Of a stretch of 64,000 bases of DNA, positions 1-64,000 are shown one piece after another. Under the pieces are notes generated by a model. The model had not been told where the DNA came from and ran no database searches. It saw only the letters and a list, made by a program, of their open reading frames with translations. Within the stretch, counting starts at the first letter, position 1. Every line of letters begins with the position of its first letter. The position numbers were made by a program, and so were the translations under genes. The DNA is from Felixounavirus LF82P1, in sequence record OZ035762.1. One strand, given 5' to 3'.

Positions 1-213
1 TAAGTATGGTACAGAGTTTGTTAAGATGAGGTTTGCACGTTCTGGTAAAGGTTTACTACCCAGAGTCTTGAAAGTCTCATTCCCCATTACTACTAAGTTG
101 TTTTTAGTGAGCCTCTTAAACTCTTGCATATCCTGTTTATGTCGAGGCCACGGCATACCAGTTGGAGTACCAAACTCCCCATTTTCACCACTTGCAAAGA
201 TTAATTTAATCAT
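1..213 (-). CDS. dihydrofolate reductase, N-terminal part (gene continues beyond window start)
   Basis: Minus-strand ATG at 213 overlapping stop of upstream gene (ATGA); translation MIKLIFASGENGEFGTPTGMPWPRHKQDMQEFK... matches DHFR N-terminal motifs; not in ORF track because truncated. Confidence 0.6.
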   Translation of the reverse strand, partial: MIKLIFASGENGEFGTPTGMPWPRHKQDMQEFKRLTKNNLVVMGNETFKTLGSKPLPERANLILTNSVPYL

Positions 214-470
214 TTTGTAAATCCTTTCTTAATGAACCAGTTGATAACATTCTTCACAGCTTTATTGCTATGGTAGATTAAGTGTGGTGTAGGTTGGTAT
301 GAACCATAAGCCCAGAAAGCAATGATTTCATTACATCCTGTACACCTTGTACTCTCTTCAGCAATATGACCGTTGACTATTTCACTTACCTCGCCTTGTA
401 AGTCTGTACACCCACAATGTGGACATCGGATAGGTGTTCCATCAGACTCATAGCAGTGTTCAATTTTCAT
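210..470 (-). CDS. small zinc-ribbon protein (CxxC...CxxC), hypothetical
   Basis: ORF track 86 aa; two Cys pairs (CPHCGC, CTGC). Confidence 0.5.
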   Translation of the reverse strand: MKIEHCYESDGTPIRCPHCGCTDLQGEVSEIVNGHIAEESTRCTGCNEIIAFWAYGSYQPTPHLIYHSNKAVKNVINWFIKKGFTK

Positions 471-986
471 CTATTTAACCTCAAAAACTGGCTCAAGAAC
501 CAATATAAAGTCTACACAGTCATCTTCTTCATCCAGAATACCATCAAAGTTCTTAGGAACGAAGTCGAAGAGGCTCATCACAAAGCAGTCAGAAGTGACC
601 TTGATAGTTCCTCCCATGTTCTCTACAGTTAACACTGTACGACTTTCTTTTACCTCCCTCAGAAGATTACCCACAAAGTCATCTAAGAAATACTTCATTA
701 GTGACTTAAAACCTTTAGGGTAATCTGTACCAGAGTATGTTTCAATCTGCGGTACAAGCTTAACATTTATACTAGTCTTTGTTAAGAACGTTTTAGAGAA
801 CATACTATCAGGTAGCTTACAAACAGTCTTTCCAGTACCTTCATGCTCAATCTCAACAAAACCAGCTTCATCGCCACATGTGACTATTTTAAAAGATGCT
901 TCATTATCACCCTGTGAAGCCATAAACTTTTTAAGCATCGTTTTAAGGAAATCTGCATGAGCATCTTGTAAGTAGATATCAATCAT
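471..986 (-). CDS. hypothetical protein
   Basis: ORF track 171 aa, tightly packed with neighbours on same strand. Confidence 0.5.
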   Translation of the reverse strand: MIDIYLQDAHADFLKTMLKKFMASQGDNEASFKIVTCGDEAGFVEIEHEGTGKTVCKLPDSMFSKTFLTKTSINVKLVPQIETYSGTDYPKGFKSLMKYFLDDFVGNLLREVKESRTVLTVENMGGTIKVTSDCFVMSLFDFVPKNFDGILDEEDDCVDFILVLEPVFEVK

Positions 987-999
987 AGTTAATCACCTA

Positions 1000-1359
1000 T
1001 TATGGGAACAGACACTTAATGTCGTCGTTTTTGAAAACAAAACTCGTGTAGTTATGACCGTCAACATCCAGCCAAACAGCCTGAACATCTACACCATCAA
1101 GATTCTGGTAAAGCTCTTTGATGAAGTGGTCTTTCACAATCTGACTGCTAGTTGTTTCCAGCTTAATGTTCGAGATTGCTGAACCTACAGCCATATAGCC
1201 CATGACACGTTTCTTCTCAGTATGCTTAATCTTACCATCTTTGTAAGCCATAATGAGATTGGAGAGAATCTTCACACCATAATACTTTTCAAGGTGAGTA
1301 GGTACACCATAAAAGCCTAATGCGAAGTTTTCAGAGTGGATAATGTTTTCACGTTTCAT
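1000..1359 (-). CDS. hypothetical protein
   Basis: ORF track 119 aa. Confidence 0.5.
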   Translation of the reverse strand: MKRENIIHSENFALGFYGVPTHLEKYYGVKILSNLIMAYKDGKIKHTEKKRVMGYMAVGSAISNIKLETTSSQIVKDHFIKELYQNLDGVDVQAVWLDVDGHNYTSFVFKNDDIKCLFP

Positions 1360-1360
1360 A

Positions 1361-1690
1361 TTAATCTGCCAGCCTTAAATTGAAATTAACACCAAATTTT
1401 TCACATACTTCCAACATATACTCAAGGGAGACATTACCAGTGAGGTGGATTATGTTGGATACGCGAGCCTGAGAGATACCACAAATTTTAGCAACTTGCT
1501 CTTGAGAAAGACCTCTGGATTTAATCTCTTTCTTAAAACGGTGTGCAACGAAATCTCTCATTTCGTCTACATCCATTGGACAAACATAACTCTCCATTTC
1601 AGCCTCTCTGTCAGCCTCCCAATCATCTTGTGGAGCATAAGGGTCAAAAACTTCATTCATCTTTCTTCTTCCGTTTACGTGAAGTGTCAA
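1361..1690 (-). CDS. helix-turn-helix (XRE-like) DNA-binding protein
   Basis: 109 aa; segment LSQEQVAKICGISQARVSNI resembles HTH_3 motif. Confidence 0.5.
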   Translation of the reverse strand: MTLHVNGRRKMNEVFDPYAPQDDWEADREAEMESYVCPMDVDEMRDFVAHRFKKEIKSRGLSQEQVAKICGISQARVSNIIHLTGNVSLEYMLEVCEKFGVNFNLRLAD

Positions 1691-1865
1691 TTAATGAATC
1701 TATGTTTGTAGCCCTAACCTTTTCACGTTCATCGTTAAGATAATCATCAAGAGCCTTTTCAATCTGTGAATCATCTTGACAGATGACTGTAAATACTGTA
1801 AAGCCGTCTGTATCATCGACTATCTTACCATAACCGCTTCTGGGATGTAACTTTTTAAGAGCCAT
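1653..1865 (-). CDS. hypothetical small protein
   Basis: ORF track 70 aa, overlaps neighbour start; start may be internal. Confidence 0.35.
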   Translation of the reverse strand: MALKKLHPRSGYGKIVDDTDGFTVFTVICQDDSQIEKALDDYLNDEREKVRATNIDSLIDTSRKRKKKDE

Positions 1866-1866
1866 A

Positions 1867-2250
1867 TCAAATACCTGTGCAGCTTCTGTTTTCTAAGAAA
1901 TACTCAACACCATACATAGCTTTTTGCATCAAATCTTCTTTAAACTGGATACGATGATTTAGCATAGCCTGTACATCAATATCTTCATGGTGCTTCTCTT
2001 TAATGTTTGCAGATTGCAGGAAATACTCTGCAAGAACACGATACTGATAGTCAGTTACTTTATCAGTCATCTCTGTCAAAGACTCTTCAGAGATTGGTTT
2101 AAGTAGCTCACCATTAGCTAGAGCAACACCTTTAACAATCTGGCAAGTGTCTTCTGGAACACCTGATAAGTCCACATTTGGAAGTTCTGTTGCATTAACT
2201 GGTAAATTCATTGCCATAACCATTGCAGCAGCTAATAAAACCTTTTTCAT
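1867..2250 (-). CDS. secreted/periplasmic hypothetical protein
   Basis: 127 aa; N-terminal signal-peptide-like MKKVLLAAAMVMAMNLPVNA. Confidence 0.5.
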   Translation of the reverse strand: MKKVLLAAAMVMAMNLPVNATELPNVDLSGVPEDTCQIVKGVALANGELLKPISEESLTEMTDKVTDYQYRVLAEYFLQSANIKEKHHEDIDVQAMLNHRIQFKEDLMQKAMYGVEYFLENRSCTGI

Positions 2251-2279
2251 AATGACCTCAAAGTTATATTAAATTTTGT

Positions 2280-2760
2280 ATTACATTGAGTATAAAAATA
2301 AGCTATAACACCTGACTTGTCAACAGATTTTATAGCTTATTTGGCAGATTTTTTATAAGGCTACTGCCATCCTTCCATACCCTACCTTACCACACCCAAC
2401 CATACCTAACCAAACTACACCATACAATACCTTATTAAAAGACCCTCTTAAAGACCTTTTAAAAAGGTAAGTCTCATTTTAATGTAGCTGAGACTAACTA
2501 CCTGCACCGAACCTCACCTGACCTGACCGCGCCATACCTAACCGCGCTTTACCACACCTCACTTAAAAACCCTATGAGATACTCTATCGAATATAATTTA
2601 AAGACTCTTAAGTGATGTAATCGAATTTTTATGTAGCTCCGATTAACTACCCGCACTTTACCAAACCTCACCCTACCCTACCAGACCTTACCTAACCGCG
2701 CCGTACCTCATTAAAAGACCCTCTTAAAGACCTTTTAAAAAGGAGCCTCCGAAGAGGCTA
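2280..2760. repeat. intergenic repeat block: CA-rich (ACC/CTACC) tracts plus conserved hairpin unit AAAGACCTTTTAAAAAGGTAAGTCTCATTTTAATGTAGCTGAGACT
   Basis: Unit at about 2441-2510 nearly identical to 3961-4030; partial copies 2560-2650 and 2695-2760; inverted repeat AGTCTCA/TGAGACT. Confidence 0.6.
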
Positions 2761-2770
2761 CCTAGTCAAC

Positions 2771-3211
2771 TTAGAAAGGTTTTCTACGTTGCTTGTTAAT
2801 GTTAGCTTTCATAGCAGCTAAATGGTTTTGCTGTTCAATCAGTCGTGAACGTTCTTGATGACTAAGTGCCATAGTATTCACATTCTCAATCGCTTGAGTG
2901 GCTTGCTTTAAAGCACGACCAATCTTACCAGACATTTTACGTTTTGCAATAGTTGCTTGATGCTTAGGTTCAACCACACGATAACCAACACCCATTGAAG
3001 CAACCAGATAAATCTTCTCTTCTTTAAGAAGCTTTTCAATAAACTTCTCAAGTCGGTTTAGACGTGTAAGTGCATAAGCCTTCATTTCATCTTCGTACTT
3101 AACAATGTCACCTTGATAAGTTGGCTTCACAATACCTAAGAAGGTGTCCATCTCAGAATGTGATACAGTGTCACCGTAACTAAACTTTGCTGCTAATGCT
3201 TTTGTATTCAT
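2771..3211 (-). CDS. hypothetical protein
   Basis: ORF track 146 aa. Confidence 0.5.
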   Translation of the reverse strand: MNTKALAAKFSYGDTVSHSEMDTFLGIVKPTYQGDIVKYEDEMKAYALTRLNRLEKFIEKLLKEEKIYLVASMGVGYRVVEPKHQATIAKRKMSGKIGRALKQATQAIENVNTMALSHQERSRLIEQQNHLAAMKANINKQRRKPF

Positions 3212-3213
3212 AA

Positions 3214-3819
<606 letters not shown>

Positions 3820-3839
3820 TTAGTTGATTGTTAAGTTGT

Positions 3840-4140
3840 TTGTAAAGAACCCTCAACAGAAGACTCTTTAGAAACTTGGTAGATTTTTAACGTGGATACT
3901 ACCATCCACCCATACCGTGCCACACCACACCGGACCGTACCATGCCCAACCCTACTACACCAGACCTTATTAAAAGACCCTCTCCAAAGACCTTTTAAAA
4001 AGGTAAGTCTCATTTTAATGTAGCTGAGACTAACTACCCATACATTACCGCACCATATTATACCCTACCCCACCATACTTCACTGCACCGAGCCACGCAT
4101 TACATCACTTAAAAACCCTTTTCAAAGACTCTTAAGTGAT
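3840..4140. repeat. second copy of CA-rich tract + hairpin unit repeat
   Basis: 3961-4030 near-identical to 2441-2510; flanking CCATACC/CTACC tracts. Confidence 0.6.
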
Positions 4141-4355
4141 GCTGGTGAGTACCCGTTGGTTTATGATGCTCAGTATACTCACCAAATTTCCTATGTCAAC
4201 AACTTTTATAAAAAAGTTCTGATAGCTATATGCGTCACGAAACAAAAGATTGTAAACAAGACACCCATTGCAAAAGATGTGTCCAAAAGCTTACTTGCAA
4301 CGTATGACAATACAAAGACAACCAGTATAAATAGAATGACTGTACTGAACATAGT

Positions 4356-5456
4356 TTACTCATAATCCCTAATAACTAGCCCTACAGGAAACTGTAAAGA
4401 ACCTTTACGAGTCATCTTCTGGAACTGAACAGTTAAAGGTTTCCCGATAAACTCTTCAGGATGTTCAGCAAGATACTGTTTCTTCTCGTGTGTAGTTTTC
4501 CATGAAACATCTACAAAGACGTTAGGAAGAGTCTCTACAACGAACTTACCATGACCACGCTTATCGGTCTTTACACCAGTCACTTTAAACTCTTCAGTGT
4601 GCATCTTCTTGTGCTTAATCAAGAAGTATGAACGGTGACAACACTCATAGAAGGAGTCTTCAGAGATTGAACGGTACATTGCACCTTCAAACTTAGCTTC
4701 AACCCACTTATCATGAGCTTCATCAAACTCTTCCCAAGAATTTACACGGATAGTCTGTACAGGAACAACTCTACAGGTATCCCCAAGCTCAACAATAGGT
4801 GAGTTATCAATAACTTCACGACGCTCAGGCCAAGATTTTGAATTGTCACAGATATCATACCAGTAGAATTTAAGAAGGTGACGGTCTGGATTGTCAGCAT
4901 TCTTAATCATAGATACAATATCTTCTAAGTCCCAACCATGAGCATAAATCTCTCCGTCAAAGTCTTCAACTTGCGGATGTAATTTAAGCAACAAAAGCAA
5001 ATCTGGGATTAGTTCTGTTGGAACGTTGTAAACAGTATTCTCACGAGAATAAGCTGTGAAACTGACTGCATCAGCATCTCTTGAAATTCTACAACGGACA
5101 CCATCAAGTTTTGGTTGAGCATCAGCAGGGAACTTCAGATACTTTGCATGACTAACCTTTGCAGCATCATGAGCAAGCTGTACACCTACCTTCTCAGTAT
5201 TCTGTGCAGACTCTTTTGTGTAAGCATAACCTTTGCGGTCAACTTGCTTTTTATACTTAGCAGCAACTTCAAAGAGGGCTTGCTGTTCAGCGTTACGCTC
5301 ATTCTTTTTACCGATGTTTTTAGGCTCTGCTGTATACTCTTCAAACATCATCTTGCCATTTTCTTTACCGTAGGTTGTAATAACTTTGTCACCTACAGCA
5401 ACGCATGACCAGACGTTGAAGGAACCGTCTTTATTTTGTTTGTACAGAATTGTCAT
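4356..5456 (-). CDS. ATP-dependent DNA ligase
   Basis: 366 aa; motif I KLDGVR (adenylation Lys), FDGEIY, EGAMYR, LIKHK nucleotidyltransferase motifs. Confidence 0.75.
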   Translation of the reverse strand: MTILYKQNKDGSFNVWSCVAVGDKVITTYGKENGKMMFEEYTAEPKNIGKKNERNAEQQALFEVAAKYKKQVDRKGYAYTKESAQNTEKVGVQLAHDAAKVSHAKYLKFPADAQPKLDGVRCRISRDADAVSFTAYSRENTVYNVPTELIPDLLLLLKLHPQVEDFDGEIYAHGWDLEDIVSMIKNADNPDRHLLKFYWYDICDNSKSWPERREVIDNSPIVELGDTCRVVPVQTIRVNSWEEFDEAHDKWVEAKFEGAMYRSISEDSFYECCHRSYFLIKHKKMHTEEFKVTGVKTDKRGHGKFVVETLPNVFVDVSWKTTHEKKQYLAEHPEEFIGKPLTVQFQKMTRKGSLQFPVGLVIRDYE

Positions 5457-5758
5457 TTTCTCTTACCACCAATCTCTACGTCGATAACTTGAACATCGCC
5501 AGCAACATCAAACTTATGTATGATGCTTTCCACAGTATAAGTCCAACCATCAATGCGAACCATCTCACCTTCTCGTGGAACTATTGGATTACGTTGAGCT
5601 ACAGTTGTAGTGGAGTGAACAACATCATAACGATAGATATAGTTTACTAGGACTTCCATCGTGAAAACCTCACTCAATAACCGTAGTATGTGATTGTCCA
5701 TTTTTGCCATAGCTGTAAGATGTTGTTGTTTGAGAGTTTGGACATCTGACAACAACAA
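5453..5758 (-). CDS. hypothetical protein
   Basis: ORF track 101 aa. Confidence 0.45.
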   Translation of the reverse strand: MLLSDVQTLKQQHLTAMAKMDNHILRLLSEVFTMEVLVNYIYRYDVVHSTTTVAQRNPIVPREGEMVRIDGWTYTVESIIHKFDVAGDVQVIDVEIGGKRK

Positions 5759-5930
5759 TATCTCTGCTTATAGCATCACCATGTAACTTGTATACTCTGC
5801 AATCTTGCATCTCTGGTGGGAGGCTATAAGAAGCATTTTTATCTTCATAAGAAGGGTTGCAGCCAGATAGAAAAATAACACCAAGCGCAATTACCACTTT
5901 CCACATAACACTACTCCTATTACTGTTCAC
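5670..5930 (-). CDS. putative lipoprotein
   Basis: 86 aa; signal + lipobox-like ...IFLSGC. Confidence 0.45.
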   Translation of the reverse strand: MNSNRSSVMWKVVIALGVIFLSGCNPSYEDKNASYSLPPEMQDCRVYKLHGDAISRDIVVVRCPNSQTTTSYSYGKNGQSHTTVIE

Positions 5931-6162
5931 GATGTTCTACTTCTCTGTACGTTCGTCGATAGTATATAATAAGCTGTGCTAACTCGTTGCTTTTAACATC
6001 TGAACGTAGCAGTTGCCAATCAAAACCTTTACCGACTCTTCCATATAAACTAAACAGTTTTACTTTGCGTTTCATTTTGGTATACCAATACTCAGAAGTC
6101 AATATTAATACGTTCGCCCTTAAGGACTCCAGTACGGTCTCTTGCAATCTTGCCGTCAACAA
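5920..6162 (-). CDS. hypothetical protein
   Basis: ORF track 80 aa. Confidence 0.35.
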   Translation of the reverse strand: MLTARLQETVLESLRANVLILTSEYWYTKMKRKVKLFSLYGRVGKGFDWQLLRSDVKSNELAQLIIYYRRTYREVEHREQ

Positions 6163-6319
6163 TAAGGATATGTGCAGCCCTTAAAGAGTCACTATTAAAA
6201 GCTTTTACGAACTTACTAGGCATCACTACAATGGGCATCTCCTGAATCAACTCTGGAGTATAGCAATTGTCGTGAAGTTGCTGAATAACGTCTGCAAGTG
6301 TCATTTTTGATGTCTCCAA
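6092..6319 (-). CDS. hypothetical protein
   Basis: ORF track 75 aa. Confidence 0.35.
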   Translation of the reverse strand: METSKMTLADVIQQLHDNCYTPELIQEMPIVVMPSKFVKAFNSDSLRAAHILIVDGKIARDRTGVLKGERINIDF

Positions 6320-6510
6320 TACTCAATGTCAATAAGTTCTTGTGCAATGCTTTTAAGGTTACCTTTCAAGAAAACCTTCTCAGAACCTGAAAGAGATGAA
6401 TTGTCAATTAACCTGTTCATTCTCTCAAACAACTTCTGCTTACGATTTTTGATAGTCTCCTTTGAAGCACCTTTCATCATTGCTGCATGGGTTCTTCCAC
6501 GATGGCTCAT
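6301..6510 (-). CDS. hypothetical protein
   Basis: ORF track 69 aa. Confidence 0.35.
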   Translation of the reverse strand: MSHRGRTHAAMMKGASKETIKNRKQKLFERMNRLIDNSSLSGSEKVFLKGNLKSIAQELIDIEYWRHQK

Positions 6511-6561
6511 AAGCCCTCCTATATAAGATACAGTATAAGGTACTCTTCCATGAGCACCTTG

Positions 6562-7125
6562 TCAACTTAGTTTTGCAAACTCTCCGTGGAGTTTAATAGC
6601 AGCTTCACAGTAAGCTTTATGGGCTTCTTCTGGTGTGTCAAACATACCAAGATGATAGTTTTTACCTTGTAAACGTATCATTGCTCGAAACCTTTTACTT
6701 ATCTTCTGTACACCTTTTGGCAACCCAGATGGGGACTTTCTTGACCGATTGCAAGAGTTTTGTGAAGCTGTACAAACCCTTAAATTCAAGTACCTATTGT
6801 CCCAACCGTCCCCATTCTTATGGTCAACCTGTAAGTTTTTATCAGGCAGGTATCCATCCACATATAGTATTGCTAGACGGTTAGCTTGGTAGCCTTTACC
6901 ATCAAGCAATAACTGAACAGACTTGTGACCATCTGTGTTTATCCTATAATTTCCTGCCTTTTTACCTCCAAAACGAGAGTTGAAGTTCTTATTGCCTCGT
7001 GATACCGGCTCTCTAAACTTCCAAGTAAAGACCCCTGTTTCGGGGTCGTAGTCCAATAGCTCCTTAAGACGAATTTCTGTAATCATTTCAACACCATCAA
7101 TGTACTTCCAACCAGCTCTTACCAA
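6562..7125 (-). CDS. HNH homing endonuclease with AP2-like DNA-binding domain
   Basis: 187 aa; motif DHKNGDGWDNRYLNLRVCTASQN; paralog of 16677-17201 (shared YDPETGVFTW N-terminus). Confidence 0.6.
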   Translation of the reverse strand: MVRAGWKYIDGVEMITEIRLKELLDYDPETGVFTWKFREPVSRGNKNFNSRFGGKKAGNYRINTDGHKSVQLLLDGKGYQANRLAILYVDGYLPDKNLQVDHKNGDGWDNRYLNLRVCTASQNSCNRSRKSPSGLPKGVQKISKRFRAMIRLQGKNYHLGMFDTPEEAHKAYCEAAIKLHGEFAKLS

Positions 7126-9796
7126 CCTTACCTGTGCCAGTTACAAGCGTCTCACTCTTCAAACCTAAATTCTTAGATGCCTGACCATACATCCAGTCAG
7201 TTATGGCTTTCACTTCTTGAGTCATACTTTCTGGACATTCCCAACTGTTTTCATCGTGGTATGCCAGCAAAAGCCTAGCACCAATTGCTGGTTTTCGTCC
7301 ATTTAATTTTGTCAACCCTTCTTCACATGCTCTTCTACAAGCAAGGTTAATTGCCTCATTTTGAATCTGAGCCTCCGAACCCATGAGCAAATAATTCAAT
7401 AACTTATGTGGAGATTTACACCACAACCAAGCTCCAGCAACCTTTACGAAGCCACCTTTAGAGATTGCAGCAGTCTTACCAAACACCTCTTCAAGTGCCT
7501 TTTTAGTTGCTTTGTAGTCAGCTTCCAAGTCATCTAACAGCTTCTTAATTTTAGGCAAACGTATAAAGTAAGTTTGTTTAGTCAGTGCACCTTCCTGAGT
7601 AGTTGCAGCTTTAATCGTCTTAGCAAACTTCTCATCCCCTGCACCGAACAGCAGTGCATAGATACCATTCTTAGCTTTCTTACGACCCTTACTAATCTCA
7701 TGGAGAAGATTCTCATCCTGAGTAGCTCGACAAGTCAAGATATCCTGCTCATCATTCAAGCTAAAGTAAATACTGTTCAGTGTATGTGCATCAGTCCCTG
7801 AATAGACAACGTACAGGTCATTCTCAGAGTCATAACGAAGGTACTTATCAATCTCTGGGTTGAGGTACTCATCAAAGTGTTTGCAGTAATAGCGTCCATC
7901 TTCTTGACGAATGAACTCAATTTCTTCTTTACCTTGCGTTACCGCTTTGGTGAAGTCTTTATCACCCATAAAGTTACAAAGAAGAACTAGCTGGGCTGAG
8001 TTCATATCTACAGAGACAACGTTAGTACCTTCCTCACAAATCCACACTGCCCTCATTGGTTCCCCATAGACAGCAGCACCAGACGGTACGTTTACAATAC
8101 CATACTGTGTCATACGTCCAGTTGAAGTACCAAACACCATTGCACCAGCACTAAGGCGACCATCAGGACGAATCTGGTTCAACCAACCTTTTTCATCATC
8201 CTTTGAGTTCTCAATAGTTCTGCGTCGGTGCATCAAAGTGTAGTATTTAGCAATCTTCTGTCCAAGCTCACCTTCAATCGTATCGTAAGATGATTCAGTA
8301 AGTTTTGGTGAAGTACGGATTAAGCAAGGCTCAAGCAAATCTGTGTACTTCTTCACAGACCAGTTATGCTCAATGTACTGTGCACCTTCATGTTCAACAT
8401 AACTTAAACCACAACGTTCTACCATCTCCTGCCACTTAGGATGTTTTGTAATCATCTTTTTATTGTCTTTGAAACGACAAACTTTGACAGGGCGACCGTC
8501 TGAGTCTTTCTTGTAGTTCCAGTCATCTGGAATCCAACCAACTGATTTCAAGTAGTCTTTAACAACTGCTACCTGAGTCATACGAGAAACTTCAAACTCA
8601 ATTGGTGTATATGGTGCATCAATCAAACCTGTGTAGCGACTTGACTCAAGTTCAAAGTGGTTAACAACGTGGCTGTTATAGTACTTCACAGTTTTGACTG
8701 TTTTTACTGGCTTCCAATCTTTGCATTTCTTACCAATCTTTGCGTTTAACTCATTGCAAATTGCACGAGCATCCTTCATTGCTACAAAGCCTTCCTTGTA
8801 CTCTTCACCAGTTACAGAGTTGGTTGGTGTATAGCAATTTCTCTTTTCAATGTTAAAAATCTTTGTAGTTGGTTTACCAAATGGTTTGATTTCATAAGTC
8901 TGCATCTCACCATTACGTACCTGCTGACGATACTTTGTCTTAGGGTACTTGGTGATTCTCTTCAGTCCATCTGCATGACCGAATGCTTCAACATACTCAT
9001 TCCAAGCTTTTGCAAACTCTTCTCCAGTGACTTTACCTTTGGTCTTAATAGTTGGAGGTAGATGTGGTTCAACCTCTGAAGCAAGCTCATTAGTCAACTT
9101 GTCAAGTTCCTTTACATGGAACTCCATAAGCTCTTTATCAGCTTTCCAGCCATTGATAGCTTGTTGACTCATCCAGAAAGATGTTTCTTTAGCTCGCATG
9201 TAGGTTTCATAAGTGTCTATGCCACACTTCTTAAGCTTGAGATATTCATTATCAAGTGCCCGTTTAGTTTTGGCGTTAATACGGATATCTTCTACAACAC
9301 GAGTGAAGATTTCTGCATTCCACACACCCCAATGTTCAATCTCTGGTTTACGAACACCAACACGAGCACCCCATGCAGCCAAACCATGAGCACCTTTATA
9401 ACCCTTTGGAGTTGGTCTATCCATCCACTGAACACGAGACTGGATAAGAGAATCCTGAAAGAAATTACTCCACGGTTTACACTTTGGATTATCAAAGTTC
9501 CATAAATCAGGTGCAATGTGATTGAAAACCCACCAGTCATAACCGAGACCATTATGGATGCAAAGACGTTTTGCCTTTAACGCAAACTCAATACCTTCAC
9601 GTAAGCCACCCTTAATGTACTTGGTATACTTGTGACCGAGGATAGGTTCATCTGTAAAGACCCATACAGGCGGCTCTTCATCGTCAGATTTATAGTCTGC
9701 GAAAGCCATTACGTGCACTTTAGTGAACTCAAGGAGTAAACCATCAGTTTCTGTATCACCAACTAAATGTAAGTTTTTAAAATCTACGTTTTCCAT
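7097..9796 (-). CDS. DNA polymerase, family A (with 3'-5' exonuclease domain)
   Basis: Exo motif DTETDG, HNGLGYDWW; pol motifs VSVDMNSAQL (A), KxxxYALLFGAG (B), YHDE (C); start set at internal ATG 9796 preceded by GAGGGAG RBS. Confidence 0.85.
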   Translation of the reverse strand: MENVDFKNLHLVGDTETDGLLLEFTKVHVMAFADYKSDDEEPPVWVFTDEPILGHKYTKYIKGGLREGIEFALKAKRLCIHNGLGYDWWVFNHIAPDLWNFDNPKCKPWSNFFQDSLIQSRVQWMDRPTPKGYKGAHGLAAWGARVGVRKPEIEHWGVWNAEIFTRVVEDIRINAKTKRALDNEYLKLKKCGIDTYETYMRAKETSFWMSQQAINGWKADKELMEFHVKELDKLTNELASEVEPHLPPTIKTKGKVTGEEFAKAWNEYVEAFGHADGLKRITKYPKTKYRQQVRNGEMQTYEIKPFGKPTTKIFNIEKRNCYTPTNSVTGEEYKEGFVAMKDARAICNELNAKIGKKCKDWKPVKTVKTVKYYNSHVVNHFELESSRYTGLIDAPYTPIEFEVSRMTQVAVVKDYLKSVGWIPDDWNYKKDSDGRPVKVCRFKDNKKMITKHPKWQEMVERCGLSYVEHEGAQYIEHNWSVKKYTDLLEPCLIRTSPKLTESSYDTIEGELGQKIAKYYTLMHRRRTIENSKDDEKGWLNQIRPDGRLSAGAMVFGTSTGRMTQYGIVNVPSGAAVYGEPMRAVWICEEGTNVVSVDMNSAQLVLLCNFMGDKDFTKAVTQGKEEIEFIRQEDGRYYCKHFDEYLNPEIDKYLRYDSENDLYVVYSGTDAHTLNSIYFSLNDEQDILTCRATQDENLLHEISKGRKKAKNGIYALLFGAGDEKFAKTIKAATTQEGALTKQTYFIRLPKIKKLLDDLEADYKATKKALEEVFGKTAAISKGGFVKVAGAWLWCKSPHKLLNYLLMGSEAQIQNEAINLACRRACEEGLTKLNGRKPAIGARLLLAYHDENSWECPESMTQEVKAITDWMYGQASKNLGLKSETLVTGTGKVGKSWLEVH

Positions 9797-10053
9797 TTTT
9801 ACTCCCTCTAAAATCATTAACCTCATACATTACTGCAAAAAATTATAAAAAGCAAGTTGACAATGCACTTGACAAGGTGTTAATCTTTGCGAAGTGGGTT
9901 TTTACTTAAAAGGTTACTTAACAGTTTAACTATACAGATACTTTAAAACTCTTAAAAGATTATTTAATAGCTTTTAAAAAGCTTTAAAGTATAACGTATA
10001 GAATACGTTAAGATAAAAGATTAAAACTTAATAGTTACTTAAAAGAGGCTTAC

Positions 10054-10476
10054 ATGCAGAAAATGTTTGTTCACCCAGACATAGCTGACTTTGTTAGAGC
10101 TTTGCAGAAGTTGGAAGAACTTGACATTGCTGCTCAACGGGAATATGCTCACCATCACAGGAGAATGGTTGATATACAACATGAAATAGAGTTATCTGAA
10201 AACTATGAAGATGACTTAAAATGCTCTGTATTTGAGCATATGAAAGATGTTGCTACAGCGAGACGTAAAGCTAAAGACACAGTTGCTTTACTAGATTCTC
10301 TTAAAAAGAGGTTGCAAAGTGGTACAGACCTGTGTAATCTAGCGTCACTGATTAACGATGTTGAAACTTCTTGGGATAGGCACTATTATCCACGTTCTGA
10401 AAAGACACTTGACTTTTCTTCATCCGAAAACTTAAAATGTTCTAGAAAGAAACTTAACCAACTGAGAGAGAAATAA
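10054..10476 (+). CDS. hypothetical protein
   Basis: ORF track 140 aa; first gene of rightward block. Confidence 0.5.
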   Translation: MQKMFVHPDIADFVRALQKLEELDIAAQREYAHHHRRMVDIQHEIELSENYEDDLKCSVFEHMKDVATARRKAKDTVALLDSLKKRLQSGTDLCNLASLINDVETSWDRHYYPRSEKTLDFSSSENLKCSRKKLNQLREK

Positions 10477-10477
10477 T

Positions 10478-11290
10478 ATGAATACCGATGTAGAAAAGAT
10501 GCTTGAAGAAAAAGGTATTGACGAAGCGTTTTTAATCAATGCCGTAGAAAGCATGGCTATGATTCTTCGTGGTAATAACTACACAGAACAGTTTATGCCT
10601 GCAAGCTATAACCTACCTAAAGATAAGTCTGATAACGGTGCTTTTGCAGAACAGGTTAATATGATGTTGACAGACACTACACTTGCTCTGGCATCTATTG
10701 CGGTTGGTGTTGATGCACTTGCTGAGTTCATTTTTTATGAAATGCAAAAGAATGACTATATCAGAATGTCAGATGAAGATAAGGAACTGTTGCTGACTAA
10801 GGACACTGATTTCATTATTGATACGCTTATCTCATCAACGAGTGCTGTTATGGCTGTTCTTGAGAAGCGCATGGAAGAGAAACTTTCACGATATGAAAAA
10901 CTTGATTGGGGCGTAGAAGAATTAAACCCACGAATCAAAGAGATTATCCAGCAAACTAAAGAGTCTTTGGAAGAAGCTGTTGAGAATGACTCTGTAGCTG
11001 ACATCGAACCACTTCAGGTGAAAGTTGCACTGATGATTCCAGCTATCTCTACGATGATGAATATCGTTGCGCTAGTCCAACTGTCACAGATGATGGGTGT
11101 GAGTATTGAGTTCATTGAGGAGATGACTGGTGGTGTCAGTATGCAAGCAATCAATGATGTTTTGGTGAACATTGGTGCTTCCATCATTGAAGAGAAGCTA
11201 CGCATTAACTTCGGTGATGATTTTGTGAAGCAAATCTCAGCTATGGCTGAAAAAGAGTATTCACAGGCTAATACTGACCAACTGCACTAA
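10478..11290 (+). CDS. hypothetical acidic protein
   Basis: ORF track 270 aa. Confidence 0.5.
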   Translation: MNTDVEKMLEEKGIDEAFLINAVESMAMILRGNNYTEQFMPASYNLPKDKSDNGAFAEQVNMMLTDTTLALASIAVGVDALAEFIFYEMQKNDYIRMSDEDKELLLTKDTDFIIDTLISSTSAVMAVLEKRMEEKLSRYEKLDWGVEELNPRIKEIIQQTKESLEEAVENDSVADIEPLQVKVALMIPAISTMMNIVALVQLSQMMGVSIEFIEEMTGGVSMQAINDVLVNIGASIIEEKLRINFGDDFVKQISAMAEKEYSQANTDQLH

Positions 11291-11307
11291 GTCTTTATAA
11301 ATCTTAC

Positions 11308-11333
11308 AAGCCTCCTTAGTTGGGGGCTTTTTA
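11308..11333 (+). terminator. rho-independent terminator
   Basis: hairpin AAGCCTCC..GGGGGCTT followed by T-run. Confidence 0.5.
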
Positions 11334-11351
11334 GTAATTAATGGAGATAAA

Positions 11352-12095
11352 ATGAGTAATATTATAGCATTTACTGGAAAGGCGCGTTCTGGAAAAGACA
11401 CCTCATGTTCTATTGTGAAGAACATCTTAGAGGATGAGCACGGCTACAATGTTGCAGTAATGGCCTTTGCAGACAACCTTAAACTATCTGCATCAAAGAT
11501 ATTTGACTTGACTTGGAATGACCTGTACGGTGAAACTAAAGAGACTCCGCAGGTATTTGACTTATCATATCATGAACTGATGTTTAAAGTTACGGAAGCT
11601 ATGGAGTTCACCTTCAGGGATGAACGTTACCATATGGACTTCAAGCTTATGTCAGAGTTAACCGGACGATTAATCATGGAGCTTAAGAAGGTTGCTAAAC
11701 CGACTCTATTGACACGTCTGGGGTTTAGTAAAAAGTATAAATTCTCATCAAGACAAATTCAACAGATTTGGGGTACTGAAGTTGTCCGTAAAGTAATGGG
11801 CGACAAGTTCTGGTCTAAAGACCTTGAAAAAAGAATGGTTAGATTCCATGAAATGTGCTCACTTAGAAACCAATATGGCTTTGTCTTAATCAGTGATTTA
11901 AGATTTGACTCTGAAGCTGAATGGCTGAGTAGATTTGCACACCAAACTATTGAAGTAAAAAGAGACAATGTGGACAAAGTTTCATCACATGTTTCAGAAA
12001 ATGGGATTTCTACAAAATATGAGCGTGACATTATTCATAATAATGGTACTCTTGCAGACCTTGAGAACAAGCTAAGAGCCATCATTAAAGTTTAA
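11352..12095 (+). CDS. P-loop kinase, deoxynucleoside monophosphate kinase-like
   Basis: 247 aa; N-terminal GKARSGKDT Walker A resembling T4 gp1-type dNMP kinase. Confidence 0.5.
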   Translation: MSNIIAFTGKARSGKDTSCSIVKNILEDEHGYNVAVMAFADNLKLSASKIFDLTWNDLYGETKETPQVFDLSYHELMFKVTEAMEFTFRDERYHMDFKLMSELTGRLIMELKKVAKPTLLTRLGFSKKYKFSSRQIQQIWGTEVVRKVMGDKFWSKDLEKRMVRFHEMCSLRNQYGFVLISDLRFDSEAEWLSRFAHQTIEVKRDNVDKVSSHVSENGISTKYERDIIHNNGTLADLENKLRAIIKV

Positions 12096-12103
12096 AAGAG
12101 AGA

Positions 12104-12304
12104 ATGAAGATGAGAGTAAAAGACAATTTTAAAGTTATTGACCACCGTTTAGTGGAACTCTCATCTCTTTCCAATGAGGTAATGATTGAACGTCTTAAGA
12201 GAGTTGAATCACGAAGGAAAGAGATTGCAGATGAAATTCATGAACTGGACAAGATTGAAAATGGATTGAAGGCAGAACTACAACGAAGAGGTGCTAATGT
12301 CTAA
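12104..12304 (+). CDS. hypothetical small coiled-coil protein
   Basis: ORF track 66 aa. Confidence 0.4.
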   Translation: MKMRVKDNFKVIDHRLVELSSLSNEVMIERLKRVESRRKEIADEIHELDKIENGLKAELQRRGANV

Positions 12305-14282
12305 AGGTCGTAAATTGAAAGAGGCTGGTCAGTTTGTTGGTCATTGTGCATGTCCACGTTGTGGTTCATCAGATGCTGGTTCAATCTATCATCATGACGA
12401 TGATTCTTATTCAATGACTTGCTTTAGTTGTAACAAAGGTTTCCCAGAGTGGGATTTTGATAAAGGGCAAATCGTGAGCACTTATTCTACTGGTTCAGAC
12501 AATAAAAACCGTACTTTCCGTGGAATGGATTTAGACGATGTAAAAGAAAACCTTGAAGCAATGGACTTAAAGGATAGGAAGATTCCTGCAAAAGTCCTTG
12601 AACGCTTAGGTATCAAGGTTGACATTGACAGTGACGGTGAAATTGATGCGCACTTCTATCCAACTTACAAACGTAATGAAGATGGTAAGCTAGAGCACGT
12701 TGGCTACCGTGTACGTCATCGCTATCCAGAAGACCATCCAAAAGAACACCTACGAGGTAAGCTAAAAGACTTCTCAGGTGGTGTTGGAGACATTAAAGGC
12801 GAACTGGCAATGTTCGGTTCATGGATTGCTCCAGAAGGTGGTAACCGTCTATTCATCTGGGAAGGTGAGATGGAATGTGCGACAGCAATCTATATGACTT
12901 CTCTTGCGATTAAGGACAAGTCTCGTCGTAAGAATTACTGTCACGTATCTGTTCCATCGGGTGCAAACATTAAGTCTATCAAAGACAACTATCAGTACAT
13001 CACATCATTTGACGAGATTTACTTGTGCTTTGATAACGATGAAGCAGGTGCTAAAGCTACCAAAGAGGCTGCTGGTATCCTACCTATTGAGAAGGTTCGT
13101 TTATTCCAGTATCCAGAAGGTGTAAAAGACCTTAACGAATGGTGGACAAAGTTCTATAAAGAAAAAGATACAGTTCTGGAAGGATTTAAGCAGCGTATCT
13201 ACAATGCACCCCGTTACTGCCCTGCTGGTATCAAGAACTTCGCAGATGGTTTTGAGGCAATGAAGAATCGTGGTCAGATTCCATTGATTCCTTTCCCAGA
13301 ATCTTTCGGAGATTTGAACAGACTGACTTATGGTGGTTACGGTTTAGGTGAGATTACAACTCTGGCAGCACCATCTTCAGTGGGTAAATCTGCATACACT
13401 CGTGAAATGATTTATACTGCTTGGAAAGATACCGATTATAATATTGGTGTAATTCCTGTAGAAGATACCTATGAAGAGTTGATGGAGATGCTTTGTGCAA
13501 TCCACCTGAGCAAGCAGATTTCTGAGATTCCTTATGATGAACGTGATTGGGATGAATTGAAGGAGGCACATGCAGAACTATCTAAAGGTCGTCGTATCCA
13601 CATCGTAGACCATCAAGGGGCAATTGACCAAGATAACTTGCTGGAGTTTGTTGACTATCTTGTTAATAGTTTAGACTGTAAGATTATTATTCTTGACCCT
13701 ATTACGTTGGCTCTGTCACGTTCAGATACGGATGAAGAGGAAGTTTTGTCTGAGCTATTGCGTCGTTGCAAACGCTACCAGTATGCACAGGTAAACGTCT
13801 GTCACGTTCGTAAGAGTGCAGGTGGTCAGAAAGCTAACTCTGAAGGTGGAGACATCTCTGAAGAGGATATTAAGGGTTCTGGTGCGTATTTCCAGATTTC
13901 CATGAACAACATTCTGTTAATGCGTAACAAGGTTGACCCAGACCCTGTTAAGAAAAACTTGACAAAAATCAAGTTAACTAAATGCCGTCGTCACGGTAAG
14001 TCAACGGGTATTGCTGGTCATACTTGGTACAATCCAGATACAGGACGTCTCATTAAAGCATCTGGTTGTGGAGTTGACATTGATGGCGCAGCAGAAAATA
14101 TTCGCCAACAGTTTGGTATTGGTGAAGCTGAAGACCATTACGATGACTCTTTGCCACATTATGAGGATGAAGTGTTTGACCGTGAGACTGGTGAAGTCTA
14201 TACTGAAGAGCAGCGTCAAAGCTCAACGATTCCACCTGTATTAAGTGAGGATGCAGATGACTGCCCGTTCGAAACTGAGTGA
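12297..14282 (+). CDS. DNA primase-helicase (T7 gp4-like)
   Basis: Zn-binding CPRCGSSD..CFSCNKG, primase core, helicase Walker A GEITTLAAPSSVGKS; ATG 12297 chosen over GTG 12291. Confidence 0.8.
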   Translation: MSKGRKLKEAGQFVGHCACPRCGSSDAGSIYHHDDDSYSMTCFSCNKGFPEWDFDKGQIVSTYSTGSDNKNRTFRGMDLDDVKENLEAMDLKDRKIPAKVLERLGIKVDIDSDGEIDAHFYPTYKRNEDGKLEHVGYRVRHRYPEDHPKEHLRGKLKDFSGGVGDIKGELAMFGSWIAPEGGNRLFIWEGEMECATAIYMTSLAIKDKSRRKNYCHVSVPSGANIKSIKDNYQYITSFDEIYLCFDNDEAGAKATKEAAGILPIEKVRLFQYPEGVKDLNEWWTKFYKEKDTVLEGFKQRIYNAPRYCPAGIKNFADGFEAMKNRGQIPLIPFPESFGDLNRLTYGGYGLGEITTLAAPSSVGKSAYTREMIYTAWKDTDYNIGVIPVEDTYEELMEMLCAIHLSKQISEIPYDERDWDELKEAHAELSKGRRIHIVDHQGAIDQDNLLEFVDYLVNSLDCKIIILDPITLALSRSDTDEEEVLSELLRRCKRYQYAQVNVCHVRKSAGGQKANSEGGDISEEDIKGSGAYFQISMNNILLMRNKVDPDPVKKNLTKIKLTKCRRHGKSTGIAGHTWYNPDTGRLIKASGCGVDIDGAAENIRQQFGIGEAEDHYDDSLPHYEDEVFDRETGEVYTEEQRQSSTIPPVLSEDADDCPFETE

Positions 14283-14756
14283 TAGCTATAAAAGAGAGGG
14301 GTTCACACCCTTCTTTGAAGAAAAAAGTTTAAATAAATTTCATGAAGAGTGTTTGACAAAGATTGATAGGTTCTATAGAATGCTCCACATGAAATGCGAT
14401 GGAGAAGTTGAAATAGAACAACAGTTCCATCAAAGTATGATTACAGTCATCATTACACTGCCTCAGCATAATATTGGTTGGCTGTTTATAATGAAAGAAA
14501 ATGTGTTTGAATATCAAGTATATCGGAGAATATCATGAAACACTCTAAAGCATTTGAAAAAGTTTTTGGGGATTCCTTAAAAGCCACTGCTGGAAAACCA
14601 GCAAAATACTATGAAGAAAAACGTGTAAGAACTGGAAAAACTGCACGTAAAGCAGCTTCTAAAGATAAGCACAACTTCCAGTAATTAGTATTTGACAATA
14701 GAGTATCAACAAATTAGAATTGGTACTCTTCATAAATTGAGATAGAGGTTTAAATA

Positions 14757-15614
14757 ATGTCTAAAGTTGTTAAAATGAAAGCTCCGGTAGAGAAGTACAA
14801 CGGTACTGAACGTCAAACTCTGCGTTACCTGCTGAAAGATGTCTGGTTTTATTACCTGAACACTTCACCACGTCCGGGTAAAGGTAAATCTATTGACAAG
14901 AAATTCCCAGGAAAAGATTGTAACTACAGCGTATCAATTCTGGCAGAAGACGGTAACAAACTCTTTAAAGAGTTTACTAAGTCTAAGAAGAACCCAGAAG
15001 GTTGGGATAAAGTTACTACTGAAGCAGTTGATGCAGATGACTTCGAAGAGAAGTTTGGTTGCAAACCACCTTTTGAAGCAGACACTTACTACATCTTGAA
15101 AGTAAGTCGTGCAGCAGCTTATAAAGATGGTGCTGTATGGACAGCTAAACAGTCATTCCCTGTAATGCTGATTGAAGAAGTGAATGGTAAGCGTGTAGCT
15201 GTTAAACAGCCGATGAAGAAAATCAAAGCTCAAGCATCTGATAAACATGAAGATGACAAGAACTATGATGTAATTCATCCAGATATTGCAGTTGGTAACG
15301 GTTCTTTTGGTAGTGTGATTCTTTCTACTCACTTCTACACTTTTGAGAACAATGTTCTGACAAAACCTATTCAGGAACAGTTTATCATTGATACTCTTGT
15401 ACCTTACACTGGTGGTAACGGTGCTAACGGTGAACCTGAACTGGATGAAGACGAACTGGCTATGCTTGGTCTTGATGGTGTCGAAGATAACGGTGAAATC
15501 ACTGAAGAAGATGCAACAGACCATAAATCTTCGAATGAGTCTGATGATGGTGATGATGAAGATTTGCCAGACCCAGATGACGAAGAAGATGAAGACTTCG
15601 ATACAGAAGACTAA
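14757..15614 (+). CDS. single-stranded DNA-binding protein-like (acidic C-terminal tail)
   Basis: 285 aa; highly acidic C-terminus ending ..DFDTED as in T7 gp2.5-type SSBs; position next to primase. Confidence 0.45.
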   Translation: MSKVVKMKAPVEKYNGTERQTLRYLLKDVWFYYLNTSPRPGKGKSIDKKFPGKDCNYSVSILAEDGNKLFKEFTKSKKNPEGWDKVTTEAVDADDFEEKFGCKPPFEADTYYILKVSRAAAYKDGAVWTAKQSFPVMLIEEVNGKRVAVKQPMKKIKAQASDKHEDDKNYDVIHPDIAVGNGSFGSVILSTHFYTFENNVLTKPIQEQFIIDTLVPYTGGNGANGEPELDEDELAMLGLDGVEDNGEITEEDATDHKSSNESDDGDDEDLPDPDDEEDEDFDTED

Positions 15615-15676
15615 TCTCTAAAAGTTACTTTAAAGCCCTGTACTTAGTATGGGGCTTTTTCATATGGAGAGCCATA

Positions 15677-16723
15677 ATGGAGAAGTACACATTAACAAAG
15701 CTTCCCGATTCAGTTACACATGTTTTTATTGACTCTGACAGTATTGCCTATAAAGGTGCTTGTGTAGTTGAGAAAGCAAAGTATAAATATGTCAATAAAC
15801 TCACAGCAGAAGAGTCTGAGCCATTTGATAATGCGAAAGATGCTGCAAGATGGTTAGCAGACCAGAGAATCCTTGTGGAAGAGCTTGGCCTGACATTTAA
15901 TGAAGATGAATGGGAAAGGCAGACTTGGAAAGAAGCTAAGAGTGAAAAAGAAGCTATCATGGCTACTCAACAGGTGCTTCAGGAATGGCTTAAGATTGTT
16001 GGTAAAGAAAGAACTTGGGTAGGCTATTTAACAGAGAAAGGTGTGCATAAACATAAAGACATTAAAGGTCTTGAGCACCAATATCAAGGGAACCGTAAAG
16101 ATGCTGTCACACCAACACACTTAGTTGCTTGTCGTGAGTATCTTCTGTCAAGACCAGAGTTCAAACTCTTAAAGGGAGGATTCGAAGCCGATTCAATCGT
16201 AATTGCTAAAGCTGAAAAGATGGGTAAGAAAGCTGCTCTTATGAGTATTGACAAAGACCTTCGACAAGCTGAAGGAACTTATTGTATTGATATGACTTAT
16301 GAAAAGTCACCACTAATTTTTATCGCTGATAATAATGTTGGTAATATCTGGGATTGCCCTATCAAATCAAAACCAAAAGCTGCAAAAACAGTTGGTGTAG
16401 GTTTTAAATTCTTGTGTTATCAGGCTGTTGCCGGAGATAATGCAGACAACTACTTCGGCCTAAAAGGTGCTGGTAAAGTAGCTGTGATGAACGCTTTAGA
16501 GGGTAAAGAGACCTATAAAGAGTGTCTTGACGCTATCTATGAACTCTATGCTAAAAAAGACTCTTATACCTATGTGTCATGGGATGGACAGACTGTTACA
16601 AAGACACCATTGGAGTTAATGGAACAGCATTTCTTCCTAGCTTATCAAGAGCGAAATAAATCAGATATTTTTTCATTTGAAAAGTATGGTTGGACTCCAA
16701 ATGTTGACTCAGCAGATACTTAA
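15677..16723 (+). CDS. 5'-3' exonuclease / flap endonuclease (PIN + H3TH)
   Basis: 348 aa; FIDSDSIAYKG (metal-binding), later GDNADNYFGLKGAGKVA helix-3-turn-helix. Confidence 0.6.
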   Translation: MEKYTLTKLPDSVTHVFIDSDSIAYKGACVVEKAKYKYVNKLTAEESEPFDNAKDAARWLADQRILVEELGLTFNEDEWERQTWKEAKSEKEAIMATQQVLQEWLKIVGKERTWVGYLTEKGVHKHKDIKGLEHQYQGNRKDAVTPTHLVACREYLLSRPEFKLLKGGFEADSIVIAKAEKMGKKAALMSIDKDLRQAEGTYCIDMTYEKSPLIFIADNNVGNIWDCPIKSKPKAAKTVGVGFKFLCYQAVAGDNADNYFGLKGAGKVAVMNALEGKETYKECLDAIYELYAKKDSYTYVSWDGQTVTKTPLELMEQHFFLAYQERNKSDIFSFEKYGWTPNVDSADT

Positions 16724-17201
16724 AGAATATCTACACTATGACCCCGAAACAGGGGTCTTTACGTGGATAAAGAAATCAGCTAACAGAACAGTTATAGGTT
16801 CCATTGCAGGTACACCACATAAGCGAGGTTATATTAGGATAAAAATTAAAAGAAAACCCTATATGGCTCATGATTTAGCAATCCTGTACACAGATGGTTT
16901 CCTACCTAACAGAGTAGACCATCGCAACGGCATTACTAATGATAATCGGAGATTAAATCTAAGGGTTTGCACACAAGCTGAAAACTCTTGGAATAGAAGA
17001 ACACACTCCAACAACACATCTGGAGTTAAGGGTGTATCTTTCTATAAGGCTAACCAAAAATGGAAGGCCAGAGTTATGACACACGGAGTATCTCACTTTC
17101 TGGGGTATTTTGACAGTATTGAAGATGCCAAAGATGCAGTCACAAAGAAAAGAGAAGAACTACATAAAGAGTTTTCAAATCACGGAGAAGCTTATGAATG
17201 A
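16677..17201 (+). CDS. HNH homing endonuclease with AP2-like domain
   Basis: 174 aa; VDHRNGITNDNRRLNLRVCTQAEN; paralog of 6562-7125. Confidence 0.6.
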   Translation: MKSMVGLQMLTQQILKEYLHYDPETGVFTWIKKSANRTVIGSIAGTPHKRGYIRIKIKRKPYMAHDLAILYTDGFLPNRVDHRNGITNDNRRLNLRVCTQAENSWNRRTHSNNTSGVKGVSFYKANQKWKARVMTHGVSHFLGYFDSIEDAKDAVTKKREELHKEFSNHGEAYE

Positions 17202-17695
17202 AGATTAAAGGATTTGGCAATTGCCCTACCTACGGTCATTGGGTATCTTTATGTGGGGAAGTTGACCCCACTAAACATTTTGGCTTTGTCTATTTAGTAC
17301 ACTGTAAGAAGACTGGACAATATTATATAGGAAAGAAACAGCTTAACAGTGTGACCAAAAGAAAAGTTGCTGGGAAGACTCGGAAGAAGGTAGTCACTAA
17401 GGAAAGTGATTGGATGACTTACGAAACCTCTTCTGAGTATATTAAAAAAGATATTGAGAGCTTTGGAAAAGAATTTTTTGACTTTTACATTATCCAAACC
17501 TACTACACAAAAGGTGGCCTAGTCTATGGTGAAGCAAACCTTCAACATAAATTCGATGTAATGACAAAAAGGATTGACTCGAAGCTCAGACTCTTCTACA
17601 ATGCCAATATTGCAGCAATTAAGTTTATTACTAAAGAAACTTATGAAGATGCTGAAAAAAGAATCCATAAGGTAATGAAAGCAAATTGTGCTTGA
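17198..17695 (+). CDS. hypothetical protein, possible GIY-YIG nuclease motif
   Basis: 165 aa; FVYLVHCKKTGQYYIGKK resembles GIY..YIG; weak. Confidence 0.35.
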   Translation: MKIKGFGNCPTYGHWVSLCGEVDPTKHFGFVYLVHCKKTGQYYIGKKQLNSVTKRKVAGKTRKKVVTKESDWMTYETSSEYIKKDIESFGKEFFDFYIIQTYYTKGGLVYGEANLQHKFDVMTKRIDSKLRLFYNANIAAIKFITKETYEDAEKRIHKVMKANCA

Positions 17696-17701
17696 TAACT
17701 A

Positions 17702-17947
17702 TTGAGAGAGAATAAAATGTTTAACAAAAGCAAAGCTGTGAGTCATGTAGCAAAAGTTGACAGCAAGATTGAAGAACTTGAGCGCATCCTTGCAAATGCT
17801 AGAGAGTCAATAATCAAAGAAGTTGAAGCTGTTGAATCTCAAATGCAGCACCTAATGCTTAAACGTCAAGAGCTACGTGAGCATCTAGAATATATTGAAA
17901 CACGAGAGCTAAAAGTTAACAGATTTTTAAGGAGTCCAAATGTTTAA
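17702..17947 (+). CDS. hypothetical coiled-coil protein
   Basis: ORF track 81 aa. Confidence 0.4.
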   Translation: MRENKMFNKSKAVSHVAKVDSKIEELERILANARESIIKEVEAVESQMQHLMLKRQELREHLEYIETRELKVNRFLRSPNV

Positions 17948-18695
17948 CTCAAGAGAAGCAGTAAAAAACTGGAATCTTCGTTGTGGAAACACTCAAAAGC
18001 AACCTTACAGTGATGAGTATTGGGAATCTTTAAAATCCCAGTCTCTGTGTATGCTGGAAGAAGCAAAAGAGCTTGTAAAAGCAATTGAAGAGAAAGACCC
18101 CATTGAGACACTGGATGCTCAGGCAGATTTGCAATATGTTCTTGACGGTTTGATTTACCTGTCACAACATGACCATAACGGTGCTATGAAAGCTGTTTGC
18201 CGTAATAATGACCTGAAGTACACAGATGACTATGAAGAAGCTTTAAAACGTCTTGCAGATATTGAGAAGCGTACTGGTCAAGAGTGTATTATCAGAATGT
18301 CAGTAGTTGATGGTAAAGAGTGGTATGCCATTGTTCGTGCAGCAGATGGGAAGATTATGAAGCAATCGAATCTCCCTAAAGTACAGCTTGGTGAATACAT
18401 TGTAGAACTTGAAAGCCAAGAACTTTTTGTGGTAGTATCTGAGACATGCGTTATCTGCAAAGGTATTGTAGATAGTTTAAAGGATTTGGGTGTAGATGGT
18501 TTTGTAGAAGTTAATCCAATTACCTCTAAAGCAGATAAAGACTTCTGTAAAGAGAATGGACTATGGATTGCAGATATTGTCTATTATGATGGTGAGCAGT
18601 TCCATGTAACCTCATACCCGAAACTGAATTATGATGCTAATAACCTGAAGTGCTGGTTAAAAGGGGTTGGTTATAATGGATTCACAGAACATTAA
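17940..18695 (+). CDS. hypothetical protein
   Basis: ORF track 251 aa. Confidence 0.5.
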   Translation: MFNSREAVKNWNLRCGNTQKQPYSDEYWESLKSQSLCMLEEAKELVKAIEEKDPIETLDAQADLQYVLDGLIYLSQHDHNGAMKAVCRNNDLKYTDDYEEALKRLADIEKRTGQECIIRMSVVDGKEWYAIVRAADGKIMKQSNLPKVQLGEYIVELESQELFVVVSETCVICKGIVDSLKDLGVDGFVEVNPITSKADKDFCKENGLWIADIVYYDGEQFHVTSYPKLNYDANNLKCWLKGVGYNGFTEH

Positions 18696-18999
18696 TAAAG
18701 AGGGTGTGGCTCAGAAGAGCCACTTCTCAAACTACAATATTTCTATGACGGTGTTCATGAATGACCCGTTACTAGAAAAATATGGTGAGACTCCAGATAC
18801 ACTTCTGGACAATGAACAAGTTTTAAAAGCAGTCCTGTACAAATATGGGATTGATATTGAGAAAGAATATTCCTTTGAAATCTGCCAACACAGGAATACT
18901 TTCGGTAAAGTTGTGATGGCTCCACTCTTTATGGGTGTAGAAAGGACTGACTATGGTTGGTTATATCTAAAAAGAAACTTGGAGAAATACCGTGTCTAA
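18676..18999 (+). CDS. hypothetical protein
   Basis: ORF track (18667) trimmed to internal ATG. Confidence 0.4.
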   Translation: MDSQNINKEGVAQKSHFSNYNISMTVFMNDPLLEKYGETPDTLLDNEQVLKAVLYKYGIDIEKEYSFEICQHRNTFGKVVMAPLFMGVERTDYGWLYLKRNLEKYRV

Positions 19000-19330
19000 A
19001 GCAAAAAAGCTATCTTATGATGATATTGTCTCAGGTGCTAAGTTAGGCGTTGACAGCCTCGGACAAGATGTTAAGCACGGGGACACAGTTATGTACTGTG
19101 ATGACCGAAGAGGTAGAAGTGCAATCTTGTTTGGAAGAATTGTTTGCAAGATGCGAGGCAATTACGTTGTTGCAGACATGGATGTGAACGTTACACAAAA
19201 ACTTGAAACACTTATGGATGATAATACATCATCATGGTTCTCCCTGAACTGTATGCACACTTCTTCAGTCACAAAAGTAAGTGATAAGTTTTACGATATG
19301 TGGCAGAATGAGCAAATTTTCAAGATTTAA
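18992..19330 (+). CDS. hypothetical protein
   Basis: ORF track 112 aa. Confidence 0.45.
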   Translation: MSKAKKLSYDDIVSGAKLGVDSLGQDVKHGDTVMYCDDRRGRSAILFGRIVCKMRGNYVVADMDVNVTQKLETLMDDNTSSWFSLNCMHTSSVTKVSDKFYDMWQNEQIFKI

Positions 19331-19335
19331 ACTAG

Positions 19336-19357
19336 GGAGCCTCTTCGGAGGCTCTTT
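19336..19357 (+). terminator. rho-independent terminator
   Basis: GGAGCCTC-TTCG-GAGGCTC hairpin + TTTT. Confidence 0.6.
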
Positions 19358-19376
19358 TCATCTGTAGGATTCAAAA

Positions 19377-21611
19377 ATGATTAAGACAATTAAAAAATCA
19401 AACGGTACAGTAGTAAGCTTTGACCCAGAAAGACTGAATAAGTGGGCATCATGGGCAGATAAACGTGGAATTATCTGGTCAGAAGTCACTATGGAAGCTA
19501 TGAAACGTGTCTATGAGGGTTGCACTACAAAAGAGATGCACCAAGCCATGATTGATGTTTGTGTTGATAAACAAACTCAAGAGTACTCAGATATGGCTGG
19601 ACGACTGCTTTTGGGTATTATCTACAAAGAAGCATTTGGAGGCTTTACTAAGGTTCCTACGCTGGTTACCTTCGTTAAAAATATGGAGAGAGCAGGACTT
19701 TGGGAGAAGATGGACTACTCACAGGAAGAGCTTGAATACCTGCAAGGTTACATTGTGCACTCAAAAGATATATCTTACGGTTATGCAGTCTTGAAACAGT
19801 TCAGAGACAAGTATGGTATCCGTGATATTAAAACGGGAAGACTTTTTGAGTCACCACAATTTATGTTCATGGGTATGGCTATGAAAGCCTTTGAGAAGCA
19901 ACCAAAGCACCGTAGACTGCAAGATGTTATCAAGCTGTACACTTACCTATCTGACCTGAAGATTAACGCTCCTACGCCCTATTTAAACGGGTTAAGAGCA
20001 ACTAAATCAGGTTATGCGTCATGCTGTTTGATTAAGGCAAATGATACTGCTGAGTCTCTTGGTATTGCTGCAAAGGTTGCTTATGATATGACCACAAAGC
20101 AAGCTGGTATTGGTATGCTGATGGAGACACGTACTATTGGTGATGGTATCCGTCAAAATACGATTGAGCACATGGGTAAACTACCTTATTACAAGCTTGT
20201 ACGTTCATCTGTAGAGGCAAACAAACAGAAGAGTCGTGGCGGTTCAGCTAATAACTTCTACACTGCTCTAGACCCGCAGATTGAAGATTTACTGCGTTTG
20301 AAGCACCCTACAACGGTTCCTTCTAAACGTATTAATGAGATGGACTATTCATTCGGCACAAACGATTATTTCTGGCAGTGTGTTCAGTATGATACAGATT
20401 GGTTGCTATTCTCTTACAAAGATGCACCAAAACTCTATGACATGTTCTACACAGCATCTGCTGATGAGTTTGCTATGGCAGTTGGTCATGCAGTACATTC
20501 AGGTGTTAAGCACAGACGAGTCAAGGCTCGTGAAATTGCTAAGCTGTTTATTCAACAGCGTTATGCTACAGGTCGTGTGTATCCATTCTTCACTAACAAT
20601 GCAAACACACATACACCATTTAAAGAACCATTGAAGATGTCAAATCTTTGTATGGAAATTGTGTTGCCAGTGTATGGTTTTGAGAAAGAGACAGACCTTT
20701 ACAGAGACGATGCTGTGAAAGAGGATGGTGAGGTGGCTCTTTGCTTCCTAGCTAGTTTGGTTGCAGGGAGAATTTCAGAAGATGAATACGCTGACGTTGC
20801 TTATTATGCTCTTGCAATGGTTGACTCCGTTATTGACCTTATGGATTATCCGTATCCGTCGATGCGTAACCATGTTCAGAAGCGTCGTTCTGTTGGGATT
20901 GGCCTTACAAATGTGGCTCATTACCTTGCGAAGAACTACGTGAACTACTCTTCACGAGCAGGTAAAACGAAACTTCATGAACTGGCAGAGATGCACTCTT
21001 ACTATCTGCATGAAGCCTCTCTGAGACTTGCTAAAGAGCGTGGCGTTCCAGAGTACATGAAGTTCACTAAGTATCCTGAAGGCTGGGTTCCTCCAAAGAC
21101 AGCTAACAAGAAGATTGATGAAAAGCATGATGCAAAACTACGATATGATTGGGATGACTTAGCACAACGTATCAAAGAAAATGGTGGAATCCGAAACTCT
21201 GTATTAGAAGCTTACATGCCTAATGAGAGTTCTTCACTGGCAACTAATACGACAAATGGCTTGTACCCAATTCGTGACTTTATTTTAACTAAAAAGTCTG
21301 CAACTGGTAACGTGCTGTTTATTGTTCCAGATTATGAAGAGTTGAAGTATGTATATGAAATTGCTTGGGGTATTGACACCTTTGACCTGATTGATTGTTA
21401 TGCAATTGTTCAAAAGTTCACTGGTCAAGCTATCTCTTCAGATTTCTATGTTGACTACGCAAAAGCTAAGAAGGTATCATTGGCTCAAGCTTTGAAGTAC
21501 ATGATTTATGCCAACTCGGTAGGTATGAAAACCATGTACTACCTTAACAGTCGCATTGGTGTAGGTAAATCTGCACTGCAAGATGCTTATTGCGAGGGTT
21601 GTGGTGTTTAG
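19377..21611 (+). CDS. nrdA: ribonucleoside-diphosphate reductase alpha subunit (class I)
   Basis: 744 aa; N-terminal ATP-cone, NLCMEI active-site motif, C-terminal CEGCG. Confidence 0.85.
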   Translation: MIKTIKKSNGTVVSFDPERLNKWASWADKRGIIWSEVTMEAMKRVYEGCTTKEMHQAMIDVCVDKQTQEYSDMAGRLLLGIIYKEAFGGFTKVPTLVTFVKNMERAGLWEKMDYSQEELEYLQGYIVHSKDISYGYAVLKQFRDKYGIRDIKTGRLFESPQFMFMGMAMKAFEKQPKHRRLQDVIKLYTYLSDLKINAPTPYLNGLRATKSGYASCCLIKANDTAESLGIAAKVAYDMTTKQAGIGMLMETRTIGDGIRQNTIEHMGKLPYYKLVRSSVEANKQKSRGGSANNFYTALDPQIEDLLRLKHPTTVPSKRINEMDYSFGTNDYFWQCVQYDTDWLLFSYKDAPKLYDMFYTASADEFAMAVGHAVHSGVKHRRVKAREIAKLFIQQRYATGRVYPFFTNNANTHTPFKEPLKMSNLCMEIVLPVYGFEKETDLYRDDAVKEDGEVALCFLASLVAGRISEDEYADVAYYALAMVDSVIDLMDYPYPSMRNHVQKRRSVGIGLTNVAHYLAKNYVNYSSRAGKTKLHELAEMHSYYLHEASLRLAKERGVPEYMKFTKYPEGWVPPKTANKKIDEKHDAKLRYDWDDLAQRIKENGGIRNSVLEAYMPNESSSLATNTTNGLYPIRDFILTKKSATGNVLFIVPDYEELKYVYEIAWGIDTFDLIDCYAIVQKFTGQAISSDFYVDYAKAKKVSLAQALKYMIYANSVGMKTMYYLNSRIGVGKSALQDAYCEGCGV

Positions 21612-21666
21612 TTTTAACAATTATGAGGGTCGTAAAAGACCCTCTAAAAATAACTTTGGAGAGACC

Positions 21667-21924
21667 ATGAAAGATTTAATAGAAAAACATGAGCGACCAA
21701 TATACTTGCTCTACAAACCCCGCAAAACATTGTACTATGTGAGCAGCACAGGTATCATGATAAAGCAGAATGATGACTTATGGGTCACTGGAGCCTCTTA
21801 TATCTCTACAGCAGATGGTAAAATTTACGCAAGACCTTATGAGATGTTTAACAAAGAAAATTGGGAAGTTTTAGACAGAAAACAAGCCTTAGAAATGATA
21901 AAGAAAGGAGAAATCACGCTATGA
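21667..21924 (+). CDS. hypothetical protein
   Basis: ORF track trimmed to ATG after nrdA stop. Confidence 0.35.
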   Translation: MKDLIEKHERPIYLLYKPRKTLYYVSSTGIMIKQNDDLWVTGASYISTADGKIYARPYEMFNKENWEVLDRKQALEMIKKGEITL

Positions 21925-22994
21925 TTAACCAGCACCCAATCTTTTTAGGTGGTGAGAGAAAAACTTTTGACTCACTTAATAAACACTACCCAAAAATCTT
22001 TGAACTTTATAAACAACAAAAAGCACAAGACTGGTCAGAAGATGAGTTCCCTTTTGAACAATCACGTCTTGATTTTGAGAGTGTCCCAGCATCAATGTCA
22101 GGTGTAATGCTTGAGATTCTTAAGTGGCAGTGGGAAGCAGATACTCAAGTTGCTAAGAGCTTGGCATTTGCCTTTGCACCATTTATCTCTGATGACATCT
22201 ATGCAACTGCAATTATGAAGCAGTCTGAGATTGAAAACCTACATGCCCTTACTTACTCAGAGATTGTAAGGCAATGTATTAAAAACCCTGAAACAATCTT
22301 AGATGAGATTAACCAGAATGTTGCTGTGCAAGACCGATTAAAAACTGTGAATCGTGTTCTTGAAGAATTACTGGATGAAGGTATAAACTATCGTCTGAGT
22401 TATGTGCGTGATTCACTTCTGGACAAAGACCCTTTACACTTCCATAAAGTGATTCTGAAAGGGCTGTTTGCAGTGACTGCACTTGAAGGTATATCTTTTA
22501 TGGCATCCTTTGCATGTACTTTTGCACTTGATGCTCAAGATAAATTTCAGGGTATTGCTCAAGCTGTGCAGAAGATTATGCTTGATGAAATCCTTCACAC
22601 TAAAATTGATATTGAAGTTTTAAAAGAAACTTTAAGAGATGATGAGTGGCAGAAAGCTTTTCAACAAATTCTTCCAGAGATTAAAGTAATCTTAGATGAA
22701 GTAGTTGAAAGTGAAGAGAAATGGTCGTATTATATCTTCTCCGAAGGACGTGCTGTAGTTGGCTTAAATACAAAGCTTCTTCATGAGTGGGTTTACTATA
22801 ATGCTGCCCCACTGTATGATATGTTTGGCATTCCCAGAGATTTTGTAGCTCCTAAAGAACCACCTTTGAAGTACATGATTAAGAAGATGGAAATTGATAA
22901 AGAGCAGAATGCTAATCAGGAGCAACAGAACGGTGCGTACCTATTGAATACTGTTGTAGATGATTTGAATAGTGGATTTTTAGAGGTTCCTTAA
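21921..22994 (+). CDS. nrdB: ribonucleoside-diphosphate reductase beta subunit
   Basis: di-iron/tyrosyl-radical protein features; start at ATG 21921 with AAAGGAG RBS; directly follows nrdA. Confidence 0.8.
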   Translation: MINQHPIFLGGERKTFDSLNKHYPKIFELYKQQKAQDWSEDEFPFEQSRLDFESVPASMSGVMLEILKWQWEADTQVAKSLAFAFAPFISDDIYATAIMKQSEIENLHALTYSEIVRQCIKNPETILDEINQNVAVQDRLKTVNRVLEELLDEGINYRLSYVRDSLLDKDPLHFHKVILKGLFAVTALEGISFMASFACTFALDAQDKFQGIAQAVQKIMLDEILHTKIDIEVLKETLRDDEWQKAFQQILPEIKVILDEVVESEEKWSYYIFSEGRAVVGLNTKLLHEWVYYNAAPLYDMFGIPRDFVAPKEPPLKYMIKKMEIDKEQNANQEQQNGAYLLNTVVDDLNSGFLEVP

Positions 22995-23236
22995 TGACTT
23001 ATGTAATTTACTCCAAAACTGGATGCCCTCAGTGCGAGACTGCAAAGAATTTTGCAAAAGCTCGTGGTATTGACCATGTTGTGAGAATGTTAGGGCAGGA
23101 CTATGAACTATCAGACCTGATTGATATTGCACAGATGCCAGTTCGTCAGATGCCATTCATCATGAAAACTGATGGGCAAAACCTAAAACCTGTTGGTACG
23201 CTACAGAATTTTATGGCAGAGGTGAATAATGCTTAA
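22994..23236 (+). CDS. glutaredoxin-like (NrdH-type) redoxin
   Basis: 80 aa; CPQC active site near N-terminus; between nrdB and nrdD. Confidence 0.6.
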   Translation: MTYVIYSKTGCPQCETAKNFAKARGIDHVVRMLGQDYELSDLIDIAQMPVRQMPFIMKTDGQNLKPVGTLQNFMAEVNNA

Positions 23237-23435
23237 ACGCATTTGGGAAGGTTTGGTTGTTGATGCACCAGCTATTGTGATTGGTATGCTTATCGTTAAC
23301 CTATTTACTGATTTTGAACAAGGTTCATTGTTTGGAGCCATGTTACTATGGGTTATCTTTGAAATATTAGAGATACAGTTAGGCATCACTGAAAAACTGA
23401 GAAAACTCGTTTCTAAGTTTTCTAAAAAGATTTAG
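23229..23435 (+). CDS. small membrane protein
   Basis: 68 aa hydrophobic. Confidence 0.35.
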   Translation: MLKRIWEGLVVDAPAIVIGMLIVNLFTDFEQGSLFGAMLLWVIFEILEIQLGITEKLRKLVSKFSKKI

Positions 23436-23440
23436 AATGA

Positions 23441-23465
23441 AAGGGTCTCTTCGGAGACCTTTTTA
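23441..23465 (+). terminator. rho-independent terminator
   Basis: AAGGGTCTC-TTCG-GAGACCTT + T-run. Confidence 0.6.
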
Positions 23466-23483
23466 GCATGTAAAGGGGCAATA

Positions 23484-25628
23484 ATGAACAAAGTACAGAT
23501 TATTAAAAAGAACGGCTCACTTGAAGAACCTGATATCAAAAAAGTTTTAGCAGCAGTAGCTAAGTCAGCTAACAGGGTTGGATATAAAGAACTTCCACCA
23601 GATGTTACCCAAGCTCTTGAGTCAGCATTCATGAGGATTTTGGTAAAGTCCACTAAGCAGAATAATTTGCTTATCTCGGTAAATGATATTCACAGTATTG
23701 TTGAAGGTGCTTTGGCAGAAGTTAATCACGAGATTTATGAGTCTTACTCAACATACAGAAATTACCGTAAAGAGGTTGCTCAAAATTGGGATGAACTCTA
23801 CCAGAAGACTAAAGATACACTCTTCTTAGGTGACCGTGAAAATGCTAACTTTGACAGCAGTTTAATTTCTACGAAAGGTTCAATTATCCGTGGTTACCTG
23901 ACTAAAGAAATCTTTAAACAGTACCATTTAACACCAGAGGAACTTGAAGCCATTGAAAAAGGATTTATCTATATCCATGATTTAAGAGACCTAATTTTTG
24001 GTGGTATCAACTGTTGCCTGTTTGACATTGGTAAAGTCCTGAAAGGTGGCTTTGAAATGTCTGGCATCGAATATTGTGAACCAAAGTCTGTACTGTCGGC
24101 CTTACAGGTTATAGGTGACGTAGTTCTTTCAGCAACTGCACAGCAATTTGGTGGTTTTACTTTAGCAGAGATTGATAAGGTACTTGTGCCGTATGCTAAG
24201 AAGTCTCTACGCTATCATGCTGAGAAAGCAGCATCTTATGGTATTCCTAAAGAACATTACCACAATTATGTCATGGAGCAGCTACAGATTGAACTGACTC
24301 AAGGTTTCCAGTCACTTGAAATGAAACTAAACACTGTACCTTGTAGCCGTGGGGATTTTGCATTCACAACTTTGACATTCGGGCTACTTGACTCAGATAT
24401 GTCCAATGAAGATAACCGACTGCAATATATGATTGCAAGTACTCTCCTAGATGTTCGTATGAATGGACAAGGTAAGAGCAAGAAACCTGTTGTATTCCCT
24501 AAACTGGTTTATATTTATGACCAGAAGAGACATAATGAGAATATCTGTCAAGGCCACCTGTACAGTAAAGCTATAGAGTGTTGCTCTAAAGCGATGTATC
24601 CAGATTTCTTAAGTGTATCTGGTCATGGTGCTGTAGCAGAGGCTTTTGAGCGTTCTGGCAAGGTTATTTCGCCGATGGGTTGCCGAGCGTTCTTATCTCC
24701 GTATCTTAACGAGAATGGGGAAGAGTTCTACGTTGGTCGTGCTAACATTGGTGCTGTATCTTTGAACTTACCAATGATTTACCAGTATTCTAAAGAGAAT
24801 GGTTTAGATTTCTGGAAAGAGCTTGATAAGTACCTAGAGATGATTCGCAGTTTCCACAAGAAACGCTACGAAATGATTGCTAATATGCCAGCAAGTTCTA
24901 ACCCTCTTGCATTCACACAAGGTGGTCTGTACAAAGGGACTAAGAAACCTACTGACAAGGTTGGTTGGGATATCGTGAAGTCCTTCACAGCTTCTTTTGG
25001 GGTTACTGCTCTTGATGAACTGTCTGTTCTTGCTGAAGGTAAACGACTTCATGAAGTTGGAAGATATAGTTTTGCATACGATGTTCTGGAATACATCAAC
25101 ATGAAAACTGAAGAGTTTAAGAACGAAGATGGCTTCTTGTATGCGGTATATGGCACTCCAGCAGAATCACTTTGTGGAACTCAGTTAAAACAGTTCAGAG
25201 ATATGTTTGGCGTTATTAAAGGTGTCTCTGACAAGGAATACTTTACAAACAGTTTCCATATGAATGTTGCAGCAGACATCTCACCATTTGAGAAGCAGGA
25301 CTTAGAAGAGCCATTCTTCCATATCTGTAGAGGTGGCAGAATCCAGTATGTAAGGGTAGCTAACCCAGAAAACTTAACAGCACTTAAAAGTTGTATTACC
25401 AGAGGGATGTTGAAGGGTTTTTATCAGGGACTTAACTTTGACTTAGCAATCTGTGAACATTGTGGTAACAGACCAAAGGCTGATGTTGAAGAATGTGAGG
25501 TTTGCCATTCACATGATATCTCTGTGATTAACAGGGTGTGCGGGTATCTTGGGTGGACCAAGATTAAAGGTGAATCCCGAATGAACGATGCAAAAATCGC
25601 TGAGATTCGTGATAGAGTCTCTATGTAA
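23484..25628 (+). CDS. nrdD: anaerobic ribonucleoside-triphosphate reductase
   Basis: 714 aa; C-terminal Zn ribbon CEHCG..CEVC and glycyl-radical motif RVCGYLG. Confidence 0.85.
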   Translation: MNKVQIIKKNGSLEEPDIKKVLAAVAKSANRVGYKELPPDVTQALESAFMRILVKSTKQNNLLISVNDIHSIVEGALAEVNHEIYESYSTYRNYRKEVAQNWDELYQKTKDTLFLGDRENANFDSSLISTKGSIIRGYLTKEIFKQYHLTPEELEAIEKGFIYIHDLRDLIFGGINCCLFDIGKVLKGGFEMSGIEYCEPKSVLSALQVIGDVVLSATAQQFGGFTLAEIDKVLVPYAKKSLRYHAEKAASYGIPKEHYHNYVMEQLQIELTQGFQSLEMKLNTVPCSRGDFAFTTLTFGLLDSDMSNEDNRLQYMIASTLLDVRMNGQGKSKKPVVFPKLVYIYDQKRHNENICQGHLYSKAIECCSKAMYPDFLSVSGHGAVAEAFERSGKVISPMGCRAFLSPYLNENGEEFYVGRANIGAVSLNLPMIYQYSKENGLDFWKELDKYLEMIRSFHKKRYEMIANMPASSNPLAFTQGGLYKGTKKPTDKVGWDIVKSFTASFGVTALDELSVLAEGKRLHEVGRYSFAYDVLEYINMKTEEFKNEDGFLYAVYGTPAESLCGTQLKQFRDMFGVIKGVSDKEYFTNSFHMNVAADISPFEKQDLEEPFFHICRGGRIQYVRVANPENLTALKSCITRGMLKGFYQGLNFDLAICEHCGNRPKADVEECEVCHSHDISVINRVCGYLGWTKIKGESRMNDAKIAEIRDRVSM

Positions 25629-25637
25629 AACTTGACA

Positions 25638-25677
25638 AGGTGATGTGGGTCTTGATAGGCTTACATCACCTTTTTTA
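25638..25677 (+). terminator. rho-independent terminator
   Basis: GGTGATGT...ACATCACC hairpin + TTTTTT. Confidence 0.55.
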
Positions 25678-25782
25678 TTGGATGTTAGATATGGCAGAGA
25701 GTATTATTGGGTTGTTCATAGGTTCTGTCTTACTAGGGTTCTTTTTAGGACTCTCTTATTGTGAATTGAAAGGTAAGTTAAA

Positions 25783-25983
25783 ATGTTTAAGATATCAAAA
25801 GCGTTGATATACATACTCCATATTCTAGTCTTCTTCTTTGGGGTTAGTGTTATGGTATGGGGTTTTTCAGACCCACAATGGGGTTTCTCATATCATGGTC
25901 AGATGGATTTATGGTCATGCTTCAAGCCATTTTTAGGGTTAGTCATAGCATTCAGTGCATTGCCAACTAAGGTGAAATTATGA
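25783..25983 (+). CDS. small membrane protein
   Basis: 66 aa, two hydrophobic segments. Confidence 0.35.
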   Translation: MFKISKALIYILHILVFFFGVSVMVWGFSDPQWGFSYHGQMDLWSCFKPFLGLVIAFSALPTKVKL

Positions 25984-26375
25984 TTAAGTTGAACAAAAAA
26001 CAGTTAGAGTGGATTAAAGATTATGCCTCAGAGTGTGGCTCTTGCGAAAAGAATCACGTAAGATATTCAACATTCCATACGACCTTCACATTGTACATCA
26101 GCGACAACGTTCTAAGTGATTCTGTAGAAGATGGTGTAGCATTGCCTAATGAATTGCTTGACAAATTAGCTGTAGTCACTGGAACTTGGTCTGAAGAAGA
26201 CGGTCATGAACTATCTAACGATGTTGTTTTCTACAGTCTTGAAAATATTATGAATCCAGAGTACATTATGCTAATGACTTGCGCACAAGATTGTGTACCA
26301 TTACAAAACTTCATTAAAGAACACTGTGAAGAATTTATTACTAAACAGGTTCCTTGTCAGGTGGTGTTTGAATGA
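25980..26375 (+). CDS. hypothetical protein
   Basis: ORF track 131 aa. Confidence 0.45.
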   Translation: MIKLNKKQLEWIKDYASECGSCEKNHVRYSTFHTTFTLYISDNVLSDSVEDGVALPNELLDKLAVVTGTWSEEDGHELSNDVVFYSLENIMNPEYIMLMTCAQDCVPLQNFIKEHCEEFITKQVPCQVVFE

Positions 26376-26671
26376 GTAAAACAATTCGAAGAAAAGGTTT
26401 AAAGAACGTTCATGGACTCTATGAGTGGAGAAATGAGGTACGTAACAGAGAAAATGCTTCAGATGTCTACTTCCATTCTGATATGATGTCCAGAAAAGGT
26501 GGCTCTTATGACTTTACAAGTCAACCTTGTAGGGAGATTAAGAAGGCTACTAAACGTCTTACAAGAACACAAATCAGGCAGCTTTCTAAGACATCCTTCT
26601 TAGATGAAGACTTTGACATTGATAGCAAGTCTCCAAAGAAAGCTGCTAAGAACACTTATATGTATTGGTGA
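26372..26671 (+). CDS. hypothetical basic protein
   Basis: ORF track 99 aa. Confidence 0.45.
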   Translation: MSKTIRRKGLKNVHGLYEWRNEVRNRENASDVYFHSDMMSRKGGSYDFTSQPCREIKKATKRLTRTQIRQLSKTSFLDEDFDIDSKSPKKAAKNTYMYW

Positions 26672-26680
26672 GGTAACTAG

Positions 26681-27166
26681 ATGAATTACATGGAGATTCG
26701 ACCATTTGACACAGCTAATGGTGAAGGGGTTCGTGTAAGCCTCTTCGTAGCTGGTTGTAAGCATCACTGTGAAGGTTGTTTTAACAGGGAGTCTTGGAAG
26801 TTTAATGCTGGTAAAGAGTTCACTTATGCAAACCTTTATGGCATCATTAAGTTAATGGATGATAATGCCATCAGTGGGCTGTCAATACTTGGTGGAGAAC
26901 CTCTGGATGATAGAAACATTCAAGAGGTTACCAACATATGCAAACGTATTAAAACCGTTTACCCAGAAAAATCTATCTGGCTCTGGACAGGTTTTCAGTT
27001 ACATGAAAAAATTCACCTTGATGTGATGAAATATGTTGACGTGGTGATTGATGGTAAGTATGATTCGTCTAAACCAACAGTTAAACCATATCGTGGTTCT
27101 GATAACCAAAACCTCTGGAGAAAAGAGTACGGATGGCAAGGTGATTGTCAGTGGAGAGCAGAGTGA
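26681..27166 (+). CDS. nrdG: anaerobic RNR activating enzyme (radical SAM)
   Basis: 161 aa; CKHHCEGCFN radical-SAM cluster motif. Confidence 0.75.
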   Translation: MNYMEIRPFDTANGEGVRVSLFVAGCKHHCEGCFNRESWKFNAGKEFTYANLYGIIKLMDDNAISGLSILGGEPLDDRNIQEVTNICKRIKTVYPEKSIWLWTGFQLHEKIHLDVMKYVDVVIDGKYDSSKPTVKPYRGSDNQNLWRKEYGWQGDCQWRAE

Positions 27167-27262
27167 TTATTCTGGCAAATGGACTAAGGTATAACTCCAA
27201 TTGGTATCACTGAAGAAGAACTTCATAAGTTCTGTATTAAACTTTAATGAGAGAGACTAAAA

Positions 27263-27529
27263 ATGGGAATTTTAGGTAATATGAAAGCTGGATTCTTGAA
27301 GGCATTGGCAAAAGCAGCAGCAATTGTTTCTATGACTGGAAAGCAGGTCGGTGTAGATGCTTCAGCGGTTGCACAGGTTCTTACAAGCCAAATTGAACAG
27401 CAGCCTTACATCTACGTAGGGCGTGGTAAAGGTGGTAAGAAACAAGCCCACCGCCAATCTGGTGCAGCAGCTATTAAACGAGCAGCTAAGAAAGCTCGTA
27501 ACCGTAAACGTAATAAGAAGGCTAAATAA
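27263..27529 (+). CDS. small protein with strongly basic C-terminus
   Basis: 88 aa; C-terminal KRAAKKARNRKRNKKAK. Confidence 0.4.
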   Translation: MGILGNMKAGFLKALAKAAAIVSMTGKQVGVDASAVAQVLTSQIEQQPYIYVGRGKGGKKQAHRQSGAAAIKRAAKKARNRKRNKKAK

Positions 27530-27531
27530 TC

Positions 27532-27852
27532 ATGAGCAAAGTTTATAACACTCGTAAATTACAGATTTTCTTACTGTGCCAGTTTATGGCTAGAGAGCAT
27601 AACTCCTACTATTGTGGTACAGGATTCATTAGTGATAATGATGGCTCATATCTCCCATTCAAAGAGGCTGTAAAACTCTTCAATGAAGAGAAAAGCTCTG
27701 AGAAAGATATTGAAAAGGTTAAATTAACCTATAGTAAGAAAGACAAGAAGATTATCTGCCTAGATAACTTTGTGAAAGTTACCAAAGAAACTAAAGAGTT
27801 AATGGAAGAAAGTGAAATTCCATTCACAAGAATCTTGAAAGTAGCTCAGTAA
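27532..27852 (+). CDS. hypothetical protein
   Basis: ORF track 106 aa. Confidence 0.4.
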   Translation: MSKVYNTRKLQIFLLCQFMAREHNSYYCGTGFISDNDGSYLPFKEAVKLFNEEKSSEKDIEKVKLTYSKKDKKIICLDNFVKVTKETKELMEESEIPFTRILKVAQ

Positions 27853-27865
27853 GCAGATACTATAA

Positions 27866-27889
27866 GGGAACTGTAAAGGTTCCCTTTTT
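27866..27889 (+). terminator. rho-independent terminator
   Basis: GGGAAC-TGTAAAG-GTTCCC + TTTTT. Confidence 0.6.
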
Positions 27890-27903
27890 ATTTTGGAGAT
27901 AAC

Positions 27904-28419
27904 ATGTATCTGTCAAACCTGAAACGTTCTGCTGCAATGTCAGTGTTAAGACTCAGTTTTGATGAGCGTCAAGAGTTTATAGACTCCCACAAATATGACC
28001 CTTCAAATTCTAATCACATGGTTCTTTGGAATCGTGATAACTTCCGTGAAAGAGCACTTGTCCGTTATTACCCACACTACACAATAGATAACCTGTATGA
28101 ATGGTGTGTTGTGAAGAACACCATTGCAACACTGAACAATCTTTGCAGGTATACGGGTAAGCAAACATTTACATTAGGTCATCACAAACCTGTTACAAAA
28201 GGTGGTGAACATCACTGTGCAAACTGGTTTATCCAAACTAAAGCTGATAACCAGAAGCAAGGAGATAGCCTCCTAAGTATCCCTAAGATGACCTATGAAG
28301 AGCAAGAGAAATATATCAAAAATAATATGCCAGATGTGCTTGACAACAACTATACAGATTTGGCAATATCTCTCCTGTTGAAGTTCGAGACAGTTTATAG
28401 GGCAACTTATAATGGCTAA
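27904..28419 (+). CDS. HNH endonuclease
   Basis: 171 aa; LGHHKPVTKGGEHHCANWFIQTKADN HNH-like motif. Confidence 0.5.
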   Translation: MYLSNLKRSAAMSVLRLSFDERQEFIDSHKYDPSNSNHMVLWNRDNFRERALVRYYPHYTIDNLYEWCVVKNTIATLNNLCRYTGKQTFTLGHHKPVTKGGEHHCANWFIQTKADNQKQGDSLLSIPKMTYEEQEKYIKNNMPDVLDNNYTDLAISLLLKFETVYRATYNG

Positions 28420-28690
28420 AGAAAAGTGGGAGATTTTACCATTAGTCAGTGAAGGAGGTAATGGTTGTGAAATGTACATGATACGTGGTCATGTTCCAGA
28501 GCCAATTGCACTTGAGATGGTAAACAACTTTACAGATGGTTCTTACAAAGACTTAGGCGAACCAACTGTCAAGCAACAATGGGTTAAACCTGTACCAGAC
28601 AGCACAGGTAACTGTAGTGTACTTTATCACGTTGTAGACCCTGCAAAATGCAAATCTGCAATGGCAGTAACAAACGTAACTTTTGATTGA
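28412..28690 (+). CDS. hypothetical protein
   Basis: ORF track 92 aa. Confidence 0.4.
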   Translation: MAKEKWEILPLVSEGGNGCEMYMIRGHVPEPIALEMVNNFTDGSYKDLGEPTVKQQWVKPVPDSTGNCSVLYHVVDPAKCKSAMAVTNVTFD

Positions 28691-29583
28691 GAGAGAAAAC
28701 TATGAAAACATCTATCCGTGTTACAGTTCATTCACCAACTAAAGGAACTCATGAAGAAGAGTTTAACATCATCCAATTTCCTTCTGGTGAGATTGGTGGA
28801 CACTTTTCGCCAGAGTTTGTTGATTTCACTGCTTATGCAGCATCATCCATCAACAATGTGATTATGATTGTAAAAGGTTATGATAAGGATACATTGTTTG
28901 CTGTGGCACTTGCTAAAGAAGCAATTGATGATTTAATTCCTCATGATTATGCTTTAAAGACTGTCATCTTTTACTACTTACCAAATGCACGTTATGACCG
29001 TCACATGTTTAAAGGCGACGCAGCAGCTTTAAAGGTTTTTGCTAAACAGGTAAATGCAATGGGATTTGGTGCAGTCTGTGCAGTTGACCCTCACAGTTAC
29101 GTTCCAGATAACCTGTTTAACTGCTTCCAGAGTATTCCTCAAAAGGAGATTGCAGTCCACTATGCAAATGACCCACTGGTTGATTACTTAGTAGCCCCAG
29201 ATGCAGGTGCTGCTAAGAAGGTTGCAGAGACCGCTAAAGAGGTGGATAAACCATATATCACAATGTCTAAGGTGCGTAACCTTAAGACTGGTGAAATTAC
29301 TGGTATGCGAATCCTTGATGATGTTGATTTGACAGATAAAACCGTCATGATTCTGGATGATATCTGTGATGGTGGTCGAACCTTCATAGAAGCAGCTAAG
29401 CATCTTCGTGAAGCAGGTGCAAAACGTGTGGAACTCTATGTAACACATGGTATCTTCTCTAAAGATGTTGAAAACCTTCTTGACAATGGCATTGACCACA
29501 TCTACACTACAAACTCTTTAGGGGAAGCTAAAGACCGTGGCTTAACACATTATGGTCAAGTTACTGTAGCAAACCTTGATTGA
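28687..29583 (+). CDS. ribose-phosphate pyrophosphokinase-like (Prs fold; possible ADP-ribose pyrophosphokinase of NAD+ reconstitution pathway)
   Basis: 298 aa; PRTase-type motif VMILDDICDGGRT and PDAGAAKK; adjacent to NAMPT-like gene. Confidence 0.65.
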   Translation: MREKTMKTSIRVTVHSPTKGTHEEEFNIIQFPSGEIGGHFSPEFVDFTAYAASSINNVIMIVKGYDKDTLFAVALAKEAIDDLIPHDYALKTVIFYYLPNARYDRHMFKGDAAALKVFAKQVNAMGFGAVCAVDPHSYVPDNLFNCFQSIPQKEIAVHYANDPLVDYLVAPDAGAAKKVAETAKEVDKPYITMSKVRNLKTGEITGMRILDDVDLTDKTVMILDDICDGGRTFIEAAKHLREAGAKRVELYVTHGIFSKDVENLLDNGIDHIYTTNSLGEAKDRGLTHYGQVTVANLD

Positions 29584-29592
29584 AACTTTATA

Positions 29593-29613
29593 GGGGCTTA
29601 AAAGCCCCATTTT
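29593..29613 (+). terminator. hairpin / weak terminator
   Basis: GGGGCTT-AAA-AGCCCC then ATTTT. Confidence 0.4.
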
Positions 29614-29628
29614 GAGAGAGATTAAAAG

Positions 29629-31410
29629 ATGACTAAATCACTTTATGCAGTACCAGCAGGTTTAAATGCAGATGCTTACAAATCTGGTCATGTTTACCAG
29701 TATCCTAGCGCAACAGAGTACTTGATGTTCAATCTGACACCACGTAGCGACAAATGGTTTAACAGCCCCTTAGCAATTGACGGTGTAGTAGCTTTTGGTA
29801 TTCAACGTTTTGTTAAAGATTACTTGATAGACCACTGGAATGCCACTTTCTTTGAACGTGATAAAAAAGAAGCAATTGACGAAATCTTAGAAGTCATGAA
29901 TGGTGTTCTGGGTAAAGATGCTATAGGTCGAGAGCATTGGGAAGCACTTCACGACTTAGGCTATCTACCAGTTGAAGTATACGCTGTAGAAGAAGGCACA
30001 GTTGTCCCTATGCGTGTTCCGATGATTGTTTTCCAGAACACTGTTTCAGGTTTCCATTGGGTAGCAGGTTATCTGGAAGATGCTTTCTCTGCTGAGATTT
30101 GGAAGGCTTGTACCATTGCAACTATTGCATTGCACTACAAACGTATCTGTAAGAAGTGGGCTGACCTTACTTGTGACAACGACTTGCATTTACCTTATCA
30201 GTGCCATGACTTTGCTATGCGTGGTATGTCCGGCTTTACTGATGACGCATTTAACGCTGTAGGCCACTTAACCAGCTTTAAAGGAACTGATAGCTTTCCT
30301 GCTGTGTATACGGCTAAACGAATCTATGGACAGTCCTACCCAATCTCTGATATTGGTAGCTCTGTACCAGCCACTGAGCACTCTGTAATGTGTGCAAACA
30401 TTGCTTGGGAAGGTGGTAATGAGTTGATTGAAGAAGAAAGACGCTTTAAAGGTGAGTTACAAACCTTCCGTCGTTTCTTAACAGAAACTTACCCAACGGG
30501 TATTGCAAGTATTGTTTCAGATACTTATAACTTCTGGAGAACTGTGTCAGAAATCTTACCAGCACTCCGTAAAGAAATTATGGAACGTGACGGTAAGCTG
30601 GTAATTCGCCCTGACTCTGGAGACCCTGTACATATTGTCACAGGTTACAAAGCAATCCACTTAGAGTGTGCTAAAAAGGCTTATTACGAGCACCTAAGCA
30701 AGCTAGAGGCAAGTGATACAATGCTGAACTCTGTCCTGAACATGAAGCTTGAAAACATTAACTATGGTATTGCTGGATGGCTACTGTCAGAAGGCTACGA
30801 AATGGTTGTTGACAGAGAAGACTTTGAAGTTGCTGATACGGTGATGTTGAAGAATGCTTATATGGTTGGTTCTGCAAACGTTGTAACACGTCCTGTAGCT
30901 GAGATTGATGGGGCTATTAAGACACTGTATAACATCTTTGGAGGAACTATCAACTCTAAAGGTTTTAAAGTACTGGATGAGCATATCGGGCTTATTTATG
31001 GCGACTCTATCACGTTGGAACGTGCAAACGAAATACTGAAGCGTTTGTATGAAATGGGTTTTGCAAGCTCTAACGTAGTGTTTGGTGTAGGTTCTTACAC
31101 TTACCAGTACATGACTCGTGACACCTTTGCATTTGCTGTCAAAGCAACTCTTGCAAGCATTGGTGGTAAAGAGATTATGCTTGCAAAAGACCCTAAAACA
31201 GATAGTGGTGTTAAGAAGTCTGCTTTTGGTGGTGTAGCACCTATGTGGGATGGTGAAAATCTGAAAGCTGTAGATGGCTATGGGTTCCAGAGCTTTGCAG
31301 ATGCACTTGAACACCCAGCTTGTGCTTTGCGTCTAGTCTTTAGCGACTCTGAGCAGTTCGGTTACACAACTCTTGGTGATATTCGAAATAATATTGACAA
31401 GCAGCTTTAA
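29629..31410 (+). CDS. nicotinamide phosphoribosyltransferase-like (NadV/NAMPT family)
   Basis: 593 aa; NAMPT-like overall length and motifs (..GSDSxxxY.., HSVM, RPDSGD); paired with Prs-like gene. Confidence 0.7.
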   Translation: MTKSLYAVPAGLNADAYKSGHVYQYPSATEYLMFNLTPRSDKWFNSPLAIDGVVAFGIQRFVKDYLIDHWNATFFERDKKEAIDEILEVMNGVLGKDAIGREHWEALHDLGYLPVEVYAVEEGTVVPMRVPMIVFQNTVSGFHWVAGYLEDAFSAEIWKACTIATIALHYKRICKKWADLTCDNDLHLPYQCHDFAMRGMSGFTDDAFNAVGHLTSFKGTDSFPAVYTAKRIYGQSYPISDIGSSVPATEHSVMCANIAWEGGNELIEEERRFKGELQTFRRFLTETYPTGIASIVSDTYNFWRTVSEILPALRKEIMERDGKLVIRPDSGDPVHIVTGYKAIHLECAKKAYYEHLSKLEASDTMLNSVLNMKLENINYGIAGWLLSEGYEMVVDREDFEVADTVMLKNAYMVGSANVVTRPVAEIDGAIKTLYNIFGGTINSKGFKVLDEHIGLIYGDSITLERANEILKRLYEMGFASSNVVFGVGSYTYQYMTRDTFAFAVKATLASIGGKEIMLAKDPKTDSGVKKSAFGGVAPMWDGENLKAVDGYGFQSFADALEHPACALRLVFSDSEQFGYTTLGDIRNNIDKQL

Positions 31411-31423
31411 AAGTATATGATAA

Positions 31424-31447
31424 GAGGCTCCTACGGGAGCCTTTTTA
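31424..31447 (+). terminator. rho-independent terminator
   Basis: GAGGCTCC-TACG-GGAGCCTT + T-run. Confidence 0.6.
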
Positions 31448-31463
31448 ATTTCTGGAGAAAACT

Positions 31464-31799
31464 ATGAAAATCAAAGAGATGAACATTAACGTTGTCCTAG
31501 AAGAACGTTGGGAAAACATTAAGAAACCTGAAAATGGTCATAAATTCCTTAACAAAATTTTAGTAGCAGCTAAAGAAGAACTAACGGGTAAGGTTGCAGC
31601 AGCAATCACAATAAAGGTTTGTGTAAAGGGTCTTTCAGACAATCACCAATTTGCACTTGACGAGTTTAAAGAAAGCTTCTACAATCCAAACAAACAGATG
31701 CTTGAAAGTAACTTTGCAGTATCTACAAGTATCGTCCATGACAGAAGCTTTATCCTTTACAAGAATATGAGAGGTGAGTCATGCAAGCATATTGGATAG
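31464..31799 (+). CDS. hypothetical protein
   Basis: ORF track 111 aa. Confidence 0.45.
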   Translation: MKIKEMNINVVLEERWENIKKPENGHKFLNKILVAAKEELTGKVAAAITIKVCVKGLSDNHQFALDEFKESFYNPNKQMLESNFAVSTSIVHDRSFILYKNMRGESCKHIG

Positions 31800-31957
31800 A
31801 AATTTTACTGTCACTTGGTAGTGTAGCAGTATTTGTCTACCTCCTTTGCAAGTACTTTGCAGAGCACAAAAAATGTGACTACTGTAATGGAGAGGGGTAC
31901 ATAAGGGCAGGATGTTGCCCTATGTGTGGTGGTTCTGGTAAAATGTTTAATAAGTAA
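31781..31957 (+). CDS. small membrane-anchored zinc-ribbon protein (58 aa)
   Basis: Below ORF-track cutoff; ATG 31781; hydrophobic N-terminus then CDYCNGEG..CCPMCGG. Confidence 0.3.
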   Translation: MQAYWIEILLSLGSVAVFVYLLCKYFAEHKKCDYCNGEGYIRAGCCPMCGGSGKMFNK

Positions 31958-31985
31958 TTTAACAGTAAACTGAGAGGAAAGTATT

Positions 31986-34352
31986 ATGCGCATGGTAAAC
32001 GACCACGCAGAAGTGATTAAGAGTTCAACTTCTTTAGAGACGTCTCAAGCAAAGATTACAATGACACCTGAAATGTTCAGCCTTTTGAGTTCTGGTGTAT
32101 ACACATTTAAAGAAAGGGCAGTTATTCGTGAACTGTCATGTAACGCAGTAGATGCTCAGAAAGAAGCTGGAAAAGAGAACATCCCATTCCATGTGCATTT
32201 ACCTACTCGTTTTGAGCCTTACTTTGAAGTTCGTGATTTTGGAACTGGATTAACTCATGACAAAGTTATGAGCTTGTACCTAAACTACGGGGCTTCTACA
32301 AAGAATGATTCCAATGACTACATTGGTGCAATGGGTATCGGCTCAAAGTCACCATTTGCAATTGCTCAGTCATTCACAGTATCTAGCTATGTTGATGGTG
32401 TTGTTAATAAGTACTCTGTTTACCTTGAGAATGGTATCCCTCAAGTAACTAAGCTGACAACTAACCCAACAAAAGAACCTAATGGTTTAGCTGTACGTGT
32501 GGCAGTTGCTGACCACCGTATCTCAAAGTTCTTTGAAGAAGCTGGTAATGTATACTCATACTTTGCTGTAAAACCAGAAAGTAATATTGTGTACGACGAT
32601 GTATTAGCAGATATGAACGTCATTGCCCGTGAAGAGGGTGTTTATGATGCCATGATTCATAAGCAAAGTTGGCGTTCTAGTGGTAACAGGACAGAGTTTA
32701 ATGTGGTGATGGGTAACATTTCCTACCCTGTTAACATGGAAGCATTACTTGGTGATGACTTCTTCAAAGTATTGCCAGAATTTTTCCGTAGGAGCGTAGA
32801 CCTTGTAAACATCTACATGCCTATTGGTTCAGTTGCTATTGCAGCTTCTCGTGAAGCATTGCAGATGAATGACACGACAAAAAATGTTATCATTGAGGCT
32901 ACTAAAAAGATAACTGAAGCCATTACAAAGGATGTTATCAAGAAAGTTAATAGCCAACCTACACTCATGGATGCTGCACAGGCTTATGCTGAGTTACGTT
33001 TGAACTCACGAGAGATGTTTAATGCTGTGTGTCCAAAGCTAGAGTGGGGAGGCGTTAAGCTTGATTCTCTGGAAGAAGAATTGCTAAACATTCGTCGTGG
33101 GATTATCTACGCAGAAGACGGCTCAGTCATTTATGAACGTGACGGTAAAGGTAATATTAAGGTTGACAGTAAAGGAAACAACATTCCTAAAGTGGACTAC
33201 CTATACAATCCAGTTGCTTATGTCAAGTTCAACTCTTTAGAGAGTAAGATTCGTGCAACAGCACTTTCCTACACTCAAGAGGCAAGTATGTTCAATATCT
33301 TTGGTGCAATGCGTAAAAGCCAAATTGAACAGTTTTTGTTCGTGATTAATGACCGTCGCAATAAAAACGGAACTGAGAAGACTGTAGGACGCAATCAAAT
33401 CTTGCGTGGTGCATGTCGAGACTACGCCAACGAGTCAAGTCTGTTTCACAGATACAATGGTATTGTGTTTGTATTCTCGACTGAAAAAGAGCTAGATGAC
33501 TTAATCAACCTACACAAACTTGATAAAAGCTTGTTAAAGATTGTGAAAATGTCTGATAAGGAGCACCATTACCAGCGCAAAGAAGCTGTAAGGGGTGTTG
33601 TAAAACTCTGGAAAGCTGTTCCAGCAGAAGGTGTAGCTTCCTATAAAGAGGTTTCAGAGGACTTTGATACAATTGAAGAACCTCAGCTTTACATTAAGGC
33701 AGTTGGTGACACAGTTGATGGCGAATGTTTTTGCTCATCTCCAGAAGATGTAGCTAAGTCAGTCGCTAATGTTCTAGGGAAGACAGTCTATGTTTTCCGA
33801 AAAGCAAATTGGAAAAAGATACCAGAAGACTGGATTGAAGTAGATGAGAAGCTCTTGAACGACAGCTTAACTGATGTTCACTGGATTAATCATAACAGGT
33901 ATATGACACGTATCTATATGAATGGTGTTCTTGACCTTACAAGCAGTTGGATTATCGCCAGAAACTTTACATTCAATAACAGGAAGATTTCTCGTGGTTA
34001 TTGCTATTCACGAGATACTAACAAAACTATCTTCCTAGAAGGCAATGAAGATGCTGTAGAGGCAATGTTCGGTAAAATCCAATACGTTGCTGCACCATTT
34101 GCATACACTTATACTGTTAGTGTATTGAAAACTTTGAAAGACTGTCTTGACAATGATACAAAGCTTTACAAGAAAATTAAGAAAGCTGGTGACCGCATGG
34201 TCATTAAGGTGACAAACTACCTTTCAAAAAGAAAACAAGAAAACTTCTTGCTTTCTCATTTAGATTGGAATAAAGTGTCGCCTATCGAAGTGAGTAAGTT
34301 CTTAGGCTTTGATGTGAAGTGTGTTCCAGAAGGGACTACAATTTACGATTAA
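31986..34352 (+). CDS. rIIA: rIIA-like protein (GHKL ATPase-like N-terminus)
   Basis: 788 aa; ELSCNAVDA N-box-like motif, DFGTGL, size and adjacency to rIIB-like gene. Confidence 0.6.
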   Translation: MRMVNDHAEVIKSSTSLETSQAKITMTPEMFSLLSSGVYTFKERAVIRELSCNAVDAQKEAGKENIPFHVHLPTRFEPYFEVRDFGTGLTHDKVMSLYLNYGASTKNDSNDYIGAMGIGSKSPFAIAQSFTVSSYVDGVVNKYSVYLENGIPQVTKLTTNPTKEPNGLAVRVAVADHRISKFFEEAGNVYSYFAVKPESNIVYDDVLADMNVIAREEGVYDAMIHKQSWRSSGNRTEFNVVMGNISYPVNMEALLGDDFFKVLPEFFRRSVDLVNIYMPIGSVAIAASREALQMNDTTKNVIIEATKKITEAITKDVIKKVNSQPTLMDAAQAYAELRLNSREMFNAVCPKLEWGGVKLDSLEEELLNIRRGIIYAEDGSVIYERDGKGNIKVDSKGNNIPKVDYLYNPVAYVKFNSLESKIRATALSYTQEASMFNIFGAMRKSQIEQFLFVINDRRNKNGTEKTVGRNQILRGACRDYANESSLFHRYNGIVFVFSTEKELDDLINLHKLDKSLLKIVKMSDKEHHYQRKEAVRGVVKLWKAVPAEGVASYKEVSEDFDTIEEPQLYIKAVGDTVDGECFCSSPEDVAKSVANVLGKTVYVFRKANWKKIPEDWIEVDEKLLNDSLTDVHWINHNRYMTRIYMNGVLDLTSSWIIARNFTFNNRKISRGYCYSRDTNKTIFLEGNEDAVEAMFGKIQYVAAPFAYTYTVSVLKTLKDCLDNDTKLYKKIKKAGDRMVIKVTNYLSKRKQENFLLSHLDWNKVSPIEVSKFLGFDVKCVPEGTTIYD

Positions 34353-34431
34353 AGTGTTTGACAAGGGGCTTTGAAGCCCCTTAGAATAGCATCACAAAAT
34401 GATTTATTAACTAACAAGAGAGAGTAATAAG

Positions 34432-35541
34432 ATGACTACTAAAACTAAAGCACAGATTGACGCAGAAATTTACAAACTGGTTAAAGAAGGTAAGCTGACT
34501 AAAACAGCTATTGCACAGAAATTTAATACTTCAACCCGTTCAGTTGGTCGTGCTGTAGAGCGTCATGAAGCAACTTTAAAAGGGGATAAGAAGGCAACTT
34601 CTACACCAGCTACGAAGACTTTGAAGCAAGTTGCTAAGACATTTAAAAAGAAAGCTGACAAACCAGTTGAAAAGGTCGTTAAAGATGCTGTACAGAAAGC
34701 TCCAGTAAATAAACTGCATGAAGCTATGCAGAAAGATGACAAAATTGAGTACATGATTACTGGCGACTCTGTAATTATGACTTATGGTTCAGAATCTGAA
34801 ATTGTTGAGTCTACTCATCCGAACTATCAAGAGATTGTAGTTCATGTTGTGAAAGGTGAGTTCAAGAAAGCCTTTGAACTGATGAATATTCGTAAGTCTA
34901 TCGAAAACTTCACTCAGGGTGCTATCACAATCAAAGGTGACAAGCTATTCTACGGTGCTGTTGAGATGCGTTCTACTCTGGTTGACCGTATTCTTCACAT
35001 GATGAAGACTGGAGATAAAGGCTTTGAACGCCTTGTGATGTTCTTCGAAAAACTGATGGAAAACCCATCTAAAGACTCTGTAGAACAACTTTGGGGCTTT
35101 GTATCTCACCTTGATGTTGAAATTGATGAAGAAGGCTACATCATTGGTTGGAAGAAAGTATCTACTCGTGAAGGTAAGCTGGTTGACTCCCACACCTACA
35201 AAGTTCCTAACGATTTGGGTAACATTGTAGAGATGCCACGTTGGATGGTTGATAATAACCGTAACGTGACTTGCTCTCAAGGTCTTCATGTTGGTGCTTG
35301 GGATTATGTTCGTAGCTTCTCAGGTGATACAATCCTGAAAGTTCGTGTCCACCCACGAGATGTTGTATCTGTTCCAACTGATTACAATGATATGAAAATG
35401 CGTTCATCACGTTATGAAGTTGCAGCTATCGTTGATAGCCAGCGTAATGTTCTGAAAGCATGGGATGGCAAGACTGAAGCTCTACATGTTATCGTTGGTA
35501 CTGCTGGCGAACTTATTTCTCAGCGTAAACGTGAAATCTAA
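34432..35541 (+). CDS. rIIB: rIIB-like protein
   Basis: 369 aa directly downstream of rIIA-like gene; N-terminal HTH-like segment. Confidence 0.5.
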   Translation: MTTKTKAQIDAEIYKLVKEGKLTKTAIAQKFNTSTRSVGRAVERHEATLKGDKKATSTPATKTLKQVAKTFKKKADKPVEKVVKDAVQKAPVNKLHEAMQKDDKIEYMITGDSVIMTYGSESEIVESTHPNYQEIVVHVVKGEFKKAFELMNIRKSIENFTQGAITIKGDKLFYGAVEMRSTLVDRILHMMKTGDKGFERLVMFFEKLMENPSKDSVEQLWGFVSHLDVEIDEEGYIIGWKKVSTREGKLVDSHTYKVPNDLGNIVEMPRWMVDNNRNVTCSQGLHVGAWDYVRSFSGDTILKVRVHPRDVVSVPTDYNDMKMRSSRYEVAAIVDSQRNVLKAWDGKTEALHVIVGTAGELISQRKREI

Positions 35542-35557
35542 TAAGTAATTCTCTTAA

Positions 35558-35582
35558 AAGGCTGCTTCGGCGGCCTTTTTTA
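35558..35582 (+). terminator. rho-independent terminator
   Basis: GC-rich hairpin (GGCTGC-TTCG-GCGGCC) + TTTTTT. Confidence 0.55.
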
Positions 35583-35642
35583 TTTGTATTTTGTGCAGAG
35601 TGCTGTATAATTGTTGTCACGATAAACTAAACAGGAGAACCA

Positions 35643-36191
35643 ATGAAGAAATTGATTATAGGTTTGTGCTTAATGTTTACAGCACACTTATCTTATGCAG
35701 TTGACTGCCCAGAGCTATCAATTAGCCAAAAAGTGAACATGTTAAAAGCTTACCAGTATGGCGAGAATAACATGGGTAAAGGTTGGGGTATCACTCTAGC
35801 AGCTATAGCCTTACAAGAGTCAGAGTTAGGTCTGAAGGTAGAAAATAAAAAGACACATGATTATGGTATTTTCCAGAATCACTTGAAGACTGTTGTAAAG
35901 CGTAACAAAATTAGCCCTAATGTGGCTAAAAAGAAACTCTTAAGAGACTTTGATTATGCTGCGAAGGAAACTCACAAAGAGCTTGAGTTTTGGACAAAGG
36001 TGCATGGTCAGCCAAAGTCAAAGAAGACTTTACAAAAAGTTTTAGCATCATATAATGCTGGGTATTCGTACAGAATCCCTAAAGCTAAGAAGTATTCTCA
36101 AGATGTCTATAACAACATGAAAGTAATTGCTCAATGTGAATTTGCAACAAACATTTCTAAGGTAAATCATGAAAAAATTAAGAAAGTCTGA
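35643..36191 (+). CDS. secreted lytic transglycosylase (SLT domain)
   Basis: 182 aa; signal peptide; SLT motifs ALQESELG (catalytic E-S), GIFQ, ASYNAGYSY. Confidence 0.6.
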   Translation: MKKLIIGLCLMFTAHLSYAVDCPELSISQKVNMLKAYQYGENNMGKGWGITLAAIALQESELGLKVENKKTHDYGIFQNHLKTVVKRNKISPNVAKKKLLRDFDYAAKETHKELEFWTKVHGQPKSKKTLQKVLASYNAGYSYRIPKAKKYSQDVYNNMKVIAQCEFATNISKVNHEKIKKV

Positions 36192-36864
36192 TGAAGTACT
36201 GTGTCATGCTTATGACTTACATCCTCATGAGTTAGGTCTTGATTCCTGTGTATGGTCTCCAGAACAGTGTAGGGATTTTGAAGACACTGCAAGAGAAGTT
36301 GTATGTTCACTTGAAGAGTTCCACACATCAGAACCAATTGTGAACGTTGTGGACAAAGAGACTGGACAATCTATAGGAGTAAGTCGTGATAGCTTAGTCA
36401 TAGTCAATAAAGACCTTGTAGAAAAAGGGAATCTCATCTTAGCAGATATTGATGGTGTTCTTACAAATTTTAATCACGAAGATTGTTCAACGGAATTGAC
36501 TGATGGGTCATTCTCACAGTACACTAATCTTCTTGATTCTGTAAGAGCAAAACCAACGTATGTTTTTAGTATTATTGATGCAATTGCTAATCATGCTGCC
36601 ATTGGACTCTTGACAGCGAGAGGTGAATCTCAGAGAATACCTACTGAGATGTTTTTAAGGCATAACATAGAGCATGACTACATGCTTTTTATGCGTGGTT
36701 TTGGAACTAACTCTATAAGTGCAGAAAGTTTGAAAGTGAGGATGATTCAGTCTTGCATCCTGCCTTACTTTAATATAGTATGTTTTATAGAAGACACAGA
36801 GAAGAATGTGCAGAAGGTGAACAGAATCCTTCCACACATTAAAACCATGTTAGTTAAACATTGA
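36169..36864 (+). CDS. hypothetical protein
   Basis: ORF track 231 aa. Confidence 0.45.
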   Translation: MKKLRKSDEVLCHAYDLHPHELGLDSCVWSPEQCRDFEDTAREVVCSLEEFHTSEPIVNVVDKETGQSIGVSRDSLVIVNKDLVEKGNLILADIDGVLTNFNHEDCSTELTDGSFSQYTNLLDSVRAKPTYVFSIIDAIANHAAIGLLTARGESQRIPTEMFLRHNIEHDYMLFMRGFGTNSISAESLKVRMIQSCILPYFNIVCFIEDTEKNVQKVNRILPHIKTMLVKH

Positions 36865-36874
36865 GAGAAAACTT

Positions 36875-37339
36875 ATGAACAATATCATTACGGTAGCACT
36901 GGACGATACGGTAAACAAATCTGCAATAGTTCGTAAAATGATTCAAGGTAACTTTGAAGGTAAAATTTTTCGTGCTGTTAATGTAAAAGCTGATGGCAGC
37001 ATTCGTGAATATCGTGCATTATTGAATGTTAAAAAACACGTAAAAGGTGCTGGTTCAACTACTGCACACAAAGAAAACCTGATGACTATCTATGATATGG
37101 GCAAGGCTTCAGAGTTAGGTGCTGAAGGTATCGTTAAAGAAGGTGCTCCGTATCGCTCTTTCAATCTGGAAACTACTCTTATGCTTTCCTTTACAAGTGG
37201 TTCTAAAACAATCACTTATCTCTTTACTGATGCTGCAACGGTATCTGCTATTAAGGATAGCACTGTCAAAGCTGGCGTAGTTGCTGCTGCAAAAGCTTCT
37301 TCGATGGCTGCGAATATCCTTGCTAAAGTCCTCGGTTAA
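36875..37339 (+). CDS. hypothetical protein
   Basis: ORF track 154 aa. Confidence 0.45.
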   Translation: MNNIITVALDDTVNKSAIVRKMIQGNFEGKIFRAVNVKADGSIREYRALLNVKKHVKGAGSTTAHKENLMTIYDMGKASELGAEGIVKEGAPYRSFNLETTLMLSFTSGSKTITYLFTDAATVSAIKDSTVKAGVVAAAKASSMAANILAKVLG

Positions 37340-37351
37340 GGTTAAGATACA

Positions 37352-37372
37352 GGCTCCTTCGGGAGCCTTTTT
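37352..37372 (+). terminator. rho-independent terminator
   Basis: GGCTCC-TTCG-GGAGCC + TTTTT. Confidence 0.6.
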
Positions 37373-37391
37373 CATTTTAGGAGATTGTTAA

Positions 37392-37739
37392 ATGACATTT
37401 AAAGAGTTCTGTCAAGCTACTTTCATAATTGTTTTCTTAGTTGGTGCAGGTGTCTGGGGAGGATACTCTTACAGAGACTATCAAGTTGCTGAAACTGAGC
37501 TAAATAATGAGAAACTAATAAGTGTTGCTAAAGATGCTTATCAGGAAGGTTTAGCCACACTCAGCACCAATTACAAAAATGATTTGAAAGATGTGCTTGC
37601 TAAGAATAAGCATACAAAAGAGGTACTAACATATGAAAAAACTAAGCCAGAGTTTTATAATGTTTGTGTTACTGATAACTATGTCAGGGTGTTCAACGAA
37701 CAAAGTGAGCAGTACATTCAAAAACTCCCAAGTAAGTGA
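37392..37739 (+). CDS. i-spanin-like (Rz-type) protein
   Basis: 115 aa; N-terminal TM segment then coiled-coil-like region; o-spanin-like ORF starts inside its 3' end. Confidence 0.5.
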   Translation: MTFKEFCQATFIIVFLVGAGVWGGYSYRDYQVAETELNNEKLISVAKDAYQEGLATLSTNYKNDLKDVLAKNKHTKEVLTYEKTKPEFYNVCVTDNYVRVFNEQSEQYIQKLPSK

Positions 37740-37902
37740 GGGTGATAAGTACACCCAAGAAGAATCACGGTATATCATCAAAGGCAACACAGGCAGCGAT
37801 GTAGCAGCAGCCCTTGAGTTCTATCGTGACGGCTTTTACCAGTGCACAATCAAAGCTAACAACCTTATTGACATGATTTTATTAGGGAATAAGCAGCAAT
37901 GA
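37633..37902 (+). CDS. o-spanin-like (Rz1-type) lipoprotein, overlapping
   Basis: 89 aa; signal + lipobox LLITMSGC; starts within previous ORF in another frame. Confidence 0.5.
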   Translation: MKKLSQSFIMFVLLITMSGCSTNKVSSTFKNSQVSEGDKYTQEESRYIIKGNTGSDVAAALEFYRDGFYQCTIKANNLIDMILLGNKQQ

Positions 37903-38168
37903 CAGAGAATCAAGATACTTTTTACGTAGAAGGGTACTTACTGTTACCACGACCAAAAGAGACTTATATGCGAATTGATTTCTCACCAACCATTATGGAT
38001 AATGTGATGTGCCATATCTTTATGCAAGGTGTCACAGCACAGCTTAAACATGTTGGTAAAGAGTGCAAAATAAAGGTTGACACTCATCCAGAAATCAAAG
38101 AGAATCACTACACATGGTTCTTACCAGATTCTAAAGAAATCTTAGCAGTTCTTAAAACGAGGAAGTAA
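37899..38168 (+). CDS. hypothetical protein
   Basis: ORF track 89 aa. Confidence 0.4.
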   Translation: MTENQDTFYVEGYLLLPRPKETYMRIDFSPTIMDNVMCHIFMQGVTAQLKHVGKECKIKVDTHPEIKENHYTWFLPDSKEILAVLKTRK

Positions 38169-38170
38169 CT

Positions 38171-38497
38171 ATGCAGATTAATGGAAGAGACTTTGTAGCC
38201 GTTTACTATGAGAAAGGTAAAGAAGTTGGCGTAGCACAAGTATCTTACGGCAATGGTAAGTGGCTATATGGAACAATCGCAGTAGTAGGAACAAGAAGTG
38301 ATACAAAAACCTTTAAAGATTGTGTTGACCTTCTTGAAGAATCCATCCAGAATCATTGGTGTCTGATATGGATGACTGATAACGAAGTGATGGAGCGTTT
38401 CAAAAAGATTGATATCAACATTGACAGTATTGAGCATGTTGATTTATATGAACTAACTGAGAAGGTAAACTATGAAAGTAATACTAGCCAGAGATAA
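38171..38497 (+). CDS. hypothetical protein
   Basis: ORF track 108 aa. Confidence 0.4.
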   Translation: MQINGRDFVAVYYEKGKEVGVAQVSYGNGKWLYGTIAVVGTRSDTKTFKDCVDLLEESIQNHWCLIWMTDNEVMERFKKIDINIDSIEHVDLYELTEKVNYESNTSQR

Positions 38498-38699
38498 AAA
38501 GACACGAAAACTTATAAGGTCAGCAGTATTCATTGGACGAAATGAGGTCATCCCATTTACAGCAAATGATGTGATAGCTTACAGGAAGAACTTAGTATTC
38601 ACTGACTGCTTACGTGGCTTCATCTCTGAACCATTGGAAGACTTTAAAAGTCGTTGTGGTAAAGGTATCATCATTCAAGAGGCAATTATTCATGGCTGA
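38472..38699 (+). CDS. hypothetical protein
   Basis: ORF track 75 aa. Confidence 0.35.
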   Translation: MKVILARDKKTRKLIRSAVFIGRNEVIPFTANDVIAYRKNLVFTDCLRGFISEPLEDFKSRCGKGIIIQEAIIHG

Positions 38700-38892
38700 C
38701 TTCTGTAAAGACTGTTCTATCGAAATGTTCGGACGTGATACAGGTGACTTAAAAGGTCTTATCACTGAAGATGATTTTAAAGCTGGTTATGCAATGCCAG
38801 TAATCTGTGAAGGTTGTGGGTGCATCTGGGTAGACCATGAGGGGCAACGTGTAAAACCTTCAGAAGATAAAGAATCTTGGGAGAGATGCTAA
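38692..38892 (+). CDS. small Cys-rich protein
   Basis: ORF track (38614) trimmed to ATG overlapping upstream stop; CKDC..CEGCGC. Confidence 0.35.
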   Translation: MADFCKDCSIEMFGRDTGDLKGLITEDDFKAGYAMPVICEGCGCIWVDHEGQRVKPSEDKESWERC

Positions 38893-39678
38893 ATGGGTAT
38901 TGTAAAAATCATCAATGGTGATATCTTTGCTGCATTTGATAAAGGTAAGTTTGACATCATTGGTCATGGTTGTAACTGCATGAACCTAATGGGCGCAGGT
39001 ATCGCTGACAAGATTTCTAAACTTTACCCAAAAGCATATGAGACCGATACAGAAGTTTATCTCTATGCAGGTGGTATAGGTCACAAACCCTGTGAGAATT
39101 TACTAGGTAATTTCTCTGTAGCACGCTTAAAACAAGGTCGTATAGCTAACCTTTACACTCAGCTTAAGACTGGTAAAGATGCCCGATACAGTGCTTTAGA
39201 GTCATCTTTGAAACAGCTTAACAGATACTGTGAAGTCAATCAGTTGAAGAAAGTTGGTTTACCTATGATTGGTGCAGGTATCGGTGGACTTGACCCTCAA
39301 GCCGTCACAGTTATCATCAATCAGGTGATGAAGAGTGTAGATGTTTATCTATATGTCTATGAAGGAGAGATGTACCACAAGTTACTCTCAGGTTGGAAGA
39401 ACTACTGTGAACCAGAATACTTTGCAGGTGTAGCAGTGTTCACAGATAACGCAGTTACCCTCTTCAGACGAAGAAAAGGTAAGATACATCAAAGTAACCC
39501 TCCGGTTGAAAAGATGTCTCTAAGTAACGCTCTAGTTACCCACCTGTCAAAGAGCAATCACAGAATTGCTGTAACATTTGGTAGTGATGCAGAAGCTTAT
39601 ATCTATGCAAGAACTGATGAGGATATTGAGGCAATCTTCTCTTCACCAGAAGTTACCTTCTTAGACGCAAAGAACTAA
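38893..39678 (+). CDS. macro-domain protein (ADP-ribose binding/processing)
   Basis: 261 aa; N-terminal IINGDIF..DIIGHGCNC..GAGIA pattern typical of macro domains; second Gly-rich stretch MIGAGIGG. Confidence 0.5.
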   Translation: MGIVKIINGDIFAAFDKGKFDIIGHGCNCMNLMGAGIADKISKLYPKAYETDTEVYLYAGGIGHKPCENLLGNFSVARLKQGRIANLYTQLKTGKDARYSALESSLKQLNRYCEVNQLKKVGLPMIGAGIGGLDPQAVTVIINQVMKSVDVYLYVYEGEMYHKLLSGWKNYCEPEYFAGVAVFTDNAVTLFRRRKGKIHQSNPPVEKMSLSNALVTHLSKSNHRIAVTFGSDAEAYIYARTDEDIEAIFSSPEVTFLDAKN

Positions 39679-40106
39679 GAAACTCTGTAGGATATTCACA
39701 ATAGCCTAAGCCTTTCTTATCTGGTAAATTTTTCAGGTAAGGAGGGCTTTTTCATTTCAGATTTGTGCAGGTAGATTTCTCTACAGAACTCTATAGAGAA
39801 AATTTTGAACTCCAAAGAGAAAATTCATTTTCAAACTGTGCAGGTAATCTCCAAAGAGCTTTTTCATTTTCAAAACGTGCAGACCCCGCTCAGGTCGGGC
39901 AAGAAAAATCATTTTAGAATTGTGCAGGTAGGTTTTTATAGACAGCCAGCCCAACCCCTCTCCCCCTCTTACTCCCCCTCTCCCCAAAAGTCAAGAGAAA
40001 AATTTGTAGCGGATTGAAAAATAATTCTTGATTTGCGTTCTGTTTTGTGGTAGTCGTGCGCACCCGTTTCATTACAGTTTTGCCAAAAATATTTTTAAAA
40101 TTTTTA

Positions 40107-40135
40107 TTGACTCTTTGAACGTGGTTATCTAATAT
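40107..40135 (+). promoter_or_regulatory. sigma70-like promoter TTGACT-N17-TAATAT
   Basis: Consensus-like -35/-10 with 17-nt spacer immediately upstream of first conserved leader cassette. Confidence 0.5.
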
Positions 40136-40198
40136 TTACATCAACGGGGAGGGAATGACCTTTCCCACTAAATAAAATCCTAAACTGGAGATTCAAAA

Positions 40199-40387
40199 AT
40201 GGCATCAAGAAAAATTAAAGTTGGCGATGAGGTTAACATTAAGCACGAATACTCTTACAAAATGCTAACTATACGCTCTTATAAGGTTTATCAGGTGGAA
40301 GCTATCCACAAAGATAATACTTTTTCCTTAAAAGGGTATAGCGAACGTTTCCCTGCTGAACTCTTTGAGAAATGGAGCGCGAAATAA
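40199..40387 (+). CDS. hypothetical small protein (array member)
   Basis: 62 aa; preceded by type A cassette. Confidence 0.45.
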   Translation: MASRKIKVGDEVNIKHEYSYKMLTIRSYKVYQVEAIHKDNTFSLKGYSERFPAELFEKWSAK

Positions 40388-40593
40388 TGCTTTACAGTCG
40401 TGAATTGATGGTTACAACTAACGTTAACACAAAGGTAAAACGTTTTTACATGCAAATTTGTGGCGTATGGTCTAGAATATCAGAAGCTGACTATTGCAAC
40501 TATGTAGAAACAGCTATAAACTCTAATTGCTACCTTACAAGAAATACTAAGAATTTTACAAGGCAAACAGCGATTTACTATTACGATAAATAA
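40387..40593 (+). CDS. hypothetical small protein (array member)
   Basis: ORF track 40372 trimmed to ATG overlapping upstream stop (TAATG). Confidence 0.4.
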   Translation: MLYSRELMVTTNVNTKVKRFYMQICGVWSRISEADYCNYVETAINSNCYLTRNTKNFTRQTAIYYYDK

Positions 40594-40683
40594 AAAGTAC
40601 TTTACATGGGGCTTATAGTTCGATAAAGTAAGCCCCAGATAAAGAGCTTTACCAAATTAACCCTTAAACTAGGAGATTCAAAA

Positions 40684-41064
40684 ATGGCATATCGTGCACC
40701 TAAATTCATCAACAAAGACAACTTTCGCAACGCACTGGAGAAGTCACTTGATGAAAATTTTAAAGGCAACATTATCGTTGTTCACGCATTCAATTTTAAG
40801 TATGATGTAAACGGGAATAGAATCAACCATTACACGGCAACCATGTTAGATGGCACACTATCAAGTGAAAAAGCTGTACTGAATGCACTTGCTGGACGTG
40901 GTAAAAACCTGATAAAATGCGATAAGAGACGTTATCAGGGTGGCGCATATGGTTATGATGATGCTATTTATCATCTTGAAAATATGGGCTATCAAGTAGA
41001 AAAAGCTGGAGCATCACAAATCATCGGTAGTGATGGTTATGTAACTATCTTCAAAATTAACTGA
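40684..41064 (+). CDS. hypothetical small protein (array member)
   Basis: 126 aa; type B cassette upstream. Confidence 0.45.
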   Translation: MAYRAPKFINKDNFRNALEKSLDENFKGNIIVVHAFNFKYDVNGNRINHYTATMLDGTLSSEKAVLNALAGRGKNLIKCDKRRYQGGAYGYDDAIYHLENMGYQVEKAGASQIIGSDGYVTIFKIN

Positions 41065-41152
41065 TAAAGTACTTTACAAGGGGCTTATAGTTCGATAAAG
41101 TAAGCCCCAGATAAAGAGCTTTACCACTAAATCCTAAATTGGAGATTCAAAA

Positions 41153-41410
41153 ATGGCTATTATCAAAAACGTTGTAATTCCTGCAAAAACTCGTGATGAC
41201 GCTCGCATCATGGCGAAAAAGTTAGGCGGGAAAGTGGTTGACAACGGAAAACAATCCGCTGTAAGGTGGAACGTGAAGTCGGATAAGCAATTAACCTTAA
41301 AACGTAATTCAAACAACCTTTTTAAAGGTGTAAAATCACTCGGTAAAGTGAACGTGTTTACCAAAAAAGGCTATAAAATGCACTTATCATTAACTGGCAA
41401 TTTAATCTGA
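41153..41410 (+). CDS. hypothetical small protein (array member)
   Basis: 85 aa; type B cassette upstream. Confidence 0.45.
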   Translation: MAIIKNVVIPAKTRDDARIMAKKLGGKVVDNGKQSAVRWNVKSDKQLTLKRNSNNLFKGVKSLGKVNVFTKKGYKMHLSLTGNLI

Positions 41411-41505
41411 TAAAGTACTTTACAAGGGGCTTAAAAGTTGGTATCTTAAGCCCCAGATAAAGAGCTTTACCACTAAATCAAGTCCTTAAACTAGGAGATT
41501 CAAAA

Positions 41506-42018
41506 ATGAAAACTGTAGACGCTACCTTTGAAGTTGTAAAAGAAAAATTTTCCATCATTTACGAAGCGGTAAATTGCTACGAAGCAAGCCATAATCTCGA
41601 TAATTGGGAGTTTACAAACGACCATCAAGGCGGTGTGACTGTTAAAAATCCCAACTGTCAGCGTAATGATTTTAAATATGCAATCCCTTTGCATTACAGC
41701 CTTAAACAGCTTTCAAGTGACTATGCAAAACAAGGCCGGGAAAATCCATCAAAAGAGGCTTACACAAGCTTACAGAAAGAACTAGAAAGAGATTTAGAGG
41801 CTTCAGAATACAACCTTGCCGCGAAAGTTGTCGATGCAAATGGTCAAACAATTTTAGACAGTTTTTATATCGGTTACGCTTTTGATTGGTGCTATAGTGA
41901 CGGCGATGATTTAGATGACAGGCTAAAAGAAGAAGTGAACAACTCAGACGCAGAATCTGAAGTATTAGAACGTTTGGAATCATTAAAAGACTCAGTGATG
42001 AATATCTTTAAGGACTAA
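41506..42018 (+). CDS. hypothetical protein (array member)
   Basis: 170 aa; type B cassette upstream. Confidence 0.45.
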   Translation: MKTVDATFEVVKEKFSIIYEAVNCYEASHNLDNWEFTNDHQGGVTVKNPNCQRNDFKYAIPLHYSLKQLSSDYAKQGRENPSKEAYTSLQKELERDLEASEYNLAAKVVDANGQTILDSFYIGYAFDWCYSDGDDLDDRLKEEVNNSDAESEVLERLESLKDSVMNIFKD

Positions 42019-42106
42019 ATAGATTTCTTTACACGGGGTTATCAAGCTGGTAAGATAGCCCCAGATAAAGAGCTTTACCACTAAATCCTAAACTGGAGAT
42101 TCTAAA

Positions 42107-42403
42107 ATGAAATTATCGAATAAAGTTCGTGAAAATCTAAGCAAGTTACTCAACAAAATTGATTTTATCGAGACATCAAGAAATAGTCATGATGTTATGG
42201 AATGGTTACACGGCAAAATAAAAGGCCGTCGTGTAGTGATTTGCTTATGGAATAGTTGCAGGGAATATAAAAAACCTGTATTGCAAGTTAATATTTATGA
42301 TGATACTTTTAAAAGTCCTGTAAAGTCTAAAAGCGATTTATTAGAATCCTATGAGATAACTGTAAATGGCAAAGTATCACGTAAAGAGGAAACACCATGT
42401 TAA
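42107..42403 (+). CDS. hypothetical small protein (array member)
   Basis: 98 aa; type B cassette upstream. Confidence 0.45.
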   Translation: MKLSNKVRENLSKLLNKIDFIETSRNSHDVMEWLHGKIKGRRVVICLWNSCREYKKPVLQVNIYDDTFKSPVKSKSDLLESYEITVNGKVSRKEETPC

Positions 42404-42729
42404 TGACTGGTATCACTGCAATCATTGCCATTTTCGCGCTATATAAGGCATATAAAGCCTATAATCTAGCAAATAAGGCAATCACACAGCAGGTCAGCAA
42501 TAACCTTGTAGAGAGCTTTCTAGGGCGTCTCAGTGATGAGCAAATAAAGCGGCTAGAGATGAGCTTCAGATACAAAGCGAAAACCTATCAGATAAGTGAC
42601 ATCTTCAAAGATGATTTTCAGTTAATCGATGATTATAATTCACTAATAAATGCTTTAAATATCAGTGACTTAAAAGACTACTACGCTGTAATTGTTCAAG
42701 AATTGAGCAAACGAAAACAAAACTGTTGA
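42397..42729 (+). CDS. hypothetical small membrane protein (array member)
   Basis: 110 aa; N-terminal hydrophobic segment; overlaps upstream stop. Confidence 0.4.
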   Translation: MLMTGITAIIAIFALYKAYKAYNLANKAITQQVSNNLVESFLGRLSDEQIKRLEMSFRYKAKTYQISDIFKDDFQLIDDYNSLINALNISDLKDYYAVIVQELSKRKQNC

Positions 42730-42754
42730 CACTGGTTTTTAGATAGATTAAATT
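42726..42754 (+). promoter_or_regulatory. sigma70-like promoter TTGACA-N17-TAAATT
   Basis: Consensus -35 and A/T-rich -10 just upstream of type A leader. Confidence 0.5.
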
Positions 42755-42817
42755 ACACATCAACGGGGAGGGAATGACCTTCCCCACTAAATAAAGTCCT
42801 AAACTGGAGATTCTAAA

Positions 42818-43021
42818 ATGGCTATTATTAACGGTTTAACCATTGAAACTACACACATCAAAGATATCAAAGTTGGCGATATAGTCCTTTCCCACGGCGT
42901 AGAAAAAACTGTCACTGCAAAGGATATCAAAGAGGATTCTTTCATGGGTAGGACTCTTTTCGGTGATTCTTATTGCTTAGGTTACCTTGCAGTTTTAAAA
43001 GTTGTCAAAAATAACAAATAA
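42818..43021 (+). CDS. hypothetical small protein (array member)
   Basis: 67 aa; type A cassette upstream. Confidence 0.45.
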   Translation: MAIINGLTIETTHIKDIKVGDIVLSHGVEKTVTAKDIKEDSFMGRTLFGDSYCLGYLAVLKVVKNNK

Positions 43022-43105
43022 AGTACTTTACAAGGGGCTTATAAGTCTGTAAAGTAAGCCCCAGATAAAGAGCTTTACACAATCCTTAAACTAGGAGATT
43101 AAAAA

Positions 43106-43354
43106 ATGATGAATTATTTCAATATCCCTGATACCTGCCGACTGTTGACACGAGAAGAAAACTTGGGTAAACCTTTTCTTTACCACATGCCAGATAACAC
43201 ACCAAAAACTTATAGTTACAATGTCAACCGTTTTACCGCATACGCTGCAAAGAACGGTTATAAGTTGGTCACTCAAAAAGTAATGCTGGTTACAATCGCT
43301 GACGAGGTTCCTACGGTTGCAGTTAAACTAATTTTCTCAAAGAAAGTTAAATAA
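43106..43354 (+). CDS. hypothetical small protein (array member)
   Basis: 82 aa; type B cassette upstream. Confidence 0.45.
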   Translation: MMNYFNIPDTCRLLTREENLGKPFLYHMPDNTPKTYSYNVNRFTAYAAKNGYKLVTQKVMLVTIADEVPTVAVKLIFSKKVK

Positions 43355-43438
43355 AGTACTTTACAAGGGGCTTATAGTTCGATAAAGTAAGCCCCAGATA
43401 AAGAGCTTTACACAATCCTTAAACTAGGAGATTCAAAA

Positions 43439-43981
43439 ATGAAATGCTATCACGGAACTACTCAAGAAAATTTCCTCAACCTGATTAATAACGGTGATAA
43501 ACCATCAGGCGCATGGAATTGTTCGGATATGGACGGCAATTTTTACGTGTATCCAGAAAATAAAATCTATGGCGACGATGAGGAAGAAATAGCATCAGAG
43601 GGCATTCAGCAAGCTCTAGGCAATGCCACTATCACCGCAGCTTTTCAGATGAAGACTCAAAATATTGTTATCTTAGAACTCGATATTCCAGAGGATGAGC
43701 TAAATGATGATTATTCTTGTGATAATATGTCGAGTGTAGCAAGTTTTACAGAGTACTTTGATGTAAATTGGATTAAAAAGGTCTATACAACAGAGTTTAA
43801 CGCTATGTATTCACCTTTTTGTCTTCCTTCATTGGATAACCCAAATTTAAACTATCTTGATGAGTCTCTGGAGCTTCTTGCTAAAAGTGTTCAACAGTCG
43901 GACAGTATTCAGGTTTTTTGTGACATCATGGATACACTGACAGGAAACATTGCAGAAGAGGATTTAAAGAGCTTTTTCTAA
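43439..43981 (+). CDS. hypothetical acidic protein (array member)
   Basis: 180 aa; type B cassette upstream. Confidence 0.45.
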   Translation: MKCYHGTTQENFLNLINNGDKPSGAWNCSDMDGNFYVYPENKIYGDDEEEIASEGIQQALGNATITAAFQMKTQNIVILELDIPEDELNDDYSCDNMSSVASFTEYFDVNWIKKVYTTEFNAMYSPFCLPSLDNPNLNYLDESLELLAKSVQQSDSIQVFCDIMDTLTGNIAEEDLKSFF

Positions 43982-44047
43982 AAACCTATGCAATCACCTT
44001 ATAAACACTAATCAGCCCCTTGTAGGGGCTTTTAGAGGGCTTAAATC

Positions 44048-44281
44048 ATGCTTACAACCATTTACCTCATCCTTTCCATCTGTAATGGTCATTCATGTGA
44101 TTTTAAAGGGCTTGAAGAGTTTACAGGAAGTAAAGAAAATGCTATTCAAGTTTGCCAGATAGCAAGACAAGACTATCCCGCTAGTGATGATATACAATGT
44201 TACTTTAAGACAGAAGATGAAGACGGTATCTATTTTGACAGCGTAGATGGTCAGTATGAAATTATCATTGAAAAAGACTAG
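44048..44281 (+). CDS. hypothetical small protein (array member)
   Basis: 77 aa; preceded by hairpin AGCCCCTTGTAGGGGCT rather than conserved cassette. Confidence 0.4.
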   Translation: MLTTIYLILSICNGHSCDFKGLEEFTGSKENAIQVCQIARQDYPASDDIQCYFKTEDEDGIYFDSVDGQYEIIIEKD

Positions 44282-44372
44282 ACAAGCCTGATAAAAATCT
44301 GTAAATTGTCAATCAACGGGGAGGGAATGACCTTCCCCACTAAGTACAATCCTTAAACTAGGAGATTCAAAA

Positions 44373-44714
44373 ATGGCTTATGTAACCGTAATTACCGATA
44401 AAGAAAATTCATCTTGGTCAACTCAAGTAAGTGATAAGATGTCACCTATGCAGTGCCTAAAATACTTTGAACAGTGGAACAAAGGCGAGGACACAAGCCC
44501 CTTTCAAGTGATGCAGATTATCCATGTAGATAACGAAGGGAATAAAACGGTTTTAAATAGTGAGTACTACGCAAGCCGTTTTGAAACGAGAAGTAAAACA
44601 ATGAAGCTTTTACGTGAATCCGGTTACTCCCATATCGCCGCGCTAATCTGGGATGACCTGCTAAAAAGTCAGCGTATCAGCTATGTAAAACCTGAAAAAA
44701 TATTCATCAGTTAA
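44373..44714 (+). CDS. hypothetical small protein (array member)
   Basis: 113 aa; type A cassette upstream. Confidence 0.45.
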   Translation: MAYVTVITDKENSSWSTQVSDKMSPMQCLKYFEQWNKGEDTSPFQVMQIIHVDNEGNKTVLNSEYYASRFETRSKTMKLLRESGYSHIAALIWDDLLKSQRISYVKPEKIFIS

Positions 44715-44933
44715 TCAATAACTTACAAAAAACTTTTAAAAAAGTGTTGACAATACCCATTGACATTGGTAACTTTGTTCGAGGGGGTTATCTAAAAGGG
44801 ATTCACTTAAAAGATTCTTTATAGATAAGCTCAAAAAATTACTTGCAATCAACTATCAAAACAAGTAAATTACTAATCAACGGGAAGGCAATAACCTCCC
44901 CACTAAATAAAGTCCTAAACTGGAGATTCTAAA

Positions 44934-45464
44934 ATGAACAAATTTCAAGCTATCAACTTCATTCGTTCAAATGCTGTAATGTCTAAGCCTGTAAAAGATA
45001 CATACGAATTCCGTTGTAATGGGGTACATTTCGCAACAATCACCAAATCAGAAAACGGGGCTTATTACGTTCATCGTCGTAATGTCTCAACCGTTGTAGT
45101 CTCTCACTTTATGCAAGCTGTAGCGGAATTATTACCGTTATTCTTAGAGATTTATCTAGATGAGTGTAAAAACGTTCACAACCACGTTAAAAACCTTTTA
45201 AACGGTTATAAAATGGCTTATGAACGCTCTATCAAGTCACTAAACAAGTTTTACAATGCACCTGCAAATACTGTTTCAATGGCTTATGATGTAAACGGTG
45301 AGTTAGTTAGTCTCTTTAAAGTGGAAGAAATTAAACTGTATAATTTACGTCCTAGTGGTTACTCTAAGACTCTTGGTGAAGGTTTATCCTTTAATATCAA
45401 GAACTTAGAAAAAACTTTAAAAGACATTGAAAAAGATATTGACGAGACAATCAAAAGTCTGTAA
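44934..45464 (+). CDS. hypothetical protein (array member)
   Basis: 176 aa; variant type A cassette (GGGAAGG..CCTCCCC). Confidence 0.45.
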   Translation: MNKFQAINFIRSNAVMSKPVKDTYEFRCNGVHFATITKSENGAYYVHRRNVSTVVVSHFMQAVAELLPLFLEIYLDECKNVHNHVKNLLNGYKMAYERSIKSLNKFYNAPANTVSMAYDVNGELVSLFKVEEIKLYNLRPSGYSKTLGEGLSFNIKNLEKTLKDIEKDIDETIKSL

Positions 45465-45529
45465 ATTGTCAATCAACGGGGAGGGAATGACCTTCCCCAC
45501 TAAATAAAATCCTAAACTGGAGATTCAAA

Positions 45530-45793
45530 ATGGAACACGTCGAACTGACCACACTTTTACAAATTGCAACTGACAAAGAAGATGTAGCACTGTTTCACCG
45601 TATTGAAAGCGATTTGTTCAATGGTGAAATCATCAAAGAGTCTTACGAAGTTGTCGGATTCAAAGACGGTAAAGCGTTCGGATTCTTTGACCTCGACAAA
45701 GGCAAAGCGGTTACAAAATATGATGTTTTATCTTGTGAGATTCTGACAAAATACAACGAAAAAAGACTTGCAACATACGCCAACATGCAGTAA
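45530..45793 (+). CDS. hypothetical small protein (array member)
   Basis: 87 aa; type A cassette upstream. Confidence 0.45.
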   Translation: MEHVELTTLLQIATDKEDVALFHRIESDLFNGEIIKESYEVVGFKDGKAFGFFDLDKGKAVTKYDVLSCEILTKYNEKRLATYANMQ

Positions 45794-45859
45794 ATTACTA
45801 ATCAACGGGAGGCGATAACCTCCCCACTAAATAAAACCCTTAAACTAGGAGATTCAAAA

Positions 45860-46108
45860 ATGGCAACTATCCGCGCTACTGTCAATGCCTATGGCTGTTA
45901 TACTCTGGACGTTAAATTCGATATTGGTGGAACTGATGAGTGTTTTTCATTAGTGAAGACAGTTATCAAACAAGTTATTCCAGATTATAACCCTACTGAT
46001 GACTTCTGGAAAGATGCTGTAAAAGAGGTATTAAACGACGAGCATCACTATCATTACTGGGGTGACTTGATTGTTTCCCTGTACTACAATAAACAAGGTT
46101 ACAACTAA
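45860..46108 (+). CDS. hypothetical small protein (array member)
   Basis: 82 aa; variant type A cassette upstream. Confidence 0.45.
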   Translation: MATIRATVNAYGCYTLDVKFDIGGTDECFSLVKTVIKQVIPDYNPTDDFWKDAVKEVLNDEHHYHYWGDLIVSLYYNKQGYN

Positions 46109-46146
46109 TCGACGCAGCGGGGCTAAATAGCCCCAGATACCTCAAC

Positions 46147-46169
46147 AGCCCCTCATAGGGGCTTTTTTA
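46147..46169 (+). terminator. rho-independent terminator closing the small-gene array
   Basis: AGCCCCTC-ATAG-GGGCT + TTTTTT; preceded by second hairpin GGGGCTAAATAGCCCC. Confidence 0.6.
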
Positions 46170-46599
46170 CGTCTATCCAATCCTTATACAATCCCTTTCC
46201 CTCACCTTTCCAGAATCTTATCAGACCTTAAAAGCAATAACTCTATAGTCTACGCTATAACCTCTTATCAAATCAACTTAAATATAAGCCCATAACCCGA
46301 AAGGGAAGGGCAACCGTTTAAACGCTCTATAAAGCTCTATAACAGCCTTATCAACCTAACTTAAGGGATTGCATTAACTCACCCTAAAAAGCCCTTTATA
46401 AAGCTTCCCAGAGACTTAAAAGAATCTTATAAGGGTGTAAGCTTTATCGTCTCGTTAGTATTCTTGTGAATATCTAAAAAGGCTTGATAGTGTCTAAAAA
46501 GTATGTTATAGGGGCTATAAAGTTACTTTGAAGTAGCTTAAAAGTTACGTAAAAGAGGCTATAAAGATACGTAAATGCTAGCCCCCTTAACATCTTCTT

Positions 46600-47660
46600 A
46601 ACAAATTCTTAACAATCCCTACACAGTTATGCTTGTTAGAGACTTGTTAGTCCCTTGTTAAATCTCTGTTAAGACCACGTAAAAGCCTTGTAAGAGTCTT
46701 TGGCATAGCCTTTAAAGCTCCTGTAAAGCCTTATAAAAAGGTGTCTGCATAGTTGGGGTGTAATTACTAGGAAGAGGTTTAAAAGAGCTTACAAGGAGCT
46801 ATAGAGAGCTTTTAAAAGGGCTATTTAAAGAGTCACTAAGAGGGAAAGGGAACGATAAGAAAAGAGATAGTGACCGTGTTAATAGCTTGTTAAAAAGATT
46901 AGACACTTGTTAGAAACTTGTTAATTATCTTAACAAAATAACTCTTAAAAATTAACTTGTTAGCTCTTGTTAGTCATCTGTTAAGAGACTATAAAGACCA
47001 TGTATCGACTGTTAAGAACTTGTTACAGCTTTGTTAGTTCTGTTAAGAGTCTGTTAAGACCTCTGAAGAGATGTTAAGAGGATGTAATAGTTGTTAAGAG
47101 ATTGTTAATGATATTTTAAAATTCTGAAAAGGGGGGTGTTACAGGGATGTTAAGGGCTACCAAGCAGATATACATCTTCTACAGATATTTTTCAGTTCCT
47201 TCAGAGACCCTAAAAAATGACTTGATAGTCCTATTTTATAAAAATTTTAAGATTCTGAATAATTACCTATACAGCCTTTTAAAAATACAGGTAATAACAG
47301 GCTTATAAGATACCTTGTTAGTACCGTGTTAGACCTTGTGAGATAAGGTCTGTAAAGATATTCCTGTTAAGTTTGTTAAAACAGTCTATATAGAGGCTTA
47401 GTAGCACCTAGTGAACACCTATAGAGAGTATCATAGCTTACCTAGAGATTAAGAGGTGTATAGGAGCTTCTAAGAGGGTATAGAGAGAGGGTTAAGGTGA
47501 TTGTATAGGTTGTTAAGAAGGCTTGTTAGAGGGCTAGTTAGAAGGGTTATACAGAGGTCTATTAAGACCACTAGATAGATACTAAGATACTATATAGTAC
47601 TATATAACTATATAGAGAGTAAGATTAAGAAGGTTGTTAAGAAGGGTAGATATTTTGTTC
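46600..47660. repeat. ORF-free iteron-like region: more than 30 copies of YTGTTARR (TTGTTAAGA / TTGTTAGA) plus CTATAAAG/ATAGAGAG motifs
   Basis: No ORF of 60 aa or more on either strand between 46109 and 47747; dense short direct repeats in both orientations. Confidence 0.7.
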
Positions 47661-47711
47661 ACATATGATGGTGACCCAGAGGTTGGGACAACCGATAAAA
47701 TTTTATAAAAG

Positions 47712-47734
47712 TAAAAAGCCCCCAATTAAGGAGG
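47712..47734 (-). terminator. rho-independent terminator (minus strand)
   Basis: On minus strand: AGCCTCC-TTAATT-GGGGGCT hairpin followed by T-run. Confidence 0.5.
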
Positions 47735-47747
47735 CTCTTAAGATATT

Positions 47748-48371
47748 TTAAATCAGTGTTTCCAGAACTGTTTTTAGGGATGACTTAGTTGTCTGATAAA
47801 AATGAGTGAATCCGTTGTTATTATCGAATATCTGCATCATGATATCATCTCCCTTGATTGGATACACTCGGATATCATAGTGAAACCCATTAAAGACAGC
47901 AGAACCATTACAGAACACACTAAAATCATCCACTGAGATGTACTCTTCATGACCTGTGATTTTTATACAAACGCCTTTACTCGGTCTCTTAGGGTTGATA
48001 TCTTCCATCACAGAAATACTCTGTCCACCAAGAGATACCATAGTGACCACTTTACGGTTCTTCTGTTTAAAGTACATCTTAACTTTCTGCAAAGTGTCTT
48101 CATAGAATGGATAAGACCTTTCTACAAAGATTCCTTCAAGTGGCTCTTTACCATTTTCAACTTCTCGGTTATGCCGTACTGCAAAGATAATTTGTTCGAA
48201 CCAGTCAAGATTTTCTTCGGAGAGTGCTTCTCGAACATCACTCCAGTCAAGTACTAGGTAGTTACCTTCAACTTCTTTTAAGTTATCTTTTTCCATAGAT
48301 ATCACACCATTATCGTAAAACTTGATATTCTGGTACTGCGAATTTATTACTATTGTTCTTGATGAGGTCAT
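47748..48371 (-). CDS. hypothetical protein
   Basis: ORF track 207 aa; true start may be internal ATG at 48296. Confidence 0.45.
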   Translation of the reverse strand: MTSSRTIVINSQYQNIKFYDNGVISMEKDNLKEVEGNYLVLDWSDVREALSEENLDWFEQIIFAVRHNREVENGKEPLEGIFVERSYPFYEDTLQKVKMYFKQKNRKVVTMVSLGGQSISVMEDINPKRPSKGVCIKITGHEEYISVDDFSVFCNGSAVFNGFHYDIRVYPIKGDDIMMQIFDNNNGFTHFYQTTKSSLKTVLETLI

Positions 48372-48774
48372 CCTCTGAAACTAAAAATGTAATACCACAT
48401 AAGTGTCTGTAACGACTATCATACTCGAATATCTTAAACAGATATTTACCATCATGATAAACCTGTTGCACTTCACCTTCTGCAACAATCTCGCCTGTAA
48501 TAAAATTTTTTAGTTTATACACATTACCAACCTTAGGTACTGTTTTCATCTCAGGCTCTTTTAGTGCTACGCCTATTTTTACATCACCGAGTAAATGAGA
48601 ACTCTCAAAAGCTACGTGTTTCATATAGGCTTCTGAGCATTCCCAAATAAAACAATGTACAAGAACCTTAGCAGCATGTCTTGAGCAGTTCAACTTATCA
48701 CAAATTTCTGTGTACATCTCATCTTTAGTAGAATTGTCAAGCATTGCTCTTTGCACTACTTCTTTAATTTTCAT
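48310..48774 (-). CDS. hypothetical protein
   Basis: ORF track 154 aa. Confidence 0.45.
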   Translation of the reverse strand: MKIKEVVQRAMLDNSTKDEMYTEICDKLNCSRHAAKVLVHCFIWECSEAYMKHVAFESSHLLGDVKIGVALKEPEMKTVPKVGNVYKLKNFITGEIVAEGEVQQVYHDGKYLFKIFEYDSRYRHLCGITFLVSEDDLIKNNSNKFAVPEYQVLR

Positions 48775-49192
48775 AAGCTCTCCGAATAACCCTATTAAGC
48801 ATCTCTAAAGTCAGCTTTCCAGATTCTAAATGTGGCATGATGAGTTTTAAAGCTTTTTCAACATCATTCACAACATCTATTATACCTTCTGCATAGGCTT
48901 CTACAAGGATATCTTTTACGTTTTGTTGGTTACCTTTTTGTGGTATCACTAGACGCATATCAAAATCATTTGCTTGAGGATGGTCACTGCCACGCCAATA
49001 ACCCTCTTTGTTAAAGCTGATGTAGTTACCGTGGTAAAAGTGTATACCATTAACTTTAAACTTTTCCAGTACAAGGCATTGAATGGGGTATTCAGTATAC
49101 CAATCCCTGACTCCTAGAGCCTTCACTGTTGCGATATACTTCTGTGTTTTTGCATCTATGATGTCAAGTTCTCGACCAGCAATGATTTGCAT
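48764..49192 (-). CDS. hypothetical protein
   Basis: ORF track 142 aa. Confidence 0.45.
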   Translation of the reverse strand: MQIIAGRELDIIDAKTQKYIATVKALGVRDWYTEYPIQCLVLEKFKVNGIHFYHGNYISFNKEGYWRGSDHPQANDFDMRLVIPQKGNQQNVKDILVEAYAEGIIDVVNDVEKALKLIMPHLESGKLTLEMLNRVIRRAYEN

Positions 49193-49246
49193 ATTCGCTA
49201 CCTTCTAAGTTCTATAAAGGGGCTATCAAGTAACCCCCTCAAGTTA

Positions 49247-49471
49247 CTACTCAGACTTTTCAGTCTTCTTATCGGATTTCTTGCTAGTCTTCTTCTCAGC
49301 TTTCTGCTCAGGTTCCTTCTCAGAAGTTGCCTTGATAACCATATCAAGAAGTTCTGATAAGTCACTCTTCAGAAGCGTTACAGGCTGCTCATTATAGAAG
49401 TTTTTGTCAAGATAAACTTTAAACTCTTCTATAGAAGGAAATCCAAAAATTGGTACAGGTGTCTTAATCAT
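49247..49471 (-). CDS. hypothetical small protein with Lys-rich C-terminus
   Basis: ORF track 74 aa. Confidence 0.4.
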   Translation of the reverse strand: MIKTPVPIFGFPSIEEFKVYLDKNFYNEQPVTLLKSDLSELLDMVIKATSEKEPEQKAEKKTSKKSDKKTEKSE

Positions 49472-49547
49472 TACTTAGTCTCTCCATAGGCATCTTTTAA
49501 GATTGCCTTGTTAATCATTTCAGCGATTGCAAAACGAATACATACAG

Positions 49548-50081
49548 CTATAATTGTAGGTTGCATTCTTTACTTACCTCTTCAAGTTTAACCTCAGAGT
49601 CCTTAAGTCGTTTCTTATGAACTCTGAATCTCATTAGTGAGATGATGATACCAACTAAAGGAGCAGTATACAAGTACCAGATATCATGTAGCTTTGCAGT
49701 AATCTGTGTAATGGTCAAGTCTTGAGCTATGTAGCTGATTGCTGATACGGCTAGTAATGTTGCTAAGAAGAAAACCAGTATCATAACAATATTCAGACAA
49801 CCTCTGGCGTGGTATTCATGCTTAATGCACTTATTCTTCTCTTCAACAACCCTGTTGTAGTCATTTGTAAAGTCTCTGTAGAAAGCTTTCAAGTATTCTT
49901 GAGTGTAGCCTTCAAAGCAACCTGTACCGTACCAATAATCACCACCAAAATGTGCTATGATACCAGTATCCCCATTTGGTTTGGTTACTCTTAAAGAAGT
50001 ATGGTGGCGAGTATCCTGATAGTCTATCTTATATCTTTCTTCGTAAATCATTTCCCAACCCCTCTCAATCGTTTGTTCCAT
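49548..50081 (-). CDS. membrane protein
   Basis: 177 aa; TM segment IVMILVFFLATLLAVSAISYI. Confidence 0.45.
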   Translation of the reverse strand: MEQTIERGWEMIYEERYKIDYQDTRHHTSLRVTKPNGDTGIIAHFGGDYWYGTGCFEGYTQEYLKAFYRDFTNDYNRVVEEKNKCIKHEYHARGCLNIVMILVFFLATLLAVSAISYIAQDLTITQITAKLHDIWYLYTAPLVGIIISLMRFRVHKKRLKDSEVKLEEVSKECNLQL

Positions 50082-50266
50082 TCAAGGTCAACAAATCTTT
50101 GCAGAACTTTTCCTCTAGGTGTTACACCTTTTAAATCTGCATCGTAACAATGGTAAAAGTCACCTTCAGCGTGCTTACCATAGCATTTTCTTATATTCTG
50201 GCTTCTGCGATACTGTTCTAACAAGGACAGTTTGTAGTAATCTTCAACTGTAGTTAGTTTTTTCAT
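50048..50266 (-). CDS. hypothetical protein
   Basis: ORF track 72 aa. Confidence 0.35.
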   Translation of the reverse strand: MKKLTTVEDYYKLSLLEQYRRSQNIRKCYGKHAEGDFYHCYDADLKGVTPRGKVLQRFVDLEWNKRLRGVGK

Positions 50267-50808
50267 TCTTTCACCATAGCATTTCTGAACTGGCGTTGTG
50301 TTTCTCTTGTAATTTCGTTTGGGGTAAACCCTGCTTTTAGCATATCTCTGAAAAGAACTTCTAAGTGGTCCCTCTCAATGATGTAAATAGCATTCTGAAT
50401 AGCTGTTTTACGCTCCTTCAGGTCACTACTAATTTCTTCGCACTTACTGGTAAGTTCTGTATCAACTTTCTTATAGACTGGCATAACATGTGCGTAGCAA
50501 CCTTTATTAGTCTCCATGAAAAATTTAAAAGATTCTTCAGAATCCTTTAGAGCAATCCCTATAAAGTTTTTGTAAGCACCTGTGAAAGATAAGGAATCAA
50601 TCTCAGCAGTTGAGTATACAGTCCCTGCACACAGTCTTGCAGAAGTACTGAATGTGTGGTTTGGTGTTGTGTCAAAGTCTAAGTTCTTCAGTGGTCGGAA
50701 ATAAACTGTACCATTGTGTGAGATGTGTGTTACAACAGCCTCAACACTCTTTGAAGGATTCTGTTTAACATACAAAATAATTTTATCGTGTTCTTTCACT
50801 TTAGCCAT
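50263..50808 (-). CDS. hypothetical protein
   Basis: ORF track 181 aa. Confidence 0.45.
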   Translation of the reverse strand: MAKVKEHDKIILYVKQNPSKSVEAVVTHISHNGTVYFRPLKNLDFDTTPNHTFSTSARLCAGTVYSTAEIDSLSFTGAYKNFIGIALKDSEESFKFFMETNKGCYAHVMPVYKKVDTELTSKCEEISSDLKERKTAIQNAIYIIERDHLEVLFRDMLKAGFTPNEITRETQRQFRNAMVKE

Positions 50809-50880
50809 ATCTACTCTCCAGAAACTAAAAAGGGAACTACCTCTCGATAGCTCCCATCATAGTCAATATTGTATACTCGG

Positions 50881-51462
50881 TCAAGAGTATTTTTTAGGCA
50901 GCAATGCACTGCGCTTGTTACTCTCTTCACTCAATAGTGCAATGAAATCATCACTTTTACCTTTCCACGGGCTGAATGAAGGGATATGTTCGCGGATAGC
51001 CTCAATCACTGTTTTAAGTGCTGTGTTCTTCATCCACCAATCAGAATCTGCTGATGCTACCACGTAGTATCCACCGTCATCAGTTAAAATTGGCTCTGAA
51101 ATACATGGCGAAATCAAAGTGGTGATGATTGAACCATTGTTCATGTAGTATGTACGCTTAATAACCTTTTCAAGAAGCTTGTGTAGGTCACCAAACAGTG
51201 TGACAAGCTCTTTATGGTCAATGTCTTTTTCGAGGCTTGCTCGATACTTCAATAGTGCAGCATCAACTTCTCTGTCATTGAATTTGAAGTATTGTACTTC
51301 ATCAACAAGGCAAACACTGATATTGTTGACATTCATAGTCAACTTACAGACTTTTGCAGGAGAATTGATACTTGGTTGAAAAAGTGCAACACAACCTTCA
51401 ATGTTCCCAAAATGTTGGACTAGTGTTACTTGTGGGGTAATATTCTGTTGCTCTTCGGACAT
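50881..51462 (-). CDS. hypothetical protein
   Basis: ORF track 193 aa. Confidence 0.45.
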   Translation of the reverse strand: MSEEQQNITPQVTLVQHFGNIEGCVALFQPSINSPAKVCKLTMNVNNISVCLVDEVQYFKFNDREVDAALLKYRASLEKDIDHKELVTLFGDLHKLLEKVIKRTYYMNNGSIITTLISPCISEPILTDDGGYYVVASADSDWWMKNTALKTVIEAIREHIPSFSPWKGKSDDFIALLSEESNKRSALLPKKYS

Positions 51463-51806
51463 TACAGTTTCCTCATTAAATACTTTTTAAGTTGTGTGTT
51501 AGGTTTCTCAAAAACTTCTATAGAAGATATCTTGACAGATTCACCACGCATACCTGTATGTTTGAATATATAGTACTCTAGCATTCCTATATACTTTGCT
51601 GGTAAGTCATGTTTGACATACACCGTTACAGAATCTTCAAATTCAACAACCTTTGTACCATCTTTGTAGTTAAACTCTTTAGGATGATTGTAGTTATCTA
51701 TGTCATACATTAAAAAGAGTCTTTTACGTTGTAAGTCAAGCTTATTTGTTAAAGACTCTTTGATATCTGAGAAGTTTTTGTACACTGTGACATGGAGCTT
51801 ACTCAT
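51462..51806 (-). CDS. hypothetical protein
   Basis: ORF track 114 aa. Confidence 0.45.
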   Translation of the reverse strand: MSKLHVTVYKNFSDIKESLTNKLDLQRKRLFLMYDIDNYNHPKEFNYKDGTKVVEFEDSVTVYVKHDLPAKYIGMLEYYIFKHTGMRGESVKISSIEVFEKPNTQLKKYLMRKL

Positions 51807-52092
51807 CGTTAAACTCTCTGACGAAGAAATAGTTGACTTTGTTATTACCTACCATAAGGTCAAAGCAGGTATTCTCAAAAGGTTTGTTGTAGGCATCATA
51901 GGTAGTGTATGTATCAGCTACTTGTTTAGTATTGAGCTTTTTACTTGATGGGTTTAAGAGGCCACCATACAGTTTCTTGATAGCCTCTTCTACAACAGAC
52001 CAGATAATTTCGTCAGTAATTTCTTCGTACAGGTCAAGTTCACGCTCTAGTGAGAAGTCACAAATAGGGAAAACAACCTGTACTTTACTCAT
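51799..52092 (-). CDS. hypothetical protein
   Basis: ORF track 97 aa. Confidence 0.45.
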   Translation of the reverse strand: MSKVQVVFPICDFSLERELDLYEEITDEIIWSVVEEAIKKLYGGLLNPSSKKLNTKQVADTYTTYDAYNKPFENTCFDLMVGNNKVNYFFVREFNDE

Positions 52093-52481
52093 TAACGAAT
52101 AACCTGTGAGACTTGAATTGCTTCGGTTACTGACAAGTCACCTACTTTCTCTTCTTTGATAAAAGTGAAGGTAAGTTCAACGGGTTCTTGCTCTTCTTGC
52201 TCAACTGGAATACCGTTAAGCTCATCGCGGATTGATTGAGTTGTCCAGTCTTCTCCACCATCTGGATAATGGATGGCATAAAGAGGAAACTCCATATCAT
52301 ACCAGCCAAATACAGGGCAACCATCTTCATCATCTCGCACTCTGCGAAGGGTGCTACCTGAGTCTGTAAAACGAAGACTAATATTACCGTTACACTCAAA
52401 AATTATTGCATCAGCGAGACCAATATCTTCTCGACCATCATGAGCAAAAGTGTCAACTTTTACTTGAATCTCTTTATTCAT
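52092..52481 (-). CDS. hypothetical protein
   Basis: ORF track 129 aa. Confidence 0.45.
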   Translation of the reverse strand: MNKEIQVKVDTFAHDGREDIGLADAIIFECNGNISLRFTDSGSTLRRVRDDEDGCPVFGWYDMEFPLYAIHYPDGGEDWTTQSIRDELNGIPVEQEEQEPVELTFTFIKEEKVGDLSVTEAIQVSQVIR

Positions 52482-52872
52482 AAAAACCTCTCTCTGCTTG
52501 TTCGATTTTTGCTCTTAAAGTTTCGCAATGCTGTAAATGGTAGTTAGCTTCTTGTTCATGTGTTGCTAACTGCCTTTCCAGAACAGATTTATAGTAACCT
52601 GCAAGTTGCTCTTTTGTCAATGGGTGCTCTGAAATAATATCAAGTCCACTTTCACCAAGAGGGTTGAATTGTCCATGTTCGTTGACATTGTAAGTCTCAA
52701 ACTTGAACAGGCCATTGTTCACAGACTCAATAGGCGACAGTTCAACAAGTTCTACAGTAAACCGTGTATACACCTTGTCGCCTCTTGAAACAACATTGTT
52801 TCCTACAATGCGTACAAGAGAACCATTACGAGTGTATTTAAAAGTTCCAAAGTCACTAGCCCAAAGTTTCAT
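52474..52872 (-). CDS. hypothetical protein
   Basis: ORF track 132 aa. Confidence 0.45.
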   Translation of the reverse strand: MKLWASDFGTFKYTRNGSLVRIVGNNVVSRGDKVYTRFTVELVELSPIESVNNGLFKFETYNVNEHGQFNPLGESGLDIISEHPLTKEQLAGYYKSVLERQLATHEQEANYHLQHCETLRAKIEQAERGFYE

Positions 52873-52891
52873 AGTTTTCTCCTTAGAAAAT

Positions 52892-52913
52892 AAAAAAGGC
52901 TCCCGAAGGAGCC
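52892..52913 (-). terminator. rho-independent terminator (minus strand)
   Basis: GGCTCC-TTCG-GGAGCC hairpin with T-run on minus strand, downstream of lysozyme gene. Confidence 0.55.
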
Positions 52914-52923
52914 TATGAAGATA

Positions 52924-53388
52924 TTACTTTGGATATACACTGTCAAGATAAATGTCAGCTTCCATTCTACGTCTGTTTTTCAGGCCGTTTGAAGTGACTT
53001 TCTGACCTTTGACTGTAACCTTGTTCCACCACTGCATAGCCTCTGCACAACCTACCTTATTACCAGCGTTGTGGCGCTTGATAAATGTGGAATCCTGCAT
53101 AGCTGTGATACCAATGTTGTATGTTTCACTTACAAGTGCGTCAAACTCATTCTGAGAAGTTGGAACCTTGATGGCTTTGTTCACTGCTGCAACGAACTTT
53201 TCAACATCTGCGAGAAGATACTGTTCAGCTTGTTCAGCGGTAATCTTCATACCCATCTTAACAGGTTTACCAGCAATACGGATAGTCCCGTACCCAATTG
53301 TTGGGATTCCAGCAGAATCTTCGTAAGCCTCTAGCTTAAGACCTTCAAAGAACTTAATAGCTTCTAAACCTTTTCTTGAGAGTTGCAT
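52924..53388 (-). CDS. lysozyme (T4 e-type, glycoside hydrolase family 24)
   Basis: 154 aa; N-terminal GLEAIKFFEGLKLEAYEDSAGIPTIGYGT with catalytic Glu/Asp/Thr pattern. Confidence 0.75.
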   Translation of the reverse strand: MQLSRKGLEAIKFFEGLKLEAYEDSAGIPTIGYGTIRIAGKPVKMGMKITAEQAEQYLLADVEKFVAAVNKAIKVPTSQNEFDALVSETYNIGITAMQDSTFIKRHNAGNKVGCAEAMQWWNKVTVKGQKVTSNGLKNRRRMEADIYLDSVYPK

Positions 53389-54521
53389 TATGCCTCCCCT
53401 GCTGGGTTAACAGTAACTGTTGCTGCATTAGATGTTACAGAACCACCTGCACCAGTAACTACACAGGTGTAGCTTCCTGCATCAGCAGCGGTTGCACCTT
53501 CTTTGGTGTAAGTTGCAGTAGTTGCATCGAGGATGTCTTCCTCACCTTTCTTCCACTGGTAACCTGTCGCACCTGTTGCCACAACATTCAGCGTTAAGGT
53601 ATCACCTTCAGTGATTTCTTGATTGGTTGGCTGTTGAGTGATTACTGGAAGTGCATTCACAGTTACTACAGCAGCATTAGATTCCACTACACCACCTGCA
53701 CCTGTTACAACGCAAGTGTATGAACCAGCATCTGCTGGCAGCGCACCAGACTTGCTATAGGTAGCATCTGTAGCCGAAGGAATGTCAGAGCCATCTTTCT
53801 TCCACTGGTAGCCTGTTGCACCTGTTGCAGTCACTTCCAAGTTAATGCTTTCACCCTCATTGATGGTCTGGCTAGAAGGTTGCTGTGTAATCACAGGCAG
53901 TGCGTTGACAGTAACTGTTGCCGCATCTGAGGTAACACTTGTCCCAGCCTCTCCAGACACAACACAAGTATAGGAACCAGCATCAGAAGGTGCTACAGAC
54001 TGTTTTGTGTAGGTTGCAGATGTGGCGCTAGTGATATCCTCACCATTCTTTTTCCATTGATATCCAGTGGCATTAGTTGCAATAACGCTTAGGGTAAGTG
54101 TGCCACCTTCATTTACTGTTTGGTTGGTTGGTTGCTGAGTGATTGATGGTGGCTTGATAGCATCCTTCAGCTTAGCATTCAACATTGAGAATGGCTTAAC
54201 TCTTGCCAACCATTCACAATAAACTGTATCAACGTCTTTACCATTGATAATTGCATATTGTAAGTCCATGAAGAAGTCAGAAGTTCTCATTTGAGCGCCG
54301 ATGCTGTAAAGCAACTCATCACTAAATGGGACTTTATAGTCGGGTTTGTAGTCAAACTTCTCAACTTCTGCAATATCAGCTTCAGGCCAATATGAACTAT
54401 AGGTAAGTGGTAAAATAGCCTCTTGATATGTTCTAAAATCATATCTCTTACCAGCCTTTACATTTGCAATGAAACCCTTCACAAACTCTTTGAAGTCTGG
54501 GTAAGTCTTTGCTTTAATCAT
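53388..54521 (-). CDS. protein with three tandem Ig-like domains
   Basis: 377 aa; three repeats ending ..TGATGYQWKK..DAGSYTCVV..; N-terminal domain paralogous to 54518-54889. Confidence 0.55.
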   Translation of the reverse strand: MIKAKTYPDFKEFVKGFIANVKAGKRYDFRTYQEAILPLTYSSYWPEADIAEVEKFDYKPDYKVPFSDELLYSIGAQMRTSDFFMDLQYAIINGKDVDTVYCEWLARVKPFSMLNAKLKDAIKPPSITQQPTNQTVNEGGTLTLSVIATNATGYQWKKNGEDITSATSATYTKQSVAPSDAGSYTCVVSGEAGTSVTSDAATVTVNALPVITQQPSSQTINEGESINLEVTATGATGYQWKKDGSDIPSATDATYSKSGALPADAGSYTCVVTGAGGVVESNAAVVTVNALPVITQQPTNQEITEGDTLTLNVVATGATGYQWKKGEEDILDATTATYTKEGATAADAGSYTCVVTGAGGSVTSNAATVTVNPAGEA

Positions 54522-54889
54522 TTCTTTTTAGCCTCTAAATGTGCGTTTAGTCTAAAATAACCTTTGTGATGCGGAGATACATCACCAACAACAATACCTT
54601 TAACCTTATAGCCTTTACCAATTACATACTGGATATCCATAAGGAATCTTCCAAGACCAACAATATGGAACATTGGATATAATAGATTCTCAGAATCTGG
54701 AATATTGATTTCAGGTTTGTAGGTGCGTTGTTCGCTTGTTGGTGTAATATCTTCTTCAGGCCATTTACTGAGTCTCCATGTCAAAGGTGTTGGGATAACA
54801 TCATTAAGGTTGTACCTTTCACCATTTTGCACGGAATTGATATAGGATTGTAGGAAGCAATAAAAGTCTTTTGCACTCTTAGCTTTCAT
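54518..54889 (-). CDS. hypothetical protein, paralog of N-terminal domain of Ig-like protein
   Basis: 123 aa; shared N-terminal pattern with 53388-54521. Confidence 0.45.
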   Translation of the reverse strand: MKAKSAKDFYCFLQSYINSVQNGERYNLNDVIPTPLTWRLSKWPEEDITPTSEQRTYKPEINIPDSENLLYPMFHIVGLGRFLMDIQYVIGKGYKVKGIVVGDVSPHHKGYFRLNAHLEAKKK

Positions 54890-54936
54890 TAAATATCCTT
54901 ATAAATAGTTAAAGGGGCATCAGCCCCTATTCACAC

Positions 54937-55527
54937 TTAAGCTTTGGTCTTAAGTAGGTTCTTAAGTTTTTTAAGATTCATACTCTCATCAAACTTAAAA
55001 CCAAATCCATTGACATAATCAATGAACTCGGATTTCTTACTGAGTGACAATGCGTAACTCATATCAAAGTTCTTACTTGTTTCTGCGTCTGGACTAGAGT
55101 TCACATCAAATGAAATTTCTGTAGGCTCTTGCTTACTTTTCCTCATATTATCAACCAACAAACATGTATAGTTTGCTGGATAGAAGTTTACACTACCATC
55201 AACGTAGCTGTACTTATTATTATGGATAAGGTTGGAAAATACCTTAAGGAATGTTTCTGAGTCGTGGCAAACAAGTTTGAATTGGCTGCTCTCTCCAAGC
55301 GCAACTAATGAGTACGGACTTTCACTATCAAAGTCATAATTTGGATTCGATGCCGTCACTGTTACACGCATCAAGTTATTAGCAATAGTCTTCTGTTTAA
55401 AAGAATTTTGAACATAGTGAAGACCTCTATCACACTGATTGACTAGCTCTTTAAGTAGGTCATTTGCATATGGTGAATTAATTGATACAGAGCCATCACT
55501 ATTGTAATTAAAACTTACTGTTAACAT
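54937..55527 (-). CDS. hypothetical protein
   Basis: ORF track 196 aa. Confidence 0.45.
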   Translation of the reverse strand: MLTVSFNYNSDGSVSINSPYANDLLKELVNQCDRGLHYVQNSFKQKTIANNLMRVTVTASNPNYDFDSESPYSLVALGESSQFKLVCHDSETFLKVFSNLIHNNKYSYVDGSVNFYPANYTCLLVDNMRKSKQEPTEISFDVNSSPDAETSKNFDMSYALSLSKKSEFIDYVNGFGFKFDESMNLKKLKNLLKTKA

Positions 55528-55754
55528 TTTTCAGTTCTCCTGCGATTTATGATTTTGCTGCAATAGAGAAACGAAGTAAACTCACTGGAAGAAACCATTA
55601 AGTGTTGTTCACTAGATTGAGCCATTGCCCTGAAATACATTCCAGTCAAAGCATCATAGTGACTATTCTTTCCAATTGAGGTTATATAGCCATGACTCTT
55701 TGCAGTTTGATATAAATCTATAATATCTGCGATTTCTAATTGGGAACTACACAT
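55521..55754 (-). CDS. hypothetical protein
   Basis: ORF track 77 aa. Confidence 0.35.
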   Translation of the reverse strand: MCSSQLEIADIIDLYQTAKSHGYITSIGKNSHYDALTGMYFRAMAQSSEQHLMVSSSEFTSFLYCSKIINRRRTEKC

Positions 55755-55918
55755 AGATAATCCTCTTGTCTTCTGTAATTTTGAAAGAACAGGTACAGAC
55801 CAATTTCAGAGGATGAATAGTAGATTGACTCTACCCTTTTTGATTCCTTACAGTGATTGGTATTCTTACCTTTCTTCGGTTTATTTGATTTTCTCATTAA
55901 GTCTCCTTTGTAGAACAA
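55736..55918 (-). CDS. hypothetical basic protein
   Basis: ORF track 60 aa. Confidence 0.3.
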   Translation of the reverse strand: MFYKGDLMRKSNKPKKGKNTNHCKESKRVESIYYSSSEIGLYLFFQNYRRQEDYLCVVPN

Positions 55919-56146
55919 GGCAGACCTACAGCTTTAAGTAAGATGGTACAGTAATCCATACAACAAGTCAAGAACTATTGCAAGTTAAAAAAGTTGTTGA
56001 CAAAGTACTTGACAAGGTGTAGGCTTATAAATACTTAGAAGATTACTTAAAAGGTTCCTCTAAAAAGGCTATTTAAACAGATATCTTTCTGGATATCTAT
56101 CTTTTATCTTAAAAGCCTTTTAAGAGGTCTTATAAGAGGCATACCA

Positions 56147-56518
56147 ATGAAAAACAGAACAAACAAAGGCCAGTTTAAAAAAGGCCAATCTGGAAACCCA
56201 TCTGGAAGACCAAAAGGCTCTCGCAACAAAAGCTCACTTGTAAAAGCTCAACTGACCATTGACAATTCTGCTGAGTTTGCTGCAAAGTTATTTGAAGCGA
56301 TTGTTACAAGGGATGCTGCTAAGCTTGCAGAGTTCGGGTTAAACACAGATGACGTAACCATCAAGAGTATGATTGAGGTCGGTAAAACTATCTTTACTCA
56401 CTCAGCAGGTGAGATGAAAGCACTTGCAGCAGACACTAAGAAGACTCCTGATAATGGTGGTCAACAACAGACAGATAACAAACCAACGTTCTCTGCTGTA
56501 GCGACTCTTAAAAAATAA
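56147..56518 (+). CDS. hypothetical protein with GNPSGRPKG motif
   Basis: 123 aa; N-terminal KKGQSGNPSGRPKGSRNK. Confidence 0.45.
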   Translation: MKNRTNKGQFKKGQSGNPSGRPKGSRNKSSLVKAQLTIDNSAEFAAKLFEAIVTRDAAKLAEFGLNTDDVTIKSMIEVGKTIFTHSAGEMKALAADTKKTPDNGGQQQTDNKPTFSAVATLKK

Positions 56519-56599
56519 TTTTAAAAGGTGTTGACAGACTCTATAAAGTTGCTCTAAAGTCTGTCACATCAAACAACAAATGAGAGAAGAGAGTAAAAT

Positions 56600-58015
56600 A
56601 TGAGCGAATTATTTAAACATGCGCACCTTCATGCAGGTCGAACTGAAAATGGTGCTGTAAACCATACTTCATCAATGTCTGCTCTTGTAGACTTTTACAA
56701 AGCTGCTGGTTCAAGCCGTAGCAATGTAGAAATCTTACCAGACCTGTTCTACAAAGCTTTGCGTGAGGATGTTGATGTTGCAGTTCGTATTTTACTGCAT
56801 ATGCGAGATGTACGAGAAGGTATGGGTGAGCGTAAAGCCTTCAGAACTGTTTTGCTTCAAGCAATTGAAGATAAAGTTTTAGAGCCTACACAGGTTCTTC
56901 GCATTATGGATAAGATTGCAGAACTTGGTCGTTTTGATGACTTCAAAATCTTCGTAGGTACTCGTTTCGAGACAGATGCCTTCAAACATTTAGAAGCAGC
57001 ATTACTAGACCCTGCAACAGCAGGTTTGGCAGCTAAGTGGTTACCACGAGTAAAACCACGTCACAAACAGTTTGTAAAACGTTTCTGCAAGTTTGCAAAC
57101 TTGAGTGAGAAGGAGTATCGCACACTGTTATCTGCACTGTCTGATACGGTTGAGCAAAAAATCTCTGCTAATGAGTTTGGTAAGATTGACTACAGTAAGA
57201 TTCCTTCACTTGCTGCTGCACGTTACCAAAAACTCTTTAACCGTAAAGATGGAGAACGCTACAAAGCTTACATTGAGTCCTTATCAAAGGGCGAGACTAA
57301 GATTAATGCTGGTGCTGTTTATCCATACGATGTGATTAAATCTGTTAAGTATGGTAATGCAGATGTTGCTAATGAGCAGTGGAAAGCACTACCAAACTGG
57401 ATGGCAGAGGGTGAAAACATTCTATGTATGTCTGATGTTTCAAGTTCAATGTCTTGGGTGAATTTTGGTTCAATTACTGCTCTTGATATTGGTGTTTCAC
57501 TTGCATTGTATGTAGCAGAACGTAATACAGGTTGCTTTAAGAATGAGTTGATGGTTTATTCAACAAACCCTCACTTCATTGAACTGAGTGGTGATTTACG
57601 AAACCGTCATCGTCAGGTGATGCGACACGTTGAATATGGCTCAACTAACTTACAAGCAGCTTTTGACCGTATTCTTGAGACAGGTAAAAGAAACAACTTG
57701 ACTCAGAAAGATATGCCAAGTAAGCTTATCATCTTCTCCGATATGGAGTTCAATCAGGTTGATGGAGCTAACGGTCGTACAAACTTTGAAGCAATTCAGA
57801 GTAAGTACAAAAAAGCTGGATATGAGATGCCACAACTGGTATTCTGGTACTTAGCAAACCGTAATGGTACTTGCGAAGTATCTGTTAAGGATAACGGTGT
57901 AGCAATGGTATCAGGGTTCTCTCCAGCCACTTTAAAAGCTCTGCTTGGTGGTGAGAAGTTTGACCCAATCAGTGTAATGCTCAAAGCAGTAATGATTGAC
58001 CGTTATATCTGGTAA
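56600..58015 (+). CDS. Ro60-like protein (TROVE-like N-terminus + von Willebrand A domain)
   Basis: 471 aa; C-terminal vWA MIDAS motif CMSDVSSSM then ..GSTN.. and ..FSDMEF..; N-terminal helical region resembling TROVE. Confidence 0.55.
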   Translation: MSELFKHAHLHAGRTENGAVNHTSSMSALVDFYKAAGSSRSNVEILPDLFYKALREDVDVAVRILLHMRDVREGMGERKAFRTVLLQAIEDKVLEPTQVLRIMDKIAELGRFDDFKIFVGTRFETDAFKHLEAALLDPATAGLAAKWLPRVKPRHKQFVKRFCKFANLSEKEYRTLLSALSDTVEQKISANEFGKIDYSKIPSLAAARYQKLFNRKDGERYKAYIESLSKGETKINAGAVYPYDVIKSVKYGNADVANEQWKALPNWMAEGENILCMSDVSSSMSWVNFGSITALDIGVSLALYVAERNTGCFKNELMVYSTNPHFIELSGDLRNRHRQVMRHVEYGSTNLQAAFDRILETGKRNNLTQKDMPSKLIIFSDMEFNQVDGANGRTNFEAIQSKYKKAGYEMPQLVFWYLANRNGTCEVSVKDNGVAMVSGFSPATLKALLGGEKFDPISVMLKAVMIDRYIW

Positions 58016-58033
58016 AAAGTTTTAAAAAGGGTA

Positions 58034-58062
58034 TTGACAATGTGTTTAATACCCTTTAATAT
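58034..58062 (+). promoter_or_regulatory. sigma70-like promoter TTGACA-N17-TAATAT upstream of tRNA cluster
   Basis: Consensus -35, 17-nt spacer, TAATAT -10. Confidence 0.5.
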
Positions 58063-58180
58063 GTTCTACATAGAAGCGAAATGAGAGCTTTTCTAAGATA
58101 CTGAAAAATATTTTAAAAAAGCTCTTGACAACCACTAAAAAATAATGTTAAAGTGGTTACATAGAGTTTGAAAAGTTTAT

Positions 58181-58257
58181 CTCTGTTTAGCTCAGCTTGG
58201 TAGAGCGTTCCGTTTGGGGCGGTAAGGCCGGAGGTTCAAGTCCTCCAACAGAGACCA
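58181..58257 (+). tRNA. tRNA-Pro (anticodon TGG)
   Basis: acceptor CTCTGTT/AACAGAG, anticodon loop TTTGGGG, T-arm GGAGG-TTCAAGT-CCTCC, CCA encoded. Confidence 0.8.
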
Positions 58258-58264
58258 AATTAAT

Positions 58265-58342
58265 GTTCCAGTAGACAAAATGGTATAGTCACCACTCTTT
58301 CAAAGTGGACATCTGAGGGTTCAAATCCCTTCTGGAACGCCA
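58265..58342 (+). tRNA. tRNA-Glu (anticodon TTC)
   Basis: acceptor GTTCCAG/CTGGAAC, anticodon stem CCACT/AGTGG loop CTTTCAA, T-loop TTCAAAT, CCA. Confidence 0.75.
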
Positions 58343-58344
58343 GT

Positions 58345-58425
58345 TTTGACAGAAGACCAAATACAGCAAACTTAATCTTATTCATCTGAAGGTAAATCGG
58401 ACAAAGAAGAGATTTGGTCTGGTCA
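58345..58425 (+). repeat. structured repeat copy 1 (AGACCAAAT ... ATTTGGTCT helix enclosing about 45-nt insert)
   Basis: 9-bp inverted repeat; conserved AGAAGACC..TACAGCAA box. Confidence 0.45.
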
Positions 58426-58433
58426 TTAAGAAT

Positions 58434-58510
58434 TGCGGGTATAGAGAAAGGGCGTCTCACATGTCTCATTAGCATGGTATCGGCAGGTTCGACTCCTGCA
58501 CCCGCCTCCA
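58434..58510 (+). tRNA. tRNA with anticodon CAT (Met/Ile-lysidine type), atypical acceptor
   Basis: D-stem GAGA/TCTC, anticodon stem CATGT/GCATG loop CTCATTA, T-arm GCAGG-TTCGACT-CCTGC, CCA; 1-72 pairing imperfect. Confidence 0.45.
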
Positions 58511-58583
58511 AATTTACAGAAGACCGTTTACAGCAACATTTATTAAATTTTTAGCGGAAAAATTGAAAGATACGGTCTGGTAA
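58511..58583 (+). repeat. structured repeat copy 2 (AGACCGT ... ACGGTCT helix)
   Basis: Box AAATTTACAGAAGACCGTTTACAGCAA identical to copy 4. Confidence 0.45.
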
Positions 58584-58593
58584 TACTAAACAT

Positions 58594-58670
58594 GGTTAGG
58601 AAGCACATAAGGTATGTGCGGTCGCCTGTTAAGCGAATGGCACAGGGTTCGAATCCCTGACTAACCGCCA
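58594..58670 (+). tRNA. tRNA-Asn (anticodon GTT)
   Basis: acceptor GGTTAGG/ACTAACC, D-stem GCAC/GTGC, anticodon loop CTGTTAA, T-arm CAGGG-TTCGAAT-CCCTG, CCA. Confidence 0.75.
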
Positions 58671-58739
58671 AATTTAGGAGAGAAGCGATTGCTCACCGAT
58701 TTGTAAGGTGCAAGTCCTTAGCCTGAATAGAAATTAAAT

Positions 58740-58827
58740 GTGTCGTTATCCCGTAGATGGTAGCGGTGGGGACTGTAAATCCCTTGTCATTGAGACTCGG
58801 TAGGTTCGACTCCTACACGGCACACCA
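58740..58827 (+). tRNA. tRNA-Tyr (anticodon GTA), long variable arm
   Basis: acceptor GTGTCGT/ACGGCAC, anticodon stem GGGGA/TCCCT loop CTGTAAA, variable arm about 15 nt, T-arm GTAGG-TTCGACT-CCTAC, CCA. Confidence 0.75.
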
Positions 58828-58832
58828 ATAAA

Positions 58833-58910
58833 GGTTATGTAGTTTAATTTGGTTAAAATACTCCCCTGTCACGGGAGATGATGAGGGTTCAAATCCCTTC
58901 GTAACCGCCA
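58833..58910 (+). tRNA. tRNA-Asp (anticodon GTC)
   Basis: acceptor GGTTATG/CGTAACC, anticodon stem CTCCC/GGGAG loop CTGTCAC, T-loop TTCAAAT, CCA. Confidence 0.8.
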
Positions 58911-58965
58911 ATTTTGAGAGGGCTATTTAGCCCCTCCCTTAAAGGGTTCTTACGAGTATCCTTTA

Positions 58966-59046
58966 AAGGAGCAGAAGACCAAATACAGCAAGTTACTTAA
59001 AATTTCAAGCCAATTTAATTTTGAAAAATTTAAAACTTGGTCTGGC
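58966..59046 (+). repeat. structured repeat copy 3 (AGACCAA ... TTGGTCT helix)
   Basis: Same conserved box AGAAGACCAAATACAGCAA; compensatory stem changes vs copies 2/4. Confidence 0.45.
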
Positions 59047-59051
59047 TCAAC

Positions 59052-59190
59052 AAATTTACAGAAGACCGTTTACAGCAAAACTTAAACAATCTATTTCTCG
59101 GTAAAGAAAAGGCGAAGGTTCGATTCCTTCACTCGGCAGATGTCGAGTTGGTGTAATGGTAGCACTTAAGATGATAAACAACGGTCTGGT
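59052..59190 (+). ncRNA. candidate Y-RNA-like element: terminal helix (AGACCGTT/AACGGTCT) enclosing a circularly permuted tRNA-like module
   Basis: Order T-arm GAAGG-TTCGATT-CCTTC (59114-59130), acceptor 3' ACTCGGC, 4 nt, acceptor 5' GTCGAGT (7 bp complementary), D-arm-like GGTGTAATGGTAGCAC; no anticodon arm. Confidence 0.35.
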
Positions 59191-59338
59191 AATTATCTTT
59201 GTAGATAAGTTATTAAGCTTACCTGTGAGTATGCGACCACAAAGGGTGAAAGGGTAAATTCTAGATTTAAACCCAAAAAGGCACATCGCTACAGACCTTA
59301 AGCAAGTCTGGGTAGCTTATCTACAAAGATAATTTAAT

Positions 59339-59414
59339 GGAAGTGTAGCAGAATGGTGATGCGGCAGACTTTTAATCTGACAGGCGATGGGTTCGAATCC
59401 CTCCACTTCTACCA
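59339..59414 (+). tRNA. tRNA-Lys (anticodon TTT)
   Basis: acceptor GGAAGTG/CACTTCT, anticodon loop CTTTTAA, T-loop TTCGAAT, CCA; paralog of Lys-CTT tRNA with compensatory anticodon-stem change. Confidence 0.7.
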
Positions 59415-59418
59415 ATAT

Positions 59419-59495
59419 GGTTCAGTCGCAGATAAGGTAATGCAAGGGTCTCATAAGCCCTATGAATGTGGGTTCGAATCCCATCTGAACCTCCA
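59419..59495 (+). tRNA. tRNA-Met (anticodon CAT)
   Basis: acceptor GGTTCAG/CTGAACC, anticodon stem AGGGT/GCCCT loop CTCATAA, T-arm GTGGG-TTCGAAT-CCCAT, CCA. Confidence 0.75.
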
Positions 59496-59497
59496 AT

Positions 59498-59572
59498 TGT
59501 GGGTTAGCATAAATGGTAATGCAAACGGCTGATAACCGTTAGAAGAGGGTTCGATACCCTCACCTACAACCA
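59498..59572 (+). tRNA. tRNA-Ile (anticodon GAT)
   Basis: acceptor TGTGGGT/ACCTACA, D-stem GCAT/ATGC, anticodon stem AACGG/CCGTT loop CTGATAA, T-arm GAGGG-TTCGATA-CCCTC, CCA. Confidence 0.75.
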
Positions 59573-59587
59573 AGTTCAATAAAGTTG

Positions 59588-59616
59588 TTGACATTGAGAT
59601 GTGACTACTTTATAGT
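59588..59616 (+). promoter_or_regulatory. sigma70-like promoter TTGACA-N17-TATAGT inside tRNA cluster
   Basis: Near-consensus -35 and -10 with 17-nt spacer. Confidence 0.55.
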
Positions 59617-59820
59617 AACCTTAGTTTTCGTTGCGTAGCGTCTATTTTGCAAATTTAAAATAAATGCAAACGACAATGTTTTTCTGGCAGTAGCTTGATA
59701 GGCTAAACACCAGTGAGGTCTTCCAATCCCTCATCAAAGAATTTGGCGTACTCGCCCACGGTATGATTAATAAGGTGGGCATCTTTAAGGGCTTTCTAAG
59801 AGAGTCTTTAAAGATAATTA

Positions 59821-59902
59821 CGGGGCGTATCTCAGCGGTCTTCTAAACCGCCGTTAACCGAGTAAGTGGAGTATGCGGGTTCGAGTCCTGCCGCCTCGAC
59901 CA
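59821..59902 (+). tRNA. atypical tRNA-like gene, anticodon loop CTTCTAA (TCT, Arg-type), D-arm apparently absent
   Basis: acceptor CGGGGCG/CGCCTCG, perfect anticodon arm GCGGT-CTTCTAA-ACCGC, T-arm GCGGG-TTCGAGT-CCTGC, CCA; only 7 nt between acceptor and anticodon stem, 23-nt region before T-arm. Confidence 0.4.
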
Positions 59903-60045
59903 ATTTAGTTAGCAGATTACTTAGACGACCTAAGCGGGTCTTCCTGTAGGGAGGTGGTCTGTATCTCATGTTTTCCAGAACATGTAAATAATCTGAGAAG
60001 GGGCTTTACAGTGTTGAGATAATACGGTAAGCTTCGAATTATAGT

Positions 60046-60128
60046 ATGGGACGATGTTAAGACTCTAAGGCATGAGCAACGGCCTCCAAAACCGTTTCAA
60101 AGGGGTTCAACTCCTCCGTCCCATGCCA
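60046..60128 (+). tRNA. tRNA-Trp (anticodon CCA), atypical extended D region
   Basis: acceptor ATGGGAC/GTCCCAT, anticodon loop CTCCAAA with stem ACGGC/ACCGT, T-loop TTCAACT, CCA; about 8 extra nt before D-stem. Confidence 0.45.
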
Positions 60129-60141
60129 AAGTCTTATTAGG

Positions 60142-60229
60142 GGTAGGTAGCGGCTAATGGCAGCCAAACAGTCTTGAAAACTGTTGCCACTGTAGAGATA
60201 CGGTGAGGGTTCGACTCCTTTACTTACCG
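60142..60229 (+). tRNA. tRNA-Ser (anticodon TGA), long variable arm
   Basis: acceptor GGTAGGT/ACTTACC, 3-bp D-stem, anticodon arm ACAGT-CTTGAAA-ACTGT, about 20-nt variable arm, T-loop TTCGACT; CCA not encoded. Confidence 0.7.
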
Positions 60230-60388
60230 CCTAATAAGATTTTTAAAGCCAAGCTTCATTCGGATGTTGCTTTGGTATCCCTCGTGTATTGTCGTACACA
60301 CTGATAAAACACCTAGTAGGTGTCACGGAGAAGAGATAATATCAAGCTCTCCAAAGGTTCTAGTCACCGGATTAAACAAGACTATGCA

Positions 60389-60412
60389 AAGACCTTTTAG
60401 GTCTTTTTAGAG
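60389..60412 (+). terminator. hairpin + T-run inside tRNA cluster spacer
   Basis: AAGACC-TTTT-AGGTCTT followed by TTTT. Confidence 0.4.
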
Positions 60413-60487
60413 GGCTTCTAAGGTTATTACAGCTTGTTGTGGAACCTTGTTGCTTAGGTTCTTAGAAGTTCTCTAAAAAGATTTAAT

Positions 60488-60565
60488 GGGAGATTGACGG
60501 TAATTGGTAAACCTATCTCGCTTAGAACGAGATGTTTGAGGGTTCGAATCCCTTGTCTCCTACCA
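60488..60565 (+). tRNA. tRNA with anticodon TAG (Leu by anticodon), short variable arm
   Basis: acceptor GGGAGAT/GTCTCCT, anticodon arm ATCTCG-CTTAGAA-CGAGAT, T-arm GAGGG-TTCGAAT-CCCTT, discriminator A, CCA. Confidence 0.6.
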
Positions 60566-60572
60566 AATTAAT

Positions 60573-60648
60573 GCAGGTGTAGCAAAATGGTTATGCGGCT
60601 GACTCTTAATCAGTAAGACGATGGGTTCAATTCCCTCCACCTGTACCA
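60573..60648 (+). tRNA. tRNA-Lys (anticodon CTT)
   Basis: acceptor GCAGGTG/CACCTGT, anticodon arm GCTGA-CTCTTAA-TCAGT, T-loop TTCAATT, CCA. Confidence 0.75.
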
Positions 60649-60654
60649 AACAAT

Positions 60655-60730
60655 GGGGTCATAGTTTATATGGTTAAAATTCGAGTTTTGCAAACTTGGG
60701 AACTGAGTTCAATTCTCAGTGACTCCACCA
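60655..60730 (+). tRNA. tRNA-Ala (anticodon TGC)
   Basis: acceptor GGGGTCA/TGACTCC (G3-U70), anticodon arm CGAGT-TTTGCAA-ACTTG, T-arm CTGAG-TTCAATT-CTCAG, CCA. Confidence 0.75.
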
Positions 60731-60736
60731 ATTAGT

Positions 60737-60811
60737 GCATCCATAGTTTAAACGGGAAAATTACAGTCTTCCAAACTGAGGTTGAGGGTTCGATTCCCTC
60801 TGGATGCTCCA
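60737..60811 (+). tRNA. tRNA-Gly (anticodon TCC)
   Basis: acceptor GCATCCA/TGGATGC, anticodon loop CTTCCAA, T-arm GAGGG-TTCGATT-CCCTC, CCA. Confidence 0.8.
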
Positions 60812-60825
60812 AATTAAGGTGTGAT

Positions 60826-61239
60826 ATGAAAATATGCAGTACTTGCAGAATACCAAAAGATGAAAGCTTATTCCATAAGAATAAGAACAAGAAAGACGGT
60901 CTTCAAAGTCAATGCAAAGATTGTGCAAGACTCCGTGATGCAAAGAGTTATCAAGCAAATGATAAAAGGAAAGAGGCTATTAAAAGCACTCGTAACTTCA
61001 AGAGAGAGCATAACAAGACTCTAGCTAGAAGGTACAAAGCTTTATGCAAATGTCATATATGTGGTGAGAAAGAACCAGTTGCACTGGATTTACACCATAC
61101 AGACCCTTCCCAGAAAGATTTGAATCCTGCATCACTTTATTCATACTCCACAAAAAGATTAAAAGATGAAATCAGAAAGTGCATTGTCTTGTGCGCTAAC
61201 TGTCACAGAAAAGTACATGCTGGTATCATAAAAGTTTAA
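60826..61239 (+). CDS. HNH homing endonuclease inserted in tRNA cluster
   Basis: 137 aa; CxxC..CxxC and HNH motif CHICG..LDLHH..CANCHRKVH. Confidence 0.65.
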   Translation: MKICSTCRIPKDESLFHKNKNKKDGLQSQCKDCARLRDAKSYQANDKRKEAIKSTRNFKREHNKTLARRYKALCKCHICGEKEPVALDLHHTDPSQKDLNPASLYSYSTKRLKDEIRKCIVLCANCHRKVHAGIIKV

Positions 61240-61240
61240 T

Positions 61241-61317
61241 GCTGCTTTCGTATAATTGGCTATTACACATCCCTTGTAAGGATGGAAATGCAGGTTCGAG
61301 TCCTGTGAGCAGCACCA
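61241..61317 (+). tRNA. tRNA-Thr (anticodon TGT)
   Basis: acceptor GCTGCTT/GAGCAGC, anticodon arm CATCC-CTTGTAA-GGATG, T-arm GCAGG-TTCGAGT-CCTGT, CCA. Confidence 0.8.
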
Positions 61318-61412
61318 ATTCAGAGGTCAAGTGAAAGACCGCTGGTGTCAACTGAAGACCGTAACAAATTCCACGGAGTTGAGTTAGCGGCACAACTTCA
61401 GACCTCTTTCAT
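61318..61412 (+). ncRNA. candidate structured RNA (about 95-nt imperfect rod-like hairpin) between tRNA-Thr and tRNA-Val
   Basis: Nested inverted repeats CAGAGGTCAAGT/ACTTCAGACCTCT, CCGCT/AGCGG, TCAACT/AGTTGA, CCGT/ACGG; contains GAAGACCGT box. Confidence 0.3.
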
Positions 61413-61487
61413 ACTCGCTTAGTTTATATGGTAAAACATCACCCTTACAAGATGAAGAAAAAGGTTCAAGTCCTTTAGTGAGTACCA
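61413..61487 (+). tRNA. tRNA-Val (anticodon TAC)
   Basis: acceptor ACTCGCT/AGTGAGT, D-stem GTTT/AAAC, anticodon loop CTTACAA, T-arm AAAGG-TTCAAGT-CCTTT, CCA. Confidence 0.7.
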
Positions 61488-61488
61488 T

Positions 61489-61566
61489 GTTCCAGTATCC
61501 CAATTGGCAGAGGATGCAAGCTCAAACCTTGTACTAGTGACGGTTCGAATCCGTCTTGGAACACCA
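61489..61566 (+). tRNA. tRNA with anticodon CAA (Leu by anticodon), short variable arm
   Basis: acceptor GTTCCAG/TTGGAAC, D-loop AATTGGCAG, anticodon arm GCAAG-CTCAAAC-CTTGT, T-arm GACGG-TTCGAAT-CCGTC, discriminator A, CCA. Confidence 0.6.
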
Positions 61567-61571
61567 ATTTT

Positions 61572-61647
61572 GCAGGATTAGTTCAAATGGATAGAGCAAC
61601 AGTCTACGAAGCTGTTAATAGGGGTTCGAATCCCTTATCCTGCGCCA
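61572..61647 (+). tRNA. tRNA-Arg (anticodon ACG)
   Basis: acceptor GCAGGAT/ATCCTGC, D-stem GTTC/GAGC, anticodon arm ACAGT-CTACGAA-GCTGT, T-loop TTCGAAT, CCA. Confidence 0.8.
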
Positions 61648-61666
61648 ATTTAAAGAGGCTATTTAG

Positions 61667-62224
61667 ATGAGATATTTGAAGTATGCTTCATGGATTTTCT
61701 TAGCTTTGTTAGAACCATTTGCAGCAATCTTAGCAGTTATCTTAGCACCTTTTGTAGTTCCATTTTACAGTGAGAAGAAAGGACACTTACCTTTCGGATT
61801 TAGATGGATGGAAACTTATGACAACCCAATTGATGGTGATGAAGGTCACGTTAAAAGATGGGCTAATATTAGATGGATTGGTAAGCTTGGTGTCTATATG
61901 CAGAGAGTCGGTTGGCTCTGGAGAAACAAAGCTTATAACTTCTCTTACCATGTGTTAGGAAGAGATGTAAAAGATGTTACTAAGTGGAAAGGTAATATCA
62001 ACGTAAGTTCTAACCCTGAAGATAATCAGACAGGTTATCTCCTAATGTGGAACAGCAATGCTTGGGGATTATTCGCTTTTATACCATCAATTAAAATCTT
62101 TGGTAAACAGTTCTACTGGAGAATTTATATTGGGTGGAAGCTAAAAAGTGTTGTCCCAGAAGAAAGAGCATTCTCAAGGGAAAGAGTTATGTTGGCATTC
62201 TTTATTCATCCACTAAGAAATTAA
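61667..62224 (+). CDS. hypothetical membrane protein
   Basis: 185 aa; N-terminal hydrophobic segments. Confidence 0.5.
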   Translation: MRYLKYASWIFLALLEPFAAILAVILAPFVVPFYSEKKGHLPFGFRWMETYDNPIDGDEGHVKRWANIRWIGKLGVYMQRVGWLWRNKAYNFSYHVLGRDVKDVTKWKGNINVSSNPEDNQTGYLLMWNSNAWGLFAFIPSIKIFGKQFYWRIYIGWKLKSVVPEERAFSRERVMLAFFIHPLRN

Positions 62225-62232
62225 AGATTTAA

Positions 62233-62308
62233 AGGGGATTAGTTTACAAGGTTAAAACCTCGGTCTTTGAAATCGAAGAAGTTGGTTCAATTCCAACATC
62301 CCCCGCCA
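62233..62308 (+). tRNA. tRNA-Gln (anticodon TTG)
   Basis: acceptor AGGGGAT/ATCCCCC with unpaired 1-72, D-stem GTTT/AAAC, anticodon arm TCGGT-CTTTGAA-ATCGA, T-arm GTTGG-TTCAATT-CCAAC, CCA. Confidence 0.7.
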
Positions 62309-62310
62309 AT

Positions 62311-62389
62311 GCTCCATTACTCCAATTGGCAGAGAGGCCAGACTTAAAATCTGTGTTATGTATCGGTTCGAATCCGATATGGAGTACCA
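62311..62389 (+). tRNA. tRNA with anticodon TAA (Leu by anticodon), short variable arm
   Basis: acceptor GCTCCAT/ATGGAGT, D-loop AATTGGCAG, anticodon loop CTTAAAA, T-arm ATCGG-TTCGAAT-CCGAT, discriminator A, CCA; paralog of CAA tRNA. Confidence 0.55.
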
Positions 62390-62394
62390 AATTT

Positions 62395-62470
62395 AGCGGT
62401 ATAGCATAACTGGCAATGCAACAGTCTCTGAAGCTGTCTTATTAAGGTTCAAATCCTTATGCCGCTGCCA
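62395..62470 (+). tRNA. tRNA-Gln (anticodon CTG)
   Basis: acceptor AGCGGTA/TGCCGCT, D-stem GCAT/ATGC, anticodon arm ACAGT-CTCTGAA-GCTGT, T-arm TAAGG-TTCAAAT-CCTTA, CCA. Confidence 0.7.
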
Positions 62471-62501
62471 CTTCTAAGGGTTCTTACGAGAGTCCTTAAA
62501 T

Positions 62502-62577
62502 GTGGCCTTATCATAAATGGTAATGACCCATGCTGTGAACATGGTCTATACGGGTTCAAATCCCGTAGGTCACCCCA
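62502..62577 (+). tRNA. tRNA-His (anticodon GTG)
   Basis: acceptor GTGGCCT/AGGTCAC, D-stem TCAT/ATGA, anticodon arm CCATG-CTGTGAA-CATGG, T-arm ACGGG-TTCAAAT-CCCGT, discriminator C, CCA. Confidence 0.8.
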
Positions 62578-62583
62578 ATTTAT

Positions 62584-62659
62584 AGTCCAAGTAGCTTATA
62601 TGGTTAAAGCGCGTGTCTGAAAAACATGAGAAGAGGGTTCAAATCCCACTGGACTACCA
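62584..62659 (+). tRNA. tRNA-Phe (anticodon GAA)
   Basis: D-stem GCTT/AAGC, anticodon arm CGTGT-CTGAAAA-ACATG, T-loop TTCAAAT; acceptor boundaries uncertain by 1-2 nt. Confidence 0.6.
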
Positions 62660-62675
62660 ATTTCAAAGGTGCTTA

Positions 62676-63410
62676 ATGAAAGAGATGACAGAACAAGGTA
62701 AGGAGATTTTTAATCTCTTAAAAACCGGTAAAGGGTTTTCTAACCCACTTATTACTGGTGCAGCAGTTCTCGGTGGAACCGTAGCTGCTTCTACATCACT
62801 TGTAAGCTCTATTAGTTCTGTAACAGACCCTACAATGCAGGAGAAACTTGTTGCTGCTGGACTTACAACAGTCCTTCTAAACAGCTTTACAACAAGCCTT
62901 ACAAGCACTACAGCAACTACTAAAACTCTGACAGACTACGGTCAAAAGTCTATTGATGAGTTTTCATCACGTATGCAGGTAGCAAAGGGGTATTCCAATG
63001 TTATGGGTGCAGCAGGAGAACAAGTTGGTTGTACACCATTCAGTGGTATCATGGGTGTTGCTACAGAGTATGGTCAAAAAGCTATTGACATGATGAACAG
63101 TACACTAGATAGTGTTAATGGTGTGTTAAGTGACTTACAAGATGCTATTGATAAGGGTCTTGATACTGTTTCTGATTTAGCTAATCAGGCTGTTAGTAAG
63201 ATTAATGAAGGTATTTCAAAGATTACAGCTTATGCAGATGAAGTTGTGCAGATGATTGAAGAAGAAGCTTCCCTTATTGCAGAGTACCTTAAAACGAATA
63301 TCAATGGGTTCTTAGCAGGTATCTTACCAGACTGGTTTGATGATGCCTGTAAAACTGGTGTGATTGACACTATTGCAACACCAGAAATGAAGAGCGCATT
63401 ACAGAAATAA
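62676..63410 (+). CDS. hypothetical Ser/Thr-rich protein
   Basis: ORF track 62613 trimmed to first ATG downstream of tRNA-Phe (AAGGTG RBS-like). Confidence 0.5.
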   Translation: MKEMTEQGKEIFNLLKTGKGFSNPLITGAAVLGGTVAASTSLVSSISSVTDPTMQEKLVAAGLTTVLLNSFTTSLTSTTATTKTLTDYGQKSIDEFSSRMQVAKGYSNVMGAAGEQVGCTPFSGIMGVATEYGQKAIDMMNSTLDSVNGVLSDLQDAIDKGLDTVSDLANQAVSKINEGISKITAYADEVVQMIEEEASLIAEYLKTNINGFLAGILPDWFDDACKTGVIDTIATPEMKSALQK

Positions 63411-63412
63411 AT

Positions 63413-63505
63413 GGAAGATTAACCCTAAAAGGTAAGGGAGCAGTTTGCTAAACTGCCAGTAGCTGAGAAATCGGTGTACCAGTTCAAGTCTGGTATCTTC
63501 CTCCA
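63413..63505 (+). tRNA. tRNA-Ser (anticodon GCT), long variable arm
   Basis: acceptor GGAAGAT/ATCTTCC, 3-bp D-stem, anticodon arm GCAGT-TTGCTAA-ACTGC, long variable arm, T-arm ACCAG-TTCAAGT-CTGGT, CCA. Confidence 0.8.
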
Positions 63506-63509
63506 ATTT

Positions 63510-63585
63510 GAATCCGTGACAGAAATGGCTATGTGCCTGTCTGCAAAACAGGTTTATAAGGGTTCGAGTCCCTTCGGATTCTCCA
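63510..63585 (+). tRNA. tRNA-Cys (anticodon GCA)
   Basis: acceptor GAATCCG/CGGATTC, anticodon arm CCTGT-CTGCAAA-ACAGG, T-arm AAGGG-TTCGAGT-CCCTT, CCA. Confidence 0.8.
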
Positions 63586-63621
63586 AGTTATTTTACTCTC
63601 TCTCAATTAAAATAATAATAA

Positions 63622-63682
63622 TGCCCTGCTATAAGTATTCTTCCTTTCGCTACCGAAGAGTATTTTTAGACAGGGCTTTTTT
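63622..63682 (+). terminator. rho-independent terminator (long imperfect hairpin + T6) ending tRNA cluster
   Basis: GCCCTGCTATAAGTATTCTTC...GAAGAGTATTTTTAGACAGGGC + TTTTTT. Confidence 0.55.
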
Positions 63683-63747
63683 ACAGAGTTATACTTTATA
63701 GGAAGACTTATACAGTATGTCTCTGACGTACATTGTGGTTTCTCCTT

Positions 63748-63771
63748 GACGGTCTCTGTGCCGTCTTTTTT
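63748..63771 (+). terminator. rho-independent terminator
   Basis: GACGG-TCTCTGTG-CCGTC + TTTTTT. Confidence 0.55.
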
Positions 63772-63807
63772 AAGGGGAAACATGGTTAATTATTTGGAGA
63801 AAACATA

Positions 63808-64000
63808 ATGAGTGAGACCGTTTACAAAGAACTTTATGAAGCTAATAAAAAGCTAGAATTTATGCAGAACACTATCATGGCAATTGCAGATAGATTATCT
63901 GTAGCAACAGGTATTGATATTAAAGAAGCATCTATGGATGCACTTCTTGATGCTGTTGATGCAAAGTTCGAAGTTAAGAAAGAAGAGACTGCTACAGACT
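63808..64000 (+). CDS. hypothetical protein, N-terminal part (continues beyond window)
   Basis: ATG 63808 preceded by GGAGAAAAC; open to window end. Confidence 0.4.
   Translation, partial: MSETVYKELYEANKKLEFMQNTIMAIADRLSVATGIDIKEASMDALLDAVDAKFEVKKEETATD

What the first reader, a model, noticed from the sequence alone, without database searches (positions are those of the whole stretch)
61318..61412. Rod-like structured element between tRNA-Thr and tRNA-Val
About 95 nt fold into nested helices: CAGAGGTCAAGT / ACTTCAGACCTCT closing, then CCGCT/AGCGG, TCAACT/AGTTGA, CCGT/ACGG. There is no T-loop or acceptor logic, so it is not a tRNA. It contains the GAAGACCGT box seen in the repeat family upstream and lies within the tRNA transcription unit, so it could be a stable small RNA or a processing element.
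Basis: seen in the sequence. Interest (0 to 1): 0.4.

Follow-up and report, generated by a model that had tools for sequence, protein, structure and literature searches.

The report
Conserved small RNA in phage tRNA cluster
An ~86-base stretch between two tRNA genes of a Felix O1-like phage is a conserved, folded RNA of an undescribed family that evolves as slowly as the tRNAs around it, but what it does is still unknown.

Summary
The window is a Felixounavirus. The element (core 61322-61407, + strand) sits in a tRNA-sized slot between tRNA-Thr and tRNA-Val.

**What holds up**
- It folds better than shuffles (z -2.9) and matches no Rfam family.
- There is one copy per genome. It occurs in all Felix O1-like phages sampled and, 83% identical, in the unrelated Avunavirus Av-05, directly after tRNA-Gly.
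- It is as conserved as the neighbouring tRNAs. A 27-nt core is invariant in all but four of the 20 distinct sequences.

**What does not**
- The AAGT/ACTT extension is not conserved.
- The inner helices show no compensatory change. A competing 3' hairpin (GAGTTG/CAACTT) fits every variant.

**Reading**
It is most likely a small RNA gene cut out by the tRNA-processing enzymes, comparable in position to T4 species 1 and 2 RNAs. Expression and function are untested.

**The "GAAGACCGT box"**
The box is real but a weak link. The upstream repeats are a different RNA family: stem + UACAGCAA + CUG. They lie beside a Ro60-fold gene (56600-58015) and look like Y RNAs and like Dictyostelium Class I RNAs. 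The element lacks their hallmarks, and Av-05 has neither that gene nor those repeats.

The parts
61318..61321 (+). Short 5' spacer (ATTC) between the encoded CCA of tRNA-Thr (61315-61317) and the element
   Evidence: The same 3-5 nt spacing follows tRNA-Gly in Av-05.
61322..61328 (+). Closing helix, 5' strand (AGAGGTC)
   Evidence: Pairs with 61401-61407. G-C changes to U-A in the Av-05 clade and to G.U in L045.
61329..61338 (+). AAGT plus a purine-rich linker (AAGTGAAAGA).
   Evidence: The AAGT/ACTT helix is broken at its outer two pairs (5 and 2 of 20 sequences). Two of its bases are deleted in Av-05 and TH18.
61339..61342 (+). Helix 2, 5' strand (CCGC)
   Evidence: Pairs with GCGG 61387-61390. 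Compensatory G-C to A-U in L040 and G.U in L060.
61343..61346 (+). Variable internal loop (TGGT in the window; TTGA, TTTGA or TTGG elsewhere, with a 1-nt length change)
61347..61373 (+). Near-invariant 27-nt core GTCAACTGAAGACCGTAACAAATTCCA, which contains the GAAGACCGT box
   Evidence: Identical in Felix-like phages and Av-05. Its first 23 nt are unchanged in 19 of 20 distinct sequences (L074 has G to A in CCGT). Only positions 61370-61371 vary in three other sequences.
61376..61398 (+). Alternative 3' hairpin GAGTTG[11 nt]CAACTT. Its loop holds GCGG (61387-61390), so forming it together with helix 2 makes a pseudoknot.
Evidence: 100% of cells paired, with G.U / G-C / A-U at one pair and A-U / G-C / G.U at the next. 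It is part of the minimum-energy fold in Av-05, TH18 and L044.
61401..61407 (+). Closing helix, 3' strand (GACCTCT)
61408..61412 (+). U-rich 3' tail (TTCAT) that ends where tRNA-Val begins (61413)
   Evidence: That RNase P defines this 3' end is inferred.

Best explanation
The element is a gene for a small structured non-coding RNA of about 86-92 nt. It occupies a tRNA-sized slot in the phage's tRNA operon.

- **Transcription.** It is made on the + strand with the tRNAs, from the sigma-70-type promoter-like sites at 58034, 58125 and 59588.
- **Release (inferred).** The enzymes that mature its neighbours cut it free. RNase P cutting at the 5' end of tRNA-Val makes its 3' end at 61412. The endonucleolytic cut and exonuclease trimming that mature tRNA-Thr's CCA end make its 5' end near 61318-61321.
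- **Architecture.** A 6-7 bp terminal helix and an inner CCGC/GCGG helix form a scaffold. The scaffold presents a near-invariant 27-nt core, GUCAACUGAAGACCGUAACAAAUUCCA.
- **Likely working part (inferred).** The core is probably the binding surface for a partner. That partner is more likely a host factor than a phage protein, because two unrelated phage subfamilies that share Escherichia hosts keep the RNA while otherwise sharing only a few tRNAs and parts of two genes at the DNA level.
- **Interior fold.** It can take a rod form or a form with a 3' hairpin and pseudoknot. Which one is functional is open.

Shown here: conservation, strand, position and two helices. Inferred: processing, stability and the existence of a partner.
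For: - **Identity of the window.** Felixounavirus, 100% identical to LF82P2.
- **Fold.** z = -2.86.
- **Distribution.** About 253 Felix O1-like phage records and 6 Avunavirus-type records carry it. It is always in a tRNA slot: Thr|element|Val in Felix-like phages, and Gly|element in Av-05 and TH18. There is one copy per genome, and no copy in the T4-like, Stephanstirmvirinae or Hafnia-phage loci searched.
- **Rate of change.** Mean identity across loci is 96.4-97.4%. Flanking tRNAs give 96-99%. The DUF7338 and Ro-like coding genes give about 94%.
- **Cross-subfamily conservation.** The only DNA alignable between the 64-kb window and the whole 121-kb Av-05 genome is five tRNAs, this element (82.8%), most of the DUF7338 gene (73%) and one 290-bp coding stretch. 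The order tRNA-Gly, element, DUF7338 is the same in both.
- **Compensatory changes.** They occur in the closing helix and in CCGC/GCGG.
- **Strand.** G.U pairs arise on the + strand and would be A.C mismatches on the other strand.
- **Not coding.** Loop indels shift the frame, and the Av-05 version has a stop after 7 codons.
- **No signals at the element.** No promoter or terminator consensus.
Against: - There is no expression or end-mapping data, and none was found in the literature.
- The covariation rests on few independent events. Only three lineages differ by more than a few bases.
- The Felix/Av-05 similarity could owe something to fairly recent horizontal transfer of a tRNA-Gly, element, DUF7338 block rather than to long-term selection.
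- No partner is identified. Complementary matches within the window are at chance level.
- The 3' flank in Av-05 is not a tRNA, so the proposed 3'-end mechanism cannot be general.
- PhageMaP on the related phage Bas63 found the tRNA genes mostly dispensable on laboratory hosts (PMC11482910).
Confidence: 0.5

Rival explanations
1. It is a cis-acting processing or folding element of the polycistronic tRNA precursor. A stable spacer hairpin would keep tRNA-Thr and tRNA-Val from misfolding into each other, or offer an entry site for RNase E or RNase III. It would be degraded after cleavage.
For: It lies exactly between two tRNAs with 4-5 nt spacers. Several other long structured spacers exist in the same cluster and in Av-05. 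No trans target was found.
Against: A pure spacer needs structure, not sequence. Here 27 nt are near-invariant across two phage subfamilies while the flanking helices change. Most tRNA pairs in the cluster are only 1-8 nt apart and need no such spacer. The element keeps its identity although its tRNA neighbours differ: Thr/Val in Felix-like phages, Gly/ORF in Av-05.
Confidence: 0.2
2. It is a divergent Y-RNA-like ligand of the phage's Ro60-fold protein (ORF 56600-58015). On this reading it is a shrunken relative of upstream repeats A-D, bound through the shared GAAGACCGU segment.
For: - The ORF is a Ro60/TROVE-plus-vWA fold. The AF2 model has pLDDT 87.9, and the top 12 PDB matches are all Ro60/TROVE proteins, E 7.5e-9 to 1.6e-6.
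- The element is 3.3 kb downstream on the same strand, within the 4 kb typical of bacterial Y RNAs (PMC4201824).
- It shares ACnGAAGACCGU with repeats B and D.
- The authors of PMC11482910 guessed that Y RNAs hide among the Bas63 tRNA genes.
Against: - Av-05 has the element but no DUF2828 homologue (tblastn E < 1 over the whole genome) and no repeat family in its tRNA cluster.
- The element lacks the family's UACAGCAA motif and CUG tail.
- It has no GNCGAAN0-1G motif and no T or D arms.
- No Rfam Y_RNA or YrlA hit appears at E <= 10.
- The 12-nt match scores like shuffled controls.
Confidence: 0.12
3. It is an evolutionary relic with no present function: either a decayed class II tRNA gene or a decayed copy of the upstream repeats, carried along in a tRNA slot.
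For: Slot position, a 7-bp terminal helix and an 86-nt length recall a long-arm tRNA. Pseudo-tRNA-like pieces occur elsewhere in the cluster.
Against: Conservation equals that of functional tRNAs and exceeds that of coding genes. Compensatory changes maintain two helices. No residual similarity to any tRNA was found.
Confidence: 0.08
4. It is a DNA-level site rather than an RNA. It could be the target or a remnant of the neighbouring HNH homing endonuclease, or a recombination site for shuffling tRNA cassettes.
For: An HNH gene (60826-61239) is present in some Felix-like phages and absent in others just upstream. The gene order around the element differs between lineages.
Against: The changes preserve base pairing and create G.U pairs on one strand only, which points to selection on an RNA. 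The element is unchanged whether or not the HNH gene is present.
Confidence: 0.05

Closest known systems
Phage T4 species 1 and species 2 RNAs (rnaC, rnaD)
   Same: They are small stable RNAs of unknown function encoded inside a phage tRNA cluster, on the tRNA strand, directly next to tRNA genes (annotation). By established knowledge of T4 they are matured with the tRNAs.
   Different: There is no sequence or model similarity: nhmmer and model R1 find nothing in the T4 locus. rnaC carries a canonical T arm and the element does not. The sizes are 139 and 119 nt against about 86-92 nt.
Bacterial and phage Y RNAs (YrlA, YrlB) bound by Ro60/Rsr
   Same: Terminal stem formed by the 5' and 3' ends. 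Encoded within 4 kb of, and on the same strand as, a Ro60-fold gene.
   Different: No GNCGAAN0-1G motif, no T/AS/D tRNA-like domain and no Rfam hit. The element persists in Av-05 without any Ro60-like gene. Upstream repeats A-D fit this description far better.
Spacer-derived small RNAs of E. coli tRNA operons, e.g. 3'ETS-leuZ (own knowledge)
   Same: RNA released from a tRNA precursor by the tRNA-processing enzymes, which then acts in trans.
   Different: Those RNAs work by base-pairing with host sRNAs. No complementary target was found here. Host sRNAs could not be searched properly.
RNase P-matured phage RNAs: P1/P7 C4 antisense RNA and phi80 M3 RNA (own knowledge)
   Same: Small phage-encoded non-tRNA RNAs whose ends are made by RNase P.
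   Different: Here RNase P is inferred to act on the downstream tRNA, not on the element itself. The element has no NCCA tail.
Dictyostelium Class I RNAs (Rfam RF01414). These are relevant to upstream repeats A-D, not to the element.
   Same: The phage repeats share the architecture given in PMC7919456: an AAG start, a short stem that is free in sequence and covaries, then (C)UUACAGCAA, a variable region, the 3' stem and CUG.
   Different: Rfam scores are below threshold: 30.7 and 13 bits against a gathering score of 41.5, and several copies get no hit. The element 61322-61407 has neither the motif nor the CUG tail.

Membership tests
tRNA | Cloverleaf with T loop, D arm and anticodon arm, detectable by ARAGORN or Rfam RF00005 | tested here: not met
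   ARAGORN calls nothing at 61318-61412. cmscan of the element alone at E <= 10 gives no tRNA-clan hit. Smith-Waterman scores against all 25 tRNAs are 13-16, below the shuffle mean of 18.4.
tRNA | Encoded 3' CCA after the acceptor stem, as in the phage tRNAs inspected here | tested here: not met
   The tail is TTCAT in the window and CTATC in Av-05.
Y RNA / YrlA (Rfam RF02553, RF00019) | Match to the covariance model, including the T and D arm tRNA-like domain | tested here: not met
   No hit at E <= 10. For contrast, YrlA hits of 39.2 and 26.7 bits appear next to DUF2828 genes in L122 and L176.
Y RNA / YrlA | GNCGAAN0-1G (or GGUCCGA-like) Ro60-binding motif near the 5' end (PMC4201824) | tested here: not met
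   The motif is absent from the 61322-61407 sequence.
Y RNA / YrlA | Encoded within about 4 kb of a Ro60 orthologue, on the same strand | tested here: inconclusive
   Met in the window: the Ro60-fold ORF ends at 58015 and the element starts at 61322. Not met in Av-05, which has no homologue at tblastn E < 1 over 120,938 bp.
Y RNA / YrlA | Physical binding to the Ro60-type protein | not testable with these tools
   Needs RIP/CLIP or in-vitro binding.
Phage stem-UACAGCAA-CUG repeats (window A-D; Class I-like) | (U)UACAGCAA directly after the 5' strand of the closing stem | tested here: not met
   The element has GUAACAAAU at the corresponding place. The motif is present in A-D, in FBKp34 and in many DUF2828 loci.
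Phage stem-UACAGCAA-CUG repeats | 3' strand of the stem followed by CUG(A/G) | tested here: not met
   ACGG is followed by AGUUG, and the outer stem by UUCAU. Compare.
Phage stem-UACAGCAA-CUG repeats | Shared 5' arm sequence (GAAGACCGU) with repeats B and D | tested here: inconclusive
   An 11-of-12 nt match is present. Its score of 19 is within the shuffle range of 18.4 +/- 2.4. Av-05 keeps it without having the family.
Intrinsic terminator | G+C-rich hairpin followed by a T run | tested here: not met
   The scan finds none at 61300-61420, and tRNA genes follow without a promoter in between.
T4 rnaC / rnaD | Sequence or structure homology | tested here: not met
   nhmmer and model R1 give no hit in the T4 locus L063.
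T4 rnaC / rnaD | Non-tRNA gene embedded in a phage tRNA cluster on the tRNA strand | tested here: met
   That it forms a stable RNA was not tested.

The most novel reading that the evidence does not exclude
The element is a bistable or pseudoknotted RNA that switches between the rod and a tRNA-like fold. In the second fold a 7-bp acceptor-like stem stacks on the 3' hairpin, and that hairpin's loop pairs with the upstream CCGC. The RNA would then act in trans on an enterobacterial host factor, for example as a decoy for an RNA-targeting defence or RNase. Alternatively it is a second, motif-less class of ligand for the phage Ro60-like particle. Either way it would be a new functional phage RNA family, exchanged between Ounavirinae and Avunavirus.
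Probability: 0.15. Interest if true: 0.65.

Novelty: new member of a known kind. Interest (0 to 1): 0.42.

Why it matters
Large lytic phages carry tRNA clusters, and the non-tRNA content of those clusters is almost never annotated. This element is a clean, testable case. It is one copy per genome and tRNA-like in its conservation. It is shared by two phage subfamilies that otherwise share only a few tRNAs and parts of two genes at the DNA level. That pattern suggests a function tied to the common host.

The neighbouring repeats look like the missing RNA partners of a Ro60-fold phage protein that has been reported to counter the ppl defence system. They also resemble an RNA class so far thought to be unique to social amoebae.

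Tried and rejected
- **Rfam.** The whole cluster and the element alone at E <= 10 gave only chance snoRNA fragments on the minus strand.
- **tRNA or pseudo-tRNA origin.** ARAGORN, Rfam and Smith-Waterman against all 25 tRNAs show nothing above shuffles.
- **Small ORF.** An 18-codon GTG frame exists in the window. A 1-nt loop indel in many relatives shifts it, and the Av-05 version stops after 7 codons. The 55-aa minus-strand ORF 61226-61393 runs antisense through tRNA-Thr.
- **Promoter or terminator.** None at the element.
- **Antisense targets within the window.** 10-11-mers occur at the chance rate.
- **More distant homologues.** nhmmer and covariance model R1 were run over T4-like DUF7338 loci, FBKp34, Hafnia phage Zyzzx, T4 and the whole Av-05 genome. 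Only the known single copies came up.
- **Collection scans.** Two IMG/VR pattern scans and one metagenome scan yielded only Felix-like and Avunavirus copies plus a few chance hits.
- **Homology to T4 rnaC/rnaD.** None.
- **Ro60-like gene in Av-05.** tblastn and Pfam on five neighbouring ORFs found nothing.
- **Literature.** No Felix O1 transcriptome or small-RNA data.
- **Dictyostelium link.** I could not check whether Dictyostelium encodes a DUF2828 protein. The afdb50 library was unavailable, and the literature only says that the Class I-interacting protein DDB_G0281243 has unknown function.
- **Alignment artefact.** MAFFT alignment A3 mis-registered CCGC in Av-05. The model-based alignment A4 was used for the pair counts instead.

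Full report
**Context**

The window is a Felixounavirus. Positions 60800-62300 are 100% identical to Felixounavirus LF82P2 and about 97% identical to Salmonella phage Felix O1. ARAGORN finds 25 tRNA genes, all on the + strand, between 58181 and 63585. The finding lies between tRNA-Thr(tgt), whose encoded CCA ends at 61317, and tRNA-Val(tac), which starts at 61413.

Promoter-like sigma-70 sites lie at 58034, 58125 and 59588. There is no promoter or terminator consensus at the element. The only clear hairpin-plus-T-run terminator match on the + strand is at 63748. Co-transcription with the tRNAs is therefore the natural reading, but I found no transcript data.

**The observation**

RNAfold gives the same rod as the minimum-energy structure: -30.7 kcal/mol, 25% of the ensemble, z = -2.86, with 3 of 200 dinucleotide shuffles folding as well. 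The minus strand folds equally well (z = -3.3), so energy does not identify the strand.

No Rfam family matches, either in the 6.5-kb cluster or in the element alone at E <= 10. The element has no tRNA features and no residual similarity to any of the 25 tRNAs.

**Distribution**

blastn finds the element in 259 phage records. About 253 are Felix O1-like Ounavirinae (Felixounavirus, Mooglevirus, Suspvirus), where it is always Thr|element|Val. Six are Avunavirus-type Vequintavirinae (Av-05, TH18 and relatives), at 81-83% identity.

In Av-05 the element follows tRNA-Gly(tcc) by 5 nt. It precedes a 75-aa ORF and a DUF7338 gene. A metagenome scan added a third, more divergent Felix-like lineage, L044, and several point variants.

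nhmmer and a covariance model (R1) find exactly one copy per genome. They find none in T4-like phages that share DUF7338, in Klebsiella phage FBKp34, in Hafnia phage Zyzzx, or in T4.

A direct comparison of the 64-kb window with the whole 121-kb Av-05 genome shows how unusual the sharing is. The only alignable DNA is:
- five tRNAs, at 79-88.5% identity;
- this element, at 82.8%;
- most of the DUF7338 gene, at 73%;
- one 290-bp coding stretch.

The order tRNA-Gly, element, DUF7338 is the same in both genomes.

**Constraint**

Across the loci held, the element's mean identity to the window copy is 96.4-97.4%. The flanking tRNAs give 96-99%. The DUF7338 and Ro-like coding genes give about 94%.

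A 27-nt core, GTCAACTGAAGACCGTAACAAATTCCA (61347-61373), is identical in Felix-like phages and Av-05. Its first 23 nt are unchanged in 19 of 20 distinct sequences; the exception, L074, has a G-to-A change in CCGT. Positions 61370-61371 vary in three other sequences.

The element is not coding. The internal loop at 61343-61346 varies in length by 1 nt, which would shift any frame, and the Av-05 version has a stop after seven codons.

**Structure**

Pair counts were made on the model-based alignment A4, which holds 20 distinct sequences.

- **Closing helix (61322-61328 / 61401-61407).** It shows a G-C to U-A double transversion in the Av-05 clade and one G.U variant.
- **CCGC/GCGG (61339-61342 / 61387-61390).** L040 has G-C to A-U. 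It differs from its nearest relative at just those two positions. L060 has the G.U intermediate.
- **AAGT/ACTT.** It is broken in 5 of 20 sequences at its outermost pair and in 2 of 20 at the next. Two of its bases are deleted in Av-05 and TH18.
- **TCAACT/AGTTGA and CCGT/ACGG.** These lie mostly in the near-invariant core and show no compensatory change. They tolerate G.U substitutions and have breaks at terminal pairs.

A competing hairpin, GAGTTG (61376-61381) / CAACTT (61393-61398), is paired in every sequence. One of its pairs shows G.U, G-C and A-U. The next shows A-U, G-C and G.U. This evidence is weaker than it looks. Any transition at a G.U pair restores a Watson-Crick pair, and the one double change lies in the fast-changing 3' part of Av-05.

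This hairpin excludes TCAACT/AGTTGA, and its loop carries the GCGG of helix 2. If both form, the fold is a pseudoknot. The rod is the minimum-energy fold in mainstream Felix-like sequences (-25 to -34 kcal/mol). The 3' hairpin appears in the minimum-energy fold of Av-05, TH18 and L044. I therefore report the interior as unresolved and possibly bistable.

G.U pairs created by substitution lie on the + strand and would be A.C mismatches on the other strand. That favours an RNA read in the tRNA direction.

**What it most likely is**

The best-supported reading is a small RNA gene in a tRNA slot. It would be released by the enzymes that mature its neighbours, and its near-invariant core would be displayed on a helical scaffold.

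RNase P cutting at the 5' end of tRNA-Val, and endonucleolytic plus exonucleolytic maturation of the tRNA-Thr 3' end, are established for E. coli tRNA operons. Applying them here is inference. The closest precedent in kind is T4 species 1 and 2 RNAs, which sit in the T4 tRNA cluster. There is no homology to them.

The partner of the core is unknown. Two unrelated phage subfamilies with common Escherichia hosts keep the RNA, while the related Hafnia phage locus examined lacks it. I therefore favour a host factor, with low confidence.

The rivals are:
- a purely cis-acting processing spacer, which does not explain 27 near-invariant bases or the change of neighbours;
- a Y-RNA-like ligand of the phage Ro60-like protein;
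- a functionless relic, which is contradicted by tRNA-level conservation and maintained pairs;
- a DNA-level site, which is contradicted by strand-specific G.U pairs.

**The "GAAGACCGT box" and the upstream repeats**

The box occurs four times in the window against 0.21 expected. Two of those occurrences are the paralogous repeats B and D. The 12-nt match between the element and B or D scores 19, within the range of shuffled controls.

The upstream repeats are A 58350-58422, B 58517-58580, C 58972-59049 and D 59059-59189. They form a distinct family:
- a closing stem whose sequence covaries between copies (ACCAAA/UUUGGU versus GACCGU/ACGGUC);
- then (U)UACAGCAA;
- then a variable interior;
- then the 3' strand followed by CUG(G).

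Copy D contains a permuted tRNA-like insert: a T arm GAAGGTTCGATTCCTTC, an acceptor-like hairpin, and a D arm GTGTAATGGTAGCAC. That is the V-T-AS-D layout described for YrlA Y RNAs (PMC4201824).

The gene directly upstream (56600-58015) carries DUF2828 and DUF7788. Its AlphaFold model (pLDDT 87.9) matches only Ro60/TROVE proteins at the top of a PDB search, E 7.5e-9 to 1.6e-6. This agrees with PMC11482910, which reports that Bas63 gp130 is Ro60-like, lies just upstream of the tRNA genes and counters the ppl defence system. Its authors guessed that some of the "tRNAs" might be Y RNAs.

The same arrangement occurs in Klebsiella phage FBKp34, where the protein is 52% identical. There the DUF2828 gene is followed by a promoter-like TTGACA sequence, then by stem-UACAGCAA units, one of which has a T/AS/D insert, and then by the tRNAs.

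Seventy-five IMG/VR loci carry homologues at 38-47% identity.
- TACAGCA occurs 106 times on the gene strand, 50 times on the other strand, and 39 times by expectation.
- The copies cluster mostly within about 500 nt of either end of the gene, often as tandem pairs. Many are closed by a stem followed by UG.
- Rfam YrlA gives sub-threshold hits beside two of these genes, at 39.2 and 26.7 bits.

The architecture also matches that published for Dictyostelium Class I RNAs: an AAG start, a 6-bp stem that is free in sequence, an 11-nt motif that reads CCUUACAGCAA in the Rfam consensus, a variable region, and a CUGU end. That class has been described as unique to Dictyostelia (PMC7919456). Rfam RF01414 gives only sub-threshold hits: 30.7 bits in L146 and 13 bits in repeat D, against a gathering score of 41.5. 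It gives none for the copies in L168. This resemblance is a lead, not a membership.

**Why the element is not filed with the repeats**

The element lacks UACAGCAA, the CUG tail, the Y-RNA motif and any tRNA-like arms. Av-05 carries the element but has no DUF2828 homologue anywhere in its genome and no such repeats in its tRNA cluster. A shared origin of the 5' arm, or binding by the Ro60-like protein, cannot be excluded. I give it about 0.12.

**Verdict**

The interpretation "stable small RNA or processing element" is reasonable but untested at the RNA level. The element is an undescribed member of a known kind, the non-tRNA RNAs embedded in phage tRNA clusters. It is of moderate interest in itself. 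The more surprising result lies next door, in the Ro60-associated repeat family.

Noticed in passing
window 56600-58015 (+) and 58350-59189 (+): A Ro60-fold gene (DUF2828 + DUF7788; top 12 PDB fold matches are all Ro60/TROVE proteins) is followed by four repeats, A-D. Each repeat has a covarying closing stem, then (U)UACAGCAA, a variable interior, and the 3' stem followed by CUG. These are probably the Y-RNA-type partners of that protein, which PMC11482910 only guessed at for phage Bas63.
   Followed up: partly
window 59059-59189 (+); L038 9688-9811; L122 3865-3927; L176 3715-3780: One repeat per phage carries a permuted tRNA-like insert: a T arm, an acceptor-like hairpin and a D arm. That is the YrlA architecture. 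Rfam YrlA gives sub-threshold hits of 39.2 and 26.7 bits in two metagenomic phages.
   Followed up: partly
L108-L182 (75 IMG/VR loci with DUF2828 homologues); L038 9528-10070: The UACAGCA motif is enriched on the gene strand: 106 occurrences against 50 on the other strand and 39 expected. The copies cluster mostly within about 500 nt of either end of the DUF2828 gene, often in tandem pairs about 60 nt apart, across very diverse phages.
   Followed up: partly
window 59064-59188; L146 5692-5749: These phage repeats share the published architecture of Dictyostelium Class I RNAs: an AAG start, a 6-bp stem, CCUUACAGCAA, a variable region and a CUGU end. That class is reported as unique to Dictyostelia. 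Rfam RF01414 hits are sub-threshold (13 and 30.7 bits, gathering score 41.5). One Class I-interacting protein, DDB_G0281243, has no known function. I could not check whether it is DUF2828-like.
   Followed up: partly
window 59821-59899 (+), 60048-60122 (+), 59515-59819 (+): ARAGORN does not call a tRNA at 59821-59899, but Rfam scores it 31.7 bits as tRNA, above the gathering score of 29. There is also a weak tRNA-Sec-like hit at 60048-60122 and weak tmRNA-like hits in the 569-nt gap after tRNA-Ile. The related contig L044 has a tRNA-Arg(tct) in the corresponding interval between tRNA-Ile and tRNA-Ser.
   Followed up: no
window 60397-60486 and 59191-59334: Two long inverted repeats lie inside the tRNA cluster. 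One has 26-nt arms, 85% complementary, 38 nt apart. The other has 22-nt arms, 95% complementary, 100 nt apart. They are further candidate structured RNAs.
   Followed up: no
window 58671-58739 (+): The 69-nt spacer between tRNA-Asn and tRNA-Tyr folds well (z = -2.64, 0 of 200 shuffles as good). It contains a T-arm-like AAGGTGCAAGTCCTT, so it may be a tRNA remnant.
   Followed up: no
window 60826-61239 (+); L001 4268-4381: The HNH endonuclease gene between tRNA-Gly and tRNA-Thr is present in some Felix-like phages and absent in others, where Gly and Thr are 6 nt apart. Felix O1 itself has an extra insert of about 110 nt, containing a small ORF, between tRNA-Leu(caa) and tRNA-Arg.
   Followed up: partly
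window 61667-62224 (+); L037 5001-5567: The DUF7338 gene downstream of the element recurs in T4-like phages (RB43, Klebsiella and Enterobacter phages) at about 55-60% identity. In RB43 it lies about 900 nt downstream of a tRNA-Ile gene, in the same 10-kb stretch as rnlA and pseT.
   Followed up: no
L003 2771-2919 (Av-05): The spacer between tRNA-Tyr and tRNA-Gly in Av-05 holds a hairpin of about 60 nt (GTACTGGC...GCCAGTAC). It is followed by a tRNA-like sequence ending in CCA that has a GAT anticodon-like loop and an aberrant T loop. ARAGORN does not call it.
   Followed up: no
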